Positions 1 to 64,000 of a stretch of 64,000 nt of DNA are shown piece by piece (position 1 is the stretch's first letter; each line of letters begins with the position of its first letter). The stretch covers positions 1 to 64,000 of IMG/VR virus record IMGVR_UViG_3300002307_000041; one strand, given 5' to 3'. Position numbers and translations under genes: made by a program. The notes beneath the pieces are model-generated. The model did no database searches, was not told the DNA's origin, and was given only the letters and a program-made list of their open reading frames with translations. This stretch comes from a virus. Taxonomy: Duplodnaviria; Caudoviricetes.

Positions 1-2
1 GT

Positions 3-233
3 GAAGGTGGCGCTGCAATGGGCGGAATGCCAGGAATGCCTGCAGGCCCAGGCGGAATGCCAGGTGCTCCAGCTCCGGGCGGAATGCCTCCAATGGGTGG
101 AACTCCTCCAATGGATCCAGGTGCAGCAGGGCCAGGCGCCGGCGCTGAAGATGAAGAAGATACTGGTAAGAGAGCCAAGCGCGAAAGTGTTGATCGTACA
201 CGTAGGATTGCAAGGCTCCTAGTCGGAAGATGA
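3..233 (+). CDS. C-terminal part of a Pro/Gly/Met-rich phage protein (open at window edge)
   Basis: Frame is open from the left edge; MGGMPG/APAPGG low complexity, then acidic and basic tail; stop overlaps next ATG (ATGA). Confidence 0.7.
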   Translation, partial: EGGAAMGGMPGMPAGPGGMPGAPAPGGMPPMGGTPPMDPGAAGPGAGAEDEEDTGKRAKRESVDRTRRIARLLVGR

Positions 234-577
234 GAATTTACGAGGTCGATAACACAGGTACCGACCTCGTTTTACTTTTTAGAAACGAGATCGCCAAGTA
301 TAACCATGCAGGTATGCCTGCTAAGTTTACTTGGGATCAATTAAATGCTGAACTACAAGGTTCAGGCGTACCTCTCATAGATTACAAGATTTTTAGCACT
401 ATGTATGATGCAAATCCAGAGCTATGGAAATCAGTAGTGCGTCGGTTTGACGGTGACGGTGTTGATCTAAATACCGAAGCAAAACCACTAAAGTCAGCAA
501 CCCCTAGCACTCCAGATAAGCGCAGAGAACACATAAGTAAAATGGCTAAATCTGCGGCGAGCAAACGACAAGGTTGA
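230..577 (+). CDS. hypothetical protein
   Basis: 115-aa ORF coupled to upstream stop. Confidence 0.7.
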   Translation: MRIYEVDNTGTDLVLLFRNEIAKYNHAGMPAKFTWDQLNAELQGSGVPLIDYKIFSTMYDANPELWKSVVRRFDGDGVDLNTEAKPLKSATPSTPDKRREHISKMAKSAASKRQG

Positions 578-602
578 CAAGGTTCATATATTGTGTTATC
601 CT
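574..602 (+). promoter_or_regulatory. sigma70-type early promoter
   Basis: TTGACA-N17-TATCCT with TG just upstream of -10. Confidence 0.6.
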
Positions 603-626
603 ATAAACTTATTAGGGAATATAATA

Positions 627-878
627 ATGAAAAAACTAACGCTCTGCACATTTATAATCTTACCTATATTAACTGCTTGTTCTAATGCTAATAGGACTAT
701 TCCCGTGTTAGTATTAGATGAAAAAACAATATCCGGTGATCCTGTAGAACATCCGCGTTTAAAGGTTCCAGAAGATAGAACTTACCTTCCCCCGCCAACA
801 TACGGAACATCTAACCAACAGATAGATTCAATTCCTCTACCGCCACCTAGGCCCTATAATTTAGGTTCAAAAAAGTAA
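627..878 (+). CDS. small Pro-rich lipoprotein
   Basis: MKK + hydrophobic stretch + lipobox LTAC from ATG 627. Confidence 0.65.
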   Translation: MKKLTLCTFIILPILTACSNANRTIPVLVLDEKTISGDPVEHPRLKVPEDRTYLPPPTYGTSNQQIDSIPLPPPRPYNLGSKK

Positions 879-1556
879 ATGACATTAATTAAGCAACGCT
901 ATGAATATTCAAAAATCCAACGCAAATCAATAGAAGGTAGGAGACTGTATGAATGTCCCGATGGCAATGCAGTAGCCAGTGTTACTACAATACTCGATAG
1001 AACTAAAGATAAGACACATCTTATTGAGTGGCGTAGGCGTGTTGGTGAAGCTAAAGCACAAGAGATAACTACCGAAGCAGCAGGCCGCGGAACCCGTATG
1101 CATAAGTTCCTTGAAGATTATGTTGAGACGGGTGTAATGCCAGATGCCGGTACTAATCCCTATTCTATACAAGCCCGTAAAATGGCAGAAAAGATACAGG
1201 AAAAAGCACTAGTGGATCTAGAAGAAGCTTGGGGACAGGAAGTAAATCTATTTTTTCCAAAGATTTATGCAGGTACTACTGACTTGGTCGGCATATATAA
1301 AGGCAATCATTGCATAATGGATTATAAGCAGACTAATAAGCCTAAAAAGAAAGAATGGGTTGAAGATTATTATCTACAGCTAGTAGCATATGTTGAAGCG
1401 CATAATGAAGTACACGGTACAGATATCCGTGAAGGACATATCTTTATGTGTAGCCAAGATTTCCAATATCAACAGTTTGATCTACTCCCCGAAGAATATG
1501 ACTACTGGAAAGATCGTTGGTGGAAGAGGGTAGAGCAATACTATCTAAGCAACTAA
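879..1556 (+). CDS. PD-(D/E)XK exonuclease, Cas4-like phage family
   Basis: RGTRMH, AGTTDLV, DYKQT and YYLQLVAY motifs. Confidence 0.8.
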   Translation: MTLIKQRYEYSKIQRKSIEGRRLYECPDGNAVASVTTILDRTKDKTHLIEWRRRVGEAKAQEITTEAAGRGTRMHKFLEDYVETGVMPDAGTNPYSIQARKMAEKIQEKALVDLEEAWGQEVNLFFPKIYAGTTDLVGIYKGNHCIMDYKQTNKPKKKEWVEDYYLQLVAYVEAHNEVHGTDIREGHIFMCSQDFQYQQFDLLPEEYDYWKDRWWKRVEQYYLSN

Positions 1557-1585
1557 ATATATGAAACACTTCGTGGAGTAATATA

Positions 1586-3250
1586 ATGGCTGTAGTCCAA
1601 ATATCGAGAATACAAATAAGGCGTGGTCAAGCAAATGGTGGTACAGGATTACCGCAATTAGCTGGAGGAGAATTAGCTTGGGCCATGGACACGCAAGAAG
1701 TATTCATAGGTAATGGTGCTATAAGTGAAGGTGCACCAACAGTAGGAAACACCAAAATACTTACTGAGCACGATAACATATTAGAAATAGCTGCACTATA
1801 TCAATATAAAAAGAATGATTCAAGCATTGTAACAGCTAATGGTGATATAGTACAAAGAACCTTGCAGGATAGATTAGACGATACTGTTAGTGTTAGGGCA
1901 TTTGGCGCAGTCGGCGACGGATTTGTTAACGATACTGCTGCAATCCAACGTGCTATCGATCAGCTTTATATCAATCCGGGAAGAATAGGAGATACTGCAA
2001 GCAGAGTTCAATTATTCTTTGAAGCAGGAACATATAATATATCAGAAGAAATAAGAATACCTCCATATGCACATCTAATAGGTGAAGGCATAGACAGCAC
2101 TATCATTAATCAAACCGGTGACGGTGTTGTTTTTAGGACAGTAGACGGAAATAGTACTCCAGGAAATTACACTGCTTTTGGTAATATGAATAACCTGCTG
2201 AGACCTAGGAATATATCTATTTCTGGCATGACATTAACTAATAGTACTGACAGATCTATAATATATCTAGATAATACCGATTCTTCTATTTTTGAAAATA
2301 TAAAGTTTGTAGGAACATATGTAAATGGAACTGAACCAACATTTACTAATAGTGCAGGAATTATTGATTTTCAAAGCGGTATTTACATAAGAAGTAACAG
2401 TGCTATATTTTGTAATAACAATATATTGTTTAAATTCTGTATCTTTAATTCTACCGGAAACGGTATGTATAGTGAATCTGATTCTAACTTCTTACAGATA
2501 CAAAATTGTACATTCCTAGAACTTTTTGATGCGATAGATATAGGTGGTGGTATTGGTGGAGCTGTTAGTACATCTATAGAAAATAACTATTTCGATAACA
2601 TTGATCGGTATGGAGTACGCATTAAAGCCGGATCAAGTTTACAATCATCATTTGGAAACGTCTCTAGAGGAAATAAATTCTATAAGGTAGGAAACAATAA
2701 TCAAACATACACGAATGCTACGTATCCTAATATCGTATTTGAACAACCTAATAATACAAGTAAAGACGATTATTTTGAGAGAAATGTTAAACTTAAAAAT
2801 CTACCACTTAATCCTTTTATAGCCAATGTACAAACAAAGGGAATGATCTATGAAGATTTCAACTACGAAGTGGAACTGATCGAAACTGGTATAGTTCCTG
2901 TTCCTCTTATACGTTTACCAATAATAGATTCTTGCACGTTTGAAATAGATTATGTATTAAGTAAATCCCAAGGAATCGAAGGCGGTGTTGCTACTCGATC
3001 TGGAGTATTCCATGTCACTGCTAATAAAGGAGTTAGCCTAATCGACGGAGTTAACCCACCTAGCCAACACTTCCATGACGATTTTGGATATACCGGTGAT
3101 ACCTCAGTAGAAGATATACGATTTACAGCTGATCTCTTTGGATATACTCCGAATACAACCGAAGCAGATACTATGATAATAAGTTATACTAACCCAATTG
3201 GCAACGGATTAGCTGCTCTGAATTATACCTATCGTTTATTGACAAAATAA
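1586..3250 (+). CDS. virion structural protein with pectate-lyase-like beta-helix
   Basis: SVRAFGAVGDGFVNDTAAIQRAI motif and Asn-rich beta-helix repeats; upstream CTAAATA box. Confidence 0.7.
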   Translation: MAVVQISRIQIRRGQANGGTGLPQLAGGELAWAMDTQEVFIGNGAISEGAPTVGNTKILTEHDNILEIAALYQYKKNDSSIVTANGDIVQRTLQDRLDDTVSVRAFGAVGDGFVNDTAAIQRAIDQLYINPGRIGDTASRVQLFFEAGTYNISEEIRIPPYAHLIGEGIDSTIINQTGDGVVFRTVDGNSTPGNYTAFGNMNNLLRPRNISISGMTLTNSTDRSIIYLDNTDSSIFENIKFVGTYVNGTEPTFTNSAGIIDFQSGIYIRSNSAIFCNNNILFKFCIFNSTGNGMYSESDSNFLQIQNCTFLELFDAIDIGGGIGGAVSTSIENNYFDNIDRYGVRIKAGSSLQSSFGNVSRGNKFYKVGNNNQTYTNATYPNIVFEQPNNTSKDDYFERNVKLKNLPLNPFIANVQTKGMIYEDFNYEVELIETGIVPVPLIRLPIIDSCTFEIDYVLSKSQGIEGGVATRSGVFHVTANKGVSLIDGVNPPSQHFHDDFGYTGDTSVEDIRFTADLFGYTPNTTEADTMIISYTNPIGNGLAALNYTYRLLTK

Positions 3251-3675
3251 TGTTTTTCGAAAAATTTGAATCTAGGATAACTTCTTGGAGAGAACTTCGT
3301 GCTAGTCTAGAAGATAATACATCTCCTATAACTCACACTATAGACTTTTGGAACAAAGCTCCAATAAGTGCTAAGTCCTGTGATCCCTATGATTGCAATA
3401 CTTGGCTAAAAGCTTGGCAATTAATAGACGAAAACAAATATTGCGACTTCTCTAAGATACTTGCTATCTATCATACGCTAAGTCTTACTGATCGATTTAA
3501 AAACTGCCGTTATGAGATAAAGATAGCAGCTGATAAAGAAAAACAAAAACTCTATTATCTGCTATTTGTTGATGATTTAGTAATCGGCTATCTTTATGAC
3601 AACTATGTCTTAACTACAGAGTTACCAGAGTTATGGATACAATATTCTTGTATCATGACCGACCATCTAGAATAA
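3250..3675 (+). CDS. hypothetical protein
   Basis: 141-aa ORF, TAATG coupling. Confidence 0.7.
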   Translation: MFFEKFESRITSWRELRASLEDNTSPITHTIDFWNKAPISAKSCDPYDCNTWLKAWQLIDENKYCDFSKILAIYHTLSLTDRFKNCRYEIKIAADKEKQKLYYLLFVDDLVIGYLYDNYVLTTELPELWIQYSCIMTDHLE

Positions 3676-3697
3676 ATATTCAATACGGGGATTTGCT

Positions 3698-4540
3698 ATG
3701 ATACTATTAGAGGGCGGAAACATTTTCAAAGACGGTGAAGATAATGAACTCACTCGACGTATTGATAAAGCAGAGATTCTCGGAACTGTAAAGTGGTTAG
3801 AAAGCATAACCGGATTAGATCTCACAAACGACCTAGACGATACAGGACATCCTGTTAAATGGTTAGGTACTGTAGGTAAAGCTGTATCTTCGGGTGATTT
3901 AGACCTAAGCGTTGACGAACGAGAAACTACCAAAGAACAACTAGTACACACATTAATGGCATGGTGTTTAAAAAACGGTGTAGCTAAAGACGATGTGTTA
4001 AATAGAGCAAAAAGTAAAACATCATCAGGTAAACGAGACGGCTGGATACAGCTAACCGGAAATAGTGTACATTTCAAAACTCCTATACTAGGAGATCCTA
4101 GTAAAGGATTTGCACAAACTGATTTTATGTTTACTGCCGATCCTAAGTACCAACAGTGGGCTATGCGTGGAGGTAAAGAAGGTAGTCAATTCAAAGGTGC
4201 TCATAGGCATCAGCTATTAGCAGGATTAGCTAAAGCAGTAAATCCTAATTGGATGTATAGTCCAACACAGGGGTTAGTTGATAGGACTACTAAGGAAGTT
4301 TTAACCAACGATCCTAACAAAATGGCGGTAATGCTGTTAGGTCCGGGTTCTAATATGAACGATCTAGCACACGTAGATTCAATACTAGAGAAACTCAAAG
4401 GGCATCACGAGTTTGATAGACTAACACAGGAATTCAAAGGCACCCTAGCTAGAGATCCAAACGGTCCACAATTAGAATCTGTCAATATGGAACTAGGTAC
4501 TCCACACTGGTTCCGACACATGATGAATAGATTTAGTTAA
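3698..4540 (+). CDS. hypothetical protein, possible nucleotidyltransferase fold
   Basis: G...SGDLDLSVD (DxD) and later QTDF motif; upstream AATAAATA box. Confidence 0.5.
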   Translation: MILLEGGNIFKDGEDNELTRRIDKAEILGTVKWLESITGLDLTNDLDDTGHPVKWLGTVGKAVSSGDLDLSVDERETTKEQLVHTLMAWCLKNGVAKDDVLNRAKSKTSSGKRDGWIQLTGNSVHFKTPILGDPSKGFAQTDFMFTADPKYQQWAMRGGKEGSQFKGAHRHQLLAGLAKAVNPNWMYSPTQGLVDRTTKEVLTNDPNKMAVMLLGPGSNMNDLAHVDSILEKLKGHHEFDRLTQEFKGTLARDPNGPQLESVNMELGTPHWFRHMMNRFS

Positions 4541-4715
4541 TAAAAATCATAGACATACCACATAAAAGGTTATATACTGTATAGATAACGACGGAACGTA
4601 GTGATGCGATTTACGAGACAATTTATCATCTGTAGCAATCATAATATACTACTAGAATTCTATAATAAAAGTACCACTAAATATCCGACTATTTTTTGAA
4701 GCAAAGAGGAAGAAC

Positions 4716-7013
4716 ATGAGCTCACGAATCACTGTCACTAAACGAGATGGCCGCAGAGAAGAACTAGATCTAGAAAAACTACATAAAGTAGTATTCTGGG
4801 CAACTGAAGGACTTGCTGGAGTTAGTCCAAGTGAATTAGAGATAAGGAGCCAGTTACAGTTTTATCCTAATATTAAAACTAAAGATGTACAGGAAACCTT
4901 AATTAAAGCAGCAGCTGATTTGATTAGCGAAGAAAGCCCTAACTATCAATATGTAGCGGGTAGACTTATTAACTATGCATTAAGAAAAGAAGTTTATGAC
5001 GGGTATACTCCTCATAATTTGCTTAACTTAATAAAGAAAAATATTGCGATAGGCTATTATACATCAGAATTTTTAAGCTGGTACACAGAAGAAGAGTGGG
5101 AAAAGATTAATTCTTTTGTTGACCACGAACGCGATATGAAGTTAACATATGTAGCAATGGAACAGCTACGCGGTAAGTATCTAATACAGAATCGTGTAAC
5201 TGGCCAGATCCTAGAGACACCACAAATATGTTATATTTTAATCGCTGCTACACTTTTCAATAGCTATCCTAAGTCAACTCGTTTACAATGGATTAAGGAT
5301 TACTACGAGTGTATTAGCACACATCAAATTAGTTTACCAACACCGATCATGGCTGGCTTACGTTCTCCGCAGAAACAGTTTAGTAGTTGTGTGTTGATAG
5401 AAACTGATGACAGCTTAGATTCTATCAATGCAACGACCAGCGCCATTGTCAAATATGTCAGCCAGAAAGCAGGGATAGGCATTGGCGCTGGTAGGATTCG
5501 TGCATTGGGATCGCCTATCCGCAATGGCGACGCTAGCCACACTGGAGTAGTACCGTTTTATAAAATGTTCCAGGCAGCAGTACGCAGTTGTAGCCAAGGT
5601 GGAGTACGTAATGGAGCAGCAACGCTTTATTATCCAATCTGGCATCTAGAGATTGAAGAGCTTCTCGTCCTTAAGAATAACAAGGGTGTAGAAGATAATA
5701 GGGTACGTCATATGGACTATGGGGTACAGTTTAACAGACTGTTCTATCAACGTTTGATTCAAGGAGGTGATATTCATTTGTTCAGCCCTAATGACGTACC
5801 CGATCTTTACGATTCATTTTTCAACAACCAAGAAAAATTTGAGCGTCTTTATTTGGCAGCAGAAAATAACACAAAACTACGCAAGAAGAAAATAAAGGCT
5901 ATTGATTTGTTTTCTAGCTTTATGCAAGAACGCAAGGATACAGGACGTATCTACCTACAGAATGTTGACAATGCTAATACTCATAGTAGCTTTGATGAAA
6001 CAGTTGCTCCAATTAAACAATCAAATCTCTGCTGTGAGATCGATCTCCCAACGAAGCCACTTACACATATATTTGACGAAGAAGGACGCATTGCGCTCTG
6101 CACTTTAAGTGCTGTTAATTGGGGAGCTATTAAAGATCCTAAGGATTTTGAAAAGCCCTGCGAACTAGCAGTGCGAGGCTTAGATGCATTATTAAGTTAT
6201 CAAGACTATCCAGTAAAGGCTGCTGAACTAGCTACACTAGAACATCGTCCGCTCGGTGTCGGTATCATTAATTTGGCCTACTGGTTAGCCAAGAACGATT
6301 TCAAGTATAGTGATAACAGTAGTTTGGTCAAGCTAGACGAGTATATGGAAGCAATGAGCTACTATCTCATTAAAGCATCTGTTACACTAGCGAAAGAACA
6401 AGGTCCTTGCGGCCGTCCACAAGACACGAAATACGCCAAGGGCATAGTACCGATTGATACTAGGAGCCCACATATAGATACGTTGGTACCATATGTTGAG
6501 CGTATGCCGTGGGATGAGCTCCGCAATGACCTAAAACAATACGGTATCCGTAATGCTACGCTAATGGCAATTATGCCAGCTGAGACTAGTGCGCAGATTG
6601 CTAATGCTACTAACGGTATCGAACCACCGCGTAGCCACATTAGCGTAAAGCAGAGCAAGCACGGTGTACTAAAGCAAGTGGTACCGGAATACCGCCGATT
6701 GAAAAATAAATATGAACTGTTATGGGATCAAAAGAGTCCCGAAGGATATCTTAACATCTGTGCTGTTCTACAAAAATATATTGATCAAGGTATCAGTGTT
6801 AACACAAGTTACAATCCAGCATACTATGAAGATGAGAAAATTCCTCTGAGTGTTATGTTAGGGCATGTTTTACAGTTCTATAAACTAGGTGGAAAACAGC
6901 TATACTATTTTAATAGCAATGACGGGCAAGGTGAAATTGATGTTAGCAAAGCAGAAGAAGGACAGTTGGATGACTTACCCCCACAAGAAGATTGTGAGAG
7001 CTGTGTGATATGA
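4716..7013 (+). CDS. nrdA: class Ia ribonucleotide reductase alpha subunit with ATP cone
   Basis: N-terminal ATP cone (ITVTKRDG), QFSSC, SNLCCEI, C-terminal EDCESCVI; no intein-size insertion. Confidence 0.97.
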   Translation: MSSRITVTKRDGRREELDLEKLHKVVFWATEGLAGVSPSELEIRSQLQFYPNIKTKDVQETLIKAAADLISEESPNYQYVAGRLINYALRKEVYDGYTPHNLLNLIKKNIAIGYYTSEFLSWYTEEEWEKINSFVDHERDMKLTYVAMEQLRGKYLIQNRVTGQILETPQICYILIAATLFNSYPKSTRLQWIKDYYECISTHQISLPTPIMAGLRSPQKQFSSCVLIETDDSLDSINATTSAIVKYVSQKAGIGIGAGRIRALGSPIRNGDASHTGVVPFYKMFQAAVRSCSQGGVRNGAATLYYPIWHLEIEELLVLKNNKGVEDNRVRHMDYGVQFNRLFYQRLIQGGDIHLFSPNDVPDLYDSFFNNQEKFERLYLAAENNTKLRKKKIKAIDLFSSFMQERKDTGRIYLQNVDNANTHSSFDETVAPIKQSNLCCEIDLPTKPLTHIFDEEGRIALCTLSAVNWGAIKDPKDFEKPCELAVRGLDALLSYQDYPVKAAELATLEHRPLGVGIINLAYWLAKNDFKYSDNSSLVKLDEYMEAMSYYLIKASVTLAKEQGPCGRPQDTKYAKGIVPIDTRSPHIDTLVPYVERMPWDELRNDLKQYGIRNATLMAIMPAETSAQIANATNGIEPPRSHISVKQSKHGVLKQVVPEYRRLKNKYELLWDQKSPEGYLNICAVLQKYIDQGISVNTSYNPAYYEDEKIPLSVMLGHVLQFYKLGGKQLYYFNSNDGQGEIDVSKAEEGQLDDLPPQEDCESCVI

Positions 7014-8119
7014 GTACAGTATTTGATGCTAAGAACAAAACAGATCATACAAAAAATCTAGCTTTTCTAGATCCCAATGGCGGAGTGAGTATCCAACGCT
7101 ACGATACTATGAAGTATAAGCAGTTTGATAAACTCACTGAAAAACAGCTAGGATTCTTTTGGAGACCGGAAGAAGTCGATATCCTCCGAGATGCTAAAGA
7201 TTTTAAGGATCTAACTACGCACGAGCAACATATCTTTACATCAAATCTAAAGCGACAGATACTACTAGATAGTGTGCAGGGTAGGGCACCGACTGCTGCT
7301 TTTGGACCAATCTGTTCGCTTCCAGAACTAGAAACTTGGATCACAACTTGGACATTTAGTGAGACTATCCATAGTCGTAGCTATACACATATTATAAGAA
7401 ATGTATATAGTAATCCTAACAAGATCTTTGATGAGATGATGGATATACAAGAGATTGTTGAGTGTGCCGGAGATATTAGTAAGTATTACGACGAGCTAAT
7501 TGATATGAATCAAAGAGCTGCTAGTGCTACGCATCAGCACCTTGTACCTATTCCGTATCAGCACAAGAAAGCATTGTGGATGGCTTTAGTAAGTGTAAAC
7601 ATATTAGAAGGGGTGCGTTTCTATGTTAGCTTTGCTTGTAGTTGGGCATTTGCCGAAGTAAAGAAAATGGAAGGTAATGCTAAAATTATCAAGTTCATCG
7701 CCCGCGACGAAAACTTGCACTTGGCGGCTACACAAACACTTTTAAAAATACTTCCTAAGGATGATCCAGATTATATAACTATAGAAGAAGAATGCCGCGA
7801 AGCTGCTATCAAGTTATTTGAGGATGCAGTAGATCAGGAAAAGAAATGGGCAGAGTATCTATTCAAAGATGGCAGTATGATCGGACTTAACTATCAACTG
7901 CTTTGCGAATATGTGGATTGGATAGCTAATAAAAGAATGACCGCTGTTGGTCTTCCAACTAAGTACAAGGGAGGTAGTAATCCCCTCCCTTGGACACAGA
8001 AATGGATAGCAGGCGGTGATGTACAGGTTGCCCCACAAGAAACAGAGATAACTAGTTATATTAATGGGGGAGTTAAGCAAGACGTTGATGAGAATAGTTT
8101 CAGCGGATTTAGCTTATAA
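7010..8119 (+). CDS. nrdB: class Ia ribonucleotide reductase beta subunit
   Basis: FFWRPEE, LLDSVQGR, ETIHSRSY (radical Tyr), EGVRFY, RDENLH. Confidence 0.97.
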   Translation: MSTVFDAKNKTDHTKNLAFLDPNGGVSIQRYDTMKYKQFDKLTEKQLGFFWRPEEVDILRDAKDFKDLTTHEQHIFTSNLKRQILLDSVQGRAPTAAFGPICSLPELETWITTWTFSETIHSRSYTHIIRNVYSNPNKIFDEMMDIQEIVECAGDISKYYDELIDMNQRAASATHQHLVPIPYQHKKALWMALVSVNILEGVRFYVSFACSWAFAEVKKMEGNAKIIKFIARDENLHLAATQTLLKILPKDDPDYITIEEECREAAIKLFEDAVDQEKKWAEYLFKDGSMIGLNYQLLCEYVDWIANKRMTAVGLPTKYKGGSNPLPWTQKWIAGGDVQVAPQETEITSYINGGVKQDVDENSFSGFSL

Positions 8120-8131
8120 GGAATTAGAACA

Positions 8132-8236
8132 ATGGCAAATAAACTTATTAAAAAACCAAAACCAACCGCATCTTTAAAAGAAATGGCAAAACGAGCTGCT
8201 ACTAAAAGAGTTATAAAAAGCAAGAAAAAAATATAA
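8132..8236 (+). CDS. 34-aa Lys-rich peptide (not in ORF track)
   Basis: AAGGA SD, then MANKLIKKPKPTASLKEMAKRAATKRVIKSKKKI*. Confidence 0.5.
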   Translation: MANKLIKKPKPTASLKEMAKRAATKRVIKSKKKI

Positions 8237-8244
8237 CAAAGAGG

Positions 8245-8514
8245 ATGATGAAAAGAATGTCTAATGTAGTTACACTGTATAGCAAGCCCGCTTGCCCTTA
8301 TTGCGATCGTGCTAAGGCTTGGTTAGAAAAAAATGGTATCCAATATCAGTCAGTTAATATAATGGAAGACACAGGAGCCTATGAATTTATTAAATCAAAA
8401 GGGCATCGCACAGTTCCTCAGATATATGTGGGAGATTCACTGTTAGTTGAGGGTGGATATGACGGACTGAAGAAGTCAGATCCTGAAATGCTAAAAGAAA
8501 GTTTGGCTGCTTAA
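8245..8514 (+). CDS. glutaredoxin (NrdH/GrxC-like)
   Basis: CPYC active site and TVPQI; follows nrdAB. Confidence 0.92.
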   Translation: MMKRMSNVVTLYSKPACPYCDRAKAWLEKNGIQYQSVNIMEDTGAYEFIKSKGHRTVPQIYVGDSLLVEGGYDGLKKSDPEMLKESLAA

Positions 8515-8828
8515 TGATAGTAAAAAAATATAACATCGGTGAAGTTTACACATTGAAACTAGTTACCGGTGAAGAAGTTATAGCAAAGTTAATGTCTGTA
8601 GATGATACAGGATATACTATATCTAGACCTTTAGTATTAAGTATGACTGGGCAAGGAGTTGCAATGACTCCTTTCCTGTTCACTGCTGAAATAAAGGGAG
8701 AAATCACTATTCCAAAACACGCAGTTGTTGCTATTGCTAGCACTGATAAACAAACAGCAGCACAGTATATACAAGGTACTACTAGTATAATGACCCCAGC
8801 TAATAGTGGTATGGGCAAATTAATTTAA
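8514..8828 (+). CDS. hypothetical protein, Sm-like fold suspected
   Basis: LKLVTGEEVIAKL motif. Confidence 0.5.
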   Translation: MIVKKYNIGEVYTLKLVTGEEVIAKLMSVDDTGYTISRPLVLSMTGQGVAMTPFLFTAEIKGEITIPKHAVVAIASTDKQTAAQYIQGTTSIMTPANSGMGKLI

Positions 8829-9121
8829 CCAACAAATACTGTTGATTGCCCTACTACAACAGTTGTTGCTCCACATACTCTAGGATCGTTATTCCTGTGT
8901 ACAGCAAAGCCATAACAAAATACAGTTCCACTACCACCGTCAGTCATTGGATCACAATGCGGAGGACCAGCTGGTATACAGGAATCGTCCGGATTTGCAT
9001 GATCTGGCCCGTGTACAATCACTAGTTTATTATTCACATAGACGGTACTAGCATGATCTGGTATTAGTCCACCGCCACCATCTGTGTTTGGATCTCCGTC
9101 TACCGCCCACAATTCTGCCAT
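8825..9121 (-). CDS. PAAR-like spike tip protein
   Basis: His/Cys-rich, VHRNNDPRVCGATTVVVGQSTVFVG ending; AGGAG SD before ATG 9121. Confidence 0.8.
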   Translation of the reverse strand: MAELWAVDGDPNTDGGGGLIPDHASTVYVNNKLVIVHGPDHANPDDSCIPAGPPHCDPMTDGGSGTVFCYGFAVHRNNDPRVCGATTVVVGQSTVFVG

Positions 9122-9165
9122 CGTAAACTCCTTGTTTTTAATATTTATTACCTGATAAATACCGT

Positions 9166-11097
9166 ATGGCATTAAGTTTAGTCTCCCCATTTTCTAAAAC
9201 AACTAACCTGGAAACATTTCCTACGATAGATGCAGCTGTCAAAGCAGCCAATGCACTAGCAGATTCTAAAAATACCAGTATTGTAGCTAATGTTATCGTA
9301 GATGGAAAAAAAATGACCGTTCCGGGTTATCAAAGTAAAGGATCTAGTGCTAACAGTTTCTTAAAGATAGCTGAGTCAAAAGTAGGCAGTATAAATGATG
9401 CTGCTACTACTGCTAGACTTTTAGCTTCTAAAATAGCAGCAGAAAAAAATGTATCTACTACTGTCGAAGTTGCAGGTAAAAAATTTACCGCAGTTCCACC
9501 AGCAAGACCAAGTGACTTAAAAAACGCAGGAAAAGGTAAACCTGGATCTGTCGCCGGCACTGGTATGAAAGAACCAAATCTCAGAGCTGCTGCTATACAG
9601 GCAATGGAGCACGCCAAAAAAGGGTCTAATCTAGACGAGAACGATACTAAAAAGAATCCAGAAATGCTAGGTTCTTCAAAGTTTGAGAGGGCGATAACAT
9701 ATAACTTACCTAGAGAAGTTAGTGGTAAGATTCCTACGATGGAAGGGCTATTAGGTGACATTCCTGGCTCGCAATTAAAAGGTGTATTAGGTAGTTTACC
9801 AAAAGAATTTAAATCTCTATTACCTATTGGAGCACTTCCGGGTATATTAAAACAGTCTCCTATTCCCCTAAACAATCTATTAAACATAGCTAGCGGGAAA
9901 ACTAGTTCTGTAGCAGGTCAAGCAGTGGGATCTTTATCACGAGGAGTAGCAGTAACTTCTGGACTTGCACGTGGATTAAGTTCGATACCATTCTCTGCTG
10001 AAACGGGAAAAGCAGTACTGAGCAACGTAATAGGAGCAACTCTAACTAATATAGCTGTAGGAAATAGCGTAAAAATTTTAGTACCGCACGTAAGTATAGC
10101 TGCTATGTCTAGCGTCAGTTTAAATTCAGCCAATGTTCCACACGTAAGATTAGCAAACATACCATCAGACCCAGCATTCTCAACATTTGCTACTTTGATT
10201 AGTGGATTAGGCGGCCGAGTGCCGTTAAGACCAACTAATCTAAGTATAGGAATACCAGGAGGAGTAGGTAGTGTAACTAGCGTATTAGGTGGGGGTGCCC
10301 TAGGTGCAGTAAGTGGAATAGCACAAAGTCTTTCCTCGTTTGATGTTGGAAATATATTTTCACCATCTCAGTTAACTAGTGCGTTACCTAAAAATATTTC
10401 CAATTTACTCAGCTCAGGTAGGCCTCCGAGATCCTTTAATCCAGGAGCAATGGGTATAAGTCCAAAAGCAGGTATGTTTACTTCTTCCCCAAACGATATA
10501 GAGAGCAGGAGGAAAGCATCTCCTGCTGCTAGGACTGTGTTACCAACCGGTGGAGCAAGACCACCTGTTACTCCACCAACAGGATCAATATTAAAAAATG
10601 GTCAGATAGACTATGGATTAGTTATTAGTCCCGGAGGAAGGACACTAGGAGAACTAGTACACTGTGGAGGCCGCCGTACATTTGAATTGCCTCCAAAGGG
10701 AGCATTGGGCTATAGCCTAGAACAGATAGTAGAAGGGTTGAAGTATCTAGCAACAAATGTTCTCGATCCTCTAGATTCTGCATACGGTAAAGCCACTGTA
10801 GAAAGCGGATACAGAGGACCTGGCGGAACTAATTATGGAACTAGCGATCATAGTTGGGGAGGTGCAGTTGATCTTACTTGGAATAATGCAGGGAAACATT
10901 ATGAGATAGCACAGTTTGTGGCTAAAAATATTAAATGTGATTGGGTATGTTTGTTCTTCAAATATAATGGAGACGTAGGCAGCATACATATCAACACTGG
11001 ACCAAGATCAAAATTTAAAGAAAAACCTAAAACTACTTTCCAAGCCGGTGCCCCGGATAGTTTTAAAGACGGAATCGTTAGACCTTCGTGGATATAA
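9166..11097 (+). CDS. tail-associated protein with C-terminal peptidase M15 domain
   Basis: SGYR...SDHSWGGAVDL...SIHI zinc motifs; Gly/Ser/Leu-rich N-terminus; divergent from PAAR. Confidence 0.7.
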   Translation: MALSLVSPFSKTTNLETFPTIDAAVKAANALADSKNTSIVANVIVDGKKMTVPGYQSKGSSANSFLKIAESKVGSINDAATTARLLASKIAAEKNVSTTVEVAGKKFTAVPPARPSDLKNAGKGKPGSVAGTGMKEPNLRAAAIQAMEHAKKGSNLDENDTKKNPEMLGSSKFERAITYNLPREVSGKIPTMEGLLGDIPGSQLKGVLGSLPKEFKSLLPIGALPGILKQSPIPLNNLLNIASGKTSSVAGQAVGSLSRGVAVTSGLARGLSSIPFSAETGKAVLSNVIGATLTNIAVGNSVKILVPHVSIAAMSSVSLNSANVPHVRLANIPSDPAFSTFATLISGLGGRVPLRPTNLSIGIPGGVGSVTSVLGGGALGAVSGIAQSLSSFDVGNIFSPSQLTSALPKNISNLLSSGRPPRSFNPGAMGISPKAGMFTSSPNDIESRRKASPAARTVLPTGGARPPVTPPTGSILKNGQIDYGLVISPGGRTLGELVHCGGRRTFELPPKGALGYSLEQIVEGLKYLATNVLDPLDSAYGKATVESGYRGPGGTNYGTSDHSWGGAVDLTWNNAGKHYEIAQFVAKNIKCDWVCLFFKYNGDVGSIHINTGPRSKFKEKPKTTFQAGAPDSFKDGIVRPSWI

Positions 11098-11098
11098 G

Positions 11099-11127
11099 TT
11101 GACAAGTCTATAAACAGATGTTATAAA
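11099..11127 (+). promoter_or_regulatory. sigma70 promoter of tmRNA
   Basis: TTGACA-N17-TATAAA. Confidence 0.8.
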
Positions 11128-11134
11128 TAACATA

Positions 11135-11445
11135 CTGTTGTTGATAGCAAAGCAATAAAACGATCAGGACCCGGGGGCGGTACCCGGCGACTCCACCATA
11201 AGCACTAACGCATTAGCTGCACCAGAAATGTCGTATGCAGGGGAATGTAAGTCGAGTAGTGCTTATGATGGGGTCGAAACAGGATCGACTGGCGTATAAA
11301 GGTTGAAGTAGACAGTCCGGCGAAAGCTCGGTTAACGCAATAAAACTTATAGATGCAAACGACAACGTTGCAACTTATGAAATGGCTCTAGCAGCTTGAT
11401 TTCAATGGGCTGGCGACTTGCCTGGAAACAGAAAAGTCGCATTTT
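11135..11445 (+). ncRNA. ssrA: two-piece (circularly permuted) tmRNA, tag ANDNVATYEMALAA
   Basis: Acceptor piece ends CGACTCCACCA at 11198; 5' GGGGTCG at 11270 pairs with it including G3-U70; tag ORF 11355-11399; outer ends approximate. Confidence 0.92.
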
Positions 11446-11513
11446 TCTTTAAATATTAATACTTTTCAACCTCCTCCGAAACTAAGTATAATACACGTAG
11501 AGAGGAGACTACA

Positions 11514-12326
11514 TTGAAAAAACATTTGTTAATGATAGGTGCTGCATCTTTATTCTTAGCTGCACCGTCTGTATCTATGGCAGCAACACCGCTACAATCT
11601 AAGGAGGAAATTATAAACTTCCAAAAAGATCACGGATTGAAACCCGATGGTATCATAGGTAAGAGGACTAGAGCTGCAATAAGAGCTGAGTCTAAAAAGA
11701 AGACTGTTAATATAGTTGACTCACCAACAGAGAAACTACCAGTTAAACCTACAGTATCTGTAAAGAAAACAGCATTTAGACCTGAGAAAATAATAAAGAA
11801 AGAAGAAAAGTGCCGTTTCTTATTTTGGGATGTAGAATGTATGCCACCCGAAAATACAACAACTGCTGATCTAGTAGAAACTATTAATCCGATAAATTCT
11901 TCAGCAAAAACGCTGGAAAAAGGATCTAGTATGATCGGAATGGATGCACAGAAAGATCACAAGACTTTAGAAAATAAACTTTCTAACACATTTGGCTACA
12001 AAATAGATCCTGCTCGTATTCCTTGGTGTGCAGCTTGGGCTAATACAGTGTTAGCTGATCTCGGAGTAAGGGGAACCGACAGTCTCGCAGCCCGCAGTTT
12101 CTTAAATTGGGGACAGGCTGTCAAGCGGCCCGAAGAAGGCGATATAGTAGTTTTTCGTCGCGGGAATAATCGATGGGCAGGGCATGTTGGATTCTATGTT
12201 AAAACTGTAGAAGTAGACGGAAGACAGTATGTAGCTGTACTTGGTGGAAATCAAGCCCGAGGCGTTAGTGTAGCATATTATGATGCCAGCAGGGTATTGG
12301 GTTACAGAAAAGTAGCCAGAGCTTAA
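11514..12326 (+). CDS. secreted NlpC/P60 peptidoglycan hydrolase (TIGR02594-like) with PG-binding motif
   Basis: Signal peptide, FQKDHGLKPDGIIG, PWCAAW, GHVGFY, LGGNQ. Confidence 0.85.
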   Translation: MKKHLLMIGAASLFLAAPSVSMAATPLQSKEEIINFQKDHGLKPDGIIGKRTRAAIRAESKKKTVNIVDSPTEKLPVKPTVSVKKTAFRPEKIIKKEEKCRFLFWDVECMPPENTTTADLVETINPINSSAKTLEKGSSMIGMDAQKDHKTLENKLSNTFGYKIDPARIPWCAAWANTVLADLGVRGTDSLAARSFLNWGQAVKRPEEGDIVVFRRGNNRWAGHVGFYVKTVEVDGRQYVAVLGGNQARGVSVAYYDASRVLGYRKVARA

Positions 12327-12349
12327 TAGTATAATATAAATAAAGAATG

Positions 12350-12377
12350 GGTAGGGGAATAGGTCCCCTATCTTTTT
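12350..12377 (+). terminator. intrinsic terminator
   Basis: GGTAGGGGA/TCCCCTATC stem followed by T-run. Confidence 0.75.
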
Positions 12378-12378
12378 C

Positions 12379-12407
12379 TTGACATAGATACACCTATGTT
12401 ATATTAT
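12379..12407 (+). promoter_or_regulatory. sigma70 promoter
   Basis: TTGACA-N17-TATTAT. Confidence 0.75.
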
Positions 12408-12431
12408 TAAACTTAAAGGAGTACACATGAG

Positions 12432-12797
12432 ATGGCATACTGGGGTTATCACCTTATACTAGATTGCGCCGACTGTAACAGCGACGCTATCCAAGACTAT
12501 AACACTATCTACAATTTCACTAAGCAGCTCGTAAAAGACATCGATATGGTGCCTTTTGGTGAACCGCAAATTGTTAACTTCGGTAGCGGAAACAAAGCCG
12601 GCTATACACTAGTACAGTTGATCGAGACCAGTAATATCTGTGCTCACTTTGTACCAGACGATATGAAGGGAGGCAACGCTATGTATCTAGACGTTTTCTC
12701 TTGCAAGGAATATGATGACCAAGTAGTGGTCGGTTTAGTGCAAAAGTACTTCGGTGCTAAGAGTATCCGTCCATCTTTCTTAACTCGTCAGGCTTGA
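12432..12797 (+). CDS. speD: S-adenosylmethionine decarboxylase proenzyme
   Basis: GYHLILD, IETSNICAH (pyruvoyl-forming Ser), YLDVFSC. Confidence 0.85.
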   Translation: MAYWGYHLILDCADCNSDAIQDYNTIYNFTKQLVKDIDMVPFGEPQIVNFGSGNKAGYTLVQLIETSNICAHFVPDDMKGGNAMYLDVFSCKEYDDQVVVGLVQKYFGAKSIRPSFLTRQA

Positions 12798-12806
12798 TTT
12801 GAACAG

Positions 12807-12835
12807 ATAGAGCCAAGGAAACTTGGCTCTATTTC
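12807..12835 (+). terminator. intrinsic terminator
   Basis: ATAGAGCCAAG-GAAA-CTTGGCTCTAT perfect stem. Confidence 0.75.
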
Positions 12836-12836
12836 C

Positions 12837-12865
12837 TTGACAATCCTTGTATCTTGTATTATACT
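12837..12865 (+). promoter_or_regulatory. sigma70 promoter
   Basis: TTGACA-N17-TATACT. Confidence 0.8.
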
Positions 12866-12886
12866 GTTTATAATATGAGGAAAGTT

Positions 12887-13168
12887 ATGCAAAAGATAAC
12901 AGCAGATTTATCCGAGATCCCATGTTCGTTTGGAGATAAGCCACACGCCGGTCGAGTTGAAACCGGTGCATTACAAATCAACGACGATTGGCCAGGTATA
13001 TTCATTAGAGGAGACAATGCACTATATGATGCTATGCAGTGTCATCAAGCAGCAGCTATACTCGAAAAGTATATCGCAGCTGATAGTGATAAAAACGTGT
13101 TTTCAAATACTATGGTATTGTCTTTCCTCAAAAATCACGCAAAATTGTTAGGGAGCAGCAGAATATGA
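12887..13168 (+). CDS. hypothetical protein
   Basis: GAGG SD before ATG 12887. Confidence 0.6.
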   Translation: MQKITADLSEIPCSFGDKPHAGRVETGALQINDDWPGIFIRGDNALYDAMQCHQAAAILEKYIAADSDKNVFSNTMVLSFLKNHAKLLGSSRI

Positions 13169-13572
13169 GTATGCATCTTGTAGGACCATATCTTACTACT
13201 ACAAAATACAATAGCAAGAAGAAAAAATCAAATTCAAAGAAACTCGTAGAAGCAACTGATAAACATAATGCATGGTTGGCTAAGCAAGGTCTTACCCCCA
13301 ATCAGCTTAAACTAAAGAAAGCATTTACAGGTGATATTAGAATTTCTAAACCAGATCTTACCACTAGTAATCCTTATCAACTTAGCAACAGCGTTGGTAA
13401 CGGTTTCAAGAAGGGCATAATGGAAAACCTCCACAAGGAGGCTCCAGAAGTACAACGAGAAATTATGATTAAGGCGAGTCGCTGTATGCCTCTCTTTAAC
13501 AAGGGTGGCTTACAGTACGCTACTCCAGGCGAAGATATGACACAAGTAGGTACCAAGAGTCGCCGCGGCTAA
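13165..13572 (+). CDS. basic hypothetical protein
   Basis: 135-aa ORF, ATGA coupling. Confidence 0.7.
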   Translation: MSMHLVGPYLTTTKYNSKKKKSNSKKLVEATDKHNAWLAKQGLTPNQLKLKKAFTGDIRISKPDLTTSNPYQLSNSVGNGFKKGIMENLHKEAPEVQREIMIKASRCMPLFNKGGLQYATPGEDMTQVGTKSRRG

Positions 13573-13601
13573 GATAAATAACTTAAAGAAGGATAATCAC
13601 C

Positions 13602-14276
13602 ATGGCTTCAGGATTTCAAAATAATCAATACCAACTAACACCAAATTATTATCGTGTCACTATCGATACTAGTGCTTGGTCAACTACTGCCGCAAACAAT
13701 GATAGCGGTGCTGTTGAAGCTTGGGATTATAATTATTTCTCAACATTAAACACCACACTTAATAATTCCATACGCAGGGCTAGAGGAAATATACGTTTCA
13801 ATGCTATCTTATCTCAGTTAGCTACTGGTAACAATCCAGAAATACTAGATATGACAGTAATGAAATCTGGTCCAACAGCAGAGACAGCAGCTGATAACAC
13901 AGCAGTAAGTGTATCATTTACTGTAGGATATCCTGTAGAAGAAGGTGTGCTGGCTGCTTGGCAGAGTATTATTAATGGAACTGGTGGTCCGGGTACATTT
14001 AGTGATGGGTCAACTGCACTAACAGCTACACCTTATGAACAGTTGTCTCAAACTAACGCCGCTACCGCTATACAGAACTCTATTAAGGAAGCGGTAGTAC
14101 GTGGAATTACGATCGGCGGATCTAGTGGATATAGTCGCCAGTATAGGACATACGATCCTACTCCGGGACAGCAATATCAATCATTGGTCACTGTAACACA
14201 ACCTGACACTCCTGTTAACGTATGGGCAAAGGTTACAGTATCAATTATCGATACTATGACACAACAAACATTCTAA
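13602..14276 (+). CDS. putative virion structural protein
   Basis: Thr/Asn-rich; GATAAATA box and AAGGA upstream. Confidence 0.6.
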   Translation: MASGFQNNQYQLTPNYYRVTIDTSAWSTTAANNDSGAVEAWDYNYFSTLNTTLNNSIRRARGNIRFNAILSQLATGNNPEILDMTVMKSGPTAETAADNTAVSVSFTVGYPVEEGVLAAWQSIINGTGGPGTFSDGSTALTATPYEQLSQTNAATAIQNSIKEAVVRGITIGGSSGYSRQYRTYDPTPGQQYQSLVTVTQPDTPVNVWAKVTVSIIDTMTQQTF

Positions 14277-14286
14277 GGATTAAAAA

Positions 14287-15651
14287 TTGTTTTTAGGTCT
14301 ATTAACTCTGCTGACTGCACTTGTAATCAGTAGTGTAGCGATTTATTACTCAGTCTCTGGATTAACAGCTATATTTGCTGGTGCAGCAATCCCTATCATG
14401 GTAATGGGAACTGTACTAGAAGTAGGAAAGCTCGTAGTAGCTAGCTGGTTACATCATAATTGGAAAACAGCTCCTATCCTACTTAGGAGCTACTTCATCA
14501 TAGCTACATTTGTTTTAATGATCATTACTAGTATGGGCATCTTTGGATTCTTAAGTAGGGCCCATATCGAACAAGGTGCACCTGTTGGCGATGTATCTGC
14601 TCAGATTGAATTAATAGACGGAAAAATCGCGGGTAAGAAAAATGAAATTACACAAGCACAGACAGCAGTTAAAAATCTAGACGAAGTTGTTGCCCAATAT
14701 CTATTAAAAGGTAAAGATGAAAAATCTGTGGCAGCAGCAAATAATGCCCGTAGGAATCAACAAAAAGAACGCGATAAGTTAGCTAAACAGATCGATGATG
14801 CTCAGACTACTATTAATAAACTAAGCGAAGAAAAAGCACCTCTTACAACCAAAGTAAGAAAGATAGAGACAGAAGTTGGTCCTATAAAGTATATAGCTGC
14901 ATTTATTTACGGATCTAATCCAAGCGGAGATTTATTAGAAAAAGCAGTTACTTGGATGATAATGATTATCATCTTTGTGTTTGATCCACTGGCTGTATTA
15001 TTGCTCATTGCTAGCCAGATGAGCCTAACACAAGCTAGCGTAGCCAGGAAACTTAAAAGAGAAGAAAAGCTAAAAGCAAAAGAACCCGTTATAGTAGAAA
15101 CACCTGTGGTTATTCCATTAGAAGAACCAAAAAAAGTAGAAGAGATTATTATTCCTGTGCCAATTAACAACCCTGTCGAAGAAGTACCAATAGTACTAAA
15201 AAAAGTTAAAAAGTCTCGCAAACCTGCAAAGAAAAAAGAAAAGAAAATCGTTGACGAAACTGCTATTGCGGTCCCAACAACAGAGGTCCTTGCAGAGGCA
15301 ATAGCAGAAATAAAAAAAGAAGAAGCTAAGAAAATAGAAGAACTTGCAGAGCCTATTATATACATCCAAAATAGCGAACAGACTGATAATACCCTATGGA
15401 ACAGGGTACAAGCAAATCGTAAGATATTCAAACCAATGGATATACTTTATAGCGAATATCACGAACACGGATTTAAGGATATTGATTTATCAAATCACGA
15501 TCAAACAAATCCCGAGATACAGATGCTAACTAAGTATGTTGATGATATTAAAAACGGTGTGATAAAATTCGATGATATTCCGTTGGAACACAGAGAAAAG
15601 TTGGCAGAGTTAATAACAAGTGACCAAAATACTGCTAGTAACGTATCCTGA
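14287..15651 (+). CDS. membrane protein with coiled-coil
   Basis: Three N-terminal hydrophobic segments, coiled-coil, further TM segment (IFVFDPLAVLLL), Lys/Glu tail. Confidence 0.75.
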   Translation: MFLGLLTLLTALVISSVAIYYSVSGLTAIFAGAAIPIMVMGTVLEVGKLVVASWLHHNWKTAPILLRSYFIIATFVLMIITSMGIFGFLSRAHIEQGAPVGDVSAQIELIDGKIAGKKNEITQAQTAVKNLDEVVAQYLLKGKDEKSVAAANNARRNQQKERDKLAKQIDDAQTTINKLSEEKAPLTTKVRKIETEVGPIKYIAAFIYGSNPSGDLLEKAVTWMIMIIIFVFDPLAVLLLIASQMSLTQASVARKLKREEKLKAKEPVIVETPVVIPLEEPKKVEEIIIPVPINNPVEEVPIVLKKVKKSRKPAKKKEKKIVDETAIAVPTTEVLAEAIAEIKKEEAKKIEELAEPIIYIQNSEQTDNTLWNRVQANRKIFKPMDILYSEYHEHGFKDIDLSNHDQTNPEIQMLTKYVDDIKNGVIKFDDIPLEHREKLAELITSDQNTASNVS

Positions 15652-15988
15652 TTACTATCACGATAAATCTAAAAAAGCTCTATTAATCAATACTACAGCT
15701 GAAGAAAATACAGCTATAAATGATTGGCTTTTAAATAACCCAATAGGTATGACCATTTATCTTTATAATAATGAAGATCATTTAGAATGGTTATTAAATG
15801 TTGCAAATCAAGCAGATACTGTATATTTAAATGTTGACAACACGACAGATATATCGTATCATTATATAAGTTATTTGGTTTCAATGACCAATACTACTTG
15901 GAGTAGTCAAAAGATAGACTATTCTATAATTAACAAAGGAAAAATCTATAATGTCACTGAATACATGGCAAGAAACTGGTTGGCTTAA
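15620..15988 (+). CDS. hypothetical protein
   Basis: 122-aa ORF. Confidence 0.65.
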   Translation: MTKILLVTYPDYYHDKSKKALLINTTAEENTAINDWLLNNPIGMTIYLYNNEDHLEWLLNVANQADTVYLNVDNTTDISYHYISYLVSMTNTTWSSQKIDYSIINKGKIYNVTEYMARNWLA

Positions 15989-16217
15989 CGATAACGACAC
16001 TGGTCGTCAATTTAAAGGGACTAGGATCTTCGTTAAGAATAATGACGTAACTAAGGCACTTCGTAAGTTTAAGAAGCGCCTACAAGATGAGGGTTGGTTT
16101 AATGAACTACGCAAGAGAGAACATTACACTAGCCCAAGCGAACAAAAGCGTAAGGATCTAGCATCTGCACAGGTACGCGAAAAGAAGCGTGTTGCGCAGT
16201 GGAAGACTGAACAATAA
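15951..16217 (+). CDS. rpsU: ribosomal protein bS21
   Basis: VKNNDVTKALRKFKKR...LRKREHYTSPSEQKR matches the bS21 pattern. Confidence 0.88.
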   Translation: MSLNTWQETGWLNDNDTGRQFKGTRIFVKNNDVTKALRKFKKRLQDEGWFNELRKREHYTSPSEQKRKDLASAQVREKKRVAQWKTEQ

Positions 16218-16229
16218 TTTTTCAGAATA

Positions 16230-16258
16230 TTGACAACTTTTTTGTTGTCATGTATAAA
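16230..16258 (+). promoter_or_regulatory. sigma70 promoter of dnaK
   Basis: TTGACA-N17-TATAAA (also reads TATAAATA). Confidence 0.8.
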
Positions 16259-16264
16259 TAATAT

Positions 16265-16320
16265 TAGCTTCGATGCCGTAAAGGATTGAAGCTATTATTT
16301 CTTGCTTAACAAAAGGAGAA
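16265..16320 (+). promoter_or_regulatory. ROSE-like RNA thermometer in dnaK leader
   Basis: 5' hairpin plus TTCTTGCTT/AAGGAGAA hairpin with bulged G pairing the SD. Confidence 0.65.
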
Positions 16321-16325
16321 CAGAA

Positions 16326-18242
16326 ATGGGTAAGATAATCGGTATCGATCTCGGTACAACTAATTCATGCATAGCCGTCCTAGAAGGAAAGACCACAAAG
16401 GTTATAGAAAATTCCGAAGGCGCAAGAACAACCCCCAGCATAGTAGCATATACAGACACCGAAATACTTGTAGGGCAACCTGCAAAGCGACAGGCTGTAA
16501 CTAATGCTAAGAATACTATCTACGCAGCAAAGCGTTTGATTGGACGTCGTTTTGACGAGCAAGCAGTGCAGCGTGATATTAATACGATTCCATTTAAAAT
16601 CGTCAAGGCAAAGAACGGCGATGCTTGGATCGAAGCTAATGATCAAGAATATGCTCCGCAGCAGGTTTCAGCAGAAATCCTCCGTAAGATCAAGAAGGAT
16701 GCAGAAGCCTATCTCGGTAGTGAGGTAACACAGGCAGTTATTACTGTTCCTGCTTACTTCAACGACAGCCAGCGCCAGGCAACTAAGGATGCTGGTAAGA
16801 TCGCAGGATTAGAAGTCTTACGTATCATCAATGAGCCAACAGCAGCAGCTTTAGCATTTGGGTGTGATAAGACCGATAAGAAGGATCGCAAGATTGCAGT
16901 GTACGACTTAGGTGGTGGTACATTTGACGTTTCAATCATTGAAATCTCCGAAACAGATGGTGACAAACAGTTTGAAGTACTTTCCACAAATGGTGATACA
17001 CACTTAGGTGGTGAGGATTTCGATCAGCGCATTGTTGACTTCTTGATCGCAGAATTCAAGAAGGATCAAGGTATTGATCTAGCTAAAGACTCAATGGCAC
17101 TACAGCGTCTTAAGGAAGGTGCTGAAAAGGCAAAGATTGAGTTATCGAGCGCAGTACAGACTGAAGTCAATATGCCTTATATTACAGCAGATGCAAGTGG
17201 ACCTAAGCACTTACAGGTTAAGCTAACACGCAGCAAGTTTGAGTCACTAGTTGACGATCTCATACAGCGATCAGTTGGTCCTTGTAAGACTGCTATCGCA
17301 GATGCTAAGATCGATATCAATGACATTGACGATGTTATCTTAGTTGGTGGTCAGACTCGTATGCCTAAGGTACAAGAAGTCGTTGAACAGTTGTTTGGCA
17401 AGGCTCCACGTAAGGATGTTAACCCAGACGAAGCAGTAGCAGCAGGTGCAGCTATCCAAGGCGCCGTCCTAGGTGGCGAAAAGAATGACGTTCTATTGCT
17501 AGACGTTACTCCACTATCGTTAGGTATTGAAACTATGGGCGGTATCTTTAACAAGCTCATTGAAAAGAATACTACTATTCCTGCTAAGAAGAGCCAGATC
17601 TATAGCACAGCTGATGATAATCAGACAAGTGTTACTATTAAGGTAGGCCAGGGCGAGCGAGAACTTGCTGTTCATAACAAGGTATTAGGGCTGTTCAATC
17701 TCGACGGTATCCCTCCAGCTCCACGTGGTATGCCACAGATTGAAGTTACATTTGATATCGACGCTAACGGTATCCTAAGTGTAACTGCTAAGGACAAGGG
17801 CACTAATAAGGAACAGAAGATCACTATCCAAAGCAACAGCGGATTAAGCGATGACGAAATCGAACAAATGATCCGAGATGCAGAGGCTAATGCTGAATCT
17901 GACAAGCAGCAACGTGAATTGATTGAAGCTCGCAACCAAGGCGAAGCACAGATCAACACATTGCGTAAGGATCTAGAAAAGCATAAGGCCGATCTAAAGG
18001 AAGACGAAGTAGCAAAGATCGAAGACATTATTACGCAGATCGACACTGCTATTAAGGGCGAAGATCCTAAGGCTATCACTGAGCTGTTCTCAAAGATCTA
18101 CGAAGCAGCCGGTCCGCTTTACGAAGCAATGAGCAAAGCAAAGGAAGCAGAAGATGCAGCACAAGCAGCACCAACTGAGTCCGCTAATAACGAAGAAATT
18201 TTAGACGCAGAATTCACCGAAGTGAAGAAAGACGCAGCTTGA
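16326..18242 (+). CDS. dnaK: chaperone DnaK (Hsp70)
   Basis: [44 protein letters not shown] tail. Confidence 0.98.
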
Positions 18243-18267
18243 CACTAAGCTGAGTCTGCGTTATAAT
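18239..18267 (+). promoter_or_regulatory. consensus sigma70 promoter of sHsp gene
   Basis: TTGACA-N17-TATAAT. Confidence 0.85.
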
Positions 18268-18273
18268 AAAAGA

Positions 18274-18342
18274 ATAAGCGTGATCGCCAAATTGGGGTCA
18301 CGCTTATAGACCGAGAAGGTCAAATCTTGCTTAAGAAGGAGA
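18274..18342 (+). promoter_or_regulatory. ROSE-like RNA thermometer in sHsp leader
   Basis: Three hairpins; the last is TCTTGCTT-AAG-AAGGAGA with bulged G opposite the SD. Confidence 0.75.
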
Positions 18343-18348
18343 TAAAAT

Positions 18349-18777
18349 ATGACTACAAGAACTACATTTGACTTAGTACCTTTACATAGATTTGCTGTTG
18401 GCTTTGACCAGCTGTTTAACGACATGGACAGATTAATGAACGCACAGCAGGCAAATAATACGTACCCCCCTTACAATATCGTTAGACTTGATGTAGATAG
18501 CTTTCTTATTGAAGTAGCTGTCGCAGGATTTGCTGAGGATGAGCTTGACGTAAGCGTAGATCAAGGACAGTTGATCATTCAGGGCTCAACCAAAGATAAC
18601 GATGAACGTAATTATTTGTACAAAGGTATTGGTACTAGGAACTTTACAAGGACATTTAGGCTAGATCATTTCATTGAAATATCTGGCGCTAAGATAGAGA
18701 ATGGTCTGTTAAGGGTAACTTTAACCAGGATTGTTCCAGAAGAACTAAAGCCACGAAAGATACCAATCGAATCTTAA
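18349..18777 (+). CDS. ibpA: small heat shock protein (IbpA/Hsp20)
   Basis: YPPYNI, AVAGF, YKGIGTRNF, NGLL. Confidence 0.93.
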   Translation: MTTRTTFDLVPLHRFAVGFDQLFNDMDRLMNAQQANNTYPPYNIVRLDVDSFLIEVAVAGFAEDELDVSVDQGQLIIQGSTKDNDERNYLYKGIGTRNFTRTFRLDHFIEISGAKIENGLLRVTLTRIVPEELKPRKIPIES

Positions 18778-18842
18778 AATCTGCCGTTGTGGGGGGCATA
18801 GTGCCCTCCACAATATAAATACAATATGGGGCTTATATAATA

Positions 18843-19145
18843 ATGGATCAAATCGAACACGATACCCTTGAAAAGACTAACAAGCTGGAAGAAGAACCCG
18901 GTAAGTATAAAGTAATTTTCCTCAATGATGAAGTAACTCCAATGGAGTTTGTAATTGAAGTATTACAGCGGGTCTTTAAGCACGACCGCGGTACTAGTGA
19001 AGTATTAACTATGTCAGTACATCACGAAGGATCAGCAGTGGTTGGTGTTTACTCTTTTGAAATCGCAGAACAGCGCGGAGTCGAATCAACAGTTTTAGCT
19101 AGAAATAACGGGTTTCCCCTACAGGTCAAGATTGAAAAGGAATGA
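18843..19145 (+). CDS. clpS: N-degron adaptor ClpS
   Basis: YKVIFLNDEVTPMEFVIEVL, VHHEGSAVVG, FPLQVKIE. Confidence 0.93.
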   Translation: MDQIEHDTLEKTNKLEEEPGKYKVIFLNDEVTPMEFVIEVLQRVFKHDRGTSEVLTMSVHHEGSAVVGVYSFEIAEQRGVESTVLARNNGFPLQVKIEKE

Positions 19146-19167
19146 TTTTTAGAGTCATAAGTAACAT

Positions 19168-19737
19168 ATGACTTTAAGAGACCTAACTAGCGAAAAACAC
19201 AAAGATGCAGAACGACAAGAGTTCGTAAAGGTACTTTTGTCTGGCAAAATAAATCCAGATTTTTACGCCACGTTCTTAGCAAATCAATATCACATCTACT
19301 ATCAGTTAGAGGCTACTGCTAGCCTCTACGATCAACTAAAGGACTTACCTGATATACGCAGAGCTAGACATATTATGTCTGACTACAATGAACTATGGAG
19401 TGATCCTGATAAACGACCTTGGATAGCCCCTGTAGTAAAAGAGTATACTGCATATCTAACAGATCTAAGTAGGACTTCTCCAAATAAACTTTTTGCACAC
19501 ATCTATGTACGCCATATGGGAGACTTAGCAGGTGGGCAAATGATAGCTAGAAAAGTTCCAGGCGGAGGTAAGTTGTATAAATTTGAAGATGCTGACAAGC
19601 TAAAGACAACTATACGTGAGAGACTATCAGACGAGTTAGCAGATGAAGCGAATGTCTGTTTTGATTTTGCCATAACACTGTTTAAACAATTAATGGAAAT
19701 AGATATGCCAAAGTATACAGAGGAAACAAATGAGTGA
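19168..19737 (+). CDS. hemO: heme oxygenase
   Basis: LTSEKHKDAE (proximal His), HIYVRHMGDLAGGQ. Confidence 0.92.
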   Translation: MTLRDLTSEKHKDAERQEFVKVLLSGKINPDFYATFLANQYHIYYQLEATASLYDQLKDLPDIRRARHIMSDYNELWSDPDKRPWIAPVVKEYTAYLTDLSRTSPNKLFAHIYVRHMGDLAGGQMIARKVPGGGKLYKFEDADKLKTTIRERLSDELADEANVCFDFAITLFKQLMEIDMPKYTEETNE

Positions 19738-20410
19738 GATATGGGATAGCCTAATCTCTATACAAAATTCTTTTATACAACAGTTCCAGGAGACAGGTAA
19801 TGAAGTTTTCGAAGAAGGAATGGATCGATTCAATCAACCAGGTTGGATCAATCGGGTTTGGACCAGCGGGGATTATCGCAGAGCACATATTGATGTTGTT
19901 GATGCTCGTGACACTAAGGGTTTATGGATGATGCATTGTTGTGTGTTCCCTCACACAAACAATCCTGCTCCTATATTTGGATATGATGTTATAGCGGGTC
20001 GTAATAAGATAACAGGATTCTTCCACGATTTCTCATCAACGGGATTTCCAAATCACCCTCTCATAGAATGGTTTGGTAATGAAGTAAGTAAGTTAGAGTG
20101 GCGCAAGACTAGAGCTTTACCAGACTGGGCACAACGCATCTTTAGTCCTCATATGATTGCTGCGGGTAATGTTAGCAAATCAGATGAAATAGAACAGATG
20201 ATTGATATAGGTAATCGTTTCCTCGACCACTACTTAACCTGTATAGGTGAGACTACTACAGATTATATAGACAACACGGGTATGCAGAATATCTATTGTG
20301 AGAACCAGAAATTAAATCCCCATACTCCGAAAGTTATGGCAAGTTTGGGATTAGATGAAAACGATGTGCGAACATTCATAGACGAATGTTTGTTTCCAGA
20401 AATACGATAA
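19730..20410 (+). CDS. ferredoxin-dependent bilin reductase (PcyA/PcyX-like)
   Basis: YRRAHI, MHCCVFP, PIFGYDVIAG, FHDFS, QKLNPHT; coupled to heme oxygenase. Confidence 0.85.
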   Translation: MSEIWDSLISIQNSFIQQFQETGNEVFEEGMDRFNQPGWINRVWTSGDYRRAHIDVVDARDTKGLWMMHCCVFPHTNNPAPIFGYDVIAGRNKITGFFHDFSSTGFPNHPLIEWFGNEVSKLEWRKTRALPDWAQRIFSPHMIAAGNVSKSDEIEQMIDIGNRFLDHYLTCIGETTTDYIDNTGMQNIYCENQKLNPHTPKVMASLGLDENDVRTFIDECLFPEIR

Positions 20411-20420
20411 ATATTTCATA

Positions 20421-22067
20421 ATGCGAGCAGACGAATTTCTTACAGAAGCCACGATAAATCTTTCTAATTTTGCAGATCGCAATAGTCACTATTGGCGGAA
20501 TATCTTAGCCATGATAAAACAAGGTGAAGATTTTAGATTAAATAGCGGACAGTATGTGACCGCAGATCATAAATCATACGAATCATTATCCAAAATATGG
20601 GATGGAGAAAGCAAAACAGCAACTCCTGAACAAATACTTCTCATAAAAAAACACGGGTTTGAAACTGAAGACGGTAATATTATACCTTGGAGTAAAATCT
20701 ACAAAAGCAAAGAAATTAGAGCTGGCGAATCTGACGGAGATCAAGGAAGCAAGTTTTGGAATACCGGAAATGTAGTCGAAGGCATAATGGGAGCTGCTGT
20801 AACTGCTAAATTCCTCAATCCTGAAAATAAAATAACTACAGTAGACATAGTAAAGGTATTAAAATATTCTAAGTATGGATCTTCACTAAATGCAAATATA
20901 TCAAAAAGATCATATGCAGGACAGAATGGAAATGATAATATTAAATTTACTCTCAGTTTAAATCGAAACGATAATAATGCTTTAAATCTGTCATACGAAG
21001 ATGGTGACGCATTCTCTTCATATAAGGGATCTGAAGAGATTTATAAAGCATACGAAAATGCTGCTGAATACGTAAATGACGCAAGAACAGTTAAAGAAGC
21101 ACTAGAAAGAGTCATTGGAGATCCTAATCCCAACAGTGTCTTAATTGAAAGTGAAGGAGCAGCCGCAGAAAATCAACGCGGTACTAAAGCAGATTTGTTT
21201 ATAACTATTGATGGAAAAAGGGAAAGATTATTAAGCCTTAAAGCCGGGGTAGTGCCTCAGGTAGGGCAAATGAGTGGGGCAGCTTTTGAAACTCTCGAAG
21301 CATTCTTTAAAAGTGTGTTAGGGTTTGGGTTACCAGCAACTATGAATAATGAAAATGATTTTCCGCGAGATTCTAGACAAGCTGAAGTTAAAAAATATAT
21401 TTTACAAAATGGATTTACAAAAGCCTATAAACACATCTATGAATCATTGAGATCTACATTAAGCGGAGATAACAATTATAAAGAATATAATTTTACTTCA
21501 CAGGTTTTCAACGGACTGAAGCATCACGCTACTTTAGATGAAGATGTGCTAATCGTATATGTTACTCCGTCGGCTAATAGAGCATATATGGAAATATCAA
21601 TAGGTAAAGAATTACGTGAAGCGTTAGATCATTATGATCTACAGCCTCAATTATCGGGTACTACACTAAAGATAATTGGTGTTCCAAAAGATGAATTAGG
21701 AAAACAAATGAGTGAGGGCAAAACCTTAACTCTATTCCAACTGCGTTCATCAGTACAAGGAAACGCTCTAAGAAATGCAGTTGAGGTTGGAAAACTAGTT
21801 AAAGCGTTAGCCGATTTAGAGAAAATACGAGTACGCCGAGGCGAGAAAAAAGAAGAGCCTAAGTTAAAGGCAAAGCCTGCACCTGCACAACAGCAGCAAG
21901 CAGCACAGCAAGCGCCTGTAGCAGCACAGCAGCAAGCACCTGCACAACAGCAGCAAGCAGCACAGCAAGCGCCTGTAGCAGCACAGCAGCAAGCAGCGAC
22001 CCCTCGTAACAAACAAAACCTAGATTTAAGTAGGTCTCCACTCACTGCTAAATGGATGTCTAGCTGA
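20421..22067 (+). CDS. hypothetical protein, possible PD-(D/E)XK-type nuclease, with Gln/Ala-rich tail
   Basis: TKADLFITIDGKRERLLSLKAG motif; GATAAATA box 7 nt upstream of ATG. Confidence 0.5.
   Translation: MRADEFLTEATINLSNFADRNSHYWRNILAMIKQGEDFRLNSGQYVTADHKSYESLSKIWDGESKTATPEQILLIKKHGFETEDGNIIPWSKIYKSKEIRAGESDGDQGSKFWNTGNVVEGIMGAAVTAKFLNPENKITTVDIVKVLKYSKYGSSLNANISKRSYAGQNGNDNIKFTLSLNRNDNNALNLSYEDGDAFSSYKGSEEIYKAYENAAEYVNDARTVKEALERVIGDPNPNSVLIESEGAAAENQRGTKADLFITIDGKRERLLSLKAGVVPQVGQMSGAAFETLEAFFKSVLGFGLPATMNNENDFPRDSRQAEVKKYILQNGFTKAYKHIYESLRSTLSGDNNYKEYNFTSQVFNGLKHHATLDEDVLIVYVTPSANRAYMEISIGKELREALDHYDLQPQLSGTTLKIIGVPKDELGKQMSEGKTLTLFQLRSSVQGNALRNAVEVGKLVKALADLEKIRVRRGEKKEEPKLKAKPAPAQQQQAAQQAPVAAQQQAPAQQQQAAQQAPVAAQQQAATPRNKQNLDLSRSPLTAKWMSS
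21879..21992 (+). repeat. 2 x 57-bp exact tandem repeat (APAQQQQAAQQAPVAAQQQ)
   Basis: Units start at 21879 and 21936. Confidence 0.9.
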
Positions 22068-22101
22068 TAAATAAACAGACACTATTATCAGGAGAGATCA
22101 T

Positions 22102-22725
22102 ATGTCTATCAGCAAACAACAAATGGCGGCGGCTTTACCGAAAGTTAAAGCAGAGAACATTGATAAATTCTACGAAGCACTATGCGATGCTATGGAAGAA
22201 TTTGATATCGACCAGAACAATAAGCGTATAGCAGCATTTCTAGCTCAATGCGCCCACGAAAGCGGCAATTTAGCTGTATTACACGAAAACTTAAATTACA
22301 AAGCAGAAGGTCTTACTAAGATCTTCCATAAGTATTTTCCAGATATGGAAACTGCTAGCGAATACGCACACAATCCAGAAAAGATCGCTAACCGTGTATA
22401 TGCTAATCGCATGGGAAACGGTGACGAAGATAGCGGTGAAGGTTTTAAATATTGCGGACGCGGTCTTATACAGTTAACAGGCAAGCAAAACTATACCTAT
22501 TGTGGACAATCACTAGAAGTTGACTTGCTCGACGATCCGAGTTATTTAGAAACACCAGAGGGTGCTGCTCGTAGTGCTGCTTGGTTCTGGGATAGTCGCG
22601 ATCTCAACGACCTAGCAGATGAAGGTGATATGAAGACTATCACTAAAAAGATCAACGGTGGATTTATTGGTCTAGAAGAGCGTATCGATAACTACGAAAC
22701 GGCTCTTGCAGCCTTGGGGGAGTAA
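22102..22725 (+). CDS. GH19 endolysin
   Basis: FLAQCAHES, ENLNY, GRGLIQLTG..NY, TKKINGG. Confidence 0.92.
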   Translation: MSISKQQMAAALPKVKAENIDKFYEALCDAMEEFDIDQNNKRIAAFLAQCAHESGNLAVLHENLNYKAEGLTKIFHKYFPDMETASEYAHNPEKIANRVYANRMGNGDEDSGEGFKYCGRGLIQLTGKQNYTYCGQSLEVDLLDDPSYLETPEGAARSAAWFWDSRDLNDLADEGDMKTITKKINGGFIGLEERIDNYETALAALGE

Positions 22726-22727
22726 AA

Positions 22728-23216
22728 ATGTTCGGGTTTAGTGGCATAGGATTAAAGATCGCCATAGCAGCTATCCTGTTTTCAGTAATATCCGGTGGAT
22801 ATTTCTACATAAAACAGCAGCAAGCAGAACTCGAACTGGCCAAAGAAGTGCAGGCCAAGATGGAAGGTGTTATACAGAAGCAAGGACTTGCTATGGATAA
22901 CATGAAAGCAGATGTTGAGCGTATGGGTCAGGTACAAACTGAGCTATCTAGCAAAGTTAACCAAGCACAAAAAGAAAACCAAGATCTTGCAAAGAAATTT
23001 ACACAAGATGCAGCAGGCAACGAGCGTAACTTATCTGCCATGGCACAAGAAAAACCTAGTTTAGTTGAAGAGAAGATAAACAGAGGAAGCAAAGATGCAC
23101 TACGTTGCAACGAGCTTATCACCGGATCTCCTTTAACTGAAGATGAAGCTGCTGGAAAGGTTAGGAACAATATCTGTCCTACTCTATTGCCCAAACCCGA
23201 GGTGAAAAAGAAATGA
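22728..23216 (+). CDS. putative i-spanin (Rz-like)
   Basis: N-terminal TM segment + coiled-coil + two Cys; follows the endolysin. Confidence 0.65.
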   Translation: MFGFSGIGLKIAIAAILFSVISGGYFYIKQQQAELELAKEVQAKMEGVIQKQGLAMDNMKADVERMGQVQTELSSKVNQAQKENQDLAKKFTQDAAGNERNLSAMAQEKPSLVEEKINRGSKDALRCNELITGSPLTEDEAAGKVRNNICPTLLPKPEVKKK

Positions 23217-23584
23217 AGAAATTACTTTTAATACCGTTAATGTTTACACTAGCAGCTTGTGCGTCTGCAGGTCCTAAGGTTTTTGTAGCTCCTGAACAGT
23301 TAGATAGAGCTAAATTTGTAGCTCCAGAAGTTGCACCAGCAGAACAAATGAATATCGAATGGACTATAATCACTAAAGATAATGTAAATGAAAAAATAGC
23401 CCAATTACAAAAGAAAACAGGATCTGTTACATTTTTTGCACTTACAGCACAGGGATATCAAAATCTCAGTATAAATACCAGTGAATTGCGCAGATATATA
23501 CAGCAGCAAAATGCAGTAATAGCAGCGTTAAAGAAATACTATGAAGCACCAGTAATAAAGGAACCAGCAAAAAATGGCCAGTGA
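23213..23584 (+). CDS. putative o-spanin lipoprotein (Rz1-like)
   Basis: Lipobox LAAC; overlaps end of the i-spanin gene. Confidence 0.65.
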   Translation: MKKLLLIPLMFTLAACASAGPKVFVAPEQLDRAKFVAPEVAPAEQMNIEWTIITKDNVNEKIAQLQKKTGSVTFFALTAQGYQNLSINTSELRRYIQQQNAVIAALKKYYEAPVIKEPAKNGQ

Positions 23585-24251
23585 TGACGTTGCTACAGGG
23601 CACAATGTTAGATTAGAAGATGAAGAATGGACACCAAATCCAGATAAGCTAAAGCCAAAGCGTCCAAAAGATGCCGCGCCTGCTCCGGCTCCTGCAGCAC
23701 CGTCTTATCCTACATACACAGCGCCAACTGCACCTAGTGCTCCTGTCACAACGCCAACACCTGCTCCAACACCTGCTCCAGTTCCAATTCCAGTTCCAGA
23801 ACCTGTAGTTGTGCAAATAGCACCGCCTACTCCACAACCAGCATATGATCCAAATGCAGCAGTAAACTTTATGAATAACCAACAGAATTTCCAGCAGAGT
23901 CAAGCAACAGCGCAATATCAAGCACAGGCTAGTGTTGGGTTGGCGCAAACATCGCTCGACAAGGAAGTGCTTGAAAAACAGTTTGAAAAAGAAGACGAAC
24001 ATTGGGTCAAGAGTTTCTGGCGTCCAGCCATGGGTTGGCTCTATATGTTGATATGCTTTATGGATTTCGTAGGATTTCCACTGCTAACTATCTTCTTACC
24101 AATTATCTTCAAGCCATTTGGATTAACTATGCCATATCAAGCTTGGCAAAGCCTAACACTTAGCAACGGTGGATTGATCCATCTAGCATTTGGTGCAATA
24201 CTTGGCGTAAGCGCATTTACACGTGGTCAAGAAAAAATGGCAGGAAAATAA
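23574..24251 (+). CDS. putative holin (3TM-holin-like) with Pro-rich N-terminus
   Basis: WRPAMGWLY and C-terminal hydrophobic segments. Confidence 0.6.
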   Translation: MASDDVATGHNVRLEDEEWTPNPDKLKPKRPKDAAPAPAPAAPSYPTYTAPTAPSAPVTTPTPAPTPAPVPIPVPEPVVVQIAPPTPQPAYDPNAAVNFMNNQQNFQQSQATAQYQAQASVGLAQTSLDKEVLEKQFEKEDEHWVKSFWRPAMGWLYMLICFMDFVGFPLLTIFLPIIFKPFGLTMPYQAWQSLTLSNGGLIHLAFGAILGVSAFTRGQEKMAGK

Positions 24252-24309
24252 GTTGACAGAGAGTTACAGGTATGCTATTCTAAACAATAACAGAAAGAGC
24301 CTGTAACTT

Positions 24310-24600
24310 ATGACAGATCCTAATGCATTGCCAGAAATTGGCGGAGTCGGTGAGGTTACTTCTAGACCTGTACCTGGACGCGATCCTATGCCAGAGAAAC
24401 CGTCTCCAATTCCATCTACTCCTGTTCCGCCTGCTAGTGAACCAGAAGAGTTAACGCTAGATGATTTAAAATTATCCCTAGTACTATTAGATGCTTGTGC
24501 TCAAAGAGGAGCATTTAAGATCGATGAATTTTCAGTCGTTGGTAAATTGCACGATAGAATGAATAGCTATATTGCTAGACAGGAAAACAAAAAACCCTAA
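24310..24600 (+). CDS. hypothetical protein
   Basis: Preceded by TTGACA-N17-TATTCT (24253-24281). Confidence 0.7.
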
Positions 24601-24815
24601 TGGCTAAAGAAGATACGTTTGAATTCAAAGGAAAAGTTACAGAAGTACTACCTAATAGTACATTTAGAGTAATTTTAGAAAATGATCATGAAATCATCGC
24701 TTATGGTAGCGGCAAGATACGACAAAATAGGATTAGAATCATATTAGGAGATAAAGTAACTGTTGAAGTTAGTCCGTATGATCTTACTAAAGGTCGCATA
24801 ACTTATAGGAACTAA
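24600..24815 (+). CDS. infA: translation initiation factor IF-1
   Basis: [43 protein letters not shown]. Confidence 0.97.
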
Positions 24816-24817
24816 AT

Positions 24818-25657
24818 ATGAGTATGTATATTACTGAAATATCTATGCCTTATCACGACGAAACTGTAGGTACAAAAATAGCTAAAACCTTTGATAAGTT
24901 TGCAGGACAACCTATTAGCCCAACGCAGATCGCAAACCATCTAAAGCGCATATTAGGCACTACTACTATTATCAGTATCCACAAAGGTGATGAAGTAGAA
25001 TCTAATAGTATTGGGTTACAGGCATATTATGATCCTGATGAGGACGAAGATGAGGAAAAACCTTTCGAGTTAGTGTTAAATTTTAATAGAGCTGATAAAC
25101 AGGTCGTTATGGATATTAGCGAATGGCGAGAATTTGCATCACAGGTAATAGAATTTTTACAACACGAGATTATACATCAACAACAGTATCGTAGCAGAGA
25201 CTTCATACAAAATCGCCCTTATCGCAGCAATGCTACAGACCCCCAACAAAAAGCAGCACAAGAGTATCAAGGAAATCCGGACGAAGTAGAAGCATATGCA
25301 CATAATCTCGCTAGTGAGCTTTTGAGGAAGACACAGGGCAATACTGACCAGGTGTTACGCTTATTGCGTAATTTTTCTAGCACAGCAGTATCTAAGGATC
25401 AAGCTGGCAGATTATTAAGTCCTACCTTGTTTGGCTATTTCCAAGATTTTGGATTTAACACACAGCATCCTGTGCTTAAGAGTCTATTGAAGAAAACCTA
25501 TCAATATATAATGCTCAAGAAAAATGCAGCAGCAAGAGACACTCGGGTAGCCAACAGAAACGCTGAAATACAGCAGGCAACTGAAAATTTAAATAAGCGC
25601 CGAGAAATGCTTGACAAAATGCTAGGATCATCTTATACTACTATTATAGAAAAGTAA
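24818..25657 (+). CDS. zincin-like metallopeptidase-motif protein
   Basis: QHEIIH (HExxH) plus downstream EVEAYA. Confidence 0.55.
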   Translation: MSMYITEISMPYHDETVGTKIAKTFDKFAGQPISPTQIANHLKRILGTTTIISIHKGDEVESNSIGLQAYYDPDEDEDEEKPFELVLNFNRADKQVVMDISEWREFASQVIEFLQHEIIHQQQYRSRDFIQNRPYRSNATDPQQKAAQEYQGNPDEVEAYAHNLASELLRKTQGNTDQVLRLLRNFSSTAVSKDQAGRLLSPTLFGYFQDFGFNTQHPVLKSLLKKTYQYIMLKKNAAARDTRVANRNAEIQQATENLNKRREMLDKMLGSSYTTIIEK

Positions 25658-25668
25658 AAGAGGTCGCT

Positions 25669-26391
25669 ATGAATATAGATACAATGCAGTCTATCGCACT
25701 TGCCGTAGCAGCATACCGACTTAACGGAAACTGTTATCTTAAAGATAATGTATGGGATACAGAAATGGTAAATGTAAAAGCATTTTCCAATAAATCTATC
25801 CTACGTACTAATCTAAATGTAGACCATTATAGCAGCGATGCGAGTAATCAGCCTCCTATGTTAAATCTAACAAAAACTGACATGGAAGAAGCAGTTAAGA
25901 TACGCGACTATACTAAGAAAAATCTCTTAAAATTATTAGCATTACAGCCGGGTGATCAACCTTCTTATGAAGTTAGCCTCTATCAGAAATTAAATCAAAA
26001 AGAAATACACGCAGGTGATCTAGGATTTGTTGCTAGTGCTCCTATGTACTATTATAATAATAAAACTCGTGACGAAATTGAAGCTAGATTAGCTAAAAAT
26101 GAGAGTCGATATGTTGGCTCATTAGGAGGCCGGGTAGTATTAGAAAATCTAGAAATCATACGTATTAGCTTTAGCATTAATTATCAAGGGTATGTAGTAT
26201 CTGGTATTAGCGAAAATAATCTTTTCTTGTTCTTTTCTTCGAAAAATTTAGAATCTCTAAAAGTTGGAGATAAGATTTCAATCGTGGGCAAGGTTAAAGA
26301 TCACCTTTTAGAAAAAGATAAGTATCCAATGACTAAGCTTAATTACGTCACTATTAAAGGAATGGAAAATGCGCCCACGATTACACCATGA
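25669..26391 (+). CDS. hypothetical protein (possible C-terminal OB fold)
   Basis: TTGACA-N17-TATACT at 25611-25639; VGDKISIVGKVKDH...TKLNYV. Confidence 0.6.
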   Translation: MNIDTMQSIALAVAAYRLNGNCYLKDNVWDTEMVNVKAFSNKSILRTNLNVDHYSSDASNQPPMLNLTKTDMEEAVKIRDYTKKNLLKLLALQPGDQPSYEVSLYQKLNQKEIHAGDLGFVASAPMYYYNNKTRDEIEARLAKNESRYVGSLGGRVVLENLEIIRISFSINYQGYVVSGISENNLFLFFSSKNLESLKVGDKISIVGKVKDHLLEKDKYPMTKLNYVTIKGMENAPTITP

Positions 26392-26614
26392 ACAGACAAC
26401 CACAGTAACTTGTTCGGATAATGGAAAAAGCAGCAAAGCTGATGTTATCAGTTTCGTAGCAGAACAACGTCTAGTAGTAAGTCTGAATAAAACTATTAAA
26501 ATGGAAATGTCCTATAACCCTCGCAATAAACTATATGTTGCACATCAAACAGGATTAGAATTTGTTAGCAGCGGACCTGCTATCTTCGAAGTAGCCCAGT
26601 TTAAAAGGAGATAA
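26369..26614 (+). CDS. hypothetical protein
   Basis: 81-aa ORF in operon. Confidence 0.65.
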   Translation: MRPRLHHEQTTTVTCSDNGKSSKADVISFVAEQRLVVSLNKTIKMEMSYNPRNKLYVAHQTGLEFVSSGPAIFEVAQFKRR

Positions 26615-26616
26615 CT

Positions 26617-27000
26617 ATGGCTTGGAAGGTTTCAACAATAGAAAAGAAGTCTTGTACTCAGATCGAGTATTTCAAGAAGGGTGAACTCACCGCACAGCGA
26701 GAAATTGGTTGGCGTTGGTGTTGGGCTACTTACGAAGAAAAGCCGGATCTAGGTGATTATGATCCCGATAAGGATCAGATCGAACTGTACGAGATGGGCG
26801 ACATTATTGATATGGGACAAGACGACGGCTGTTGGGAAGAGTGGACGTGGCCCGAAGAAATCGACGAAGAGGAAGCCGAGCGCCTCGAAGAGATCTATAA
26901 TGAAGAGTATGACGAAGGGCTTGAGAACGAAGGATGGACTTTAGATGATACTGAATATTGGGTCAGTGGTCCGTTAGAGGTAGAAGAAGTAGATGCTTGA
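26617..27000 (+). CDS. acidic hypothetical protein
   Basis: Glu/Asp/Trp-rich; AGGAG SD. Confidence 0.7.
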   Translation: MAWKVSTIEKKSCTQIEYFKKGELTAQREIGWRWCWATYEEKPDLGDYDPDKDQIELYEMGDIIDMGQDDGCWEEWTWPEEIDEEEAERLEEIYNEEYDEGLENEGWTLDDTEYWVSGPLEVEEVDA

Positions 27001-27397
27001 GTGTTTGATCTTAGGCGATAGTATCGCTGTTGGTACTCATCAATATAAGACTGACTGTGTGAAACTTGCTACAAGTGGATTTAGCTCTCTACAATGGAAT
27101 AGACGCTACAATAACACTATCTTATTCTCACAGCAGTTCAATTTTGTTGTAATTAGCTTAGGATCAAACGACTACGCAGCTATCAATACACGCAAAGAAC
27201 TAGAAGAACTTAGGATAAAGATTGATAGCAAGCGTGTCTATTGGATATTGCCTGCTATTAAACCTGAGATACAACAAGTGGTTAGAGAGATAGCATCTTT
27301 CCACGGTGATCGTATTATTAAGATACCTATTCTAGGAAGAGATGGGATACACCCAACTACTACTGGATACAAAAAAATAGCAGAGGAAGTAAAATGA
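26993..27397 (+). CDS. SGNH/GDSL hydrolase
   Basis: LGDSI, SLGSND, DGIHP blocks. Confidence 0.8.
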
Positions 27398-27996
27398 ATT
27401 TAGTACCAATGGTAATCGAAAAAGAATCTGGCGGAGAACGTAGCTATGATATCTTTAGTCGCTTGCTTAAAGACAGGATTATAATGTTAGAAGGACCCAT
27501 CGAAGACCATACAAGTGGACTTATTTGTTCACAGCTATTGTTCTTAGAAAGTCAGAATCCGGCAAAGGATATCTATCTCTATATTAATAGTCCAGGTGGG
27601 GTTATTACTGCTGGTATGGCTATCTATGATACTATGCAGTTTATCAAACCAGATGTTTGCACTATCGTAATGGGGCAGGCGTGTAGCATGGGGTCATTTT
27701 TAGCGCAAGCAGGTGCAACAGGAAAGCGTTGGTTGCTGCCTAACAGCAGACATATGATCCATCAACCTAGCGGTGGAGCTAGAGGTATGGCTAGTGATAT
27801 CGAGATTAGCTATAAAGAAATCCAGTTTTGGAAAAATAGGTTGACAGAATTGTATGTTAAGCATAATACTGTAGGTAAGACTTATGATCACTTTGTAGCA
27901 GATATGGATCGAGATAAGTTTATGAGTGCAAACGAAGCAGTTGCTTATGGTCTAGCAGATAAGGTGATCGAGCGTCGAGACGATCTAGGAGAATAA
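27394..27996 (+). CDS. clpP: ATP-dependent Clp protease proteolytic subunit
   Basis: [25 protein letters not shown] (Ser), HQP (His), DRD (Asp). Confidence 0.97.
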
Positions 27997-27997
27997 A

Positions 27998-28546
27998 GTG
28001 AAAGTTTATATCGGCCGTTATCCAAGTAGTGCAGTTTCTAAACGTAGACCCGATGCTGAACAGGTAAAGCGTATACGCATAGATGCGTGGGATACTTGGA
28101 ATATGGCCGAAACTCTTGCTGAAATAATCTTACCTATGCTAACACAACTGAGAGATACTAAACACGGTAGTCCTGGAGACATACCCGCTTTCTCTGATGA
28201 TAGCAATCACCAGTATCCTCAACTGTGTTTTGATTTTTATAAAAAAGATAATAAACTTGCTTGGGATCGTGGACATAAACAATTTGAAGATATCTTAGAC
28301 AAAATGATCTGGAGTTTTGAGCAGATCTGCATAGAGGATAGGGATAGCCAGTTTCATAGCGGAACACACGACATTAAATGGGTTCCTGTACTAAATGCAC
28401 AAGGAGCCCCAACTGGAAATTCTAAGATGGTAAAGGGACCTAACGACACTGCAAAATTTGATTCGGTTAGTTATAAGATCTACTACGAAAAGATACAAGA
28501 GGGGTTAGACCTTTTTGGAAAATATTATATGGGACTTTGGGATTAA
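27998..28546 (+). CDS. hypothetical protein
   Basis: 182-aa ORF. Confidence 0.7.
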   Translation: MKVYIGRYPSSAVSKRRPDAEQVKRIRIDAWDTWNMAETLAEIILPMLTQLRDTKHGSPGDIPAFSDDSNHQYPQLCFDFYKKDNKLAWDRGHKQFEDILDKMIWSFEQICIEDRDSQFHSGTHDIKWVPVLNAQGAPTGNSKMVKGPNDTAKFDSVSYKIYYEKIQEGLDLFGKYYMGLWD

Positions 28547-28818
28547 TGATAAAGTTAAAATGGCACGGAGATTTACCAGAAAATCTTTCCGAGATCGAGG
28601 AAACGGTTATTAAGGATTTAGAAAATATACACGACGACCTTGATGGAGATCCGAGTCCATTAATTTTCCATCACGTATTTTTAGAGAAGAATCACAACGG
28701 ACCATTAGTATTTGTGTGGGGTGAGTCGGGAGATAATGATCAATATCATTGTGAATATGATCCAAATCCAAAATGGGAAAGTATTAATTCACTTGACAGC
28801 AACGAAGAATTAAGTTAG
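28546..28818 (+). CDS. hypothetical protein
   Basis: TAATG coupling. Confidence 0.6.
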   Translation: MIKLKWHGDLPENLSEIEETVIKDLENIHDDLDGDPSPLIFHHVFLEKNHNGPLVFVWGESGDNDQYHCEYDPNPKWESINSLDSNEELS

Positions 28819-28821
28819 TAT
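28793..28821 (+). promoter_or_regulatory. sigma70 promoter for Gly/Ser tRNAs
   Basis: TTGACA-N17-TAGTAT. Confidence 0.75.
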
Positions 28822-28837
28822 AAGTAATAATAGAGAC

Positions 28838-28911
28838 GCGGGGTTGGCATATGGGTTGTGCATCAGCCTTCCAAGCTGAAGAAAGGAGTTCGAATCTCCT
28901 ACCCCGCTCCA
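28838..28911 (+). tRNA. tRNA-Gly(TCC)
   Basis: Cloverleaf, loop CTTCCAA, CCA end. Confidence 0.93.
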
Positions 28912-28915
28912 AAGT

Positions 28916-29007
28916 GGTGAGATGGCCGAGAGGCTTAAGGCAACGGTTTGCTAAACCGTCGTACCTAGAAATGGGTACCCAGGGTTCGAATCCCTGTCTC
29001 ACCGCCA
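28916..29007 (+). tRNA. tRNA-Ser(GCT)
   Basis: Long variable arm, loop TTGCTAA, GCCA end. Confidence 0.95.
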
Positions 29008-29032
29008 ACACTAAAAAAGTTTAAAATACCAG

Positions 29033-29061
29033 TTGACAAGAATATAAATATAATGTATAAA
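29033..29061 (+). promoter_or_regulatory. sigma70 promoter of attenuated tRNA operon, overlapping two TATAAATA boxes
   Basis: TTGACA-N17-TATAAA; TATAAATA at 29043 and 29056. Confidence 0.8.
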
Positions 29062-29081
29062 TAAAAGACAATAAGGAATAC

Positions 29082-29168
29082 GTGAGTTCAACAATGTCAA
29101 AGCATATGAATCAAATTTGCAAATATAACCGTTGGTATGAAGATGCCAGGGGGGTTCTTGTACGTTGA
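29082..29168 (+). CDS. candidate attenuator leader peptide MSSTMSKHMNQICKYNRWYEDARGVLVR
   Basis: TAAGGA then GTG 29082; in-frame ATGs at 29094 and 29106; stop lies inside the antiterminator hairpin. Confidence 0.65.
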   Translation: MSSTMSKHMNQICKYNRWYEDARGVLVR

Positions 29169-29224
29169 TGTGAGACTCACATTTGTACTTTGAACCCCGG
29201 GTTTAATTACTCCGGGGTTTTTTT
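29151..29224 (+). terminator. attenuator: antiterminator (29151-29198) versus intrinsic terminator (29193-29224)
   Basis: GGGGTTC/GAACCCC pairing shares AACCCC with the AACCCCGGG/TCCGGGGTT stem + T7. Confidence 0.8.
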
Positions 29225-29245
29225 ATTGGTAAAGGAGGAAACAAA

Positions 29246-29404
29246 ATGAAGTGGCCTAAATTACTCAATGAAATGTATCAGGCTTGTTTAGCACATGATA
29301 CTATTAAAGAGAAGGAACTGTTTATGAAGGCTTTGAAAAAGAATATCAAAGCCCGTAATAAGCATAAGAAAGTCACAGTACCGCAAGTAACAGTGCGAGG
29401 CTGA
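29246..29404 (+). CDS. 52-aa basic protein (not in ORF track)
   Basis: Strong SD AAAGGAGG; MKWPKLLNEMYQACLAHDTIKEKELFMKALKKNIKARNKHKKVTVPQVTVRG*. Confidence 0.65.
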   Translation: MKWPKLLNEMYQACLAHDTIKEKELFMKALKKNIKARNKHKKVTVPQVTVRG

Positions 29405-29626
29405 ACGTATAAACAGGCTGCTGCTCCCTAAGCATAAGAGCAGCCCTCGACCGGTACGTGGATCCAGATGGACGTACAAGTGGTTTCCGGCGAGGAGTAT
29501 GTTGGAGGTATTTCTCCACAAACACATCGTGCCAATATGGTACTACCCTGTTATAAAGATACATAGTATCCTAGGGGCTGCTGTTCCGAGGGTGCGGAAT
29601 ACGGTGTGCTTATGCAGAAATAATTT

Positions 29627-29703
29627 GGCCGCGTAGCTCAGTTGGTTAGAGTATTAGCCTGTCACGCTAAGGGTCGCCGGTTCGAGCCCGGTCGCGGTCG
29701 CCA
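29627..29703 (+). tRNA. tRNA-Asp(GTC)
   Basis: Cloverleaf, loop CTGTCAC, GCCA. Confidence 0.95.
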
Positions 29704-29709
29704 TACAAT

Positions 29710-29783
29710 ATCGGTGTAGTATAATGGTAGTGCAAGGGTCTCCAAAACCCTGAGCGTGGGTTCGATTCCTACCACCGGTGCCA
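29710..29783 (+). tRNA. tRNA-Trp(CCA)
   Basis: Loop CTCCAAA, GCCA. Confidence 0.93.
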
Positions 29784-29789
29784 AATTAA

Positions 29790-29864
29790 TGGCCCATAGC
29801 TCAGGGGTAGAGCACAGTCCTGATAAGACTGGGGTCGGTGGTTCAATCCCACCTGGGCCAACCA
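29790..29864 (+). tRNA. tRNA-Ile(GAT)
   Basis: Loop CTGATAA, ACCA. Confidence 0.93.
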
Positions 29865-29869
29865 TATAT

Positions 29870-29951
29870 GGGCAAATGTGAGGGGAATGGCTAACAGCTG
29901 GGGCCCGCAAGGGGGCTGTTAGAACGGGTTCAAGTCCCGGTTTGTCCACCA
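29870..29951 (+). ncRNA. tRNA-like RNA with no anticodon loop and an Ala-type acceptor
   Basis: GGGCAAA/TTTGTCC + ACCA, T-loop TTCAAGT, central hairpin capped by GCAA. Confidence 0.65.
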
Positions 29952-29955
29952 ATAG

Positions 29956-30032
29956 GCCGGTAGGGCGGTTGCGGCAATCGCGCTAGTCTCATACACTAGT
30001 CTAAGATGTTTCGAGTACATCTACCGGCACCA
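29956..30032 (+). tRNA. tRNA with CAT anticodon (elongator Met or Ile2)
   Basis: GCCGGTA/TACCGGC, loop CTCATAC, ACCA. Confidence 0.85.
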
Positions 30033-30045
30033 GATAAATAAAATT

Positions 30046-31122
30046 ATGATAATAAATTCACATTCAACCTCCGGACTTTGTAGCACTTGTTATCGAGATT
30101 TACCGGCACAGATAGAATATAGAGATGACGGCGCAGCATATATAATAAAAACATGTCCAGATCACGGATATGAAGAAGCAATGATTGAAAGATCTTGGGA
30201 ATTTTGGAAAGATATGCCGCAGAATAATCCAAATAATAGAACATATGCTGCATATAATATGACAATGATAGAAGTTACTGATCGTTGTAATGTGATGTGT
30301 GCTCATTGCTATCATATACCTAATAATAAAATAAAAGATCAACCAGTTGATGTAATAGTAAACAAAGCAATACGCCAACAAGCTGGTGCAATATGTCTTA
30401 TTGGTGCAGAACCTACAATGCGAGATGATCTTGACGAAATTATTAAGGGAATTATAGCTAAAAAACCACCAATTATTACAACTGTAGGTACAGTTTCAAA
30501 TGGTATTAGAATAGCTGATAAAGATTATCTAAAAAAATTAGAAGATGCAGGTCTTTGGGATATGTCAATAAGCATACATAATCCTAAATATCATAAAGAT
30601 ATGATATGGGAAAAAGTTAATAAGGGGCTAACTAACTTATTAGAAAGTAATATACATTTAGGACAAGTGGGATTTACTGTAGAAAATTATGAAGAAATAA
30701 AATTTGCAGTTGACAAGATATTATGGTTTAAAAATAACGGTTATAATGCAGGGGATTATTGTATAAGATCTCCAGGAGATATCGGTACAATAGTAAAACC
30801 GGAAGATGAAATATTTGCTAGCGATTTAGTCAGAATGATCAGTCAATATGCAGAAGAAAAGAATATTAGTTTTGAAAAACATCCAAATTATGGAAGTAAT
30901 CCATATCATGTAGGATATTTGTTAGATGGTATAAGCATACAAGTAATTCATTGGCCCGGAGCTAGAACTGTTGATACTCGATGGATGAATATTGGTCCTT
31001 GGGCTGAATTTATTCCTAATAGCAGAGGATCTTTTGTATTACAAACAATTCTTAGAGACGGCTGGAAAAAAGGATGGTGGCAAGGGCAACAGTTATTATC
31101 TATCAATGTCGATAAAAATTAA
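30046..31122 (+). CDS. radical SAM protein with N-terminal Cys-rich domain
   Basis: CNVMCAHC (CxxxCxxC), GAEPT; N-terminal CSTC...CPDHG. Confidence 0.88.
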   Translation: MIINSHSTSGLCSTCYRDLPAQIEYRDDGAAYIIKTCPDHGYEEAMIERSWEFWKDMPQNNPNNRTYAAYNMTMIEVTDRCNVMCAHCYHIPNNKIKDQPVDVIVNKAIRQQAGAICLIGAEPTMRDDLDEIIKGIIAKKPPIITTVGTVSNGIRIADKDYLKKLEDAGLWDMSISIHNPKYHKDMIWEKVNKGLTNLLESNIHLGQVGFTVENYEEIKFAVDKILWFKNNGYNAGDYCIRSPGDIGTIVKPEDEIFASDLVRMISQYAEEKNISFEKHPNYGSNPYHVGYLLDGISIQVIHWPGARTVDTRWMNIGPWAEFIPNSRGSFVLQTILRDGWKKGWWQGQQLLSINVDKN

Positions 31123-31872
31123 TGAATTTTGCGATTCTTGTATTTTAGATAACGTATGGTTACTAAGATCTAGTGTTGGAAAAACATATTTTAGATATTC
31201 TAAATGTTCATTAGGCGTAGGATGCAAATCTGCTACTTTTCCTAACCGATCATGATATAAAATTGGTCTAGATTTTTTAGAATACCAATCGCTATTATTG
31301 AGTATTTCAAACACTGTAGTTGGTATATCTTTAATATCATTATGATATAATTTTAATAATTCACTATAATCATCATCTACTATAATGTTGTCAATAGACA
31401 ACATTTTATTATTAATTGCTAATTTGGGCAAATTTTGATGTAACTCGCTTTTCATATATAGTGGCAACATTAGAAAAAATCTATAATTTATTTTTAGATT
31501 ATCTAAAAAGGATTTAGCTGAGGCAATCAGTGCTAGATCTCTTTTTAGATAAAAGTATTCATCGGCAAACTTTTTAACAAACGAGTCTGGGTATACGACA
31601 CTATTAAAAATAGTTCCTGCGTTTACCCATTCATTGTTAATGAAATGATCTTCTCTAGCAGTATTAGTCCACATTATCATAACAGTATCGTTGCCGTTTA
31701 GATTGTAAGATTTGCAACATTCTATTAGTTTTATAAAAATCTGTAAATTACCACTACCACTGGCACCAAAATTATAAAATTCATTAGCTTCACAACCCAA
31801 AATATCGGCCCAAGTCATCCATCGATATTGTGTAAAACTACAGCCAAAGGTAAAAAGTCTATCATACATCAT
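31096..31872 (-). CDS. SGNH-like hypothetical protein
   Basis: FGCSFT, GASGSGN, DLHPT. Confidence 0.65.
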   Translation of the reverse strand: MMYDRLFTFGCSFTQYRWMTWADILGCEANEFYNFGASGSGNLQIFIKLIECCKSYNLNGNDTVMIMWTNTAREDHFINNEWVNAGTIFNSVVYPDSFVKKFADEYFYLKRDLALIASAKSFLDNLKINYRFFLMLPLYMKSELHQNLPKLAINNKMLSIDNIIVDDDYSELLKLYHNDIKDIPTTVFEILNNSDWYSKKSRPILYHDRLGKVADLHPTPNEHLEYLKYVFPTLDLSNHTLSKIQESQNSLIFIDIDR

Positions 31873-31888
31873 TGAATTATTTAGTTTT

Positions 31889-31964
31889 GGACCATTAGCT
31901 CAGCCGGTAGAGCAGGAGACTCTTAATCTCTTTGTCGCAGGTTCGATCCCTGCATGGTTCACCA
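31889..31964 (+). tRNA. tRNA-Lys(CTT)
   Basis: Loop CTCTTAA, ACCA. Confidence 0.95.
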
Positions 31965-31969
31965 AATAT

Positions 31970-32044
31970 GGAGCGTTCGTCTATCGGTTAGGACACTGGC
32001 CTTTCACGCCGGTAAGAGGGGTTCGATTCCCCTACGCTCTACCA
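31970..32044 (+). tRNA. tRNA-Glu(TTC)
   Basis: Loop CTTTCAC, ACCA. Confidence 0.95.
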
Positions 32045-32049
32045 AATTT

Positions 32050-32121
32050 GCTCGCATGAACTAAGCGTAAGTTCTCCTGCTCGACGGGAGTATGTAGGTG
32101 CAAGCCCTACTGCGAGCTACA
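32050..32121 (+). pseudogene. degenerate tRNA-like cloverleaf
   Basis: All four stems pair, but 5-nt anticodon loop CTCGA, T-loop TGCAAGC, ends TACA. Confidence 0.6.
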
Positions 32122-32126
32122 AATAC

Positions 32127-32203
32127 GGTCGGGTTCCAGAGCGGCTTATGGCGCGGTCTGCAAAACCGTTGATTCGCGGGTTCAAATCCCGCCCCGACCT
32201 CCA
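32127..32203 (+). tRNA. tRNA-Cys(GCA) copy 1
   Basis: Loop CTGCAAA, TCCA. Confidence 0.93.
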
Positions 32204-32286
32204 AGTTTGCAGTGAAAAGGCCGCGTCGGCTGTACTGACCCTTGTGCCCTATGCTGGCCAGCGTCTAACGGGAGTGATCAAGTAAA

Positions 32287-32514
32287 ATGTGCCACTGCGA
32301 TCCTATAAAATTAGCTGTTGCTAAAAAGATAAACAAGAAGATAGTCATCGTCGACGATGATAAAGTAATATATAGTATGCCGTTTTGGGTTAAAATAAAA
32401 CAGAGGAAAGATATAGAAGATCTCGCAGATAGTTTTAACAAAGCAAAGAAAAGATGCATCGACTCTATCATAGAGTTTGAAACAAAATTTAGCCCTCGTA
32501 GCTCAATTGGATAG
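32287..32514 (+). CDS. hypothetical protein
   Basis: 75-aa ORF whose 3' end overlaps tRNA-Arg. Confidence 0.4.
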   Translation: MCHCDPIKLAVAKKINKKIVIVDDDKVIYSMPFWVKIKQRKDIEDLADSFNKAKKRCIDSIIEFETKFSPRSSIG

Positions 32515-32568
32515 AGTTGCGGTCTTCGAAACCGATGGTTGGGAGTTCGAGTCTCTCCGAGGGCGCCA
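32492..32568 (+). tRNA. tRNA-Arg(TCG)
   Basis: Loop CTTCGAA, GCCA. Confidence 0.93.
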
Positions 32569-32573
32569 TAAAT

Positions 32574-32647
32574 GCTGTCTTGGTGTAATGGAAGCACGGG
32601 AGTTTGTGGAACTCTTAGCACTGGATCGATACCAGTAGACAGTACCA
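32574..32647 (+). tRNA. tRNA-His(GTG), A73 and no G-1
   Basis: Loop TTGTGGA; GCTGTCT/AGACAGT + ACCA; T at -1; atypical T-loop ATCGATA. Confidence 0.88.
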
Positions 32648-32656
32648 AAATAATCG

Positions 32657-32684
32657 TTGACAATATCTACAAAGATGCTATTAT
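32657..32684 (+). promoter_or_regulatory. internal sigma70 promoter
   Basis: TTGACA-N16-TATTAT with TG. Confidence 0.65.
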
Positions 32685-32851
32685 ATAGTTGTTGTTAAAG
32701 ACAGGGTGGTCACTTAATAGACTCGGAGATAGCTACTGTTAGCTATCTAAGCAATGCGGTAATGCTTTGAAAATTCCGCTGGTGGAGGTGCATATACACC
32801 GTATATGCTCCCGGGTTTGCAAATTGTCCCTCATCAACTTGCACGAGTTTT

Positions 32852-32939
32852 GGGAGAGCGGCTCAGATGGCGGATGGGCACCGGACTGTAAATCCGGCAC
32901 ATAGATACGCAGTTGGTTCGAATCCAACCTCTCCCACCA
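32852..32939 (+). tRNA. tRNA-Tyr(GTA)
   Basis: Long variable arm, loop CTGTAAA, ACCA. Confidence 0.93.
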
Positions 32940-33077
32940 AGTTTAGATCCGTGTGTCTTGGTTGGACTACACTTTAAGTCGGTAGTTTACATAGTAAACG
33001 AAAAGCTGCTGGGAAACCTGATAAATGCCTATCCAACGGCTGTGCAGCGAAAAGAGGCTAGGATCTAAAGAGTTTAT

Positions 33078-33152
33078 TGCGGGGTGGAGCATTGGTAGCT
33101 CGCTAGCCTCATAAGCTAGAGGTAGGGTGTTCGATTCACTCCCCCGCTTCCA
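33078..33152 (+). tRNA. tRNA-Met(CAT) with initiator-like acceptor stem
   Basis: T1xT72 mismatch, GCGGGG/CCCCGC, loop CTCATAA. Confidence 0.88.
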
Positions 33153-33157
33153 AACGT

Positions 33158-33234
33158 GGTCAGGTTCCAGAGCGGCTTATGGCGCGGTCTGCAAAACCGT
33201 TGATTCGCGGGTTCGAATCCCGCCCTGACCTCCA
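33158..33234 (+). tRNA. tRNA-Cys(GCA) copy 2
   Basis: Near-identical to 32127-32203. Confidence 0.93.
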
Positions 33235-33297
33235 AAATAATAGATTCTAATGGTAGAGTGATAAATAATTATGTAAATTATAGAAAGACTCTACCAA

Positions 33298-33741
33298 ATG
33301 AATTACAAGGGCACTAAAGATAAAAAGTTTATTTGTAAAAATTGTAATAATGAATTTCCGTTTAAGGGATATAGTTCTAATCACATATATTGTTCTTTAG
33401 AATGTTCAAAAGAATTTGTTAATACAAATAAAAATAGAGTGAATGAACAACGATTTGAAGATTGGTTATCTGGTAAACCATTAGGAGTTAAGAATTCAAG
33501 ACCAATTATAAAAGAATTTGTTATCCGAAGAGATGGTTATAAATGTTCTAGTTGTGGAATAGATAGTTATAATGGAAAAGAAATTACATTATGGCTCGAT
33601 CATATTGATGGTAATGCTGCTAATAATAGACCAAATAATTTTAGACTGATTTGCCCAAATTGCGACAGTCAATCGGATACATTTGGTGCTAAGAATTATG
33701 GTAAAGGAAGAAAATCTAGAGGATTGCCACAATATGGCTAA
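33298..33741 (+). CDS. HNH endonuclease
   Basis: CSSC...LDHIDGNAANNRPNNFRLICPNC; N-terminal CxxC/CxxxC. Confidence 0.88.
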   Translation: MNYKGTKDKKFICKNCNNEFPFKGYSSNHIYCSLECSKEFVNTNKNRVNEQRFEDWLSGKPLGVKNSRPIIKEFVIRRDGYKCSSCGIDSYNGKEITLWLDHIDGNAANNRPNNFRLICPNCDSQSDTFGAKNYGKGRKSRGLPQYG

Positions 33742-33798
33742 CTATGTAGTTGACAATATTATAAAAGTATTATAATATGTAGAAGTAATGAGAAATGA

Positions 33799-33875
33799 TC
33801 CGGGACGGTCACAAGGTGGGACAGCAGACTGTTAATCTGTTCATCAGGAAGGTTCGATTCCTTCTCCCGGAGCCA
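33799..33875 (+). tRNA. tRNA-Asn(GTT)
   Basis: Loop CTGTTAA, GCCA. Confidence 0.93.
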
Positions 33876-33880
33876 TAATT

Positions 33881-33970
33881 GGAGAGGTGGGAGAGTGGTT
33901 TAATCCGCCAGTCTTGAAAACTGGAGAGCCTGCAAGGGCTCCGTGGGTTCGAATCCCACCCCCTCCGCCA
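33881..33970 (+). tRNA. tRNA-Ser(TGA)
   Basis: Long variable arm, loop CTTGAAA. Confidence 0.95.
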
Positions 33971-33974
33971 AATT

Positions 33975-34051
33975 GGTTACGTAGCTCATCAGGATAGAGC
34001 ACAGGTTTCCTAAACCTGGGGTAGAAGGTTCGAGTCCTTCCGTGACCGCCA
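33975..34051 (+). tRNA. tRNA-Arg(CCT)
   Basis: Loop TTCCTAA, GCCA. Confidence 0.93.
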
Positions 34052-34062
34052 ACTAAAAATAT

Positions 34063-34091
34063 TTGACAGCATAAGTAAATGCTGTTATTAT
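34063..34091 (+). promoter_or_regulatory. internal sigma70 promoter
   Basis: TTGACA-N17-TATTAT. Confidence 0.75.
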
Positions 34092-34100
34092 ATAGATAAT

Positions 34101-34183
34101 GCGCTTGTGGTGAAACGGTAGACACGCTAGTCTTAGGAACTAGTCTCAAAAGGGTGGGGGTTCAAGTCCCTCCAAGCGCACCA
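34101..34183 (+). tRNA. tRNA-Leu(TAG)
   Basis: Loop CTTAGGA, variable arm, ACCA. Confidence 0.93.
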
Positions 34184-34191
34184 TATGTTAT

Positions 34192-34266
34192 GCCGCTGTA
34201 GCCGAATGGTAAGGCAGCACATTAGTAATGTGAAGATTGGGAGTTCGATTCTCTCCAGCGGCACCA
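34192..34266 (+). tRNA. tRNA-Thr(AGT)
   Basis: GCCGCTG/CAGCGGC, loop TTAGTAA, ACCA. Confidence 0.85.
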
Positions 34267-34312
34267 TAATTTTAATAGATAGAGCTAAATAAAACTATTA
34301 GGAGCTCTATAA

Positions 34313-34717
34313 ATGAAAACGTATATATGTCAACAATGCGGAACAGAACATAAACATAGGGGTATAAACTTCTCTAACAAATATTGTAATAATAAATGCC
34401 AACAAGAATATCAATATGAGAATCGCATAAAACAATGGTTAGAAGAAGGAAGTGATTGGAAGATTCAAGCTCCAAATTGGGTTAAACGATATCTTTCTGA
34501 ACAACGAGGATATCACTGTGAAGTCTGTGAAATTACAGAACATAATGGCAAACCTATAGGATTAGAATGCGATCATATAGATGGTAATCCTAATAATAAT
34601 AAACCAGAGAATTTAAGATTGATTTGTCCAAATTGCCATTCGCAAACTAAATCATTTAAGGGCGCTAATAGAGGTAATGGTAGACAGAAAAGATATCATA
34701 AAGATTTGATTGATTAA
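34313..34717 (+). CDS. HNH endonuclease (paralogue of 33298-33741)
   Basis: CEVC...CDHIDGNPNNNKPENLRLICPNCH. Confidence 0.88.
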   Translation: MKTYICQQCGTEHKHRGINFSNKYCNNKCQQEYQYENRIKQWLEEGSDWKIQAPNWVKRYLSEQRGYHCEVCEITEHNGKPIGLECDHIDGNPNNNKPENLRLICPNCHSQTKSFKGANRGNGRQKRYHKDLID

Positions 34718-34893
34718 AAAAATCAATCAACCATTCTTGTTTTGTCGATCCCTACTAGGCTGCGGAAGCATAGCTAGGTTTAGTAGAGTAGAAACGAGCG
34801 TATGCTGAAGTACGTCAGCGTTCAGTAGGCTACATGATGTGAAGGTGGCAGCTACGAACTTAGCTAAAGGGGCTGAGAACCTCATGTTATTAG

Positions 34894-34922
34894 TTGACAG
34901 ATCATAAAAAGTGTCGTATAAT
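34894..34922 (+). promoter_or_regulatory. consensus sigma70 promoter
   Basis: TTGACA-N17-TATAAT. Confidence 0.85.
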
Positions 34923-34929
34923 ATAAAAA

Positions 34930-35157
34930 ATGAGGAAAACACAAATGGCTAAGAAAACGATTTCAAAAGTTAGTGATAAACTTGATAAAGTGAACGAAAG
35001 CTTCACTGTTAATATGTACGACAACGGTTATATGTTTGAAATTAACGGATCAGTTGGTCCAGACGACGACTGGAAAACTGTTAAACTAATGGTTATTGGT
35101 CTAGATGATCTAATTTCGCTGATCAAAGAAGTTAGCGATATGCCTAAACGAGACTAA
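34930..35157 (+). CDS. hypothetical protein
   Basis: 75-aa ORF after promoter; real start may be the MAKK Met. Confidence 0.65.
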   Translation: MRKTQMAKKTISKVSDKLDKVNESFTVNMYDNGYMFEINGSVGPDDDWKTVKLMVIGLDDLISLIKEVSDMPKRD

Positions 35158-35186
35158 CACACAGGCCCTAAGCTAGGGTCTGTTAT

Positions 35187-35262
35187 GGACCCATAGCTCA
35201 ATAGGTTAGAGCATCCGACTTTTAATCGGGTGATCCGGGTTCGAGTCCCGGTGGGTCTACCA
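35187..35262 (+). tRNA. tRNA-Lys(TTT)
   Basis: Loop CTTTTAA, ACCA. Confidence 0.95.
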
Positions 35263-35278
35263 ATCAATAGGATTTAAT

Positions 35279-35440
35279 ATGGTTGAGGTTGATTTAACAA
35301 AAGTACAACTAACTTGGTGCTTAGACATCTTATCTAGGATTAAAAATATATTAGATTCCAAAGGATGGACAGAAGATCAAAAACTAGTCAGCATTGACTG
35401 GTTAGTAAAGCAAGCACTCAAAGCTGAACGAGAAGATTAA
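35279..35440 (+). CDS. 53-aa hypothetical protein (not in ORF track)
   Basis: AGGA SD; MVEVDLTKVQLTWCLDILSRIK...AERED*. Confidence 0.5.
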   Translation: MVEVDLTKVQLTWCLDILSRIKNILDSKGWTEDQKLVSIDWLVKQALKAERED

Positions 35441-35458
35441 ATATAATACATACGTATT

Positions 35459-35630
35459 TACTGATTCCGGAGTTGGTAAATTACGCTGGCGGACCTACAA
35501 TAAACTAATCCGCCTCGGCTGTCGGCGAAACGTAGGATGGGCTGTCGACACGGGGTTTAGCAGCACCTGACACAAAAAAGCTGTGTTCGACCGTCTAGCG
35601 TAGCTAGACCAACTGAGGGGGTTGATAGTA
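35459..35630 (+). ncRNA. candidate structured ncRNA with pseudoknot
   Basis: Closing stem AGTTGGT/ACCAACT; GGCGGA/TCCGCC hairpin whose loop CCTAC matches GTAGG at 35532. Confidence 0.55.
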
Positions 35631-35720
35631 GACCTGCCTTGTGGGGAGATGTTGGCCCGAGTCTTCATCCAAACCATGCTACGGGAGTGATCCTATCGGG
35701 CCTCCATTTTGGAGTAAAAA

Positions 35721-35885
35721 ATGGCTAGAAGTTTCTGGGGGAAAGCAGGTAATATTAACCTGCGTGGGAAAAAGTCTTTGAGATTGCGTTGTCGCTGTTG
35801 TGTCTGTCAAGACCTAAGAGGACGCATTGAAAAGATGCGTATACAGCGTGAAATTAAGGAAATGATAGAAGCTATTGGGGAATAG
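35721..35885 (+). CDS. 54-aa basic Cys-rich protein (not in ORF track)
   Basis: GGAG SD; CRCCVC motif. Confidence 0.5.
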   Translation: MARSFWGKAGNINLRGKKSLRLRCRCCVCQDLRGRIEKMRIQREIKEMIEAIGE

Positions 35886-35951
35886 TTCAGTTGGTAGAAC
35901 GCCAGATTCTGATTCTGGATGTCCGTGGTTCGAATCCATGTTCCCCAGCCA
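35876..35951 (+). tRNA. tRNA-Gln(CTG)
   Basis: Loop TTCTGAT, GCCA. Confidence 0.93.
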
Positions 35952-35960
35952 ATATTGTAT

Positions 35961-36034
35961 TGGGGTGTCGTCTAATGGTAGGACGCAGGATTTTGATTCC
36001 TGCTATCGTGGTTCGAGTCCATGCACCCCAGCCA
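35961..36034 (+). tRNA. tRNA-Gln(TTG)
   Basis: Loop TTTTGAT, GCCA. Confidence 0.93.
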
Positions 36035-36048
36035 ATACTAAATATACG

Positions 36049-36594
36049 ATGAGACAATTTATAGATATATTTGAAACTAAAAGAGAAGATATAACGCTAG
36101 AGAAACTACCTTACAAAGTAGACGACCTGGCTCCTATTCTCAGCGGCGATAATGTAGACTATCACTATCACGTATTAAGCAAAGGATATGTGGACCGCTA
36201 CAATAACGGCGAAGGCGATCCTGCATTTAACCTCGGAGGGGCTAAACTACATAATATGTGGTGGGCGCAACTGCACCCTAGAGAAGGATTAAACAATCCG
36301 TCGGGTGCCATAAAAGATTTCATAGAGAAGAACTACGCTAGTATGGGCGGCTTCATAGAAGCTATGACTGAGACTGCTAAAAGCATACAGGGCAGTGGAT
36401 GGGTGTACCTAGCAAAAAGCGGCGACATAAAAACAACACCAAATCAAAGTTTTAAAACAGATATCATATTACCTATAGATATGTGGGAGCATAGTTGGGC
36501 AGACTATACTCCGTCTAAGAACGCCAAAAAAGACTATATTAGATCGATAATGAAGATAATTAATTATGATATCATCAACGAGAGGTTGAGATAA
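36049..36594 (+). CDS. Fe/Mn superoxide dismutase
   Basis: LEKLPY, YHYH, LHNMWW, QGSGW, DMWEH: all four metal ligands present; true start at MRQF. Confidence 0.9.
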   Translation: MRQFIDIFETKREDITLEKLPYKVDDLAPILSGDNVDYHYHVLSKGYVDRYNNGEGDPAFNLGGAKLHNMWWAQLHPREGLNNPSGAIKDFIEKNYASMGGFIEAMTETAKSIQGSGWVYLAKSGDIKTTPNQSFKTDIILPIDMWEHSWADYTPSKNAKKDYIRSIMKIINYDIINERLR

Positions 36595-36669
36595 GCGGAT
36601 GTAGCTCAGTGGTAGAGCTTCTGCTTGCCAAGCAGAAGGTCGTGGGTTCGACCCCCATCGTCCGCTCCA
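36595..36669 (+). tRNA. tRNA-Gly(GCC)
   Basis: Loop TTGCCAA, TCCA. Confidence 0.95.
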
Positions 36670-36747
36670 TTTTTTTAAATATAACTTGACAGAAAGCTAT
36701 AAGATATTATACTAGTACTTGTAATAACAAACAAAGGAGAGATTGTT

Positions 36748-37926
36748 ATGTTAAGTCTTCAAGTACAAGCACCTAGCTGTTATGCTGATATCGTCAATAG
36801 GCAATTCGATAAGTCTGAAAGTCAGTATATCGACCTACAGGCCAGACTAAATTCTGCTTTGCAGGAACCTTGGAAGAAAACTATCCTAAAAAATTCTATA
36901 AAGAATTTTAGGAATAACAATCCCCATATCAAAAAGTGGAACGATATCACTCTCTGTAAAACACTTACTACTACACTTTCAAAAATTGATATTGATATTA
37001 CCCTACAGAGACTTTTAGATCTAGGACACGCTTGTAATATTTTGTCTAGCTTTAAACAAATCGTAGTTATGCCAATCTGTGTATATGAAGATCCTGCTAA
37101 TCCAGGAAAATATATCTGTTGGGATGGTCAACATACAGCTATTGTTTTGACTATTATAGCTTCTATGATTTTGGCTGAAGATTTAGATAAGTGTGAAGTT
37201 CCTATTGTAGTATATTCTAGCAACTTAAAGTCCGATATGCGTCAATGCTTTATCGAACTTAACGGCGAAGGTAAGAAGCCGCTAGATCATATCGATCAAG
37301 TACATCAAAAACTATTCGGAGTACGTACAGATGGTAGCAAAAACGCCGAATGGCAGCTTATTGATAAGAAATACCGTATGTTAGAAGATTATAAGATTTT
37401 CTTAACAAATGAGAAATTTGGAGATACCCATTCTCCTGGTGCGCAGGCTAGGTTAGATGAGTTTTTAGATAAAAGCTATCCTCCAGTTATTACTGAATAT
37501 TTTGCAAAGTATTTCTTTAATATTTGTCATAGCAGTAGACCAGTTCAACCTAAAGAAAGCTGGATGATGTATGAATTCTTTGATTGGTGTCGTGTATCTA
37601 AGATCGAAGTTACTGATGATTATATCTACGACATTGCCCAAAGTTTGAAAAAGGCTTTTAATGGTGATTTTGATTCGAGTAAACTTTACACAAAGGCAAA
37701 GTTTAGTTATCAAGAATGGTATCGGGCCAATAAACCTTATCAAGATGGCACACTTTGGGGTATACAATATCCTGAATTTAAAATTGGTCTTACATTCTTA
37801 ATGGCACAAATTGCTAAGAACTTTAAAGGACCGATGCCATCATATAAGCCATTATGGAATGTTCCCGACGAAGATCTATTTTCAAATGATTCAGATAGTA
37901 TCAGTATGAAAAAGGAATATGTTTAA
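36748..37926 (+). CDS. ParB/DGQHR-like domain protein
   Basis: ICWDGQHT and FIELN motifs; own TTGACA-N16-TATACT promoter (36686-36713). Confidence 0.55.
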   Translation: MLSLQVQAPSCYADIVNRQFDKSESQYIDLQARLNSALQEPWKKTILKNSIKNFRNNNPHIKKWNDITLCKTLTTTLSKIDIDITLQRLLDLGHACNILSSFKQIVVMPICVYEDPANPGKYICWDGQHTAIVLTIIASMILAEDLDKCEVPIVVYSSNLKSDMRQCFIELNGEGKKPLDHIDQVHQKLFGVRTDGSKNAEWQLIDKKYRMLEDYKIFLTNEKFGDTHSPGAQARLDEFLDKSYPPVITEYFAKYFFNICHSSRPVQPKESWMMYEFFDWCRVSKIEVTDDYIYDIAQSLKKAFNGDFDSSKLYTKAKFSYQEWYRANKPYQDGTLWGIQYPEFKIGLTFLMAQIAKNFKGPMPSYKPLWNVPDEDLFSNDSDSISMKKEYV

Positions 37927-38402
37927 TGTTAAATGAGGTACTTTCGAAAAATAATCTTAAACTTAAGAAATTATCTCATTTACGAAAACAAATAGAAGAA
38001 GGACATAAATGTACCTTAAAATTTTGTGACGAGGCGTTATCAGAATATGAAGGTCCTAGATCTAATTATCTCTGTATTGATCACCAATTAATGCAGAGAG
38101 AATATGGTGGATTAGCTCGTTACGATCGCCCATGGACTTTTTCTCGAGAATGGAACTGTGCTTGGTGCGGATATAATCCAAAAGAAGATCCTTGGTTTAA
38201 AAATCCACCAATTCCTTTTGATAACGAAGCACATATGATACGTGCTCAACGCGGAATGCTTGTAGGTGATCATAACAAGCATCGTAGAGTTGATGGTGGA
38301 AGTGATGGTAAAGATAATGTTCAAACTTTATGCCAAAATTGTAATTCTAAAAAAACAATTATGACACACGACTATAGAAGATCAAAAATAGAATGTGTCT
38401 AG
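37926..38402 (+). CDS. HNH-family nuclease
   Basis: CAWC...GDH...GG...NVQTLCQNCN. Confidence 0.7.
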   Translation: MLNEVLSKNNLKLKKLSHLRKQIEEGHKCTLKFCDEALSEYEGPRSNYLCIDHQLMQREYGGLARYDRPWTFSREWNCAWCGYNPKEDPWFKNPPIPFDNEAHMIRAQRGMLVGDHNKHRRVDGGSDGKDNVQTLCQNCNSKKTIMTHDYRRSKIECV

Positions 38403-38561
38403 ATATAAACTTATATTTTAATAAAAAAAATAAGAACTAAATAAAAAACTGGCCACTGTTAAGTAACAGTGGATCAGTAATTTATATTGCATAGCAAAAA
38501 AAAGCTTGACGTAGGTCATACTTTGCTGTATAAATATAAAGTAACTAAAAAGGAGAAAGTT

Positions 38562-39137
38562 ATGAAGAACATACTAGCAAATCTGTTGGCATCGGTTGCA
38601 ATGCTTGGAACCGCTGTAGCAGCAGATCTACCTAGCAAGGCCGCTCCGGCAGCTCCGGCTCCGGCAGTGTCAAATGCATTTGGTCTTGAAGGGTTTTATG
38701 TCGGTGGTAACGTAGGTGGTAATTATGCCAAGTACGATCACATCAACGTAAATTCAATGCCATATACTATTGGCGCAGTGGGCGGTTATGAATGGAATCG
38801 TTACTTCCGCACTGAAGCTACCTTTGATTATACATCGAAGAACGCACCAACTACCAAGGACACAGGCGAGACTGTTTTCGCTAATGCTGTAATGCAGTAT
38901 CCAGTTGGTTTTGGCTTTACACCATATGCACTTGCTGGCGTTGGAGAGGGATTCAACGCCTGGGGTAAGGTAAAGAGTGGCGATGCTCGTACACTATATA
39001 ATATCGGTGGAGGCGTCCGTTATTCACTTAGCAAGAACTTTGAACTAGATGGACGTTATCGTTACATCAACGCTGTTAGCGGTACTAAGTTCGAGAACAA
39101 CAGTGTTGTTACAATAGGTGCAAACTACAAGTTCTGA
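38562..39137 (+). CDS. Omp25/Omp31/RopB-type outer-membrane beta-barrel protein
   Basis: Signal peptide, ADLPSKAAP, GFYVGGNVG, YALAG, C-terminal NYKF; TTGACG-N17-TATAAA upstream. Confidence 0.88.
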   Translation: MKNILANLLASVAMLGTAVAADLPSKAAPAAPAPAVSNAFGLEGFYVGGNVGGNYAKYDHINVNSMPYTIGAVGGYEWNRYFRTEATFDYTSKNAPTTKDTGETVFANAVMQYPVGFGFTPYALAGVGEGFNAWGKVKSGDARTLYNIGGGVRYSLSKNFELDGRYRYINAVSGTKFENNSVVTIGANYKF

Positions 39138-39160
39138 TCTCAATAGGATAGAACTAACAG

Positions 39161-39190
39161 AGATAACGGGCTAGTCCCGTTATCTTTTTC
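39161..39190 (+). terminator. intrinsic terminator
   Basis: AGATAACGGG/CCCGTTATCT + T-run. Confidence 0.8.
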
Positions 39191-39325
39191 GTTGACAACA
39201 ACGAAAATACATAGTAATATATAATTACTAAAACAAGATGGGTGGCTAGCTCAAAGGTCGAGCGTTGCGACGAGAAGCCGATACTCTCAACATCCGTTAC
39301 TTTAACAAAAGAAAAGGAAAGACAC

Positions 39326-39982
39326 ATGAAGAAGATCATTATCAGCGCAGTATCATTACTAGCTCTAACCGCAGCCGCAGGTGCTACGGATTTACCTTCT
39401 AAGAAGAAGACTCCAGCTGCTCCTGCTCCAGTAGCAGCACCAGTTGCTGCTCCGGCAGAAAGCAATGACAGTTTGTCAATTAGTTATGGACAGGATTTTA
39501 GTCCAAATAGCTATAATTCAAAGACAGACGATGCTTACACTATTGCTTACACACATAAGCTAGGAGGTGGGTTTACTGTAGGTGGCGTTATGCAGCCAGT
39601 ACAGTATTCATCAGACAATACTATGAAGATGACTGGTGAAGGCCAGTTTGGTTATTCATTGCCATCAATGGCAGGTCTTACATTAGGTGGTAAGGTCGGT
39701 TTAGGTGAGAAGTTCCAGTCAAGTGGTAACTTTGGTTATTATGCGCTCTATGGCACTGCTGATTATAAGGTAGCAGATAAGCTAACTTGGAATGCTGTAC
39801 AGTATCGTTATCGTAATGCATTTGATACTGCTAATAACTTCGAAAGTCACCAGGTTGGTACTGGTGTTACATATGCTCTAACAGATACCTATGCTATCAA
39901 TGCAAAGGTTTTCCGTAACTATGATAATAACTTCAGCGCAACAGGCGACGGCGCTGCAATTGGCGTAACTGCTAAGTTCTAA
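39326..39982 (+). CDS. second outer-membrane beta-barrel protein
   Basis: Signal peptide, TDLPSKKK.PAAPAP, alternating beta strands, C-terminal TAKF. Confidence 0.8.
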   Translation: MKKIIISAVSLLALTAAAGATDLPSKKKTPAAPAPVAAPVAAPAESNDSLSISYGQDFSPNSYNSKTDDAYTIAYTHKLGGGFTVGGVMQPVQYSSDNTMKMTGEGQFGYSLPSMAGLTLGGKVGLGEKFQSSGNFGYYALYGTADYKVADKLTWNAVQYRYRNAFDTANNFESHQVGTGVTYALTDTYAINAKVFRNYDNNFSATGDGAAIGVTAKF

Positions 39983-40071
39983 TAATTTAAAAGGTGGAGA
40001 GATAATTAATTTTTTTTCCACCTTTTTCTTTGACTAATTACTAACAGTGTAGTATTATTAGTAAATAAGAG

Positions 40072-40146
40072 GGGCGGTTGGCACAGTGGTAGCGCATCTC
40101 GTTTACACCGAGAGGGTCGGGGGTTCGAAACCCTCACCGCCCACCA
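40072..40146 (+). tRNA. tRNA-Val(TAC)
   Basis: Loop TTTACAC, ACCA; TTGACT-N17-TATTAT upstream. Confidence 0.93.
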
Positions 40147-40168
40147 TATTTTTTGCAAGGGATGAAAA

Positions 40169-40402
40169 ATGAAGAAGACTATTTTACTAATGACTGCACT
40201 AGCATTTGCTACTGTTATGTCTCTATCTACAGTTACTACAGCATCTGCTGCAGAAGCTACTCGTAAAGTTTGCCATATCAAGAAGGGCAAGGAAATTTGT
40301 AAGGAACTTAAGGTACGTCCAAAAAGCGAACCTTTAAAGAAACCGGATGTCAAAAAGCCGGCGGTCAAAAAGACTGTTAAGAAGAAGAAAATTAGTAATT
40401 AA
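40169..40402 (+). CDS. small secreted Lys-rich protein
   Basis: Signal peptide ending ASA; one Cys pair. Confidence 0.65.
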   Translation: MKKTILLMTALAFATVMSLSTVTTASAAEATRKVCHIKKGKEICKELKVRPKSEPLKKPDVKKPAVKKTVKKKKISN

Positions 40403-40404
40403 CT

Positions 40405-40435
40405 AAAATGGGGGCATTTAGCCCCCATTTTTTTT
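40405..40435. terminator. bidirectional terminator between convergent genes
   Basis: AAAATGGGGGC/GCCCCCATTTT + T-run. Confidence 0.8.
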
Positions 40436-40440
40436 GACTA

Positions 40441-42189
40441 TTAAAAGTTTATTTTTAATCCAATATTTCCACCAACGCCAGTTAGATTAGAACTTTTATC
40501 TACACCTACTGATGCATTTAGAAACACATCATCAAAAATTTCTGTATTAGCAGTAGCTCTTATACTACCAACTGTTTTAAAATCTTTGCTTTGTGTAACA
40601 CGACCTTCAACACCAAAATTCTTATCAAGATCAAATCTTAATCCAGCATATGGATTAACTGATGTAGTTGATTTAGTGCTAGGAGCAGTTGATAACAAGA
40701 AGCTGCCTGTTTCAACTAAGTCGCTGACAGAACTATTAACTATAGTGGCACCAATTAGTGGTCTAATACCCCAATAAGTATCTGGAGTATAAACTGTTAA
40801 ATCACCATAGATAGTTCTTTGATTAAACTTAGCACTATTAGCCAAAGCAAATAATGGAATAACTGTAGATCCAGTATTTTGGCTATATCCAACACCTACT
40901 GCACCTTTGATCCACGCATCTATATCTCTAATAAGAGTATATGCAGTTCCATCATAGTTAGTGCTTTCAACATTGCTATAGTTTAACCCGTTGCTTTTAC
41001 TACCAGAATAATTAACCGCAACACCAAACGTGTTGTTATCAACTGTCCATTGATATCCACCAGCAATACCGCCGCTTGCCATGCTACCTATTGTTTTATA
41101 ATAGCTGGCGCTTGGACTAACCCATGCTCCGTCTTTCTTATTAACTGGATCGATAAGGAAAGGACTAAATGAGCGCAATTTAACAGCATCTTCAAATCCG
41201 GTCTTATTGAAGCTTACACTGTTAGAATTAGAACTTCCAAGTCTTTGTTGTGGATCTAATAGAGTATCGCGGTTGTACGGATTTCCGTTAGTTGTTACAC
41301 TAGTCCCGTCGCTATATTGCTGTGTGCTAGTTGGTATTACTGCAACTCTATTAGTTACAGTTCTGCGATCATAATTATTGATCGTTCTAGTAATAACGCC
41401 ATTATTACCACTATCAGTCCTAGCATCAGCTGATACTGTTGCCCAAGCGATCCAACTACCATAAATTACTGTCGGAGTACCTAATATAGTGCCGCTGGTT
41501 GGGCTACCTACAGCAGTTACAGCAGGAGCACCGGCAGCAGCACCTTGAGCAGGAGTAGCAAGTGTAGTAAATCCTACCGAGCCTGGGATTGTGCATTGAT
41601 CTGGAGCAACACTTACGTTAGCACAAGCACCACTGTATGTTCCAAGTTGTATAGAACCAGTATTGGCCACATTGTTACCGCTTACATCAAATGTGATAGT
41701 GTATGTCGTTCCGGCAGTTAGGTTAACACCTTGATAGATACCATCAAAGGATCCAACAGCACCGTCATACCAAACTCCGCCGTGAGGAGCGGCACCATTC
41801 TGCCAAGCACCGGCAGCAGCAGGATATGTTCCGTTCTGATACCATACACCCCAACTGTTTGGTGCTTGTATTTGGCTTGGACCGTTGTTAGTTGTTACAC
41901 TAAAACTTCCGCCTGTATCAAATCCACCATTAGTTAATAGGTTCGTAGATGAACCGCTAGCAGTTACTCTTACGTTATCGAAGGTCCAAAATGCCGGATC
42001 TTGTCGGAAGGCGAATCCAACAAAGTTGGCCCCAGTTGTAGTCGGTGTAAATATGTAACTAAATGTCTGCCAAGTGTTAGCTGTATTGTTTGCCAATACG
42101 CCAACTGAACCTGCAGGTAATTGTTGCCCATTTGAAAGTGGGATATTTGTAAAAAATAGAGCAAGCGCCACGGCTATGATCTTTTTCAT
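40441..42189 (-). CDS. autotransporter-like protein (carbohydrate-binding-like passenger + beta-barrel)
   Basis: Signal peptide, NLLTNGGF and DNVRV, C-terminal amphipathic strands ending KINF. Confidence 0.65.
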   Translation of the reverse strand: MKKIIAVALALFFTNIPLSNGQQLPAGSVGVLANNTANTWQTFSYIFTPTTTGANFVGFAFRQDPAFWTFDNVRVTASGSSTNLLTNGGFDTGGSFSVTTNNGPSQIQAPNSWGVWYQNGTYPAAAGAWQNGAAPHGGVWYDGAVGSFDGIYQGVNLTAGTTYTITFDVSGNNVANTGSIQLGTYSGACANVSVAPDQCTIPGSVGFTTLATPAQGAAAGAPAVTAVGSPTSGTILGTPTVIYGSWIAWATVSADARTDSGNNGVITRTINNYDRRTVTNRVAVIPTSTQQYSDGTSVTTNGNPYNRDTLLDPQQRLGSSNSNSVSFNKTGFEDAVKLRSFSPFLIDPVNKKDGAWVSPSASYYKTIGSMASGGIAGGYQWTVDNNTFGVAVNYSGSKSNGLNYSNVESTNYDGTAYTLIRDIDAWIKGAVGVGYSQNTGSTVIPLFALANSAKFNQRTIYGDLTVYTPDTYWGIRPLIGATIVNSSVSDLVETGSFLLSTAPSTKSTTSVNPYAGLRFDLDKNFGVEGRVTQSKDFKTVGSIRATANTEIFDDVFLNASVGVDKSSNLTGVGGNIGLKINF

Positions 42190-42309
42190 TGTATGGTCTC
42201 CTTTATGTACCATTATTATTTAGGCGAAGCTACCTAATGGAAAAACACCAATATAAAAACTTGACATTTGTAAAAACTGCTATATACTGATCATATAGCA
42301 AAGGAGCAA

Positions 42310-43560
42310 GTGATGGCTAAGGCAGCAACCAAAAAGAAAGATACCGGTAAGATCAATCTAACACCGAGAGTTAAAAAGGCCACTCGAACACGCTCACCAC
42401 TGTTCCTCGATGAGAAGTATACCGGAACTGAACCAACTTGGGAAGGTTGGGAAAAGTGGAGCACTGAGAAATACTGGAAGGAAAAACATCGAGGCCTTTA
42501 CTATTACAATTATTTTAACACTTATAAGGATCTAGCTCCTAATTTGTATAAGTGGATGGCAGTAGTAGGTTACACCAAAGAAGATATCCGTTGCATTAAA
42601 GAAATTCCAGATAGTCATATGACCATTACTGCTGCTGCATTGGCAACGATGTTCTTGAGAGGTATGCCTGAGAACCGAGAAGATATGGAACACCAAGACT
42701 CAGGAAAATGGATACGCAACGAGCTTGCTGGACATATTATTAAAGGACAAAAGTTAGTAGATCAAAAAACAGCAACCGAAAAAGGATCTGTTAACATCCA
42801 TCAACCCAGCATCCAAGAGCGCATCCGAGAAGCTACATATACCCATTTGGAAGCTATTGAAGATTGGTTAGAAGGATTCATTAAGGATCCCGCTAGTTTT
42901 GATCCAAAGGGGTTTAATGTGCTTAACCACTTTAAAAGCCAAGAAGTCAACCAAGCACACGCACGTTTAATCCGCGAGCAATACGCCTACAACAAGCAAG
43001 ACTACGACGAGCTACTAAGCAGCACTAAAGACAAGACAGACGCTTACACGCAGCTTGTAGACGGTTATAGCTGCTATACAAAAGCACAGCTGAAGAATAT
43101 GCAAGCAGCACTAACAGAAATCATCGCAGCTTGTGATATGATCCTCCAAAAAGCTAAAGTTAGCCGCAAGGTCCGGGCAAAGAAGGCGCCCAGCAAGGAG
43201 AAATTGGTTGCTAAATTGAAGTTTAAGGAAAGCGACGATCGCTACAAATTGGTTAGTATCAAACCAGAAGAGGCACTACAATCTATGGAACTTTGGGTGT
43301 TCAATACCAAGACCCGAAAGTTAGGAGTGTATGTGGCTAGTGATACTGCTGCATTGAGCATCAAGGGCACAACTATTATCAATTACAATGAAAACAAAAG
43401 TGTTGCTAGGACTGTACGCAAACCTGAGGAATTCTTCCGTGATGTGAAGAGTTTGCCAAAGACCAAGATGCGTAAACTCTACGAAAGTATTAATGGCGTA
43501 GAAGTTAAAATGAATGGAAGGATCAACGCGGATATAGTGCTGTTGAAAACCTTTAGTTAA
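42310..43560 (+). CDS. hypothetical protein
   Basis: 416-aa ORF; TTGACA promoter at 42261, AAGGAG SD, GTG start. Confidence 0.75.
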   Translation: MMAKAATKKKDTGKINLTPRVKKATRTRSPLFLDEKYTGTEPTWEGWEKWSTEKYWKEKHRGLYYYNYFNTYKDLAPNLYKWMAVVGYTKEDIRCIKEIPDSHMTITAAALATMFLRGMPENREDMEHQDSGKWIRNELAGHIIKGQKLVDQKTATEKGSVNIHQPSIQERIREATYTHLEAIEDWLEGFIKDPASFDPKGFNVLNHFKSQEVNQAHARLIREQYAYNKQDYDELLSSTKDKTDAYTQLVDGYSCYTKAQLKNMQAALTEIIAACDMILQKAKVSRKVRAKKAPSKEKLVAKLKFKESDDRYKLVSIKPEEALQSMELWVFNTKTRKLGVYVASDTAALSIKGTTIINYNENKSVARTVRKPEEFFRDVKSLPKTKMRKLYESINGVEVKMNGRINADIVLLKTFS

Positions 43561-43610
43561 AGTTGTTCTGGAATCCGAATAAATAAGTTATAACAAAAAG
43601 GAATGTCAAA

Positions 43611-44807
43611 ATGGCATCAGGGTTCCAGAACAACCAAACCAATTCCCTTTTATATAAGGATAATCCGAATAGGTTTCTTTCTGTAGTAGATTTTGATCTA
43701 CTAGCAGGACATAGCTACCAAATCGATGGCATAGATGTGCTTTCGTCTACAGAGTTAGGTGGCTCGATTACAACTTCAAAGCTTACCAAGGTAGGTGTAT
43801 TAAAGGGCCTGCAGGTAAGCGGTAATCTAAATGTAGCCGATCATATCTTTTATAATGACTCAACTGAACGTATGGGCATTGGAACAGATGCACCAAATGC
43901 AGCACTTAGCGTGGCCGAGAATGGTGTAGAAATAGTAATTGGAAGTTTGAAAGACGGTGTTGGTCATATAGGAACACATACTAGCAATGATCTAGCTATT
44001 ATTACAGATAATGTTGTACGCATGACAGTGTCTAGGACTGGCAAGATCGTCATAGGACACCCAGTAGCACAGAATGCAGATGTAGAAATACAGGGTAGAT
44101 TATTTGTAAGACAGCTAGTTGTTGATCAAACTGATAGTAGCAATAGTCCACTTGAGTTTAAGGCACCAGAAGGCGGCAGCAATTATGGTAAGGGCATACT
44201 TTTTACCGGAAATAATACCGCTGCAAAACAATTCATACTATCGGCAAATCCAGATAGTTTCTTTAGTACTGAACACATAAACCTAGATAATACTAAAAGC
44301 TATCTAATAGCTGGTTTTCCTGTACTATCTGTAAACAGCTTAGGGGGTAGTGTCACCCAGAGTAATCTTACACGTTTAGGAAAATTAGAAAATCTAAATG
44401 TAGGCGGTCCAAGCAGCTTTGAAAGCGATATTACTATTAGTGATTCTGTAGTAATAAATGCTAATGATTTAGCTATAGGTAATAGTTTACAAAATATTAA
44501 CATTGGAACTTCATCTGTATCCTTTGGTACAAAAGATGCACCAACTACACAAATAATTGTTAATGGAACATTTGGGATAGGTGTACAAACAGTTAGCAAA
44601 GATGTAAATTTTGAAACTAGTGGTAATATAAGATTTGGCGATAGGTTATTTGCCGTAGGTGCTACACACCCTGCTGCAGGAGCATATAAAAAAGGTGATA
44701 TAGTTTGGAATTCAAATCCAGTAGAAACAGGGTATGTTGGTTGGGTTTGTATAACTGATGGTACACCCGGTATATGGAGAGGGTTTGGTCAGATTGGAAT
44801 CAGCTGA
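43611..44807 (+). CDS. putative tail fibre/structural protein
   Basis: Internal repeat VLS..ELGGS.T.S.LT..G.L..L.V; C-terminal KGDIVWNSNP...GWVC...GTPG.W. Confidence 0.6.
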   Translation: MASGFQNNQTNSLLYKDNPNRFLSVVDFDLLAGHSYQIDGIDVLSSTELGGSITTSKLTKVGVLKGLQVSGNLNVADHIFYNDSTERMGIGTDAPNAALSVAENGVEIVIGSLKDGVGHIGTHTSNDLAIITDNVVRMTVSRTGKIVIGHPVAQNADVEIQGRLFVRQLVVDQTDSSNSPLEFKAPEGGSNYGKGILFTGNNTAAKQFILSANPDSFFSTEHINLDNTKSYLIAGFPVLSVNSLGGSVTQSNLTRLGKLENLNVGGPSSFESDITISDSVVINANDLAIGNSLQNINIGTSSVSFGTKDAPTTQIIVNGTFGIGVQTVSKDVNFETSGNIRFGDRLFAVGATHPAAGAYKKGDIVWNSNPVETGYVGWVCITDGTPGIWRGFGQIGIS

Positions 44808-44812
44808 CCAAT

Positions 44813-45109
44813 ATGGATCCAAAGTTTATTCTTTATCAAGCCATCCTATGGGATAAATTCGCAAAACTAAGTCCGATAATCATAACTGTTATCGCAAGCA
44901 TACTCTACTGTTTTGGGTTCCGTGATTGGAATTTAGTATTAGACACTATGTTAATACTCGGAGCAATATTTACTATATGTTGGTGGTTTTGGGTGATATG
45001 GACGATAATGATAATCGCACATATACTAGATAAATCTAAAACTAATCTTGTTGATATCATACGTGACATACAGGGAGTCAAGGGAGATATACAAGATCTT
45101 AAAAATTGA
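44813..45109 (+). CDS. small membrane protein
   Basis: Two hydrophobic segments + coiled tail. Confidence 0.6.
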   Translation: MDPKFILYQAILWDKFAKLSPIIITVIASILYCFGFRDWNLVLDTMLILGAIFTICWWFWVIWTIMIIAHILDKSKTNLVDIIRDIQGVKGDIQDLKN

Positions 45110-45206
45110 CCCGTATACGAAATGCAATAAATAATATGCGGTCTTGGCTTCATTTCCCGCTTGACAAATTCTGCAGCCTATGCTACATTTAACATAGGAG
45201 ATAAGC

Positions 45207-45704
45207 ATGATTCCAGTTACTTACAAATATACTAGCACTAAAGAATATCACGACGCTTTTCCTTGCGCTTACCGCCAATGGAGAGCAGACAGCCATTGTA
45301 ATCTAATACACGGGTATAGTTTCAGTATGAAGTTTTATTTTGGAACTGATAATCTAGATGTACGAAATTGGGCTGCTGATTACGGCGGGTTAAAAGAACT
45401 CAAGAAGAACTTAGAAGACCAATTTGATCATACGTTGCTCGTAGCAGAAGATGACCCCGAACTAGAAACATTTAAGTTGCTGCAAGAAAGACACATGGCA
45501 AAACTAACTATCCTCCCTAAGCTAGGATGTGAGGGACTTGCAGATGCTCTTTACAAATATGTAAACGGTGTTTATATTCCAGATATGTGGGGTCCTGGTG
45601 AAGCTGATCGCCTCTGGTGTTATAGAATAGAGGTTCGCGAAACACAAGCTAACATGGCATTCCGTGAGGGACATCGTGAATGGAATGAAGACCTTTTCGA
45701 ATAA
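45207..45704 (+). CDS. queD: 6-pyruvoyl-tetrahydropterin synthase / QueD family
   Basis: HCNLIHGYS, DYGGLK, FDHTLL, EVRET. Confidence 0.85.
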   Translation: MIPVTYKYTSTKEYHDAFPCAYRQWRADSHCNLIHGYSFSMKFYFGTDNLDVRNWAADYGGLKELKKNLEDQFDHTLLVAEDDPELETFKLLQERHMAKLTILPKLGCEGLADALYKYVNGVYIPDMWGPGEADRLWCYRIEVRETQANMAFREGHREWNEDLFE

Positions 45705-45861
45705 GGCGTGGCGCTTATGGGCAAAGGCTCTAGGCGAAAAAACTGGAAATACGGATGCAGAAGCCGATCTTATAGCTTGCATCCGTACTACAGTTGTGCT
45801 AATATACATAATAACAAACTTCTTTATTATAGCAGGCATCATAAGGCATTGGAATGGTTAA
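45685..45861 (+). CDS. small membrane protein
   Basis: WRLWAKALGEK...IITNFFIIAGIIRHW. Confidence 0.6.
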   Translation: MKTFSNKAWRLWAKALGEKTGNTDAEADLIACIRTTVVLIYIITNFFIIAGIIRHWNG

Positions 45862-46864
45862 TCGTATAGGTTTTGCGTGTAAGTGGTCCGAACTAGGCCC
45901 AAAAGGTATAGTTAGTGTACCTGAACTTAACAACAGCACTACGACTGTAGCTTGGCTTAAACGTCAAACTCAGCAAGTAGCTGAACAAAAGTTATGGGAT
46001 CTTATGACCCATAACATCGACGCGGTACATAACCTTGTAAAGAAAGTTGGAGGATTAGATGAACAGTTTAGGATGGTTCGAATTGGGAGCGATGTGCTTC
46101 CTGTATATACAGAGCCAAGTTTTGGTTATTTCTACAATCAACCAGGTGTACGAAACTATGCTGAAAGAAAACTTGCTGAAGTTGGACGAGTGGCTCGTCT
46201 TCTTGATGTGCGTCTCAGTTTTCATCCTGGCCAGTTCACAGTGTTGGCAAGTGATCGCCCAGATGTTGTTGAACGCTCACTAGAAGAGTTTGAATATCAC
46301 GTAGACATGATCCGTTGGATGGGCTACGGCGTAAAGTTCCAAGATTTTAAATGTAATGTGCATATCGCTGGTAAGCAAGGCCATGAAGGCATACGAAAGG
46401 TATTAGGTCGGCTGAGTCCTGAGGCTCGTAATACCATAACTATCGAAAATGAGGAGAATAAACATGGACTTGATGATTGTCTTGCTATTGCTGATTGCGT
46501 TCCTATCGTTCTTGATATCCATCATCATTTTATCAAGACAGGGGAATACATTTCACCCGAAGATGACCGCACGAGATTGGTGGTGGACAGCTGGCGCGGT
46601 GTACGGCCTACTTTACATTATTCTGTCAGCCGTGAGGCTGACCTGGTTGGCCATCCACTAGACGTCCTTCCAGATATGGATGTATTGTTAGCGCAGGGGT
46701 ACCGTAAACAAAAATTAAGAGCTCACAGCAATTTTATGTGGAATACTGCGGTAAATGAATGGGCATTAGGGTTTTGGGATAATTTTGATATAATGGTGGA
46801 GAGTAAGGCAAAGAACTTATCTAGTTTCGAACTATACAAGTTCTGGAAAGGCCTTGAAAAATAA
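45854..46864 (+). CDS. uvsE: UV-damage endonuclease UvsE
   Basis: RIGFAC, RLSFHPGQF, IENEE, LDIHH, HYS, RAHS, MVESKAK. Confidence 0.92.
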   Translation: MVNRIGFACKWSELGPKGIVSVPELNNSTTTVAWLKRQTQQVAEQKLWDLMTHNIDAVHNLVKKVGGLDEQFRMVRIGSDVLPVYTEPSFGYFYNQPGVRNYAERKLAEVGRVARLLDVRLSFHPGQFTVLASDRPDVVERSLEEFEYHVDMIRWMGYGVKFQDFKCNVHIAGKQGHEGIRKVLGRLSPEARNTITIENEENKHGLDDCLAIADCVPIVLDIHHHFIKTGEYISPEDDRTRLVVDSWRGVRPTLHYSVSREADLVGHPLDVLPDMDVLLAQGYRKQKLRAHSNFMWNTAVNEWALGFWDNFDIMVESKAKNLSSFELYKFWKGLEK

Positions 46865-47467
46865 ATGACTACGATTTTTTAATTTAAAACAAACACCTCT
46901 ACCAATACTTAATTGAAGTGATACACTATCAGCTGAAAAACCTTCATTCATCAAATTAATTGCCTCTTTATATAAATCATAATTAGGAAGATTCTTAGTC
47001 CTAATAATTGATAATTGTCTTTCTTTGGAACAAGGTATTTTTTTTCCATACATTGGATTATTATTACCTTGTTTAGATAAAGAAAGATTATAACACCATG
47101 TATCTGTACGAGGAATTCCTTTTAATCCTCTACTTCGTTTATTAAGAGTTTCTATTGAAGGTTTCCAGCCTTTTCGACTCGGTGGACGAGATCCTAAAGC
47201 AATGTTAGTTAGATTATCTAACCCTATTGACTCTGTAAGTTGATCTTCGTATTCATAAGCAGCGATTTCGTCATCAAAATATCTTACAATATCCACAATA
47301 GGTTCTAACCCTTGTTGATGTAATTTTTTAATAAATCTATCTTTATAGGGATTTTTATTTCCGTCTTTGAATTTGTTATGTGTATAGGCTCTTTCACCTG
47401 ATCCTTTACCTATGTAGAAAGTTTGATTTGAATTAGGATCAATAAGTTGATAGACATAGTATTTCAT
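46832..47467 (-). CDS. GIY-YIG (LEM-3-like) homing endonuclease
   Basis: YYVYQLIDP...FYIGKG..ER, AYEYE, LTN; NUMOD3-like NPMYGKK. Confidence 0.8.
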   Translation of the reverse strand: MKYYVYQLIDPNSNQTFYIGKGSGERAYTHNKFKDGNKNPYKDRFIKKLHQQGLEPIVDIVRYFDDEIAAYEYEDQLTESIGLDNLTNIALGSRPPSRKGWKPSIETLNKRSRGLKGIPRTDTWCYNLSLSKQGNNNPMYGKKIPCSKERQLSIIRTKNLPNYDLYKEAINLMNEGFSADSVSLQLSIGRGVCFKLKNRSHLFFKAFPELV

Positions 47468-47552
47468 ATGTATATTTATATCTTTTAATGAATGTTAAAC
47501 ACAAAGAAATAGGGCCTTTAAGGCCCTATTTTGTATAAGAACTTAGCTAGTA

Positions 47553-47885
47553 TTAAACTGATTTCTTAGGGCGACCGCCCTTCTTAACAACAGCCTTAAC
47601 ATCTGCAATATCGATCTTACCGTCACCGTTAACATCAGCTGCTTTCTTAGCAGCTGCCTTAGCCTTTGTAGCAGCCTTCTTAACTTCAGCAACTACAACT
47701 TCTTCAACCTTAGCAACTTCTGCCTTAACTTCAGCAACTACAACTTCTTCAACCTTAGCAACTTCTGCTTTAGCTTCAGCCTTTACTTCAGCAACGGCCT
47801 CCTGTACTGTTTCCTTCTTAGTAAACATTTTATACAGAACATATCCTGCTATTGATACTACTACTACACCTATGATAGTTTCCAT
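47553..47885 (-). CDS. membrane-anchored Lys/Ala/Glu/Val-rich protein
   Basis: N-terminal TM segment, tandem repeat, DVNGDGKIDIAD loop. Confidence 0.7.
   Translation of the reverse strand: METIIGVVVVSIAGYVLYKMFTKKETVQEAVAEVKAEAKAEVAKVEEVVVAEVKAEVAKVEEVVVAEVKKAATKAKAAAKKAADVNGDGKIDIADVKAVVKKGGRPKKSV
47679..47768 (-). repeat. 2 x 45-bp exact tandem repeat (AEVAKVEEVVVAEVK)
   Basis: Units start at 47679 and 47724 on +. Confidence 0.88.
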
Positions 47886-47974
47886 TTTTATCTTCTCCTT
47901 TTAGGGCATTTTATTTAGTGATAAATATTGTGTGGCAAAAAAAATCTTTCCATGCTCTTAGAATAAATATCATT

Positions 47975-48319
47975 ATGATTATAAATGTTACAGATTCAGC
48001 TAAAACTCATATCGTAAACGTTCTCAAGAACATGGACAAACCCTATCTAATTTTTGGATTAAAGGGTGGCGGATGTGCTGGTTTCGAATATTTTTGGGAA
48101 CCAGCAGATCAGGAATTATACGAAAAAAATGGCACACCCGATAGAGATGAATTTATCGAGCTAAATGATGACAAGAAACTAGTAATAGACTGCACTAGTT
48201 TAGTCTACTTGTTTGGTAGCACTATTGATTACAAAAGCGATTTTGTTAGTAGTAGTTTAGTTGTAGATAACCCAAATGCCAAATCTAGCTGCGGTTGCGG
48301 CACTAGCATTGCTGTATAA
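47975..48319 (+). CDS. iscA: A-type Fe-S carrier (IscA/HesB)
   Basis: GGGCAGFEY and SSCGCGTS. Confidence 0.9.
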   Translation: MIINVTDSAKTHIVNVLKNMDKPYLIFGLKGGGCAGFEYFWEPADQELYEKNGTPDRDEFIELNDDKKLVIDCTSLVYLFGSTIDYKSDFVSSSLVVDNPNAKSSCGCGTSIAV

Positions 48320-48334
48320 TAGGATGGAACTGAA

Positions 48335-51300
48335 ATGGTAAAAAAGATAATAGACGTAGGTATCGTAGGCAATGATGCTACTGGTGATCCAATCAGAGAT
48401 GCTTTTACTAAAACTAATGAGAACTTTACAGAACTATATGCTGCATTAGGAAATAGTGGCGGATTGACTTTCACTGGATTATTACAAACTCCTGATACGT
48501 TAGTTCCAAATGATATACTAATAACTAATCCTACAGGAACAGCATTGCTACAAAAAGCTCTAGTAGCAGGATACGGATTGTCTATAGACAATACTGATCC
48601 ATCTAGAATAGTTCTTACTAATTCCGGAGCTACTGTAGTATCTGATCATAGCCCAGCCCTCGGCGGGAATTTAGATTCTAGAGCAAACATTATCTACAAT
48701 TTACCAGATCCTACAAATTATGATACTTTACAGTCGCAATTAGGGTTAAGTAATCAAGATGGGTTTGCCATCTCAAAGAGCTATGGCGATCGTAATTACG
48801 TTGCATTAAAAGGATCACCTCTAGTTAATATTGTTAATTTCATTGAAGGACAATATTATGCTATCGCAGCTCTAGGAACAACCACGAATACACAATGGAA
48901 TATTATTGCAGGCACTACTGGTGTTACATATGCAGTTGGTAGTAATTTTATTGCTAGAGTAGTTGGGGCCGGCTACGGTACTGGTACTGCTTACAATGCA
49001 ATGAGTGGCTATTTAAGTGTGCCCCCGGGTGCTACAGTTACCCAAGTACCTCAACGCCAAGAAGTAGTTGGAAGAGCAGGTGATACTATGACTGGTCCTC
49101 TTGTTCTTTCAGGAGATCCGGCGATTGATGCAAATCCTAATACTGCTGCAACTAAAAATTATGTAGATAGCACAGCATTCGCAAGCCAAGCTGATTATTT
49201 TGTTAGCACATACGGGGACGATTATCAACCTTTAATAGCAGAAAATAAGAAAGGAAGAGCACTAGCGTATTCTTTTAAAACTATTGCAAGAGCACTAGCA
49301 GCTGCTGAAAAATCTCAAGCAGCATCTGGAACAGAACTAGGTCCTTACTCTAAAGAAGTAGTATATACTTCAAATTTACAAACCTACCCGTCTACTGTAT
49401 ATGCAGTAACTCAAGTGGGATCATCTATCGAATATTATCTAGATATTACACATAGTGGCGGCGGTACTGACCCTAGAAAAGGTAGCAATCCAGATATACG
49501 TTCCGGATTGTTGTTTAGGGGGATTAGCAGTAATGCCATTGCTGTTATCGATTATGTTGGTGGTATCTCTACTGCTCCTAATATAGAACGTTATAATATA
49601 CACTATATAGGCCCAACTCGATTTATATTGGGAGAAAATCTAGAATATGGAGATCCTGTAAAAAAATCTCAAATAACAATACACGTAGAAAGTGGCGAAT
49701 ATTATGAACACTATCCGTTGCGTGTCTCAGAGAACGTTTCTCTAGTAGGCGACGAAATGAGGCGTGTTATAATACGACCAAAAGCCTTTATAAGTGCCAG
49801 TAAGTGGGCTAACATATATTTCCGAAGAGATATAACATTTGATTCAGTTTCTCCAATACAATTAGCTACTGCAATTTCTGTTGGTAGTTTTACTACTGGA
49901 TTGACATATACTATTGCATCGCTTGGATCTACTAGCAATGCCCAATGGAACACTATTGCAGGAACAGTTGGAATAACTTATATTGTAGGTAGTAGTTTCC
50001 TTGCTGCTGACGCAGGGGTCGGATTAGGCGACGGCACAGCATATTGTGTATACGGATATAATTACTTAACTGATCCTAGCAGATCCTTATATAATAGGAC
50101 TATATCAAATAGTGGATCTTTTAATAATGCACAAAAGATATTATATGCTAACAAGGCTTTTATAACCGCAGAAGCACTTGGATATCTAGATAATAATTTT
50201 AATGCGGTAATAACTGCATCTGATTCTAGCACAAACAGTTTTACTTGCTTGTCTAATACTAATCTTAACATTGGTATGCCAATACGATTTTCACCGTTTA
50301 CTACATATGTAACCGCTACTAGCGCAGCTAATAATCATATAACTGTAGGATCCACTGATGGATTAATCTTAGGACAACCTATACAATTTTCAGGGGTATC
50401 TTTGGGTGGATTAGTTCTCAATAATACCTACTATGTGTTATCTATAGTAGATTCAACTAATATCACAATAAGCAATGTTTATCCTGGAGTAATACATCCA
50501 GTGTTAACAGATGCTGGATTTGCAACATTAACATCATTTAATGCAACGTTTGGAGGCATAAGTTCATCTGTTACCTATTATGTACTAGGATTAATTGGTA
50601 ATACACAATTTACTATATCGAGTACTATCAGTGGAACTACTCCAGGTAGCATAGTAAATCTAACTACATCTCTAGTTGGAAACAGTACTATGCAAGGAAA
50701 ATTCTATCGTGCTGATAGCGATTATGCAACTACTGTGGGAAATTTAGTAGATGCTATTGGATTTGATCTGCTATATGGAGATTACACAAAGACATTAGAA
50801 TTTGGCATAGAATTTTATTCCAGTCCTGTTGGTCTAGTAGATGTAGGTTATAGATTAACCCAGACATCCGATTTAGTTGCTTACATAGGAGCACTAGTTA
50901 ATTATGTAATAGCACAAACACCTGTTCCTCTGAGTTATCAACACACAGCATCTTCTGTAACACAATTACGCAATTTTATAAACATTGCAGAATCAGGATT
51001 TGGAACAGCAGTAAACGGATTGATACAGTTAGCATCTGATATTGTTAACCAAGATGTTTCTTTTAACTTTCCCAAATACAATAATAAAATGGATATGTTC
51101 TTGCTGAACAATGCTGCTATTACTAGATTCTTTACCGCACAAGGACACGGTGGATTCGTTGGAGTATTAGATCCAGAAGGACAGATATTAACTAAGTCGC
51201 CGTTTATAGAAATAGCGGCTAGTTTTTCTCAAAGTACAAATTCCCAAGCATTTGCTGGTGGCATATTTGTTGATGGATTTTCAGGAAACCTAAGCTGTGT

Positions 51301-54300
51301 AATAACCCAAAATATAGATACACAAACTTATTCAGTTTCGTCTAGTGCATTTAAAATAAGGCAACCACAAACTCCTTGTTCTTTCTATGTTAAAGGAATT
51401 AGATTTGAGGTAGATTATATAAGCGAGTTTGATCCAGTATCAGGAACATTAAATCTACACCTAAATAGCGCAACTGTTGATAATGTTTTATATACTAATT
51501 TCAATACCGATAGTTTATTAACTAACGGACTGTATATTGAATTAATAGGTGCTGGTAATAGATCTATTGTAACTACCCATTTTACTAATATTAACGATCT
51601 TGGATATGGTATAGTTGCTACAAATAATGGACTTATCGAAGCAGTGAGCTTGTTTACCTACTACTGTTACAGAGCAATTTATGCAGTTAACGGAGCGCAG
51701 ATAAGGAGTCTAAACGGTAGTAATTCGTATGGTGTATATGGTATAACAGCAGAAGCAAGTGATCCTACAGAAATACCATCAGTTACTAATCTCTACTATC
51801 CGATGGCACAGACTGCAACTATATACAAAAAATTAGGCTATAGTACATCTGGGGTTAGTGGTGACCTTCTAGTTTACATAACCAATTATCAATATCTTCC
51901 ATTTAATATATCTGAACTAGAAATAGACCATAATGGTATTGTTACGTTATATCAGATTACTACAGTTAAACAAGTAACTGATGTACCAAATGTTGCACAA
52001 TTAACTTTAGGATCAAATAGCAATTCAATAGTATCAATTAATATTTCAAATACAGGATTAGCTGTATCAGTTACCGACGGGCAACCTGTAATAGTTAGAA
52101 GCTTGCAGAATTTTAGATTTAACAATGTGCTAAACACTAATCCTATTAGGCCCAGCACTGCTCTTCTATTTGATAACGATTTTGATATTTATAGGGTACT
52201 AAGCTATAGTACTGTAGGATTACCAATACAACAAGCTGTATTAACTACTAGTACTTCATACAATTACATCAAGGTATTAGTTGATTCTAATGCTGGCATG
52301 ACTGCTGGATCTGGACGAGCAGGAGATACTACATTTTATTGCAGTTCTAATTTAACAGCCAATGAAAAATCAAGGCTAGTAGGAAAGCTATTTGGCTGGG
52401 GTTCCAGCATGCATACTATTATTGGGTTTGAAGACACTACAGTAACTGGGCAATCGTATTGCCGAGTAACTATAGATACTCCTCTTACTAAATCATTATT
52501 AAGCGGGCAAGGAAATATACCGATTACTAGTTATTCTAGAAATTCTAGTGGTGTAGTTACGATTACTGCTACTGCTCACGGGTTAACTAGTCTAAATAAT
52601 GTAGTTATTAGCGGTACAAATGAAATCGATACGGTCGGATTATTTGTTAATATAACCTATCTAACCCCAGACACCTTTAGTTACCAAACTAGCACACTAA
52701 CTCCAGTTACCGGAACGGGCGGATATATATCTGGATTAAGCCAAATTGATCTTAGATCCGGAATGGATAATAAACAAAATATCAAAATTGCTAACGTATC
52801 TAGAAATGGAAATGTCGCTTATGTAACTACTACATATCCGCATTATCTAAACACAGGTAATACTGTTAATATCAAAGGAGTGACTATTACTAGTAATAGT
52901 AATCCAGGATTTAACGCAACCAATGCTGTTATTACTTCTATCGATGACTATAATTTTTCTTATTCAAATTCAGGAGCTAATCTTGCTAGTAACACAGCTA
53001 TCACTGGTATTATATATAGCACTACTGCATTCTCTATAAATTCCATTAGCAGATCTAATAGTTTATCAATTTCAACAGTAACTACTAGTAGTAACCACGG
53101 ATTGAGCATTGGAGACACAGTAAACATAGTAAACACTGATTTTGTGTTAACCGTTTCTAGTACAAGCAGTGTAACAAATGCTATTACTATAACAAACAGT
53201 GCTAGTGAAGGCGGAAATACATATACTACTTCTAACACTACTACTGGGTTAATAGTAGGCATGCCAATAGTATTCAGCGGCAGTGGATTGCTCGGAACTA
53301 ACATAGCAGTCGGTACAACATATTATATAAAAACTATAGCTAGTTCCAATAGCATAACAATTAGTGCTACTCCACCATCTGGAGCATTTACTACGTTCCT
53401 CTTAGCTACTATCAGCGGAGCGTCTGGAAATGCAGCTGCTGGATGGGGATTCGGAACACTTAATGTAGATATCCTCACTGTCCCTTCTACAAATAAATTT
53501 ACCTATAAAAATGCCGGAACTGAGCTGTCAACTACTGCATTTACTGGACCTAGCATAGCTAACGCATATTTCATTGATCCTACATTAGCTAGGGTTACTA
53601 TATACATCTCATTAACAAGGTGTACAGGCCATGACTTCCTATCTATAGGAACAGGCGGATTTGCTGATACTAATTATCCAAACAACATTTATGGTGCATC
53701 AGTAAACAGAAATCAAACAGTTAACGAAGTTACAGAAATAGGTAACGGTAGGTGTTTCTATGTAAGTACCGATCAAGACGGTAATTTCAAAGTTGGACCA
53801 TTCTTTAGCGTAGACCAAGGTACTGGTATTGTTAAATTTGCTTCTAGCATCGTGTTAACTAATCTAGACGGCTTAGGGTTTAAACGAGGTGTTGCTATTT
53901 CATCATTTAATGCAGATGATACTATGGCAGACGATGCTATTGACGCTGTTCCAACACAATCAGCAGTCGTAGGGTATATTAATCGAAGACTAGGAATAAA
54001 TGCTGTTGGTTCTATCTTAACATTTGATAAAATCGGACCAGGATTTTTACCGTTAGACGGATCTGTACCATTTAGTGGCACATTAGACATGTCGAGCCAT
54101 AAAATTATCAATGTTACATCTCCAACAAGTGACAGCGATGCTGCCAACCGAGGATTTGTTAATAGTTCTATTGCTAATCTATTATCTAAGTCAGGCGGTA
54201 CTATGTCTGGCAACATCAACATGGGAGGAAATAATCTCACTAGTGTTGGCGGAATAGATATGTCTAGTAATAAAATAACTAGCCTAGCAAGCCCAACTAT

Positions 54301-56806
54301 TTCATCTGACGCAGCGAACAAATTATATGTTGATGCCCAAGTAGCAGCATATGATCAATTAAGTGAACTTAGAGATGTTTCTATAACAACCACAAATTCA
54401 TATACAGCATCTAGTGTATCTGCGCCAAGTGGATCTGGACCATATTCTGTAATATTCACTATACCAACACAAACAACTGCTCCTACATCCGGTATAGGAT
54501 ACACTGTATCTGGCAATAGTAATTCTAATTATAATGGAACATTTTCAGCAACAGCTACTAGTACAACTAGTATAACACTGAGTTATCTAACAAATCCTGG
54601 ATCTTACGGAACAGGAACTACGACACTAACAACTAGTGGAATATCGAGCGGTGATCAGTTAGCATATAACGGTACTAGTTGGATCAATGCTTCACCATCT
54701 GGAGGTATAAGCAGCACTGTAACATCTATCGTTGTATCTCAGATTGCTAGGACTAGTAATGTAGTAACAGTAGTCACAAATAGCGCACACGGTCTTAATA
54801 ATAATGATAAAATGACCATAAACAATTTGGTTATTAATAACAATAGTATTCCCGGATTTAAAGGAAGTTATAGTATAACAAAAGTTGATGCTGTGACCTT
54901 TACCTATGTTAACTTCGGTGCAGAAATTGTTAACTTAACTGCGTTAACTGGTACTGCTACTGCAACTTCGTCTTCAGGAAACTATGTATTAATATCTTCT
55001 ACTAACAATATGTCAGTTGGCACTCCGATAACATTTAGTGGAAGTACAATAGGAAACCTATCTACTAATAATACATATTGGGTAGCATCAATTACATCGC
55101 AAACTACGTTGCCTGTAGCTGAGGTATCTAAATCTGGGTACGTTGTTACGGTATCAACTGGTGGATCTCCGTTTACATTAAATTCTTTCACAAGTAAATT
55201 GCTACAAGGAGATGGCACATATAGGGTAACATTTGCTATAAGTCAAAATCCTGCACCGGCCAATGGAGTAAGTTATCTGGTACTAGGAAATAGCAATAAT
55301 AGCTACAACGGTATATTCACTGCTTATAGCACTAGTACAGTTAGCATGACACTCATATATCCAGCGGATCCTGGCGTATACGGTACAGGAACTACTACGA
55401 TACAATATCTAGCCACACACGGGTTGACTACCGGACAGGTAGTTACTATATCTGGTACTGGATTAGTAGACCAAGCAAATGTTTCTATAACAGTAACAAA
55501 TGGTACACAGTTCACATATACCCAGTCTACTTCTGGAACAATAGCCGGTACGATCGTAAATGGGACAGCTACCCCCCAACCACAGATCACTTTAAGTAAT
55601 ACCTTAGGGGGGTCTGTAGTAACACAGACTGGCGCTATAGGATCTATGACGTTTACTGCTGCGGTAGTTGGTGCTGTGCAGATATTTTCTAATACCATAA
55701 ACAGTGGTGTTGTTGTAAACAGTATGGTTGCTGCTGGTGCGGCAATCGATCAAACAAAATTAAATCTAAACAGAGCAACTGTTGGATTAAACACACCGTT
55801 AAGTCCTGTAACTTTTGGTGTAGCAGCATTTAGCAGTAGTTACTTTACTTCAACTAATGGTTTTATAAGCCTAGCAGCAAACAGTGTGTCGTTAAGTAAT
55901 GTTGCTTCTATCGCAACAAATAATGTGTTAGGAAACATAAGTGGGATTACTTCTAATGTAAACACAGTGCCTGTTGATAGTTCTAGTAGTGCAAATACTT
56001 TAGTATTAAGAGACAGTTCATCAAACTTTAGTGCAGGAACTATAACTGCTGCATTGAGCGGAAATGCTAGTACTGCTACTAAATTAGCATCTAGTGTAAA
56101 CATAAATGGTGTAGCGTTTGATGGAAGTGGCAATATAACTGTTACTGCTGCTGCCGGCACACTTACTGGAGCAACATTAGCAAGTAATGTGTTAGCAGCT
56201 AGCTTAACTAGTGTTGGAACGCTAACTGGATTAACTGTAAGTGGTGCTATTGTTCCTAACGGTACTGGAACAATAAACCTAGGTAGTACACTTGCATATT
56301 GGAATAATGCTTACATTAACACCCTCACTATTGGTACAACTATTGTTCCAAACGCTAACAATACACTAAACATCGGTAGTTCTTCTTATTATTGGAATAC
56401 AATTTATGGTAATGCAACTTCAGCTAACTACGCTGACTTGGCTGAAAATTACGAAGGTGATCGCGAATACGATTACGGAACTGTAGTAATGATCGGTGGA
56501 GAGAAAGAAGTTACTCTAGCTACTGGATTTGGAACTACTAAAGTAGCAGGAGTTGTTTCTGAAAATCCAGCACACCTAATGAATGCAAGTTGTCCAGGAA
56601 TAAAAGTTCCAGTGGCCCTACAAGGACGAGTTCCTTGTAAGGTAGTTGGTAAAATATCCAAAGGTGATCTAATGGTAGTTGGACTAGTACCTGGAGTTGC
56701 TATGGCAAGCGATGATCCAAAAGCTGGCAGCATTATTGGAAAAGCATTAGCTGATTATGATAGTGATCGCATAGGCATAATAGAGGTGCTAGTAGGTAAG
56801 CATTGA
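48335..56806 (+). CDS. giant tail fibre/baseplate protein (2823 aa)
   Basis: gp9/gp10-like N-terminus (GNDATGDPIRDAF), Thr/Ser-rich repeats, C-terminal YADLAENY...VALQGRVPCKV domain. Confidence 0.8.
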   Translation: MVKKIIDVGIVGNDATGDPIRDAFTKTNENFTELYAALGNSGGLTFTGLLQTPDTLVPNDILITNPTGTALLQKALVAGYGLSIDNTDPSRIVLTNSGATVVSDHSPALGGNLDSRANIIYNLPDPTNYDTLQSQLGLSNQDGFAISKSYGDRNYVALKGSPLVNIVNFIEGQYYAIAALGTTTNTQWNIIAGTTGVTYAVGSNFIARVVGAGYGTGTAYNAMSGYLSVPPGATVTQVPQRQEVVGRAGDTMTGPLVLSGDPAIDANPNTAATKNYVDSTAFASQADYFVSTYGDDYQPLIAENKKGRALAYSFKTIARALAAAEKSQAASGTELGPYSKEVVYTSNLQTYPSTVYAVTQVGSSIEYYLDITHSGGGTDPRKGSNPDIRSGLLFRGISSNAIAVIDYVGGISTAPNIERYNIHYIGPTRFILGENLEYGDPVKKSQITIHVESGEYYEHYPLRVSENVSLVGDEMRRVIIRPKAFISASKWANIYFRRDITFDSVSPIQLATAISVGSFTTGLTYTIASLGSTSNAQWNTIAGTVGITYIVGSSFLAADAGVGLGDGTAYCVYGYNYLTDPSRSLYNRTISNSGSFNNAQKILYANKAFITAEALGYLDNNFNAVITASDSSTNSFTCLSNTNLNIGMPIRFSPFTTYVTATSAANNHITVGSTDGLILGQPIQFSGVSLGGLVLNNTYYVLSIVDSTNITISNVYPGVIHPVLTDAGFATLTSFNATFGGISSSVTYYVLGLIGNTQFTISSTISGTTPGSIVNLTTSLVGNSTMQGKFYRADSDYATTVGNLVDAIGFDLLYGDYTKTLEFGIEFYSSPVGLVDVGYRLTQTSDLVAYIGALVNYVIAQTPVPLSYQHTASSVTQLRNFINIAESGFGTAVNGLIQLASDIVNQDVSFNFPKYNNKMDMFLLNNAAITRFFTAQGHGGFVGVLDPEGQILTKSPFIEIAASFSQSTNSQAFAGGIFVDGFSGNLSCVITQNIDTQTYSVSSSAFKIRQPQTPCSFYVKGIRFEVDYISEFDPVSGTLNLHLNSATVDNVLYTNFNTDSLLTNGLYIELIGAGNRSIVTTHFTNINDLGYGIVATNNGLIEAVSLFTYYCYRAIYAVNGAQIRSLNGSNSYGVYGITAEASDPTEIPSVTNLYYPMAQTATIYKKLGYSTSGVSGDLLVYITNYQYLPFNISELEIDHNGIVTLYQITTVKQVTDVPNVAQLTLGSNSNSIVSINISNTGLAVSVTDGQPVIVRSLQNFRFNNVLNTNPIRPSTALLFDNDFDIYRVLSYSTVGLPIQQAVLTTSTSYNYIKVLVDSNAGMTAGSGRAGDTTFYCSSNLTANEKSRLVGKLFGWGSSMHTIIGFEDTTVTGQSYCRVTIDTPLTKSLLSGQGNIPITSYSRNSSGVVTITATAHGLTSLNNVVISGTNEIDTVGLFVNITYLTPDTFSYQTSTLTPVTGTGGYISGLSQIDLRSGMDNKQNIKIANVSRNGNVAYVTTTYPHYLNTGNTVNIKGVTITSNSNPGFNATNAVITSIDDYNFSYSNSGANLASNTAITGIIYSTTAFSINSISRSNSLSISTVTTSSNHGLSIGDTVNIVNTDFVLTVSSTSSVTNAITITNSASEGGNTYTTSNTTTGLIVGMPIVFSGSGLLGTNIAVGTTYYIKTIASSNSITISATPPSGAFTTFLLATISGASGNAAAGWGFGTLNVDILTVPSTNKFTYKNAGTELSTTAFTGPSIANAYFIDPTLARVTIYISLTRCTGHDFLSIGTGGFADTNYPNNIYGASVNRNQTVNEVTEIGNGRCFYVSTDQDGNFKVGPFFSVDQGTGIVKFASSIVLTNLDGLGFKRGVAISSFNADDTMADDAIDAVPTQSAVVGYINRRLGINAVGSILTFDKIGPGFLPLDGSVPFSGTLDMSSHKIINVTSPTSDSDAANRGFVNSSIANLLSKSGGTMSGNINMGGNNLTSVGGIDMSSNKITSLASPTISSDAANKLYVDAQVAAYDQLSELRDVSITTTNSYTASSVSAPSGSGPYSVIFTIPTQTTAPTSGIGYTVSGNSNSNYNGTFSATATSTTSITLSYLTNPGSYGTGTTTLTTSGISSGDQLAYNGTSWINASPSGGISSTVTSIVVSQIARTSNVVTVVTNSAHGLNNNDKMTINNLVINNNSIPGFKGSYSITKVDAVTFTYVNFGAEIVNLTALTGTATATSSSGNYVLISSTNNMSVGTPITFSGSTIGNLSTNNTYWVASITSQTTLPVAEVSKSGYVVTVSTGGSPFTLNSFTSKLLQGDGTYRVTFAISQNPAPANGVSYLVLGNSNNSYNGIFTAYSTSTVSMTLIYPADPGVYGTGTTTIQYLATHGLTTGQVVTISGTGLVDQANVSITVTNGTQFTYTQSTSGTIAGTIVNGTATPQPQITLSNTLGGSVVTQTGAIGSMTFTAAVVGAVQIFSNTINSGVVVNSMVAAGAAIDQTKLNLNRATVGLNTPLSPVTFGVAAFSSSYFTSTNGFISLAANSVSLSNVASIATNNVLGNISGITSNVNTVPVDSSSSANTLVLRDSSSNFSAGTITAALSGNASTATKLASSVNINGVAFDGSGNITVTAAAGTLTGATLASNVLAASLTSVGTLTGLTVSGAIVPNGTGTINLGSTLAYWNNAYINTLTIGTTIVPNANNTLNIGSSSYYWNTIYGNATSANYADLAENYEGDREYDYGTVVMIGGEKEVTLATGFGTTKVAGVVSENPAHLMNASCPGIKVPVALQGRVPCKVVGKISKGDLMVVGLVPGVAMASDDPKAGSIIGKALADYDSDRIGIIEVLVGKH

Positions 56807-56838
56807 TCTACGATAAATATCAGTAAGGAGATCAATCA

Positions 56839-57573
56839 ATGGATATAGTTTATGTAAATGTTGGAAAAGTAGTAAACGACGGTACTGGGGACGACCTCTA
56901 TACCGCGTTTACTAAGATAAACAATAACTTCCAGCAAATTGATTATCAACAGCCACAAAATAACACCGCATCAAATGTAGGTGCAGGTATTGGAATATAC
57001 AAAGAAAAAATAGGTAGTGACTTAAGACTTAAATCACTATCTGCTGGTACTGGAATAAGCATAGTTTCTGAAGCTAACGATATCTTGATCTCAAGCACAG
57101 GAACTACACTAACTGTTAATGGTAATAGCGGAACTTACACATCAACTAGTGCCAACACTATCCTAAATATAGTCGGTGGTACTGCTATCAGTGTAGCAGT
57201 GAACGGTAACACTCTAACTATAAACAATACAGGAACAGTGCAAACAGATACAAATCCTAGTCTGGGTGGGAATCTAAATCTAAATGGTCATAACATATCT
57301 GGAACAGGTACTATAACAGCTACACAATTTACTGGCCCAATTACAGGCAATGTAACAGGCAATGTAACAGGTAACTTATTAGGTAACGTAACTGGATTAA
57401 TTAATAATCAAAACATTACTAGTGTAGTTGATACAGCCAGAGGTTTTGATTTTGGTACTATTAGGAAACCAAATATATCTCCAGATATAGATTTTATAAA
57501 ATGGTTGAAGTATCATATGAATGTAGACATGGGATCGTTCGTTGATCCTACAACAAGTATAACTTTTAGCTAA
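56839..57573 (+). CDS. baseplate/fibre protein
   Basis: NDGTGDDLYTAFTKINNNF N-terminus; GATAAATA box. Confidence 0.7.
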   Translation: MDIVYVNVGKVVNDGTGDDLYTAFTKINNNFQQIDYQQPQNNTASNVGAGIGIYKEKIGSDLRLKSLSAGTGISIVSEANDILISSTGTTLTVNGNSGTYTSTSANTILNIVGGTAISVAVNGNTLTINNTGTVQTDTNPSLGGNLNLNGHNISGTGTITATQFTGPITGNVTGNVTGNLLGNVTGLINNQNITSVVDTARGFDFGTIRKPNISPDIDFIKWLKYHMNVDMGSFVDPTTSITFS

Positions 57574-57585
57574 TGGCGGATTAAA

Positions 57586-60500
57586 ATGACCGAGAAGCCG
57601 GTATGGAATGTCAAATCTGAAACTGTTTTAACAACGGTAGATACTGGAGTAATGGTTAATATACCTTTACCGGTAATTAATCCCCCTGTTGAATTAACAG
57701 CCACCTATCCGCCATCAGCTGCGCCTGTTGAGATATATAATTTTTCATCTTATCATAAACCCAATATAAAAACAGATCGCACAGATCGATTTATAGGAAA
57801 TAGTGAAGCATTCGCAGATGCTAACGATTTTTGGATTAAGAGTACAGGTTGGACCACACAAGCAGCGTTGCCTAATTCTTATCCTACTAAATTTAAAGCA
57901 GAACCAAAAGATTATGTTTTCAAACTGCCCAGGCAGAGAAATATATTAGATGCAAAAAAACCTATTAAAACTATCGGGTTTATAGGAGTAGCGATTGATG
58001 GAGTTCCTTTCTCTTCACCTAGTTCAGAAAAAACACACAACTATAACGGTGCAATATATACAGAAAATGATATATTAAATCCCATAAATTATCCAACCGG
58101 ATTAGGTAACGGTGCTAAGTTAGTAGGACCAGATAAAGCCTACTCTTATAATTCATATCCAACGATATTAGATAATTCTAATATGTCAATCCATAGTAAC
58201 ATTATAGGATATGCATTTGATGGATGGCCTATATATGGACCTAGGGGATATACGAATGCCGACGGTAGTGGCGGTATATCTCTTATGACATCAAGCCATC
58301 AATTAAAAACTACTCTTAGATCAAACGGTAGCGTTCCTGATGGTACTTTTGTAGAAGATTATATATTTGTTAGCGGATCGGGATCGTTAGATGAGTACAA
58401 TGGAAGAGATTGCATCACACCAGAATATCCAAACGGGGTATATGCCTATTTCGCAACAGTCAATCCTGCTAATACGATAGAACCACTTTATCCTTATATA
58501 CTAGGACCATACTATAAGAGCAAGCCTGCAAAACCAAACGGAAGCTTTGTATATCCTGGAACTATAGCTGTTCATCTAATAAGTGGACAGTTACCTCCCG
58601 GTCTGAGGCTAGAAGGAACAAGCATAGTAGGAACCACATATTCTCTCAAGACTGATACAGTTTTTAAATTTACATTACGAGCAGAAAACAGCAGCGGTAT
58701 ATCAGACAAGACATTGGTAATAAACATAAATGCAGTAGAAGGTATACTATGGGAAACTGCTGCTGGAACATTACCGGTTGGAAATAATAAACTTTTTCCA
58801 ATACCCGTACAGTTTGATCCAAATAATATAGGACCGGATTTGGTATTGTCTGAAAAAAATCTCGTAGTAACAGCAAGTCCTTCGATACTTGAACCAACTG
58901 CGCTAGCTACATTTGCTATCGCATCTGGAACTAAAGTGATGTTTAGCGTGATAATCGACAAGGTTGTTAGTGGAGAATATACTGCTGTAGGAATTTCTAA
59001 TAGAAGTGACGACTTAACAACCTATCTAGGGAACACAAATTATTCTTTAGGATTTTGGGATGATGGATCACTCATAGCCAACTCCGGAAACATTTATTAT
59101 CAACCAGGTACCTTTCCAACCATGTCCGACGGTGACATAGTCGATGTGGCAGTAGATAGACAGTCCGATTTAATATGGATCAGGATAAATGGAAAAGACT
59201 GGAACGGTGATCTAACAAGCGATCCAAGGACAGGTGCCGGCGGTATTGATATCTCTTTTATGAGGTATCAACAATATTATCCAGCAGTAAGTCCTTATAA
59301 TGATGGGATTACTGCGGGGCGTATTACTATTAAATCATTGCCTAGTTATGACATCCCTCTTGGTTTTACCTTCGTTGGTGACGAAATCATAAACGATGTT
59401 TATTATGTATTAGACAACGGTTTTGTTGATTATCAATTATCTGTAGTAGATAGGAATCTAGCACTAGCACAAGATTTAAAATTTTATATACCACCAAATG
59501 GCGGAACTTTACCGTTGGGATTATCAATTAGCGATACTGGACGTATAACCGGATTTACTAAACCTGTATTTTCTGTCAACACTAGCAGTTATAATGGTGA
59601 CTACGATATGAATACATATGATACATCTGTGTATGATTACGGATTAAAACCAAATAACGGGTTTGATAGTTTCTTATTTGATACGACTACCTACGATTTT
59701 AATTATAATGTCAATATACCAAAAAAACTCAATAGGTATTATGAATTTATAGTGAGGGCTACTGATGGTTATTTCTACGAAGATAGAAAATTTAAAATCT
59801 ATGTAGTAGGAGACGATCATTTTAGGGCAGACACTACACTAATTGATGCAGGAACCAATTTCTTTAGGGCAGATGTTACCTATCTGAGGAAACCAATCTG
59901 GCTAACACCTAACGATTTAGGTACAAAACGAGCCAATAACTATGTAACTATCCCTACTTCAATTTATGTGTCAGATAGCATCGTTGGAGTTGTAACATAT
60001 ATATTAGATAAAACAAATGACGATGGTACGATCAGCCAATTACCTATCGGTTTACAATTGGATGAGCGCACTGGGACCATATACGGTGCGATACCATATC
60101 AGCCTGCTATATCCAAATTATATAAATTTACCATAAGAGCCTATAGATATGATCCTTCTAAAGGAGATACACAAGATACTGCTAGGACATTTACCCTAAA
60201 TGTAATAGGAGATATTAAAGGAACTATTACATTTACCACTAACGGTGATCTAGGATATATAGACACAGGATTAACTAGTACCCTAAGTGTTTCTGCAAAA
60301 ACTAAAGTTAAAAATGGTGTTTTAATTTATTCTCTAGCAGCAGGAAGGTTGCCGCCTGGACTCACATTATATAATGACGGTACTATACAGGGAAAAGTTA
60401 ACCAGTTTGAAGAAAACAATCTATTAGGGTTAACAGCTATCGATTCTGCTGCTACTAGATTTGACGGTGGTACTACTACTATAGATAGACAATTTATATT

Positions 60501-61434
60501 CACAGTGAGAGCAGAGGATCAACTAAAACTAAGTGCGACTACTAAGACCTTTAGTATAGAGGTACTAACTCCTGATTCAGTTCCTTATAGTAATGTATAT
60601 CTAAAACCTTTATTAGATTCAGCTATGAGGATAAAAGTTCTATCATTTTTACATGACATTAATATTTTCACACCCGGATTAGTATACAGATCAAGCGATC
60701 CCAATTTTGGAGTGCAGACTTCTCTTAAAATGTTGTTGTATCCCGGAATAGAAACGGTTGAAGCTGTAAATTACGTTTCAGCATTCGGAAGAAGTTATAA
60801 AAAACAATTTAGATTGGGCGATGTTAAAAAAGCCGTTGCTAAATTGCCCGGTACAAATACTGTAGTATACGAAGTTGTATATATAGAAGTTATTGATAAC
60901 CAAGAAAATTCTAAAGGTAGTACAAGTAGTATCATAAAAATTAACGATAAGAAATATCCCATAAAAGTTAATCAAGGTAGACGGGACGCCATTGACGACT
61001 CGTACGGAGCCGATATATCTACTATAGAAACTACTAGTGGAATTCCTAGGATCAAACCAATAGATAGAGTTATGAGTGCAGACTATGACGGTCAGCGAGC
61101 AGGAGACTCTAATAAGTCAACAGTATTTGGTAATAGCACAACCAATATGAGAAATAATTTAAGTAAAGTAGGTAGTACTGAACGTAACTATTTGCCACTA
61201 TGGATGTTAACTCCCCAAGATTCTAGCGGAATAGTACAGAGTTTTACCAAAGCTATACCTCTTTGTTTTTGTATACCCGGTGGAGCTGATACTATTTTAT
61301 TAAACATAAAACATAGCGTGTTTGATTTTAAAATGATAAACTACACAATAGACAGAGCCATTATCGATAGTGTTACTGGTTATGTGGGTGATAAATACTT
61401 AATGTTCCCAGCGAGAGAGGTTATAAATGGTTAG
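57586..61434 (+). CDS. large structural protein with YHYH-like, Ig-like and SPRY-like domains
   Basis: GVAIDGVPF, GYAFDGWPIYG, LDEYNG; repeated G.LPPGL motifs. Confidence 0.65.
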   Translation: MTEKPVWNVKSETVLTTVDTGVMVNIPLPVINPPVELTATYPPSAAPVEIYNFSSYHKPNIKTDRTDRFIGNSEAFADANDFWIKSTGWTTQAALPNSYPTKFKAEPKDYVFKLPRQRNILDAKKPIKTIGFIGVAIDGVPFSSPSSEKTHNYNGAIYTENDILNPINYPTGLGNGAKLVGPDKAYSYNSYPTILDNSNMSIHSNIIGYAFDGWPIYGPRGYTNADGSGGISLMTSSHQLKTTLRSNGSVPDGTFVEDYIFVSGSGSLDEYNGRDCITPEYPNGVYAYFATVNPANTIEPLYPYILGPYYKSKPAKPNGSFVYPGTIAVHLISGQLPPGLRLEGTSIVGTTYSLKTDTVFKFTLRAENSSGISDKTLVININAVEGILWETAAGTLPVGNNKLFPIPVQFDPNNIGPDLVLSEKNLVVTASPSILEPTALATFAIASGTKVMFSVIIDKVVSGEYTAVGISNRSDDLTTYLGNTNYSLGFWDDGSLIANSGNIYYQPGTFPTMSDGDIVDVAVDRQSDLIWIRINGKDWNGDLTSDPRTGAGGIDISFMRYQQYYPAVSPYNDGITAGRITIKSLPSYDIPLGFTFVGDEIINDVYYVLDNGFVDYQLSVVDRNLALAQDLKFYIPPNGGTLPLGLSISDTGRITGFTKPVFSVNTSSYNGDYDMNTYDTSVYDYGLKPNNGFDSFLFDTTTYDFNYNVNIPKKLNRYYEFIVRATDGYFYEDRKFKIYVVGDDHFRADTTLIDAGTNFFRADVTYLRKPIWLTPNDLGTKRANNYVTIPTSIYVSDSIVGVVTYILDKTNDDGTISQLPIGLQLDERTGTIYGAIPYQPAISKLYKFTIRAYRYDPSKGDTQDTARTFTLNVIGDIKGTITFTTNGDLGYIDTGLTSTLSVSAKTKVKNGVLIYSLAAGRLPPGLTLYNDGTIQGKVNQFEENNLLGLTAIDSAATRFDGGTTTIDRQFIFTVRAEDQLKLSATTKTFSIEVLTPDSVPYSNVYLKPLLDSAMRIKVLSFLHDINIFTPGLVYRSSDPNFGVQTSLKMLLYPGIETVEAVNYVSAFGRSYKKQFRLGDVKKAVAKLPGTNTVVYEVVYIEVIDNQENSKGSTSSIIKINDKKYPIKVNQGRRDAIDDSYGADISTIETTSGIPRIKPIDRVMSADYDGQRAGDSNKSTVFGNSTTNMRNNLSKVGSTERNYLPLWMLTPQDSSGIVQSFTKAIPLCFCIPGGADTILLNIKHSVFDFKMINYTIDRAIIDSVTGYVGDKYLMFPAREVING

Positions 61435-62329
61435 TCAAATTAATTACAGCAGCATAGATGCTACATATCCAATAGCAGGAAAGGATAATGATAGCCAAGG
61501 TTTCCGTGATAATTTTGGTTATATTAAATCCGGATTAGAAATCGCACAGGGAGAGATTACTTCTTTACAAAATAATGCCGCAGTTACTTCTGGCAATAAT
61601 AATTTTAACAACAATCAGATATCAGGAGCTGTTTTTTTAAACAACAGCGATTTATTCTTCGATGGTGGTAGCATTAGTGTCAACACAGCAGTACCTTATA
61701 GTAGCGGTCCTTATCAAAAGTATACGATAGCAGGGGGTCCTCTTACGCTCAATTTATCATTTCCTACAAACAGTTCTCAAGTTTTTAAAATGAGAATAGA
61801 GCTATTGGGTGTAGGTAGCCCATTTGCTGTAGGTTTTGGAGGAACCGGATCAACTATTATTACTAACAACTTTGCTAATCCTATATACATAACAAGCACC
61901 ACTAGAGCTAGGATATTCGATATATGGACATACGATGCGGGAACAAATGTTTACATTTATGAATTAAATGATCACGAAAGCTTTTATGATAATGGAGAAG
62001 TGAGTACATCAGACACATTCCTCTATTCATCTGGAGCATATCAACAATATGTATTAACTGGAAATACTACTTTAACAGTAGGAGGATTTCCAATTTCACT
62101 AACAGCTGGAAAAATTCGATTAGAAGTATATAGCGACGGTGGAACTTATAATGCTATATTCGCAGCCGTTAACAACCTTCCATCTCCTACTGCTGGAACT
62201 ATTAAAATGAGTAGCAGAGTTCCTGACCCAATCGTAATTAACAGTGATACAGATCCATTAGTTTTTGAATTTTGGTCACATGACGGTGGTGATACTGTGT
62301 TTATGGACTGCTTGGGATATTTTTCTTAA
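61427..62329 (+). CDS. structural protein
   Basis: IDATYPIAGKDNDSQGFRDNF N-terminus; duplicated Y.SG.YQ.Y motif. Confidence 0.65.
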   Translation: MVSQINYSSIDATYPIAGKDNDSQGFRDNFGYIKSGLEIAQGEITSLQNNAAVTSGNNNFNNNQISGAVFLNNSDLFFDGGSISVNTAVPYSSGPYQKYTIAGGPLTLNLSFPTNSSQVFKMRIELLGVGSPFAVGFGGTGSTIITNNFANPIYITSTTRARIFDIWTYDAGTNVYIYELNDHESFYDNGEVSTSDTFLYSSGAYQQYVLTGNTTLTVGGFPISLTAGKIRLEVYSDGGTYNAIFAAVNNLPSPTAGTIKMSSRVPDPIVINSDTDPLVFEFWSHDGGDTVFMDCLGYFS

Positions 62330-62565
62330 TGCACCCGTTTGCTCCAGATCTATCTAATCTATCAGATCAAGAATTAGACAACAAGATAGTAGATCTAAGC
62401 AAAAAATATTTTCAAGCAGTGCGATTTAGTCCTAGTATTTCTCATCAAGTTGTGTTATTATTAGAGAGTTATAAGTCTGAGCAGCAGAGTAGGTTTGCTG
62501 CAAAACAGGCAAAATCTATGATAACTGGAGATGATGATTTAAATGAACTTATTAGGATCGACTAA
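62329..62565 (+). CDS. hypothetical protein
   Basis: TAATG coupling. Confidence 0.65.
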   Translation: MHPFAPDLSNLSDQELDNKIVDLSKKYFQAVRFSPSISHQVVLLLESYKSEQQSRFAAKQAKSMITGDDDLNELIRID

Positions 62566-63199
62566 GACATACGAGCCAACGACAATTACGTTTAAAGTAA
62601 ATTGTTTAGCCTATGTTGATAAGATGCTGCTGATAAACAAGTATAAGATCAAAGTTGGATTTTTCTATACCAAAGAGAATCAAATCTTAAGTGAAATGGT
62701 TCTAGATCAGATAGAAGTATTTTTTAGTCTATTGATTGAAAATTGTATCATCATAGATAAAGCTGCGTATGATGCTATGCAAGAAAAATTTGAAAACAAC
62801 TTCTTTATGGTGGACGATCGTCCACACGATCAAGTAATAGCTTGTGCATTATTTTTAAAATTAGTTAGTATTGTTGGAGATAATTTATCAATAGAGTATC
62901 TCTCTCTAAGCAGCAAATTAGGTGATAAGATCTGTTATACGATCGATTCTGAATCTGAAGAAATAGCTGTTATGCTTCCAACCAAAGAAGAATGGTGGAA
63001 AGACGATATTAAACACGAACCTTGGTGGTTGAGAAAAGACACAGCTACCTACGATAAGCTAACAGATGATGGCGAAATATTTGAAGGCGAGTTTAAGTGG
63101 GAAGAAATGTTTAAAGACGAGCTCGAGGCAGCTACAAAAGCAGATACTCCAAAGTCAAAAACATTTACTATTATCTCTGGTGGGAAAGATGCAAATTGA
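62543..63199 (+). CDS. hypothetical protein
   Basis: 218-aa ORF. Confidence 0.7.
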   Translation: MNLLGSTKTYEPTTITFKVNCLAYVDKMLLINKYKIKVGFFYTKENQILSEMVLDQIEVFFSLLIENCIIIDKAAYDAMQEKFENNFFMVDDRPHDQVIACALFLKLVSIVGDNLSIEYLSLSSKLGDKICYTIDSESEEIAVMLPTKEEWWKDDIKHEPWWLRKDTATYDKLTDDGEIFEGEFKWEEMFKDELEAATKADTPKSKTFTIISGGKDAN

Positions 63200-63716
63200 T
63201 AGACTAGGTAGGATCTCATATAGCAGCAAAGATCTGCTTGAACAGATATATCTAGGAAACATAAAAAAGATTTCTAAAGCATCAGTATCTTTAGAAGATA
63301 TCGATTACGGAAAGTACTTAGAGTACTTAGAAGAAAAGGCTATCTATGATTGGCCTATTCCTCTGCCTGAAAACAAAGATGATATAGATATTGAGACTTA
63401 CGATCAGTCAAACCAACATAGTTGGCTAATGCCTGCTGAATACAAGGATTATTCAATTGCATCCTATCTATTATCTCTATGTAATACGGCAGAGGAAACT
63501 TCTAGGGTGAAACTAGAATTGGAACTATTCGAACAGCATAATATGATAGAACTGTTGTGCTATCTAAAGTTTTTAGTTGACATTATGATTAAGAACAATG
63601 TATTATGGGGAGTAGGCAGAGGATCAAGTGTAGCTAGTTATTGCTTGTATCTTTTAGGAATACATAAAATCGATTCACTTAAATACAATTTAGATATAAA
63701 AGAATTCTTAAGATAG
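63189..63716 (+). CDS. short DNA polymerase III alpha (DnaE)-like fragment
   Basis: WGVGRGSSVAS..LYLLGIHKID motif. Confidence 0.75.
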   Translation: MQIDRLGRISYSSKDLLEQIYLGNIKKISKASVSLEDIDYGKYLEYLEEKAIYDWPIPLPENKDDIDIETYDQSNQHSWLMPAEYKDYSIASYLLSLCNTAEETSRVKLELELFEQHNMIELLCYLKFLVDIMIKNNVLWGVGRGSSVASYCLYLLGIHKIDSLKYNLDIKEFLR

Positions 63717-63726
63717 GAGAGAAAAA

Positions 63727-64000
63727 ATGGCTACAAGACAAGTATATAGATCAATGCAGGGTAAGGTTGTAGATTTAGGACAACTTATTGCTAAAAACGA
63801 ATTAGTTCCCGCAGTAGGAAATGCTAAGGTTAATGCTAGAGGTGACGAGTTAGGCCCTGGTGGAAAGATCGTTAGGACTCGAGAAGAAGTAATGGCAGAA
63901 TATTATAAGAATACTAGTAATTCTCTTCCAGATGCGGTTCCAAATAGAGCACGTACTGTTCCGATTTCAAAGAATACTGATCCTGTAGTTGCTATTCCAG
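63727..64000 (+). CDS. hypothetical protein (runs off window)
   Basis: AGGAG SD; MATRQVYRSMQGKVVDL... Confidence 0.65.
   Translation, partial: MATRQVYRSMQGKVVDLGQLIAKNELVPAVGNAKVNARGDELGPGGKIVRTREEVMAEYYKNTSNSLPDAVPNRARTVPISKNTDPVVAIP

Follow-up and report, generated by a model that had tools for sequence, protein, structure and literature searches.

In a freshwater jumbo phage, the first tRNA sub-operon is preceded by a short element that we read, with a probability of about 60%, as a ribosome-dependent transcription attenuator, a reading based on sequence comparison and RNA folding. The element occupies positions 29033-29224 of the 64,000-nt stretch of DNA that was analysed (the window), and consists of a promoter, a short leader ORF, and two RNA structures, a long hairpin and an intrinsic terminator, which draw on the same strand and are mutually exclusive. 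Homologous elements with the same layout recur across uncultured jumbo phages from fresh water, in nine diverged lineages. Through this element, slow translation would probably raise the output of the tRNAs that lie downstream.

An 85-kb IMG/VR virus contig contains the window; its estimated completeness is 23%, which at this length implies a jumbo phage. Ribonucleotide reductase, ClpP, tail and baseplate proteins, a two-piece tmRNA, and 24 tRNAs are encoded on the contig, and the DNA of the window recurs in freshwater and lake metagenomes. The element is situated between a tRNA-Ser(gct) gene, which ends at position 29007, and a 52-codon ORF that starts at position 29246. Each genome carries one copy, and no second copy or paralogue was found in the window or in the relatives. 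The parts of the element and the features that surround it in the window are as follows.

28793-28821, plus strand: promoter-like site upstream of tRNA-Gly(tcc)
28838-28911, plus strand: tRNA-Gly(tcc), upstream of the element
28916-29007, plus strand: tRNA-Ser(gct), upstream of the element
29033-29061, plus strand: sigma-70-type promoter (-35 at 29033-29038, 17-nt spacer, -10 at 29056-29061)
29066-29081, plus strand: short 5′ leader with a Shine-Dalgarno-like purine block at 29073-29077
29082-29168, plus strand: leader ORF of 28 codons (GTG at 29082, stop codon at 29166-29168)
29132-29149, plus strand: small hairpin of 7 bp with a 4-nt loop, covering the invariant Trp codon at 29133-29135
29151-29198, plus strand: long imperfect hairpin (antiterminator), G-rich strand at 29151-29157 and C-rich strand at 29192-29198
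29193-29224, plus strand: intrinsic terminator (G+C-rich stem 29193-29201/29211-29219, seven T at 29218-29224, -17.2 kcal/mol)
29246-29404, plus strand: 52-codon Lys-rich ORF with a strong ribosome-binding site 20 nt past the terminator
29405-29626, plus strand: conserved structured RNA, first ~115 nt common to six lineages, no Rfam match
29627-30032, plus strand: first tRNA block past the terminator, Asp(gtc), Trp(cca), Ile(gat), and Met(cat)
30046-31122, plus strand: radical-SAM protein gene with zinc ribbon and radical SAM domains
31096-31872, minus strand: convergent gene that ends the putative read-through unit

A first-pass annotation of the window had assigned positions to the promoter, the ORF, both antiterminator strands, and the terminator, and all of these agree with the sequence. 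A consensus scanner listed neither the promoter nor the terminator, since its rules exclude a -10 hexamer whose last base is A and a terminator loop of more than 8 nt. The leader ORF begins about 14 nt downstream of the predicted transcription start. Its ribosome-binding site lies 4 nt from the GTG, a short spacing that the annotation had rightly flagged, and 16 nt, a long spacing, from the ATG at 29094 that it had named as an alternative start; this ATG is in frame and conserved in position, and initiation there would give 24 codons. The 5′ arm of the antiterminator starts at 29151 and includes the leader stop codon, while its 3′ arm (29192-29198) overlaps the 5′ strand of the terminator by 6 nt, so that in the window the long hairpin sequesters six of the eight core nucleotides of that strand (29193-29200). 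The 163-nt transcript folds better than all of 200 dinucleotide shuffles (z = -3.5), and the 55-nt antiterminator segment alone reaches -23.6 kcal/mol (z = -3.6). In the full-length fold, the 5′ leader with its purine block can also pair with the U-tract of the terminator and the next 4 nt (10 bp).

The nine lineages were assembled from several searches. A profile search of loci around homologues of a neighbouring 182-residue protein, which is 55-69% identical between these phages, yielded one homologue of the element, and the whole contigs of the closest relatives yielded two more members. Exact-pattern scans of viral and metagenome contigs, filtered by nhmmer with a profile of the first members, brought the total to nine lineages; the 18-mer and terminator patterns used in these scans matched mostly unrelated promoters and terminators, which the nhmmer step removed. 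No additional members were present in 50 further contigs that encode the 182-residue protein and belong to more distant relatives, and a scan of further genome contigs gave unrelated matches only. DNA contigs from other lakes include some forms without the small ORF and some without the entire element. The recurrence of one layout in nine diverged lineages indicates that the element is more than a product of chance.

Both promoter hexamers are invariant across the lineages while the spacer varies, the promoter together with the first 13 transcribed nucleotides is invariant in seven of the nine, and the same holds for the 5′ leader (29066-29081 in the window). A Shine-Dalgarno-like block and a start codon are present in every lineage. 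The first-pass annotation had proposed that the leaders of tRNA arrays in related phages be aligned in search of a conserved short ORF and covarying hairpins, and both the ORF and the hairpins are indeed kept in 9/9 lineages.

Every one of the nine lineages has an ORF of 22-28 codons, whose end hardly shifts in position. Across the lineages its frame contains no internal stop, compared with 37 stops in the other two frames, and no minus-strand ORF is conserved. The variable part, from the ATG to the Trp codon, retains 46-64% identity after optimal alignment, which is near saturation, and in the seven lineages measured it is 30, 33, 36, or 45 nt long, all multiples of three. When this part is shuffled with dinucleotides preserved, just 27-50% of the shuffles remain open; multiplied over the eight lineages besides the window, this amounts to ~3e-4, before the preservation of frame is counted. 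The encoded peptide, in contrast, drifts. The window and lineage L118 differ by 15 non-synonymous codon changes and one synonymous change, and ratios of non-synonymous to synonymous changes among close relatives are about neutral. Within the small hairpin, radical replacements (Asp to Pro and Tyr to Ser) are exactly those that preserve its base pairs. An open frame around a drifting peptide indicates that translation is selected rather than its product. Trp is the sole invariant codon of the leader; regulatory codons are not clustered, and no amino acid is repeated in tandem in any of the leaders.

The RNA structures have likewise outlasted the divergence in sequence. At the Trp codon, a small hairpin of 6-7 bp occurs in all lineages, with several pairs changed on both sides and a loop that is conserved in most lineages. 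When the stretch bounded by the G-run and the C-run is folded, 10/10 sequences representing all nine lineages give a single long hairpin, with energies of -17.6 to -25.2 kcal/mol and z-scores of -3.0 to -5.8. From lineage to lineage its basal, middle, and apical helices vary in both sequence and register, which is why each sequence was folded separately, and the conservation of the antiterminator accordingly refers to independent folds of each sequence and not to column-wise covariation statistics. RNAalifold applied to MAFFT alignments captured the small hairpin and the 5′/3′ closing pairs, and recovered just three invariant G-C pairs of the antiterminator, a consequence of the differing registers. 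The terminator is conserved in all lineages (-14 to -19 kcal/mol, 6-7 U), and the long hairpin pairs six to eight of the eight core nucleotides of its 5′ strand in 11 sequences from the first seven lineages; in L180 and L173 it likewise overlaps this strand.

The spacing between these parts is held within narrow limits. Counted from the start of the antiterminator 5′ arm, the leader stop codon follows after 15 nt in five of the nine lineages and after 9-20 nt over all of them, the terminator starts 24-32 nt downstream of the stop, and the invariant Trp codon lies 18-22 nt upstream of the 5′ arm (18 nt in the window). The arrangement of leader ORF, antiterminator, and terminator that had been claimed from the window alone is thereby borne out in nine lineages, with the frame open throughout.

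With structure so strongly conserved, the element might be a non-coding cis-regulatory or processing RNA, whether riboswitch-like, protein-binding, or a substrate for RNase III formed by a 5′/3′ closing helix, in which the open frame is incidental. The conserved loop of the small hairpin fits such an RNA, as does the pairing of 10-14 bp that the 5′ end could form with the U-tract region in every lineage. However, an ORF kept in nine lineages through in-frame changes of length is very unlikely to arise by chance, the Shine-Dalgarno-like block and start codon are always there, and the Rfam covariance models, those of T-boxes and known leaders included, gave no match in 29033-29224 at E-values up to 1. 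We regard a non-coding role as very improbable.

Folding with the ribosome-covered part masked, as the first-pass annotation had proposed, gave a divided outcome. Sequences of the L086 and L108 types change their equilibrium fold from antiterminator to terminator only with a ribosome at the stop codon. In 7/11 sequences, the window among them, the equilibrium fold is the terminator at every ribosome position and no switch is seen. If these elements switch, the switch must be kinetic, since the terminator is favoured at equilibrium wherever the ribosome sits. No conserved segment was found that pairs with the 5′ arm of the antiterminator, and the small hairpin does not pair there. The lack of a regulatory codon run together with the lack of such an anti-antiterminator segment leads to the prediction that an untranslated transcript would be read through.

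On the attenuator reading, host RNA polymerase would initiate at the conserved promoter and a ribosome would load on the short leader ORF. A fast ribosome would reach the stop codon, which lies 15 nt inside the 5′ arm of the long hairpin, and occupy that arm; the C-rich strand would then be free, the terminator would form, and transcription would end at about 29224. Should the ribosome lag, be missing, or wait at any codon no further along than about the Trp codon, the long hairpin would form first, and polymerase would continue through the 52-codon ORF and the conserved ncRNA to the tRNAs for Asp, Trp, Ile, and Met and on into the radical-SAM gene. A pause that keeps ribosome and polymerase in step may be the task of the small hairpin, which covers the Trp codon. 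Sequence comparison and folding establish which parts there are, that they are conserved, and that the two structures exclude each other; we infer that the ORF is translated and that the switch runs in this direction, and the physiological signal would be the general speed of decoding, possibly that of Trp.

How far such control could reach depends on the surroundings. Same-strand tRNAs lie 25-404 nt downstream of the element in 9/9 lineages, and what stands between the terminator and these tRNAs varies by lineage: the 52-codon ORF, which is present in five lineages and absent in others, the conserved structured RNA, or nothing, the tRNAs following directly. In the window the read-through unit would putatively end with the radical-SAM gene, the last before the convergent gene. 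The first-pass annotation had the element gating the phage tRNA array, and this goes too far. The tRNA-Gly(tcc) and tRNA-Ser(gct) genes lie upstream and so beyond its control, only tRNA-Asp, -Trp, -Ile, and -Met stand between the terminator and the convergent gene, and at least four later tRNA clusters in the window start directly behind near-consensus promoters of their own, with no leader. Such internal promoters, which the annotation itself had raised as a caveat, would bypass the element, which can gate at most a sub-operon.

In two lineages, the L103 group and L108/L113, a near-consensus promoter also lies between the terminator and the first tRNA, and there the element looks like a self-contained unit. 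Such a unit could be the general case: an abundant small RNA with a translated micro-ORF and a constitutive terminator, whose RNA or peptide acts in trans, while the downstream genes are expressed by leak-through or from other promoters. We consider this unlikely. It would account for the invariance of the promoter and the first transcribed nucleotides and for a strong terminator that is favoured at equilibrium in most lineages, and an attenuator RNA and a leader peptide that act in trans have been reported before (PMC7968998). However, the peptide sequence is not under purifying selection, and no complement of the conserved 5′ end that might be its target was found in the 64-kb window at up to two mismatches. 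Furthermore, neither competition between a conserved long hairpin and the terminator nor a constant position of the stop codon within the 5′ arm of that hairpin would be required of a plain gene or sRNA. The next gene or tRNA also lacks a strong sigma-70-type promoter in several lineages. In five of them the terminator is followed by no sigma-70-like site scoring above 9/12 ahead of the next gene or tRNA; in L173, which lay outside the promoter scan, the first tRNA begins 25 nt past the terminator; expression downstream would in these cases need read-through. In the window, the sigma-70 scans found no strong promoter for the 52-codon ORF.

The composition of the leader peptide had suggested a more ambitious role, in which the leader carries a codon for each phage tRNA and the loss of any tRNA, for example to an anticodon nuclease, switches on the array. 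As claimed, the window peptide uses 18 amino acids, among them all 17 for which a tRNA is present on the 85-kb contig, and lacks Phe and Pro. The accompanying match of codon boxes to tRNAs went too far in one detail: the Arg codon CGT, used twice, is no standard match for the tRNA-Arg with anticodon TCG. Peptides this diverse are rare among equal-length windows of the phage's own proteins (24-28 residues) or random open stretches (p ~0.002-0.006). This comparison was rejected as evidence, as most of its significance is removed when the variable half is shuffled with dinucleotides kept and an open frame required. Against this composition null, neither the diversity (p = 0.31) nor the coverage (p = 0.086) of the window peptide stands out, and p-values in six other lineages range from 0.17 to 0.98. 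Two lineages stay extreme: the 28 residues of L118 include 20/20 amino acids (p = 0.0004), and the 25 residues of L180 include 19 (p = 0.013). Most of the diversity therefore arises simply because an A-rich half without structure adjoins a G+C-rich half with structure.

Comparison with the tRNA genes leads to a similar view. The peptides of relatives omit one to three amino acids (His, Asp, Gln, Ser, or Val) for which tRNAs are carried, and Ala is used in most leaders while tRNA-Ala is found in none of the genomes. For the first tRNA block, each lineage's own leader covers all of the amino acids (27/27 over nine lineages), compared with a mean of 24.3 for swapped leaders (p = 0.03); for the first two blocks the swap test gives p = 0.09, and for whole arrays swapping causes no significant loss of coverage (p = 0.15). 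Even the p-value of 0.03 is inflated, because leaders and arrays are co-inherited, so that a match of the leader to the proximal tRNAs is a weak hint. Within the L103 group, leaders that contain Phe go with an array that holds tRNA-Phe. Phage tRNAs are known to counter defences that target tRNAs, which would be in keeping with pool sampling, and whether they serve codon supplementation or escape from such defences is actively debated (PMC10264068, PMC11464382, PMC11555353). However, most tRNAs of the window stand behind other promoters. Sampling of the whole tRNA pool finds no support in these data and fails as a trait of the family. We hold a pool-sampling switch to be quite unlikely, less so than a non-coding RNA but more so than a self-contained unit, and a counter-defence role of the element is pure conjecture.

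A narrower form of the attenuator reading would treat the element as a decoding-speed homeostat of the phage, tuned to the adjacent tRNAs, in which a shortage of these raises the supply of replacement tRNAs together with the ncRNA and the small basic protein. The invariant Trp codon would sit where a waiting ribosome leaves the antiterminator free, and tRNA-Trp is among the first three downstream tRNAs in most lineages. The shortage could come from codon demand, from starvation, or from a host defence that cleaves tRNAs. We offer this tuning tentatively, as a minority possibility.

If the attenuator reading is true, phages measure their decoding performance and adjust tRNA supply to it. Phage tRNA genes are usually regarded as constitutively expressed cargo, and feedback of this kind, known for amino-acid and resistance genes, was not found described for tRNA genes. 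Should the homeostat reading also hold, attenuation by a leader ORF would be a general and so far undescribed form of tRNA-gene regulation in large phages. The cassette is compact (~190 nt) and could help to find out which signal large phages read during infection and what roles the adjoining conserved ncRNA and small protein have. A full-text literature search, whose coverage is incomplete, returned no account of leader-peptide or leader-ORF control of tRNA operons. A possible precedent, a leader-peptide-like region upstream of an E. coli tRNA-Phe gene, was dropped, there being no such ORF upstream of pheV.

Among known systems, the T-box leaders offer a functional analogy only, as terminator/antiterminator switches that read tRNA supply for decoding genes. 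A T-box RNA has no need of an ORF and binds uncharged tRNA itself, and the element has neither an Rfam match to them nor visible specifier or T-box motifs. In Sinorhizobium, the terminated attenuator transcript rnTrpL and the leader peptide peTrpL are reported to have functions of their own (PMC7968998). That leader has Trp codons and precedes trp genes, whereas the element described here gives no sign of a target in trans.

In logic, and by analogy, the element is closest to attenuators through which ribosomes control translation-rescue and resistance genes, among them msrD, vmlR, and lmo0919. In the leaders of msrDL-msrD, vmlR, lmo0919, vgaA, and lmrC, general stalling of ribosomes, which is not specific to an amino acid, leads to read-through, and in msrDL the stalled ribosome itself obstructs the terminator (PMC10314930). 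Like these leaders, the element has a short ORF followed by an intrinsic terminator, and the regulated genes would feed back on translation capacity. Unlike in msrDL, the stop codon is 24-32 nt away from the terminator, and the effect would pass through the antiterminator hairpin. The signal also differs, being a ribosome-bound antibiotic in these known leaders, where no tRNA genes lie downstream.

The closest match in form is with the classical amino-acid attenuators. Like the trpL, hisL, pheL, leuL, thrL, and ilv leaders, the element has a promoter-proximal short ORF, a terminator 5′ strand that can pair instead with an upstream segment to give an antiterminator, and a leader stop codon placed so that an arriving ribosome would block the antiterminator. 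It also has a control-type Trp codon about 18 nt before the antiterminator arm, with a candidate pause hairpin over it, and the spacing from Trp codon to segment 2 in trpL resembles this distance. Unlike the classical leaders, it has no run of codons for one amino acid, the peptides using 13-20 amino acids one to four times each, and it has no 1:2 structure and hence no predicted super-attenuation. It has no sequence or covariance-model similarity to the Rfam leader families, it is encoded by phages, and tRNAs, an ncRNA, and small ORFs stand downstream in place of biosynthetic enzymes. Ultimately, the layout is that of a classical leader-peptide attenuator, with a leader that has neither codon runs nor a 1:2 structure and that stands ahead of tRNA genes.

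A structured RNA lies downstream of the attenuator, and its 5′ ~115 nt are kept across six lineages of the attenuator-bearing phages; in the comparison of these six, its first stem shows paired changes. Rfam gave no match for the window copy (29405-29626). The element and its homologues on related viral or metagenome contigs are as follows.

Window 29405-29626, structured RNA
L113:5810-5922, minus strand, homologue
L180:3078-3200, homologue
L007:7835-7951, homologue
L101:7450-7546, homologue
L118:1817-1913, minus strand, homologue

In L108/L113 and L180 this RNA sits directly 3′ of the terminator. The window also carries a short reading frame in this region, with a strong ribosome-binding site and with no Pfam or PHROG matches.

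Window 29246-29404, 52-codon Lys-rich ORF

The ORF is found in five lineages and missing from others, and one lake contig fuses 29226 straight to 29413. The ORF thus behaves like an optional insert.

In the L103 group of contigs (L103, L112, L115, and L119), an 11/12 promoter begins inside the final bases of the terminator U-tract region, and the terminator is separated from the start of tRNA-Glu by ~40 nt.

L103:12395-12440, minus strand, near-consensus promoter (same place in L112, L115, and L119)

The 18-nt -10/initial-transcribed motif of the attenuator also precedes unrelated genes in other viral contigs (L097, L098-L100, and L102), and may represent a common strong early-promoter module of this phage and host group.

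The tRNA region includes the following.

Window 30046-31122, radical-SAM protein carrying a zinc ribbon at its N terminus
Window 33298-33741, small HNH-endonuclease-like ORF
Window 34192-34266, tRNA-Thr, anticodon AGT (A34)
Window 34313-34717, small HNH-endonuclease-like ORF
Window 35875-36594, Fe/Mn superoxide-dismutase-like ORF, from first TTG

This tRNA-Thr is retained in nearly all related arrays, and tRNA-Ala is absent from every genome examined. The radical-SAM gene is immediately 3′ of tRNA-Met, and homologues with 51-58% identity occur within the tRNA arrays of two of the four relatives found. Both HNH-endonuclease-like ORFs lie between tRNA clusters and are possible homing elements, which as such may shuffle the array. 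Taken from its first TTG, the superoxide-dismutase-like ORF overlaps two tRNA-Gln genes; its true start is probably downstream.

Elsewhere in the window, ARAGORN calls a tmRNA gene with a predicted 14-residue tag ending in Ala-Leu-Ala-Ala.

Window 11102-11490, two-piece (permuted) tmRNA gene

This permuted form may hint at the host, as such tmRNAs are typical for alpha-proteobacteria, some beta-proteobacteria, and cyanobacteria.
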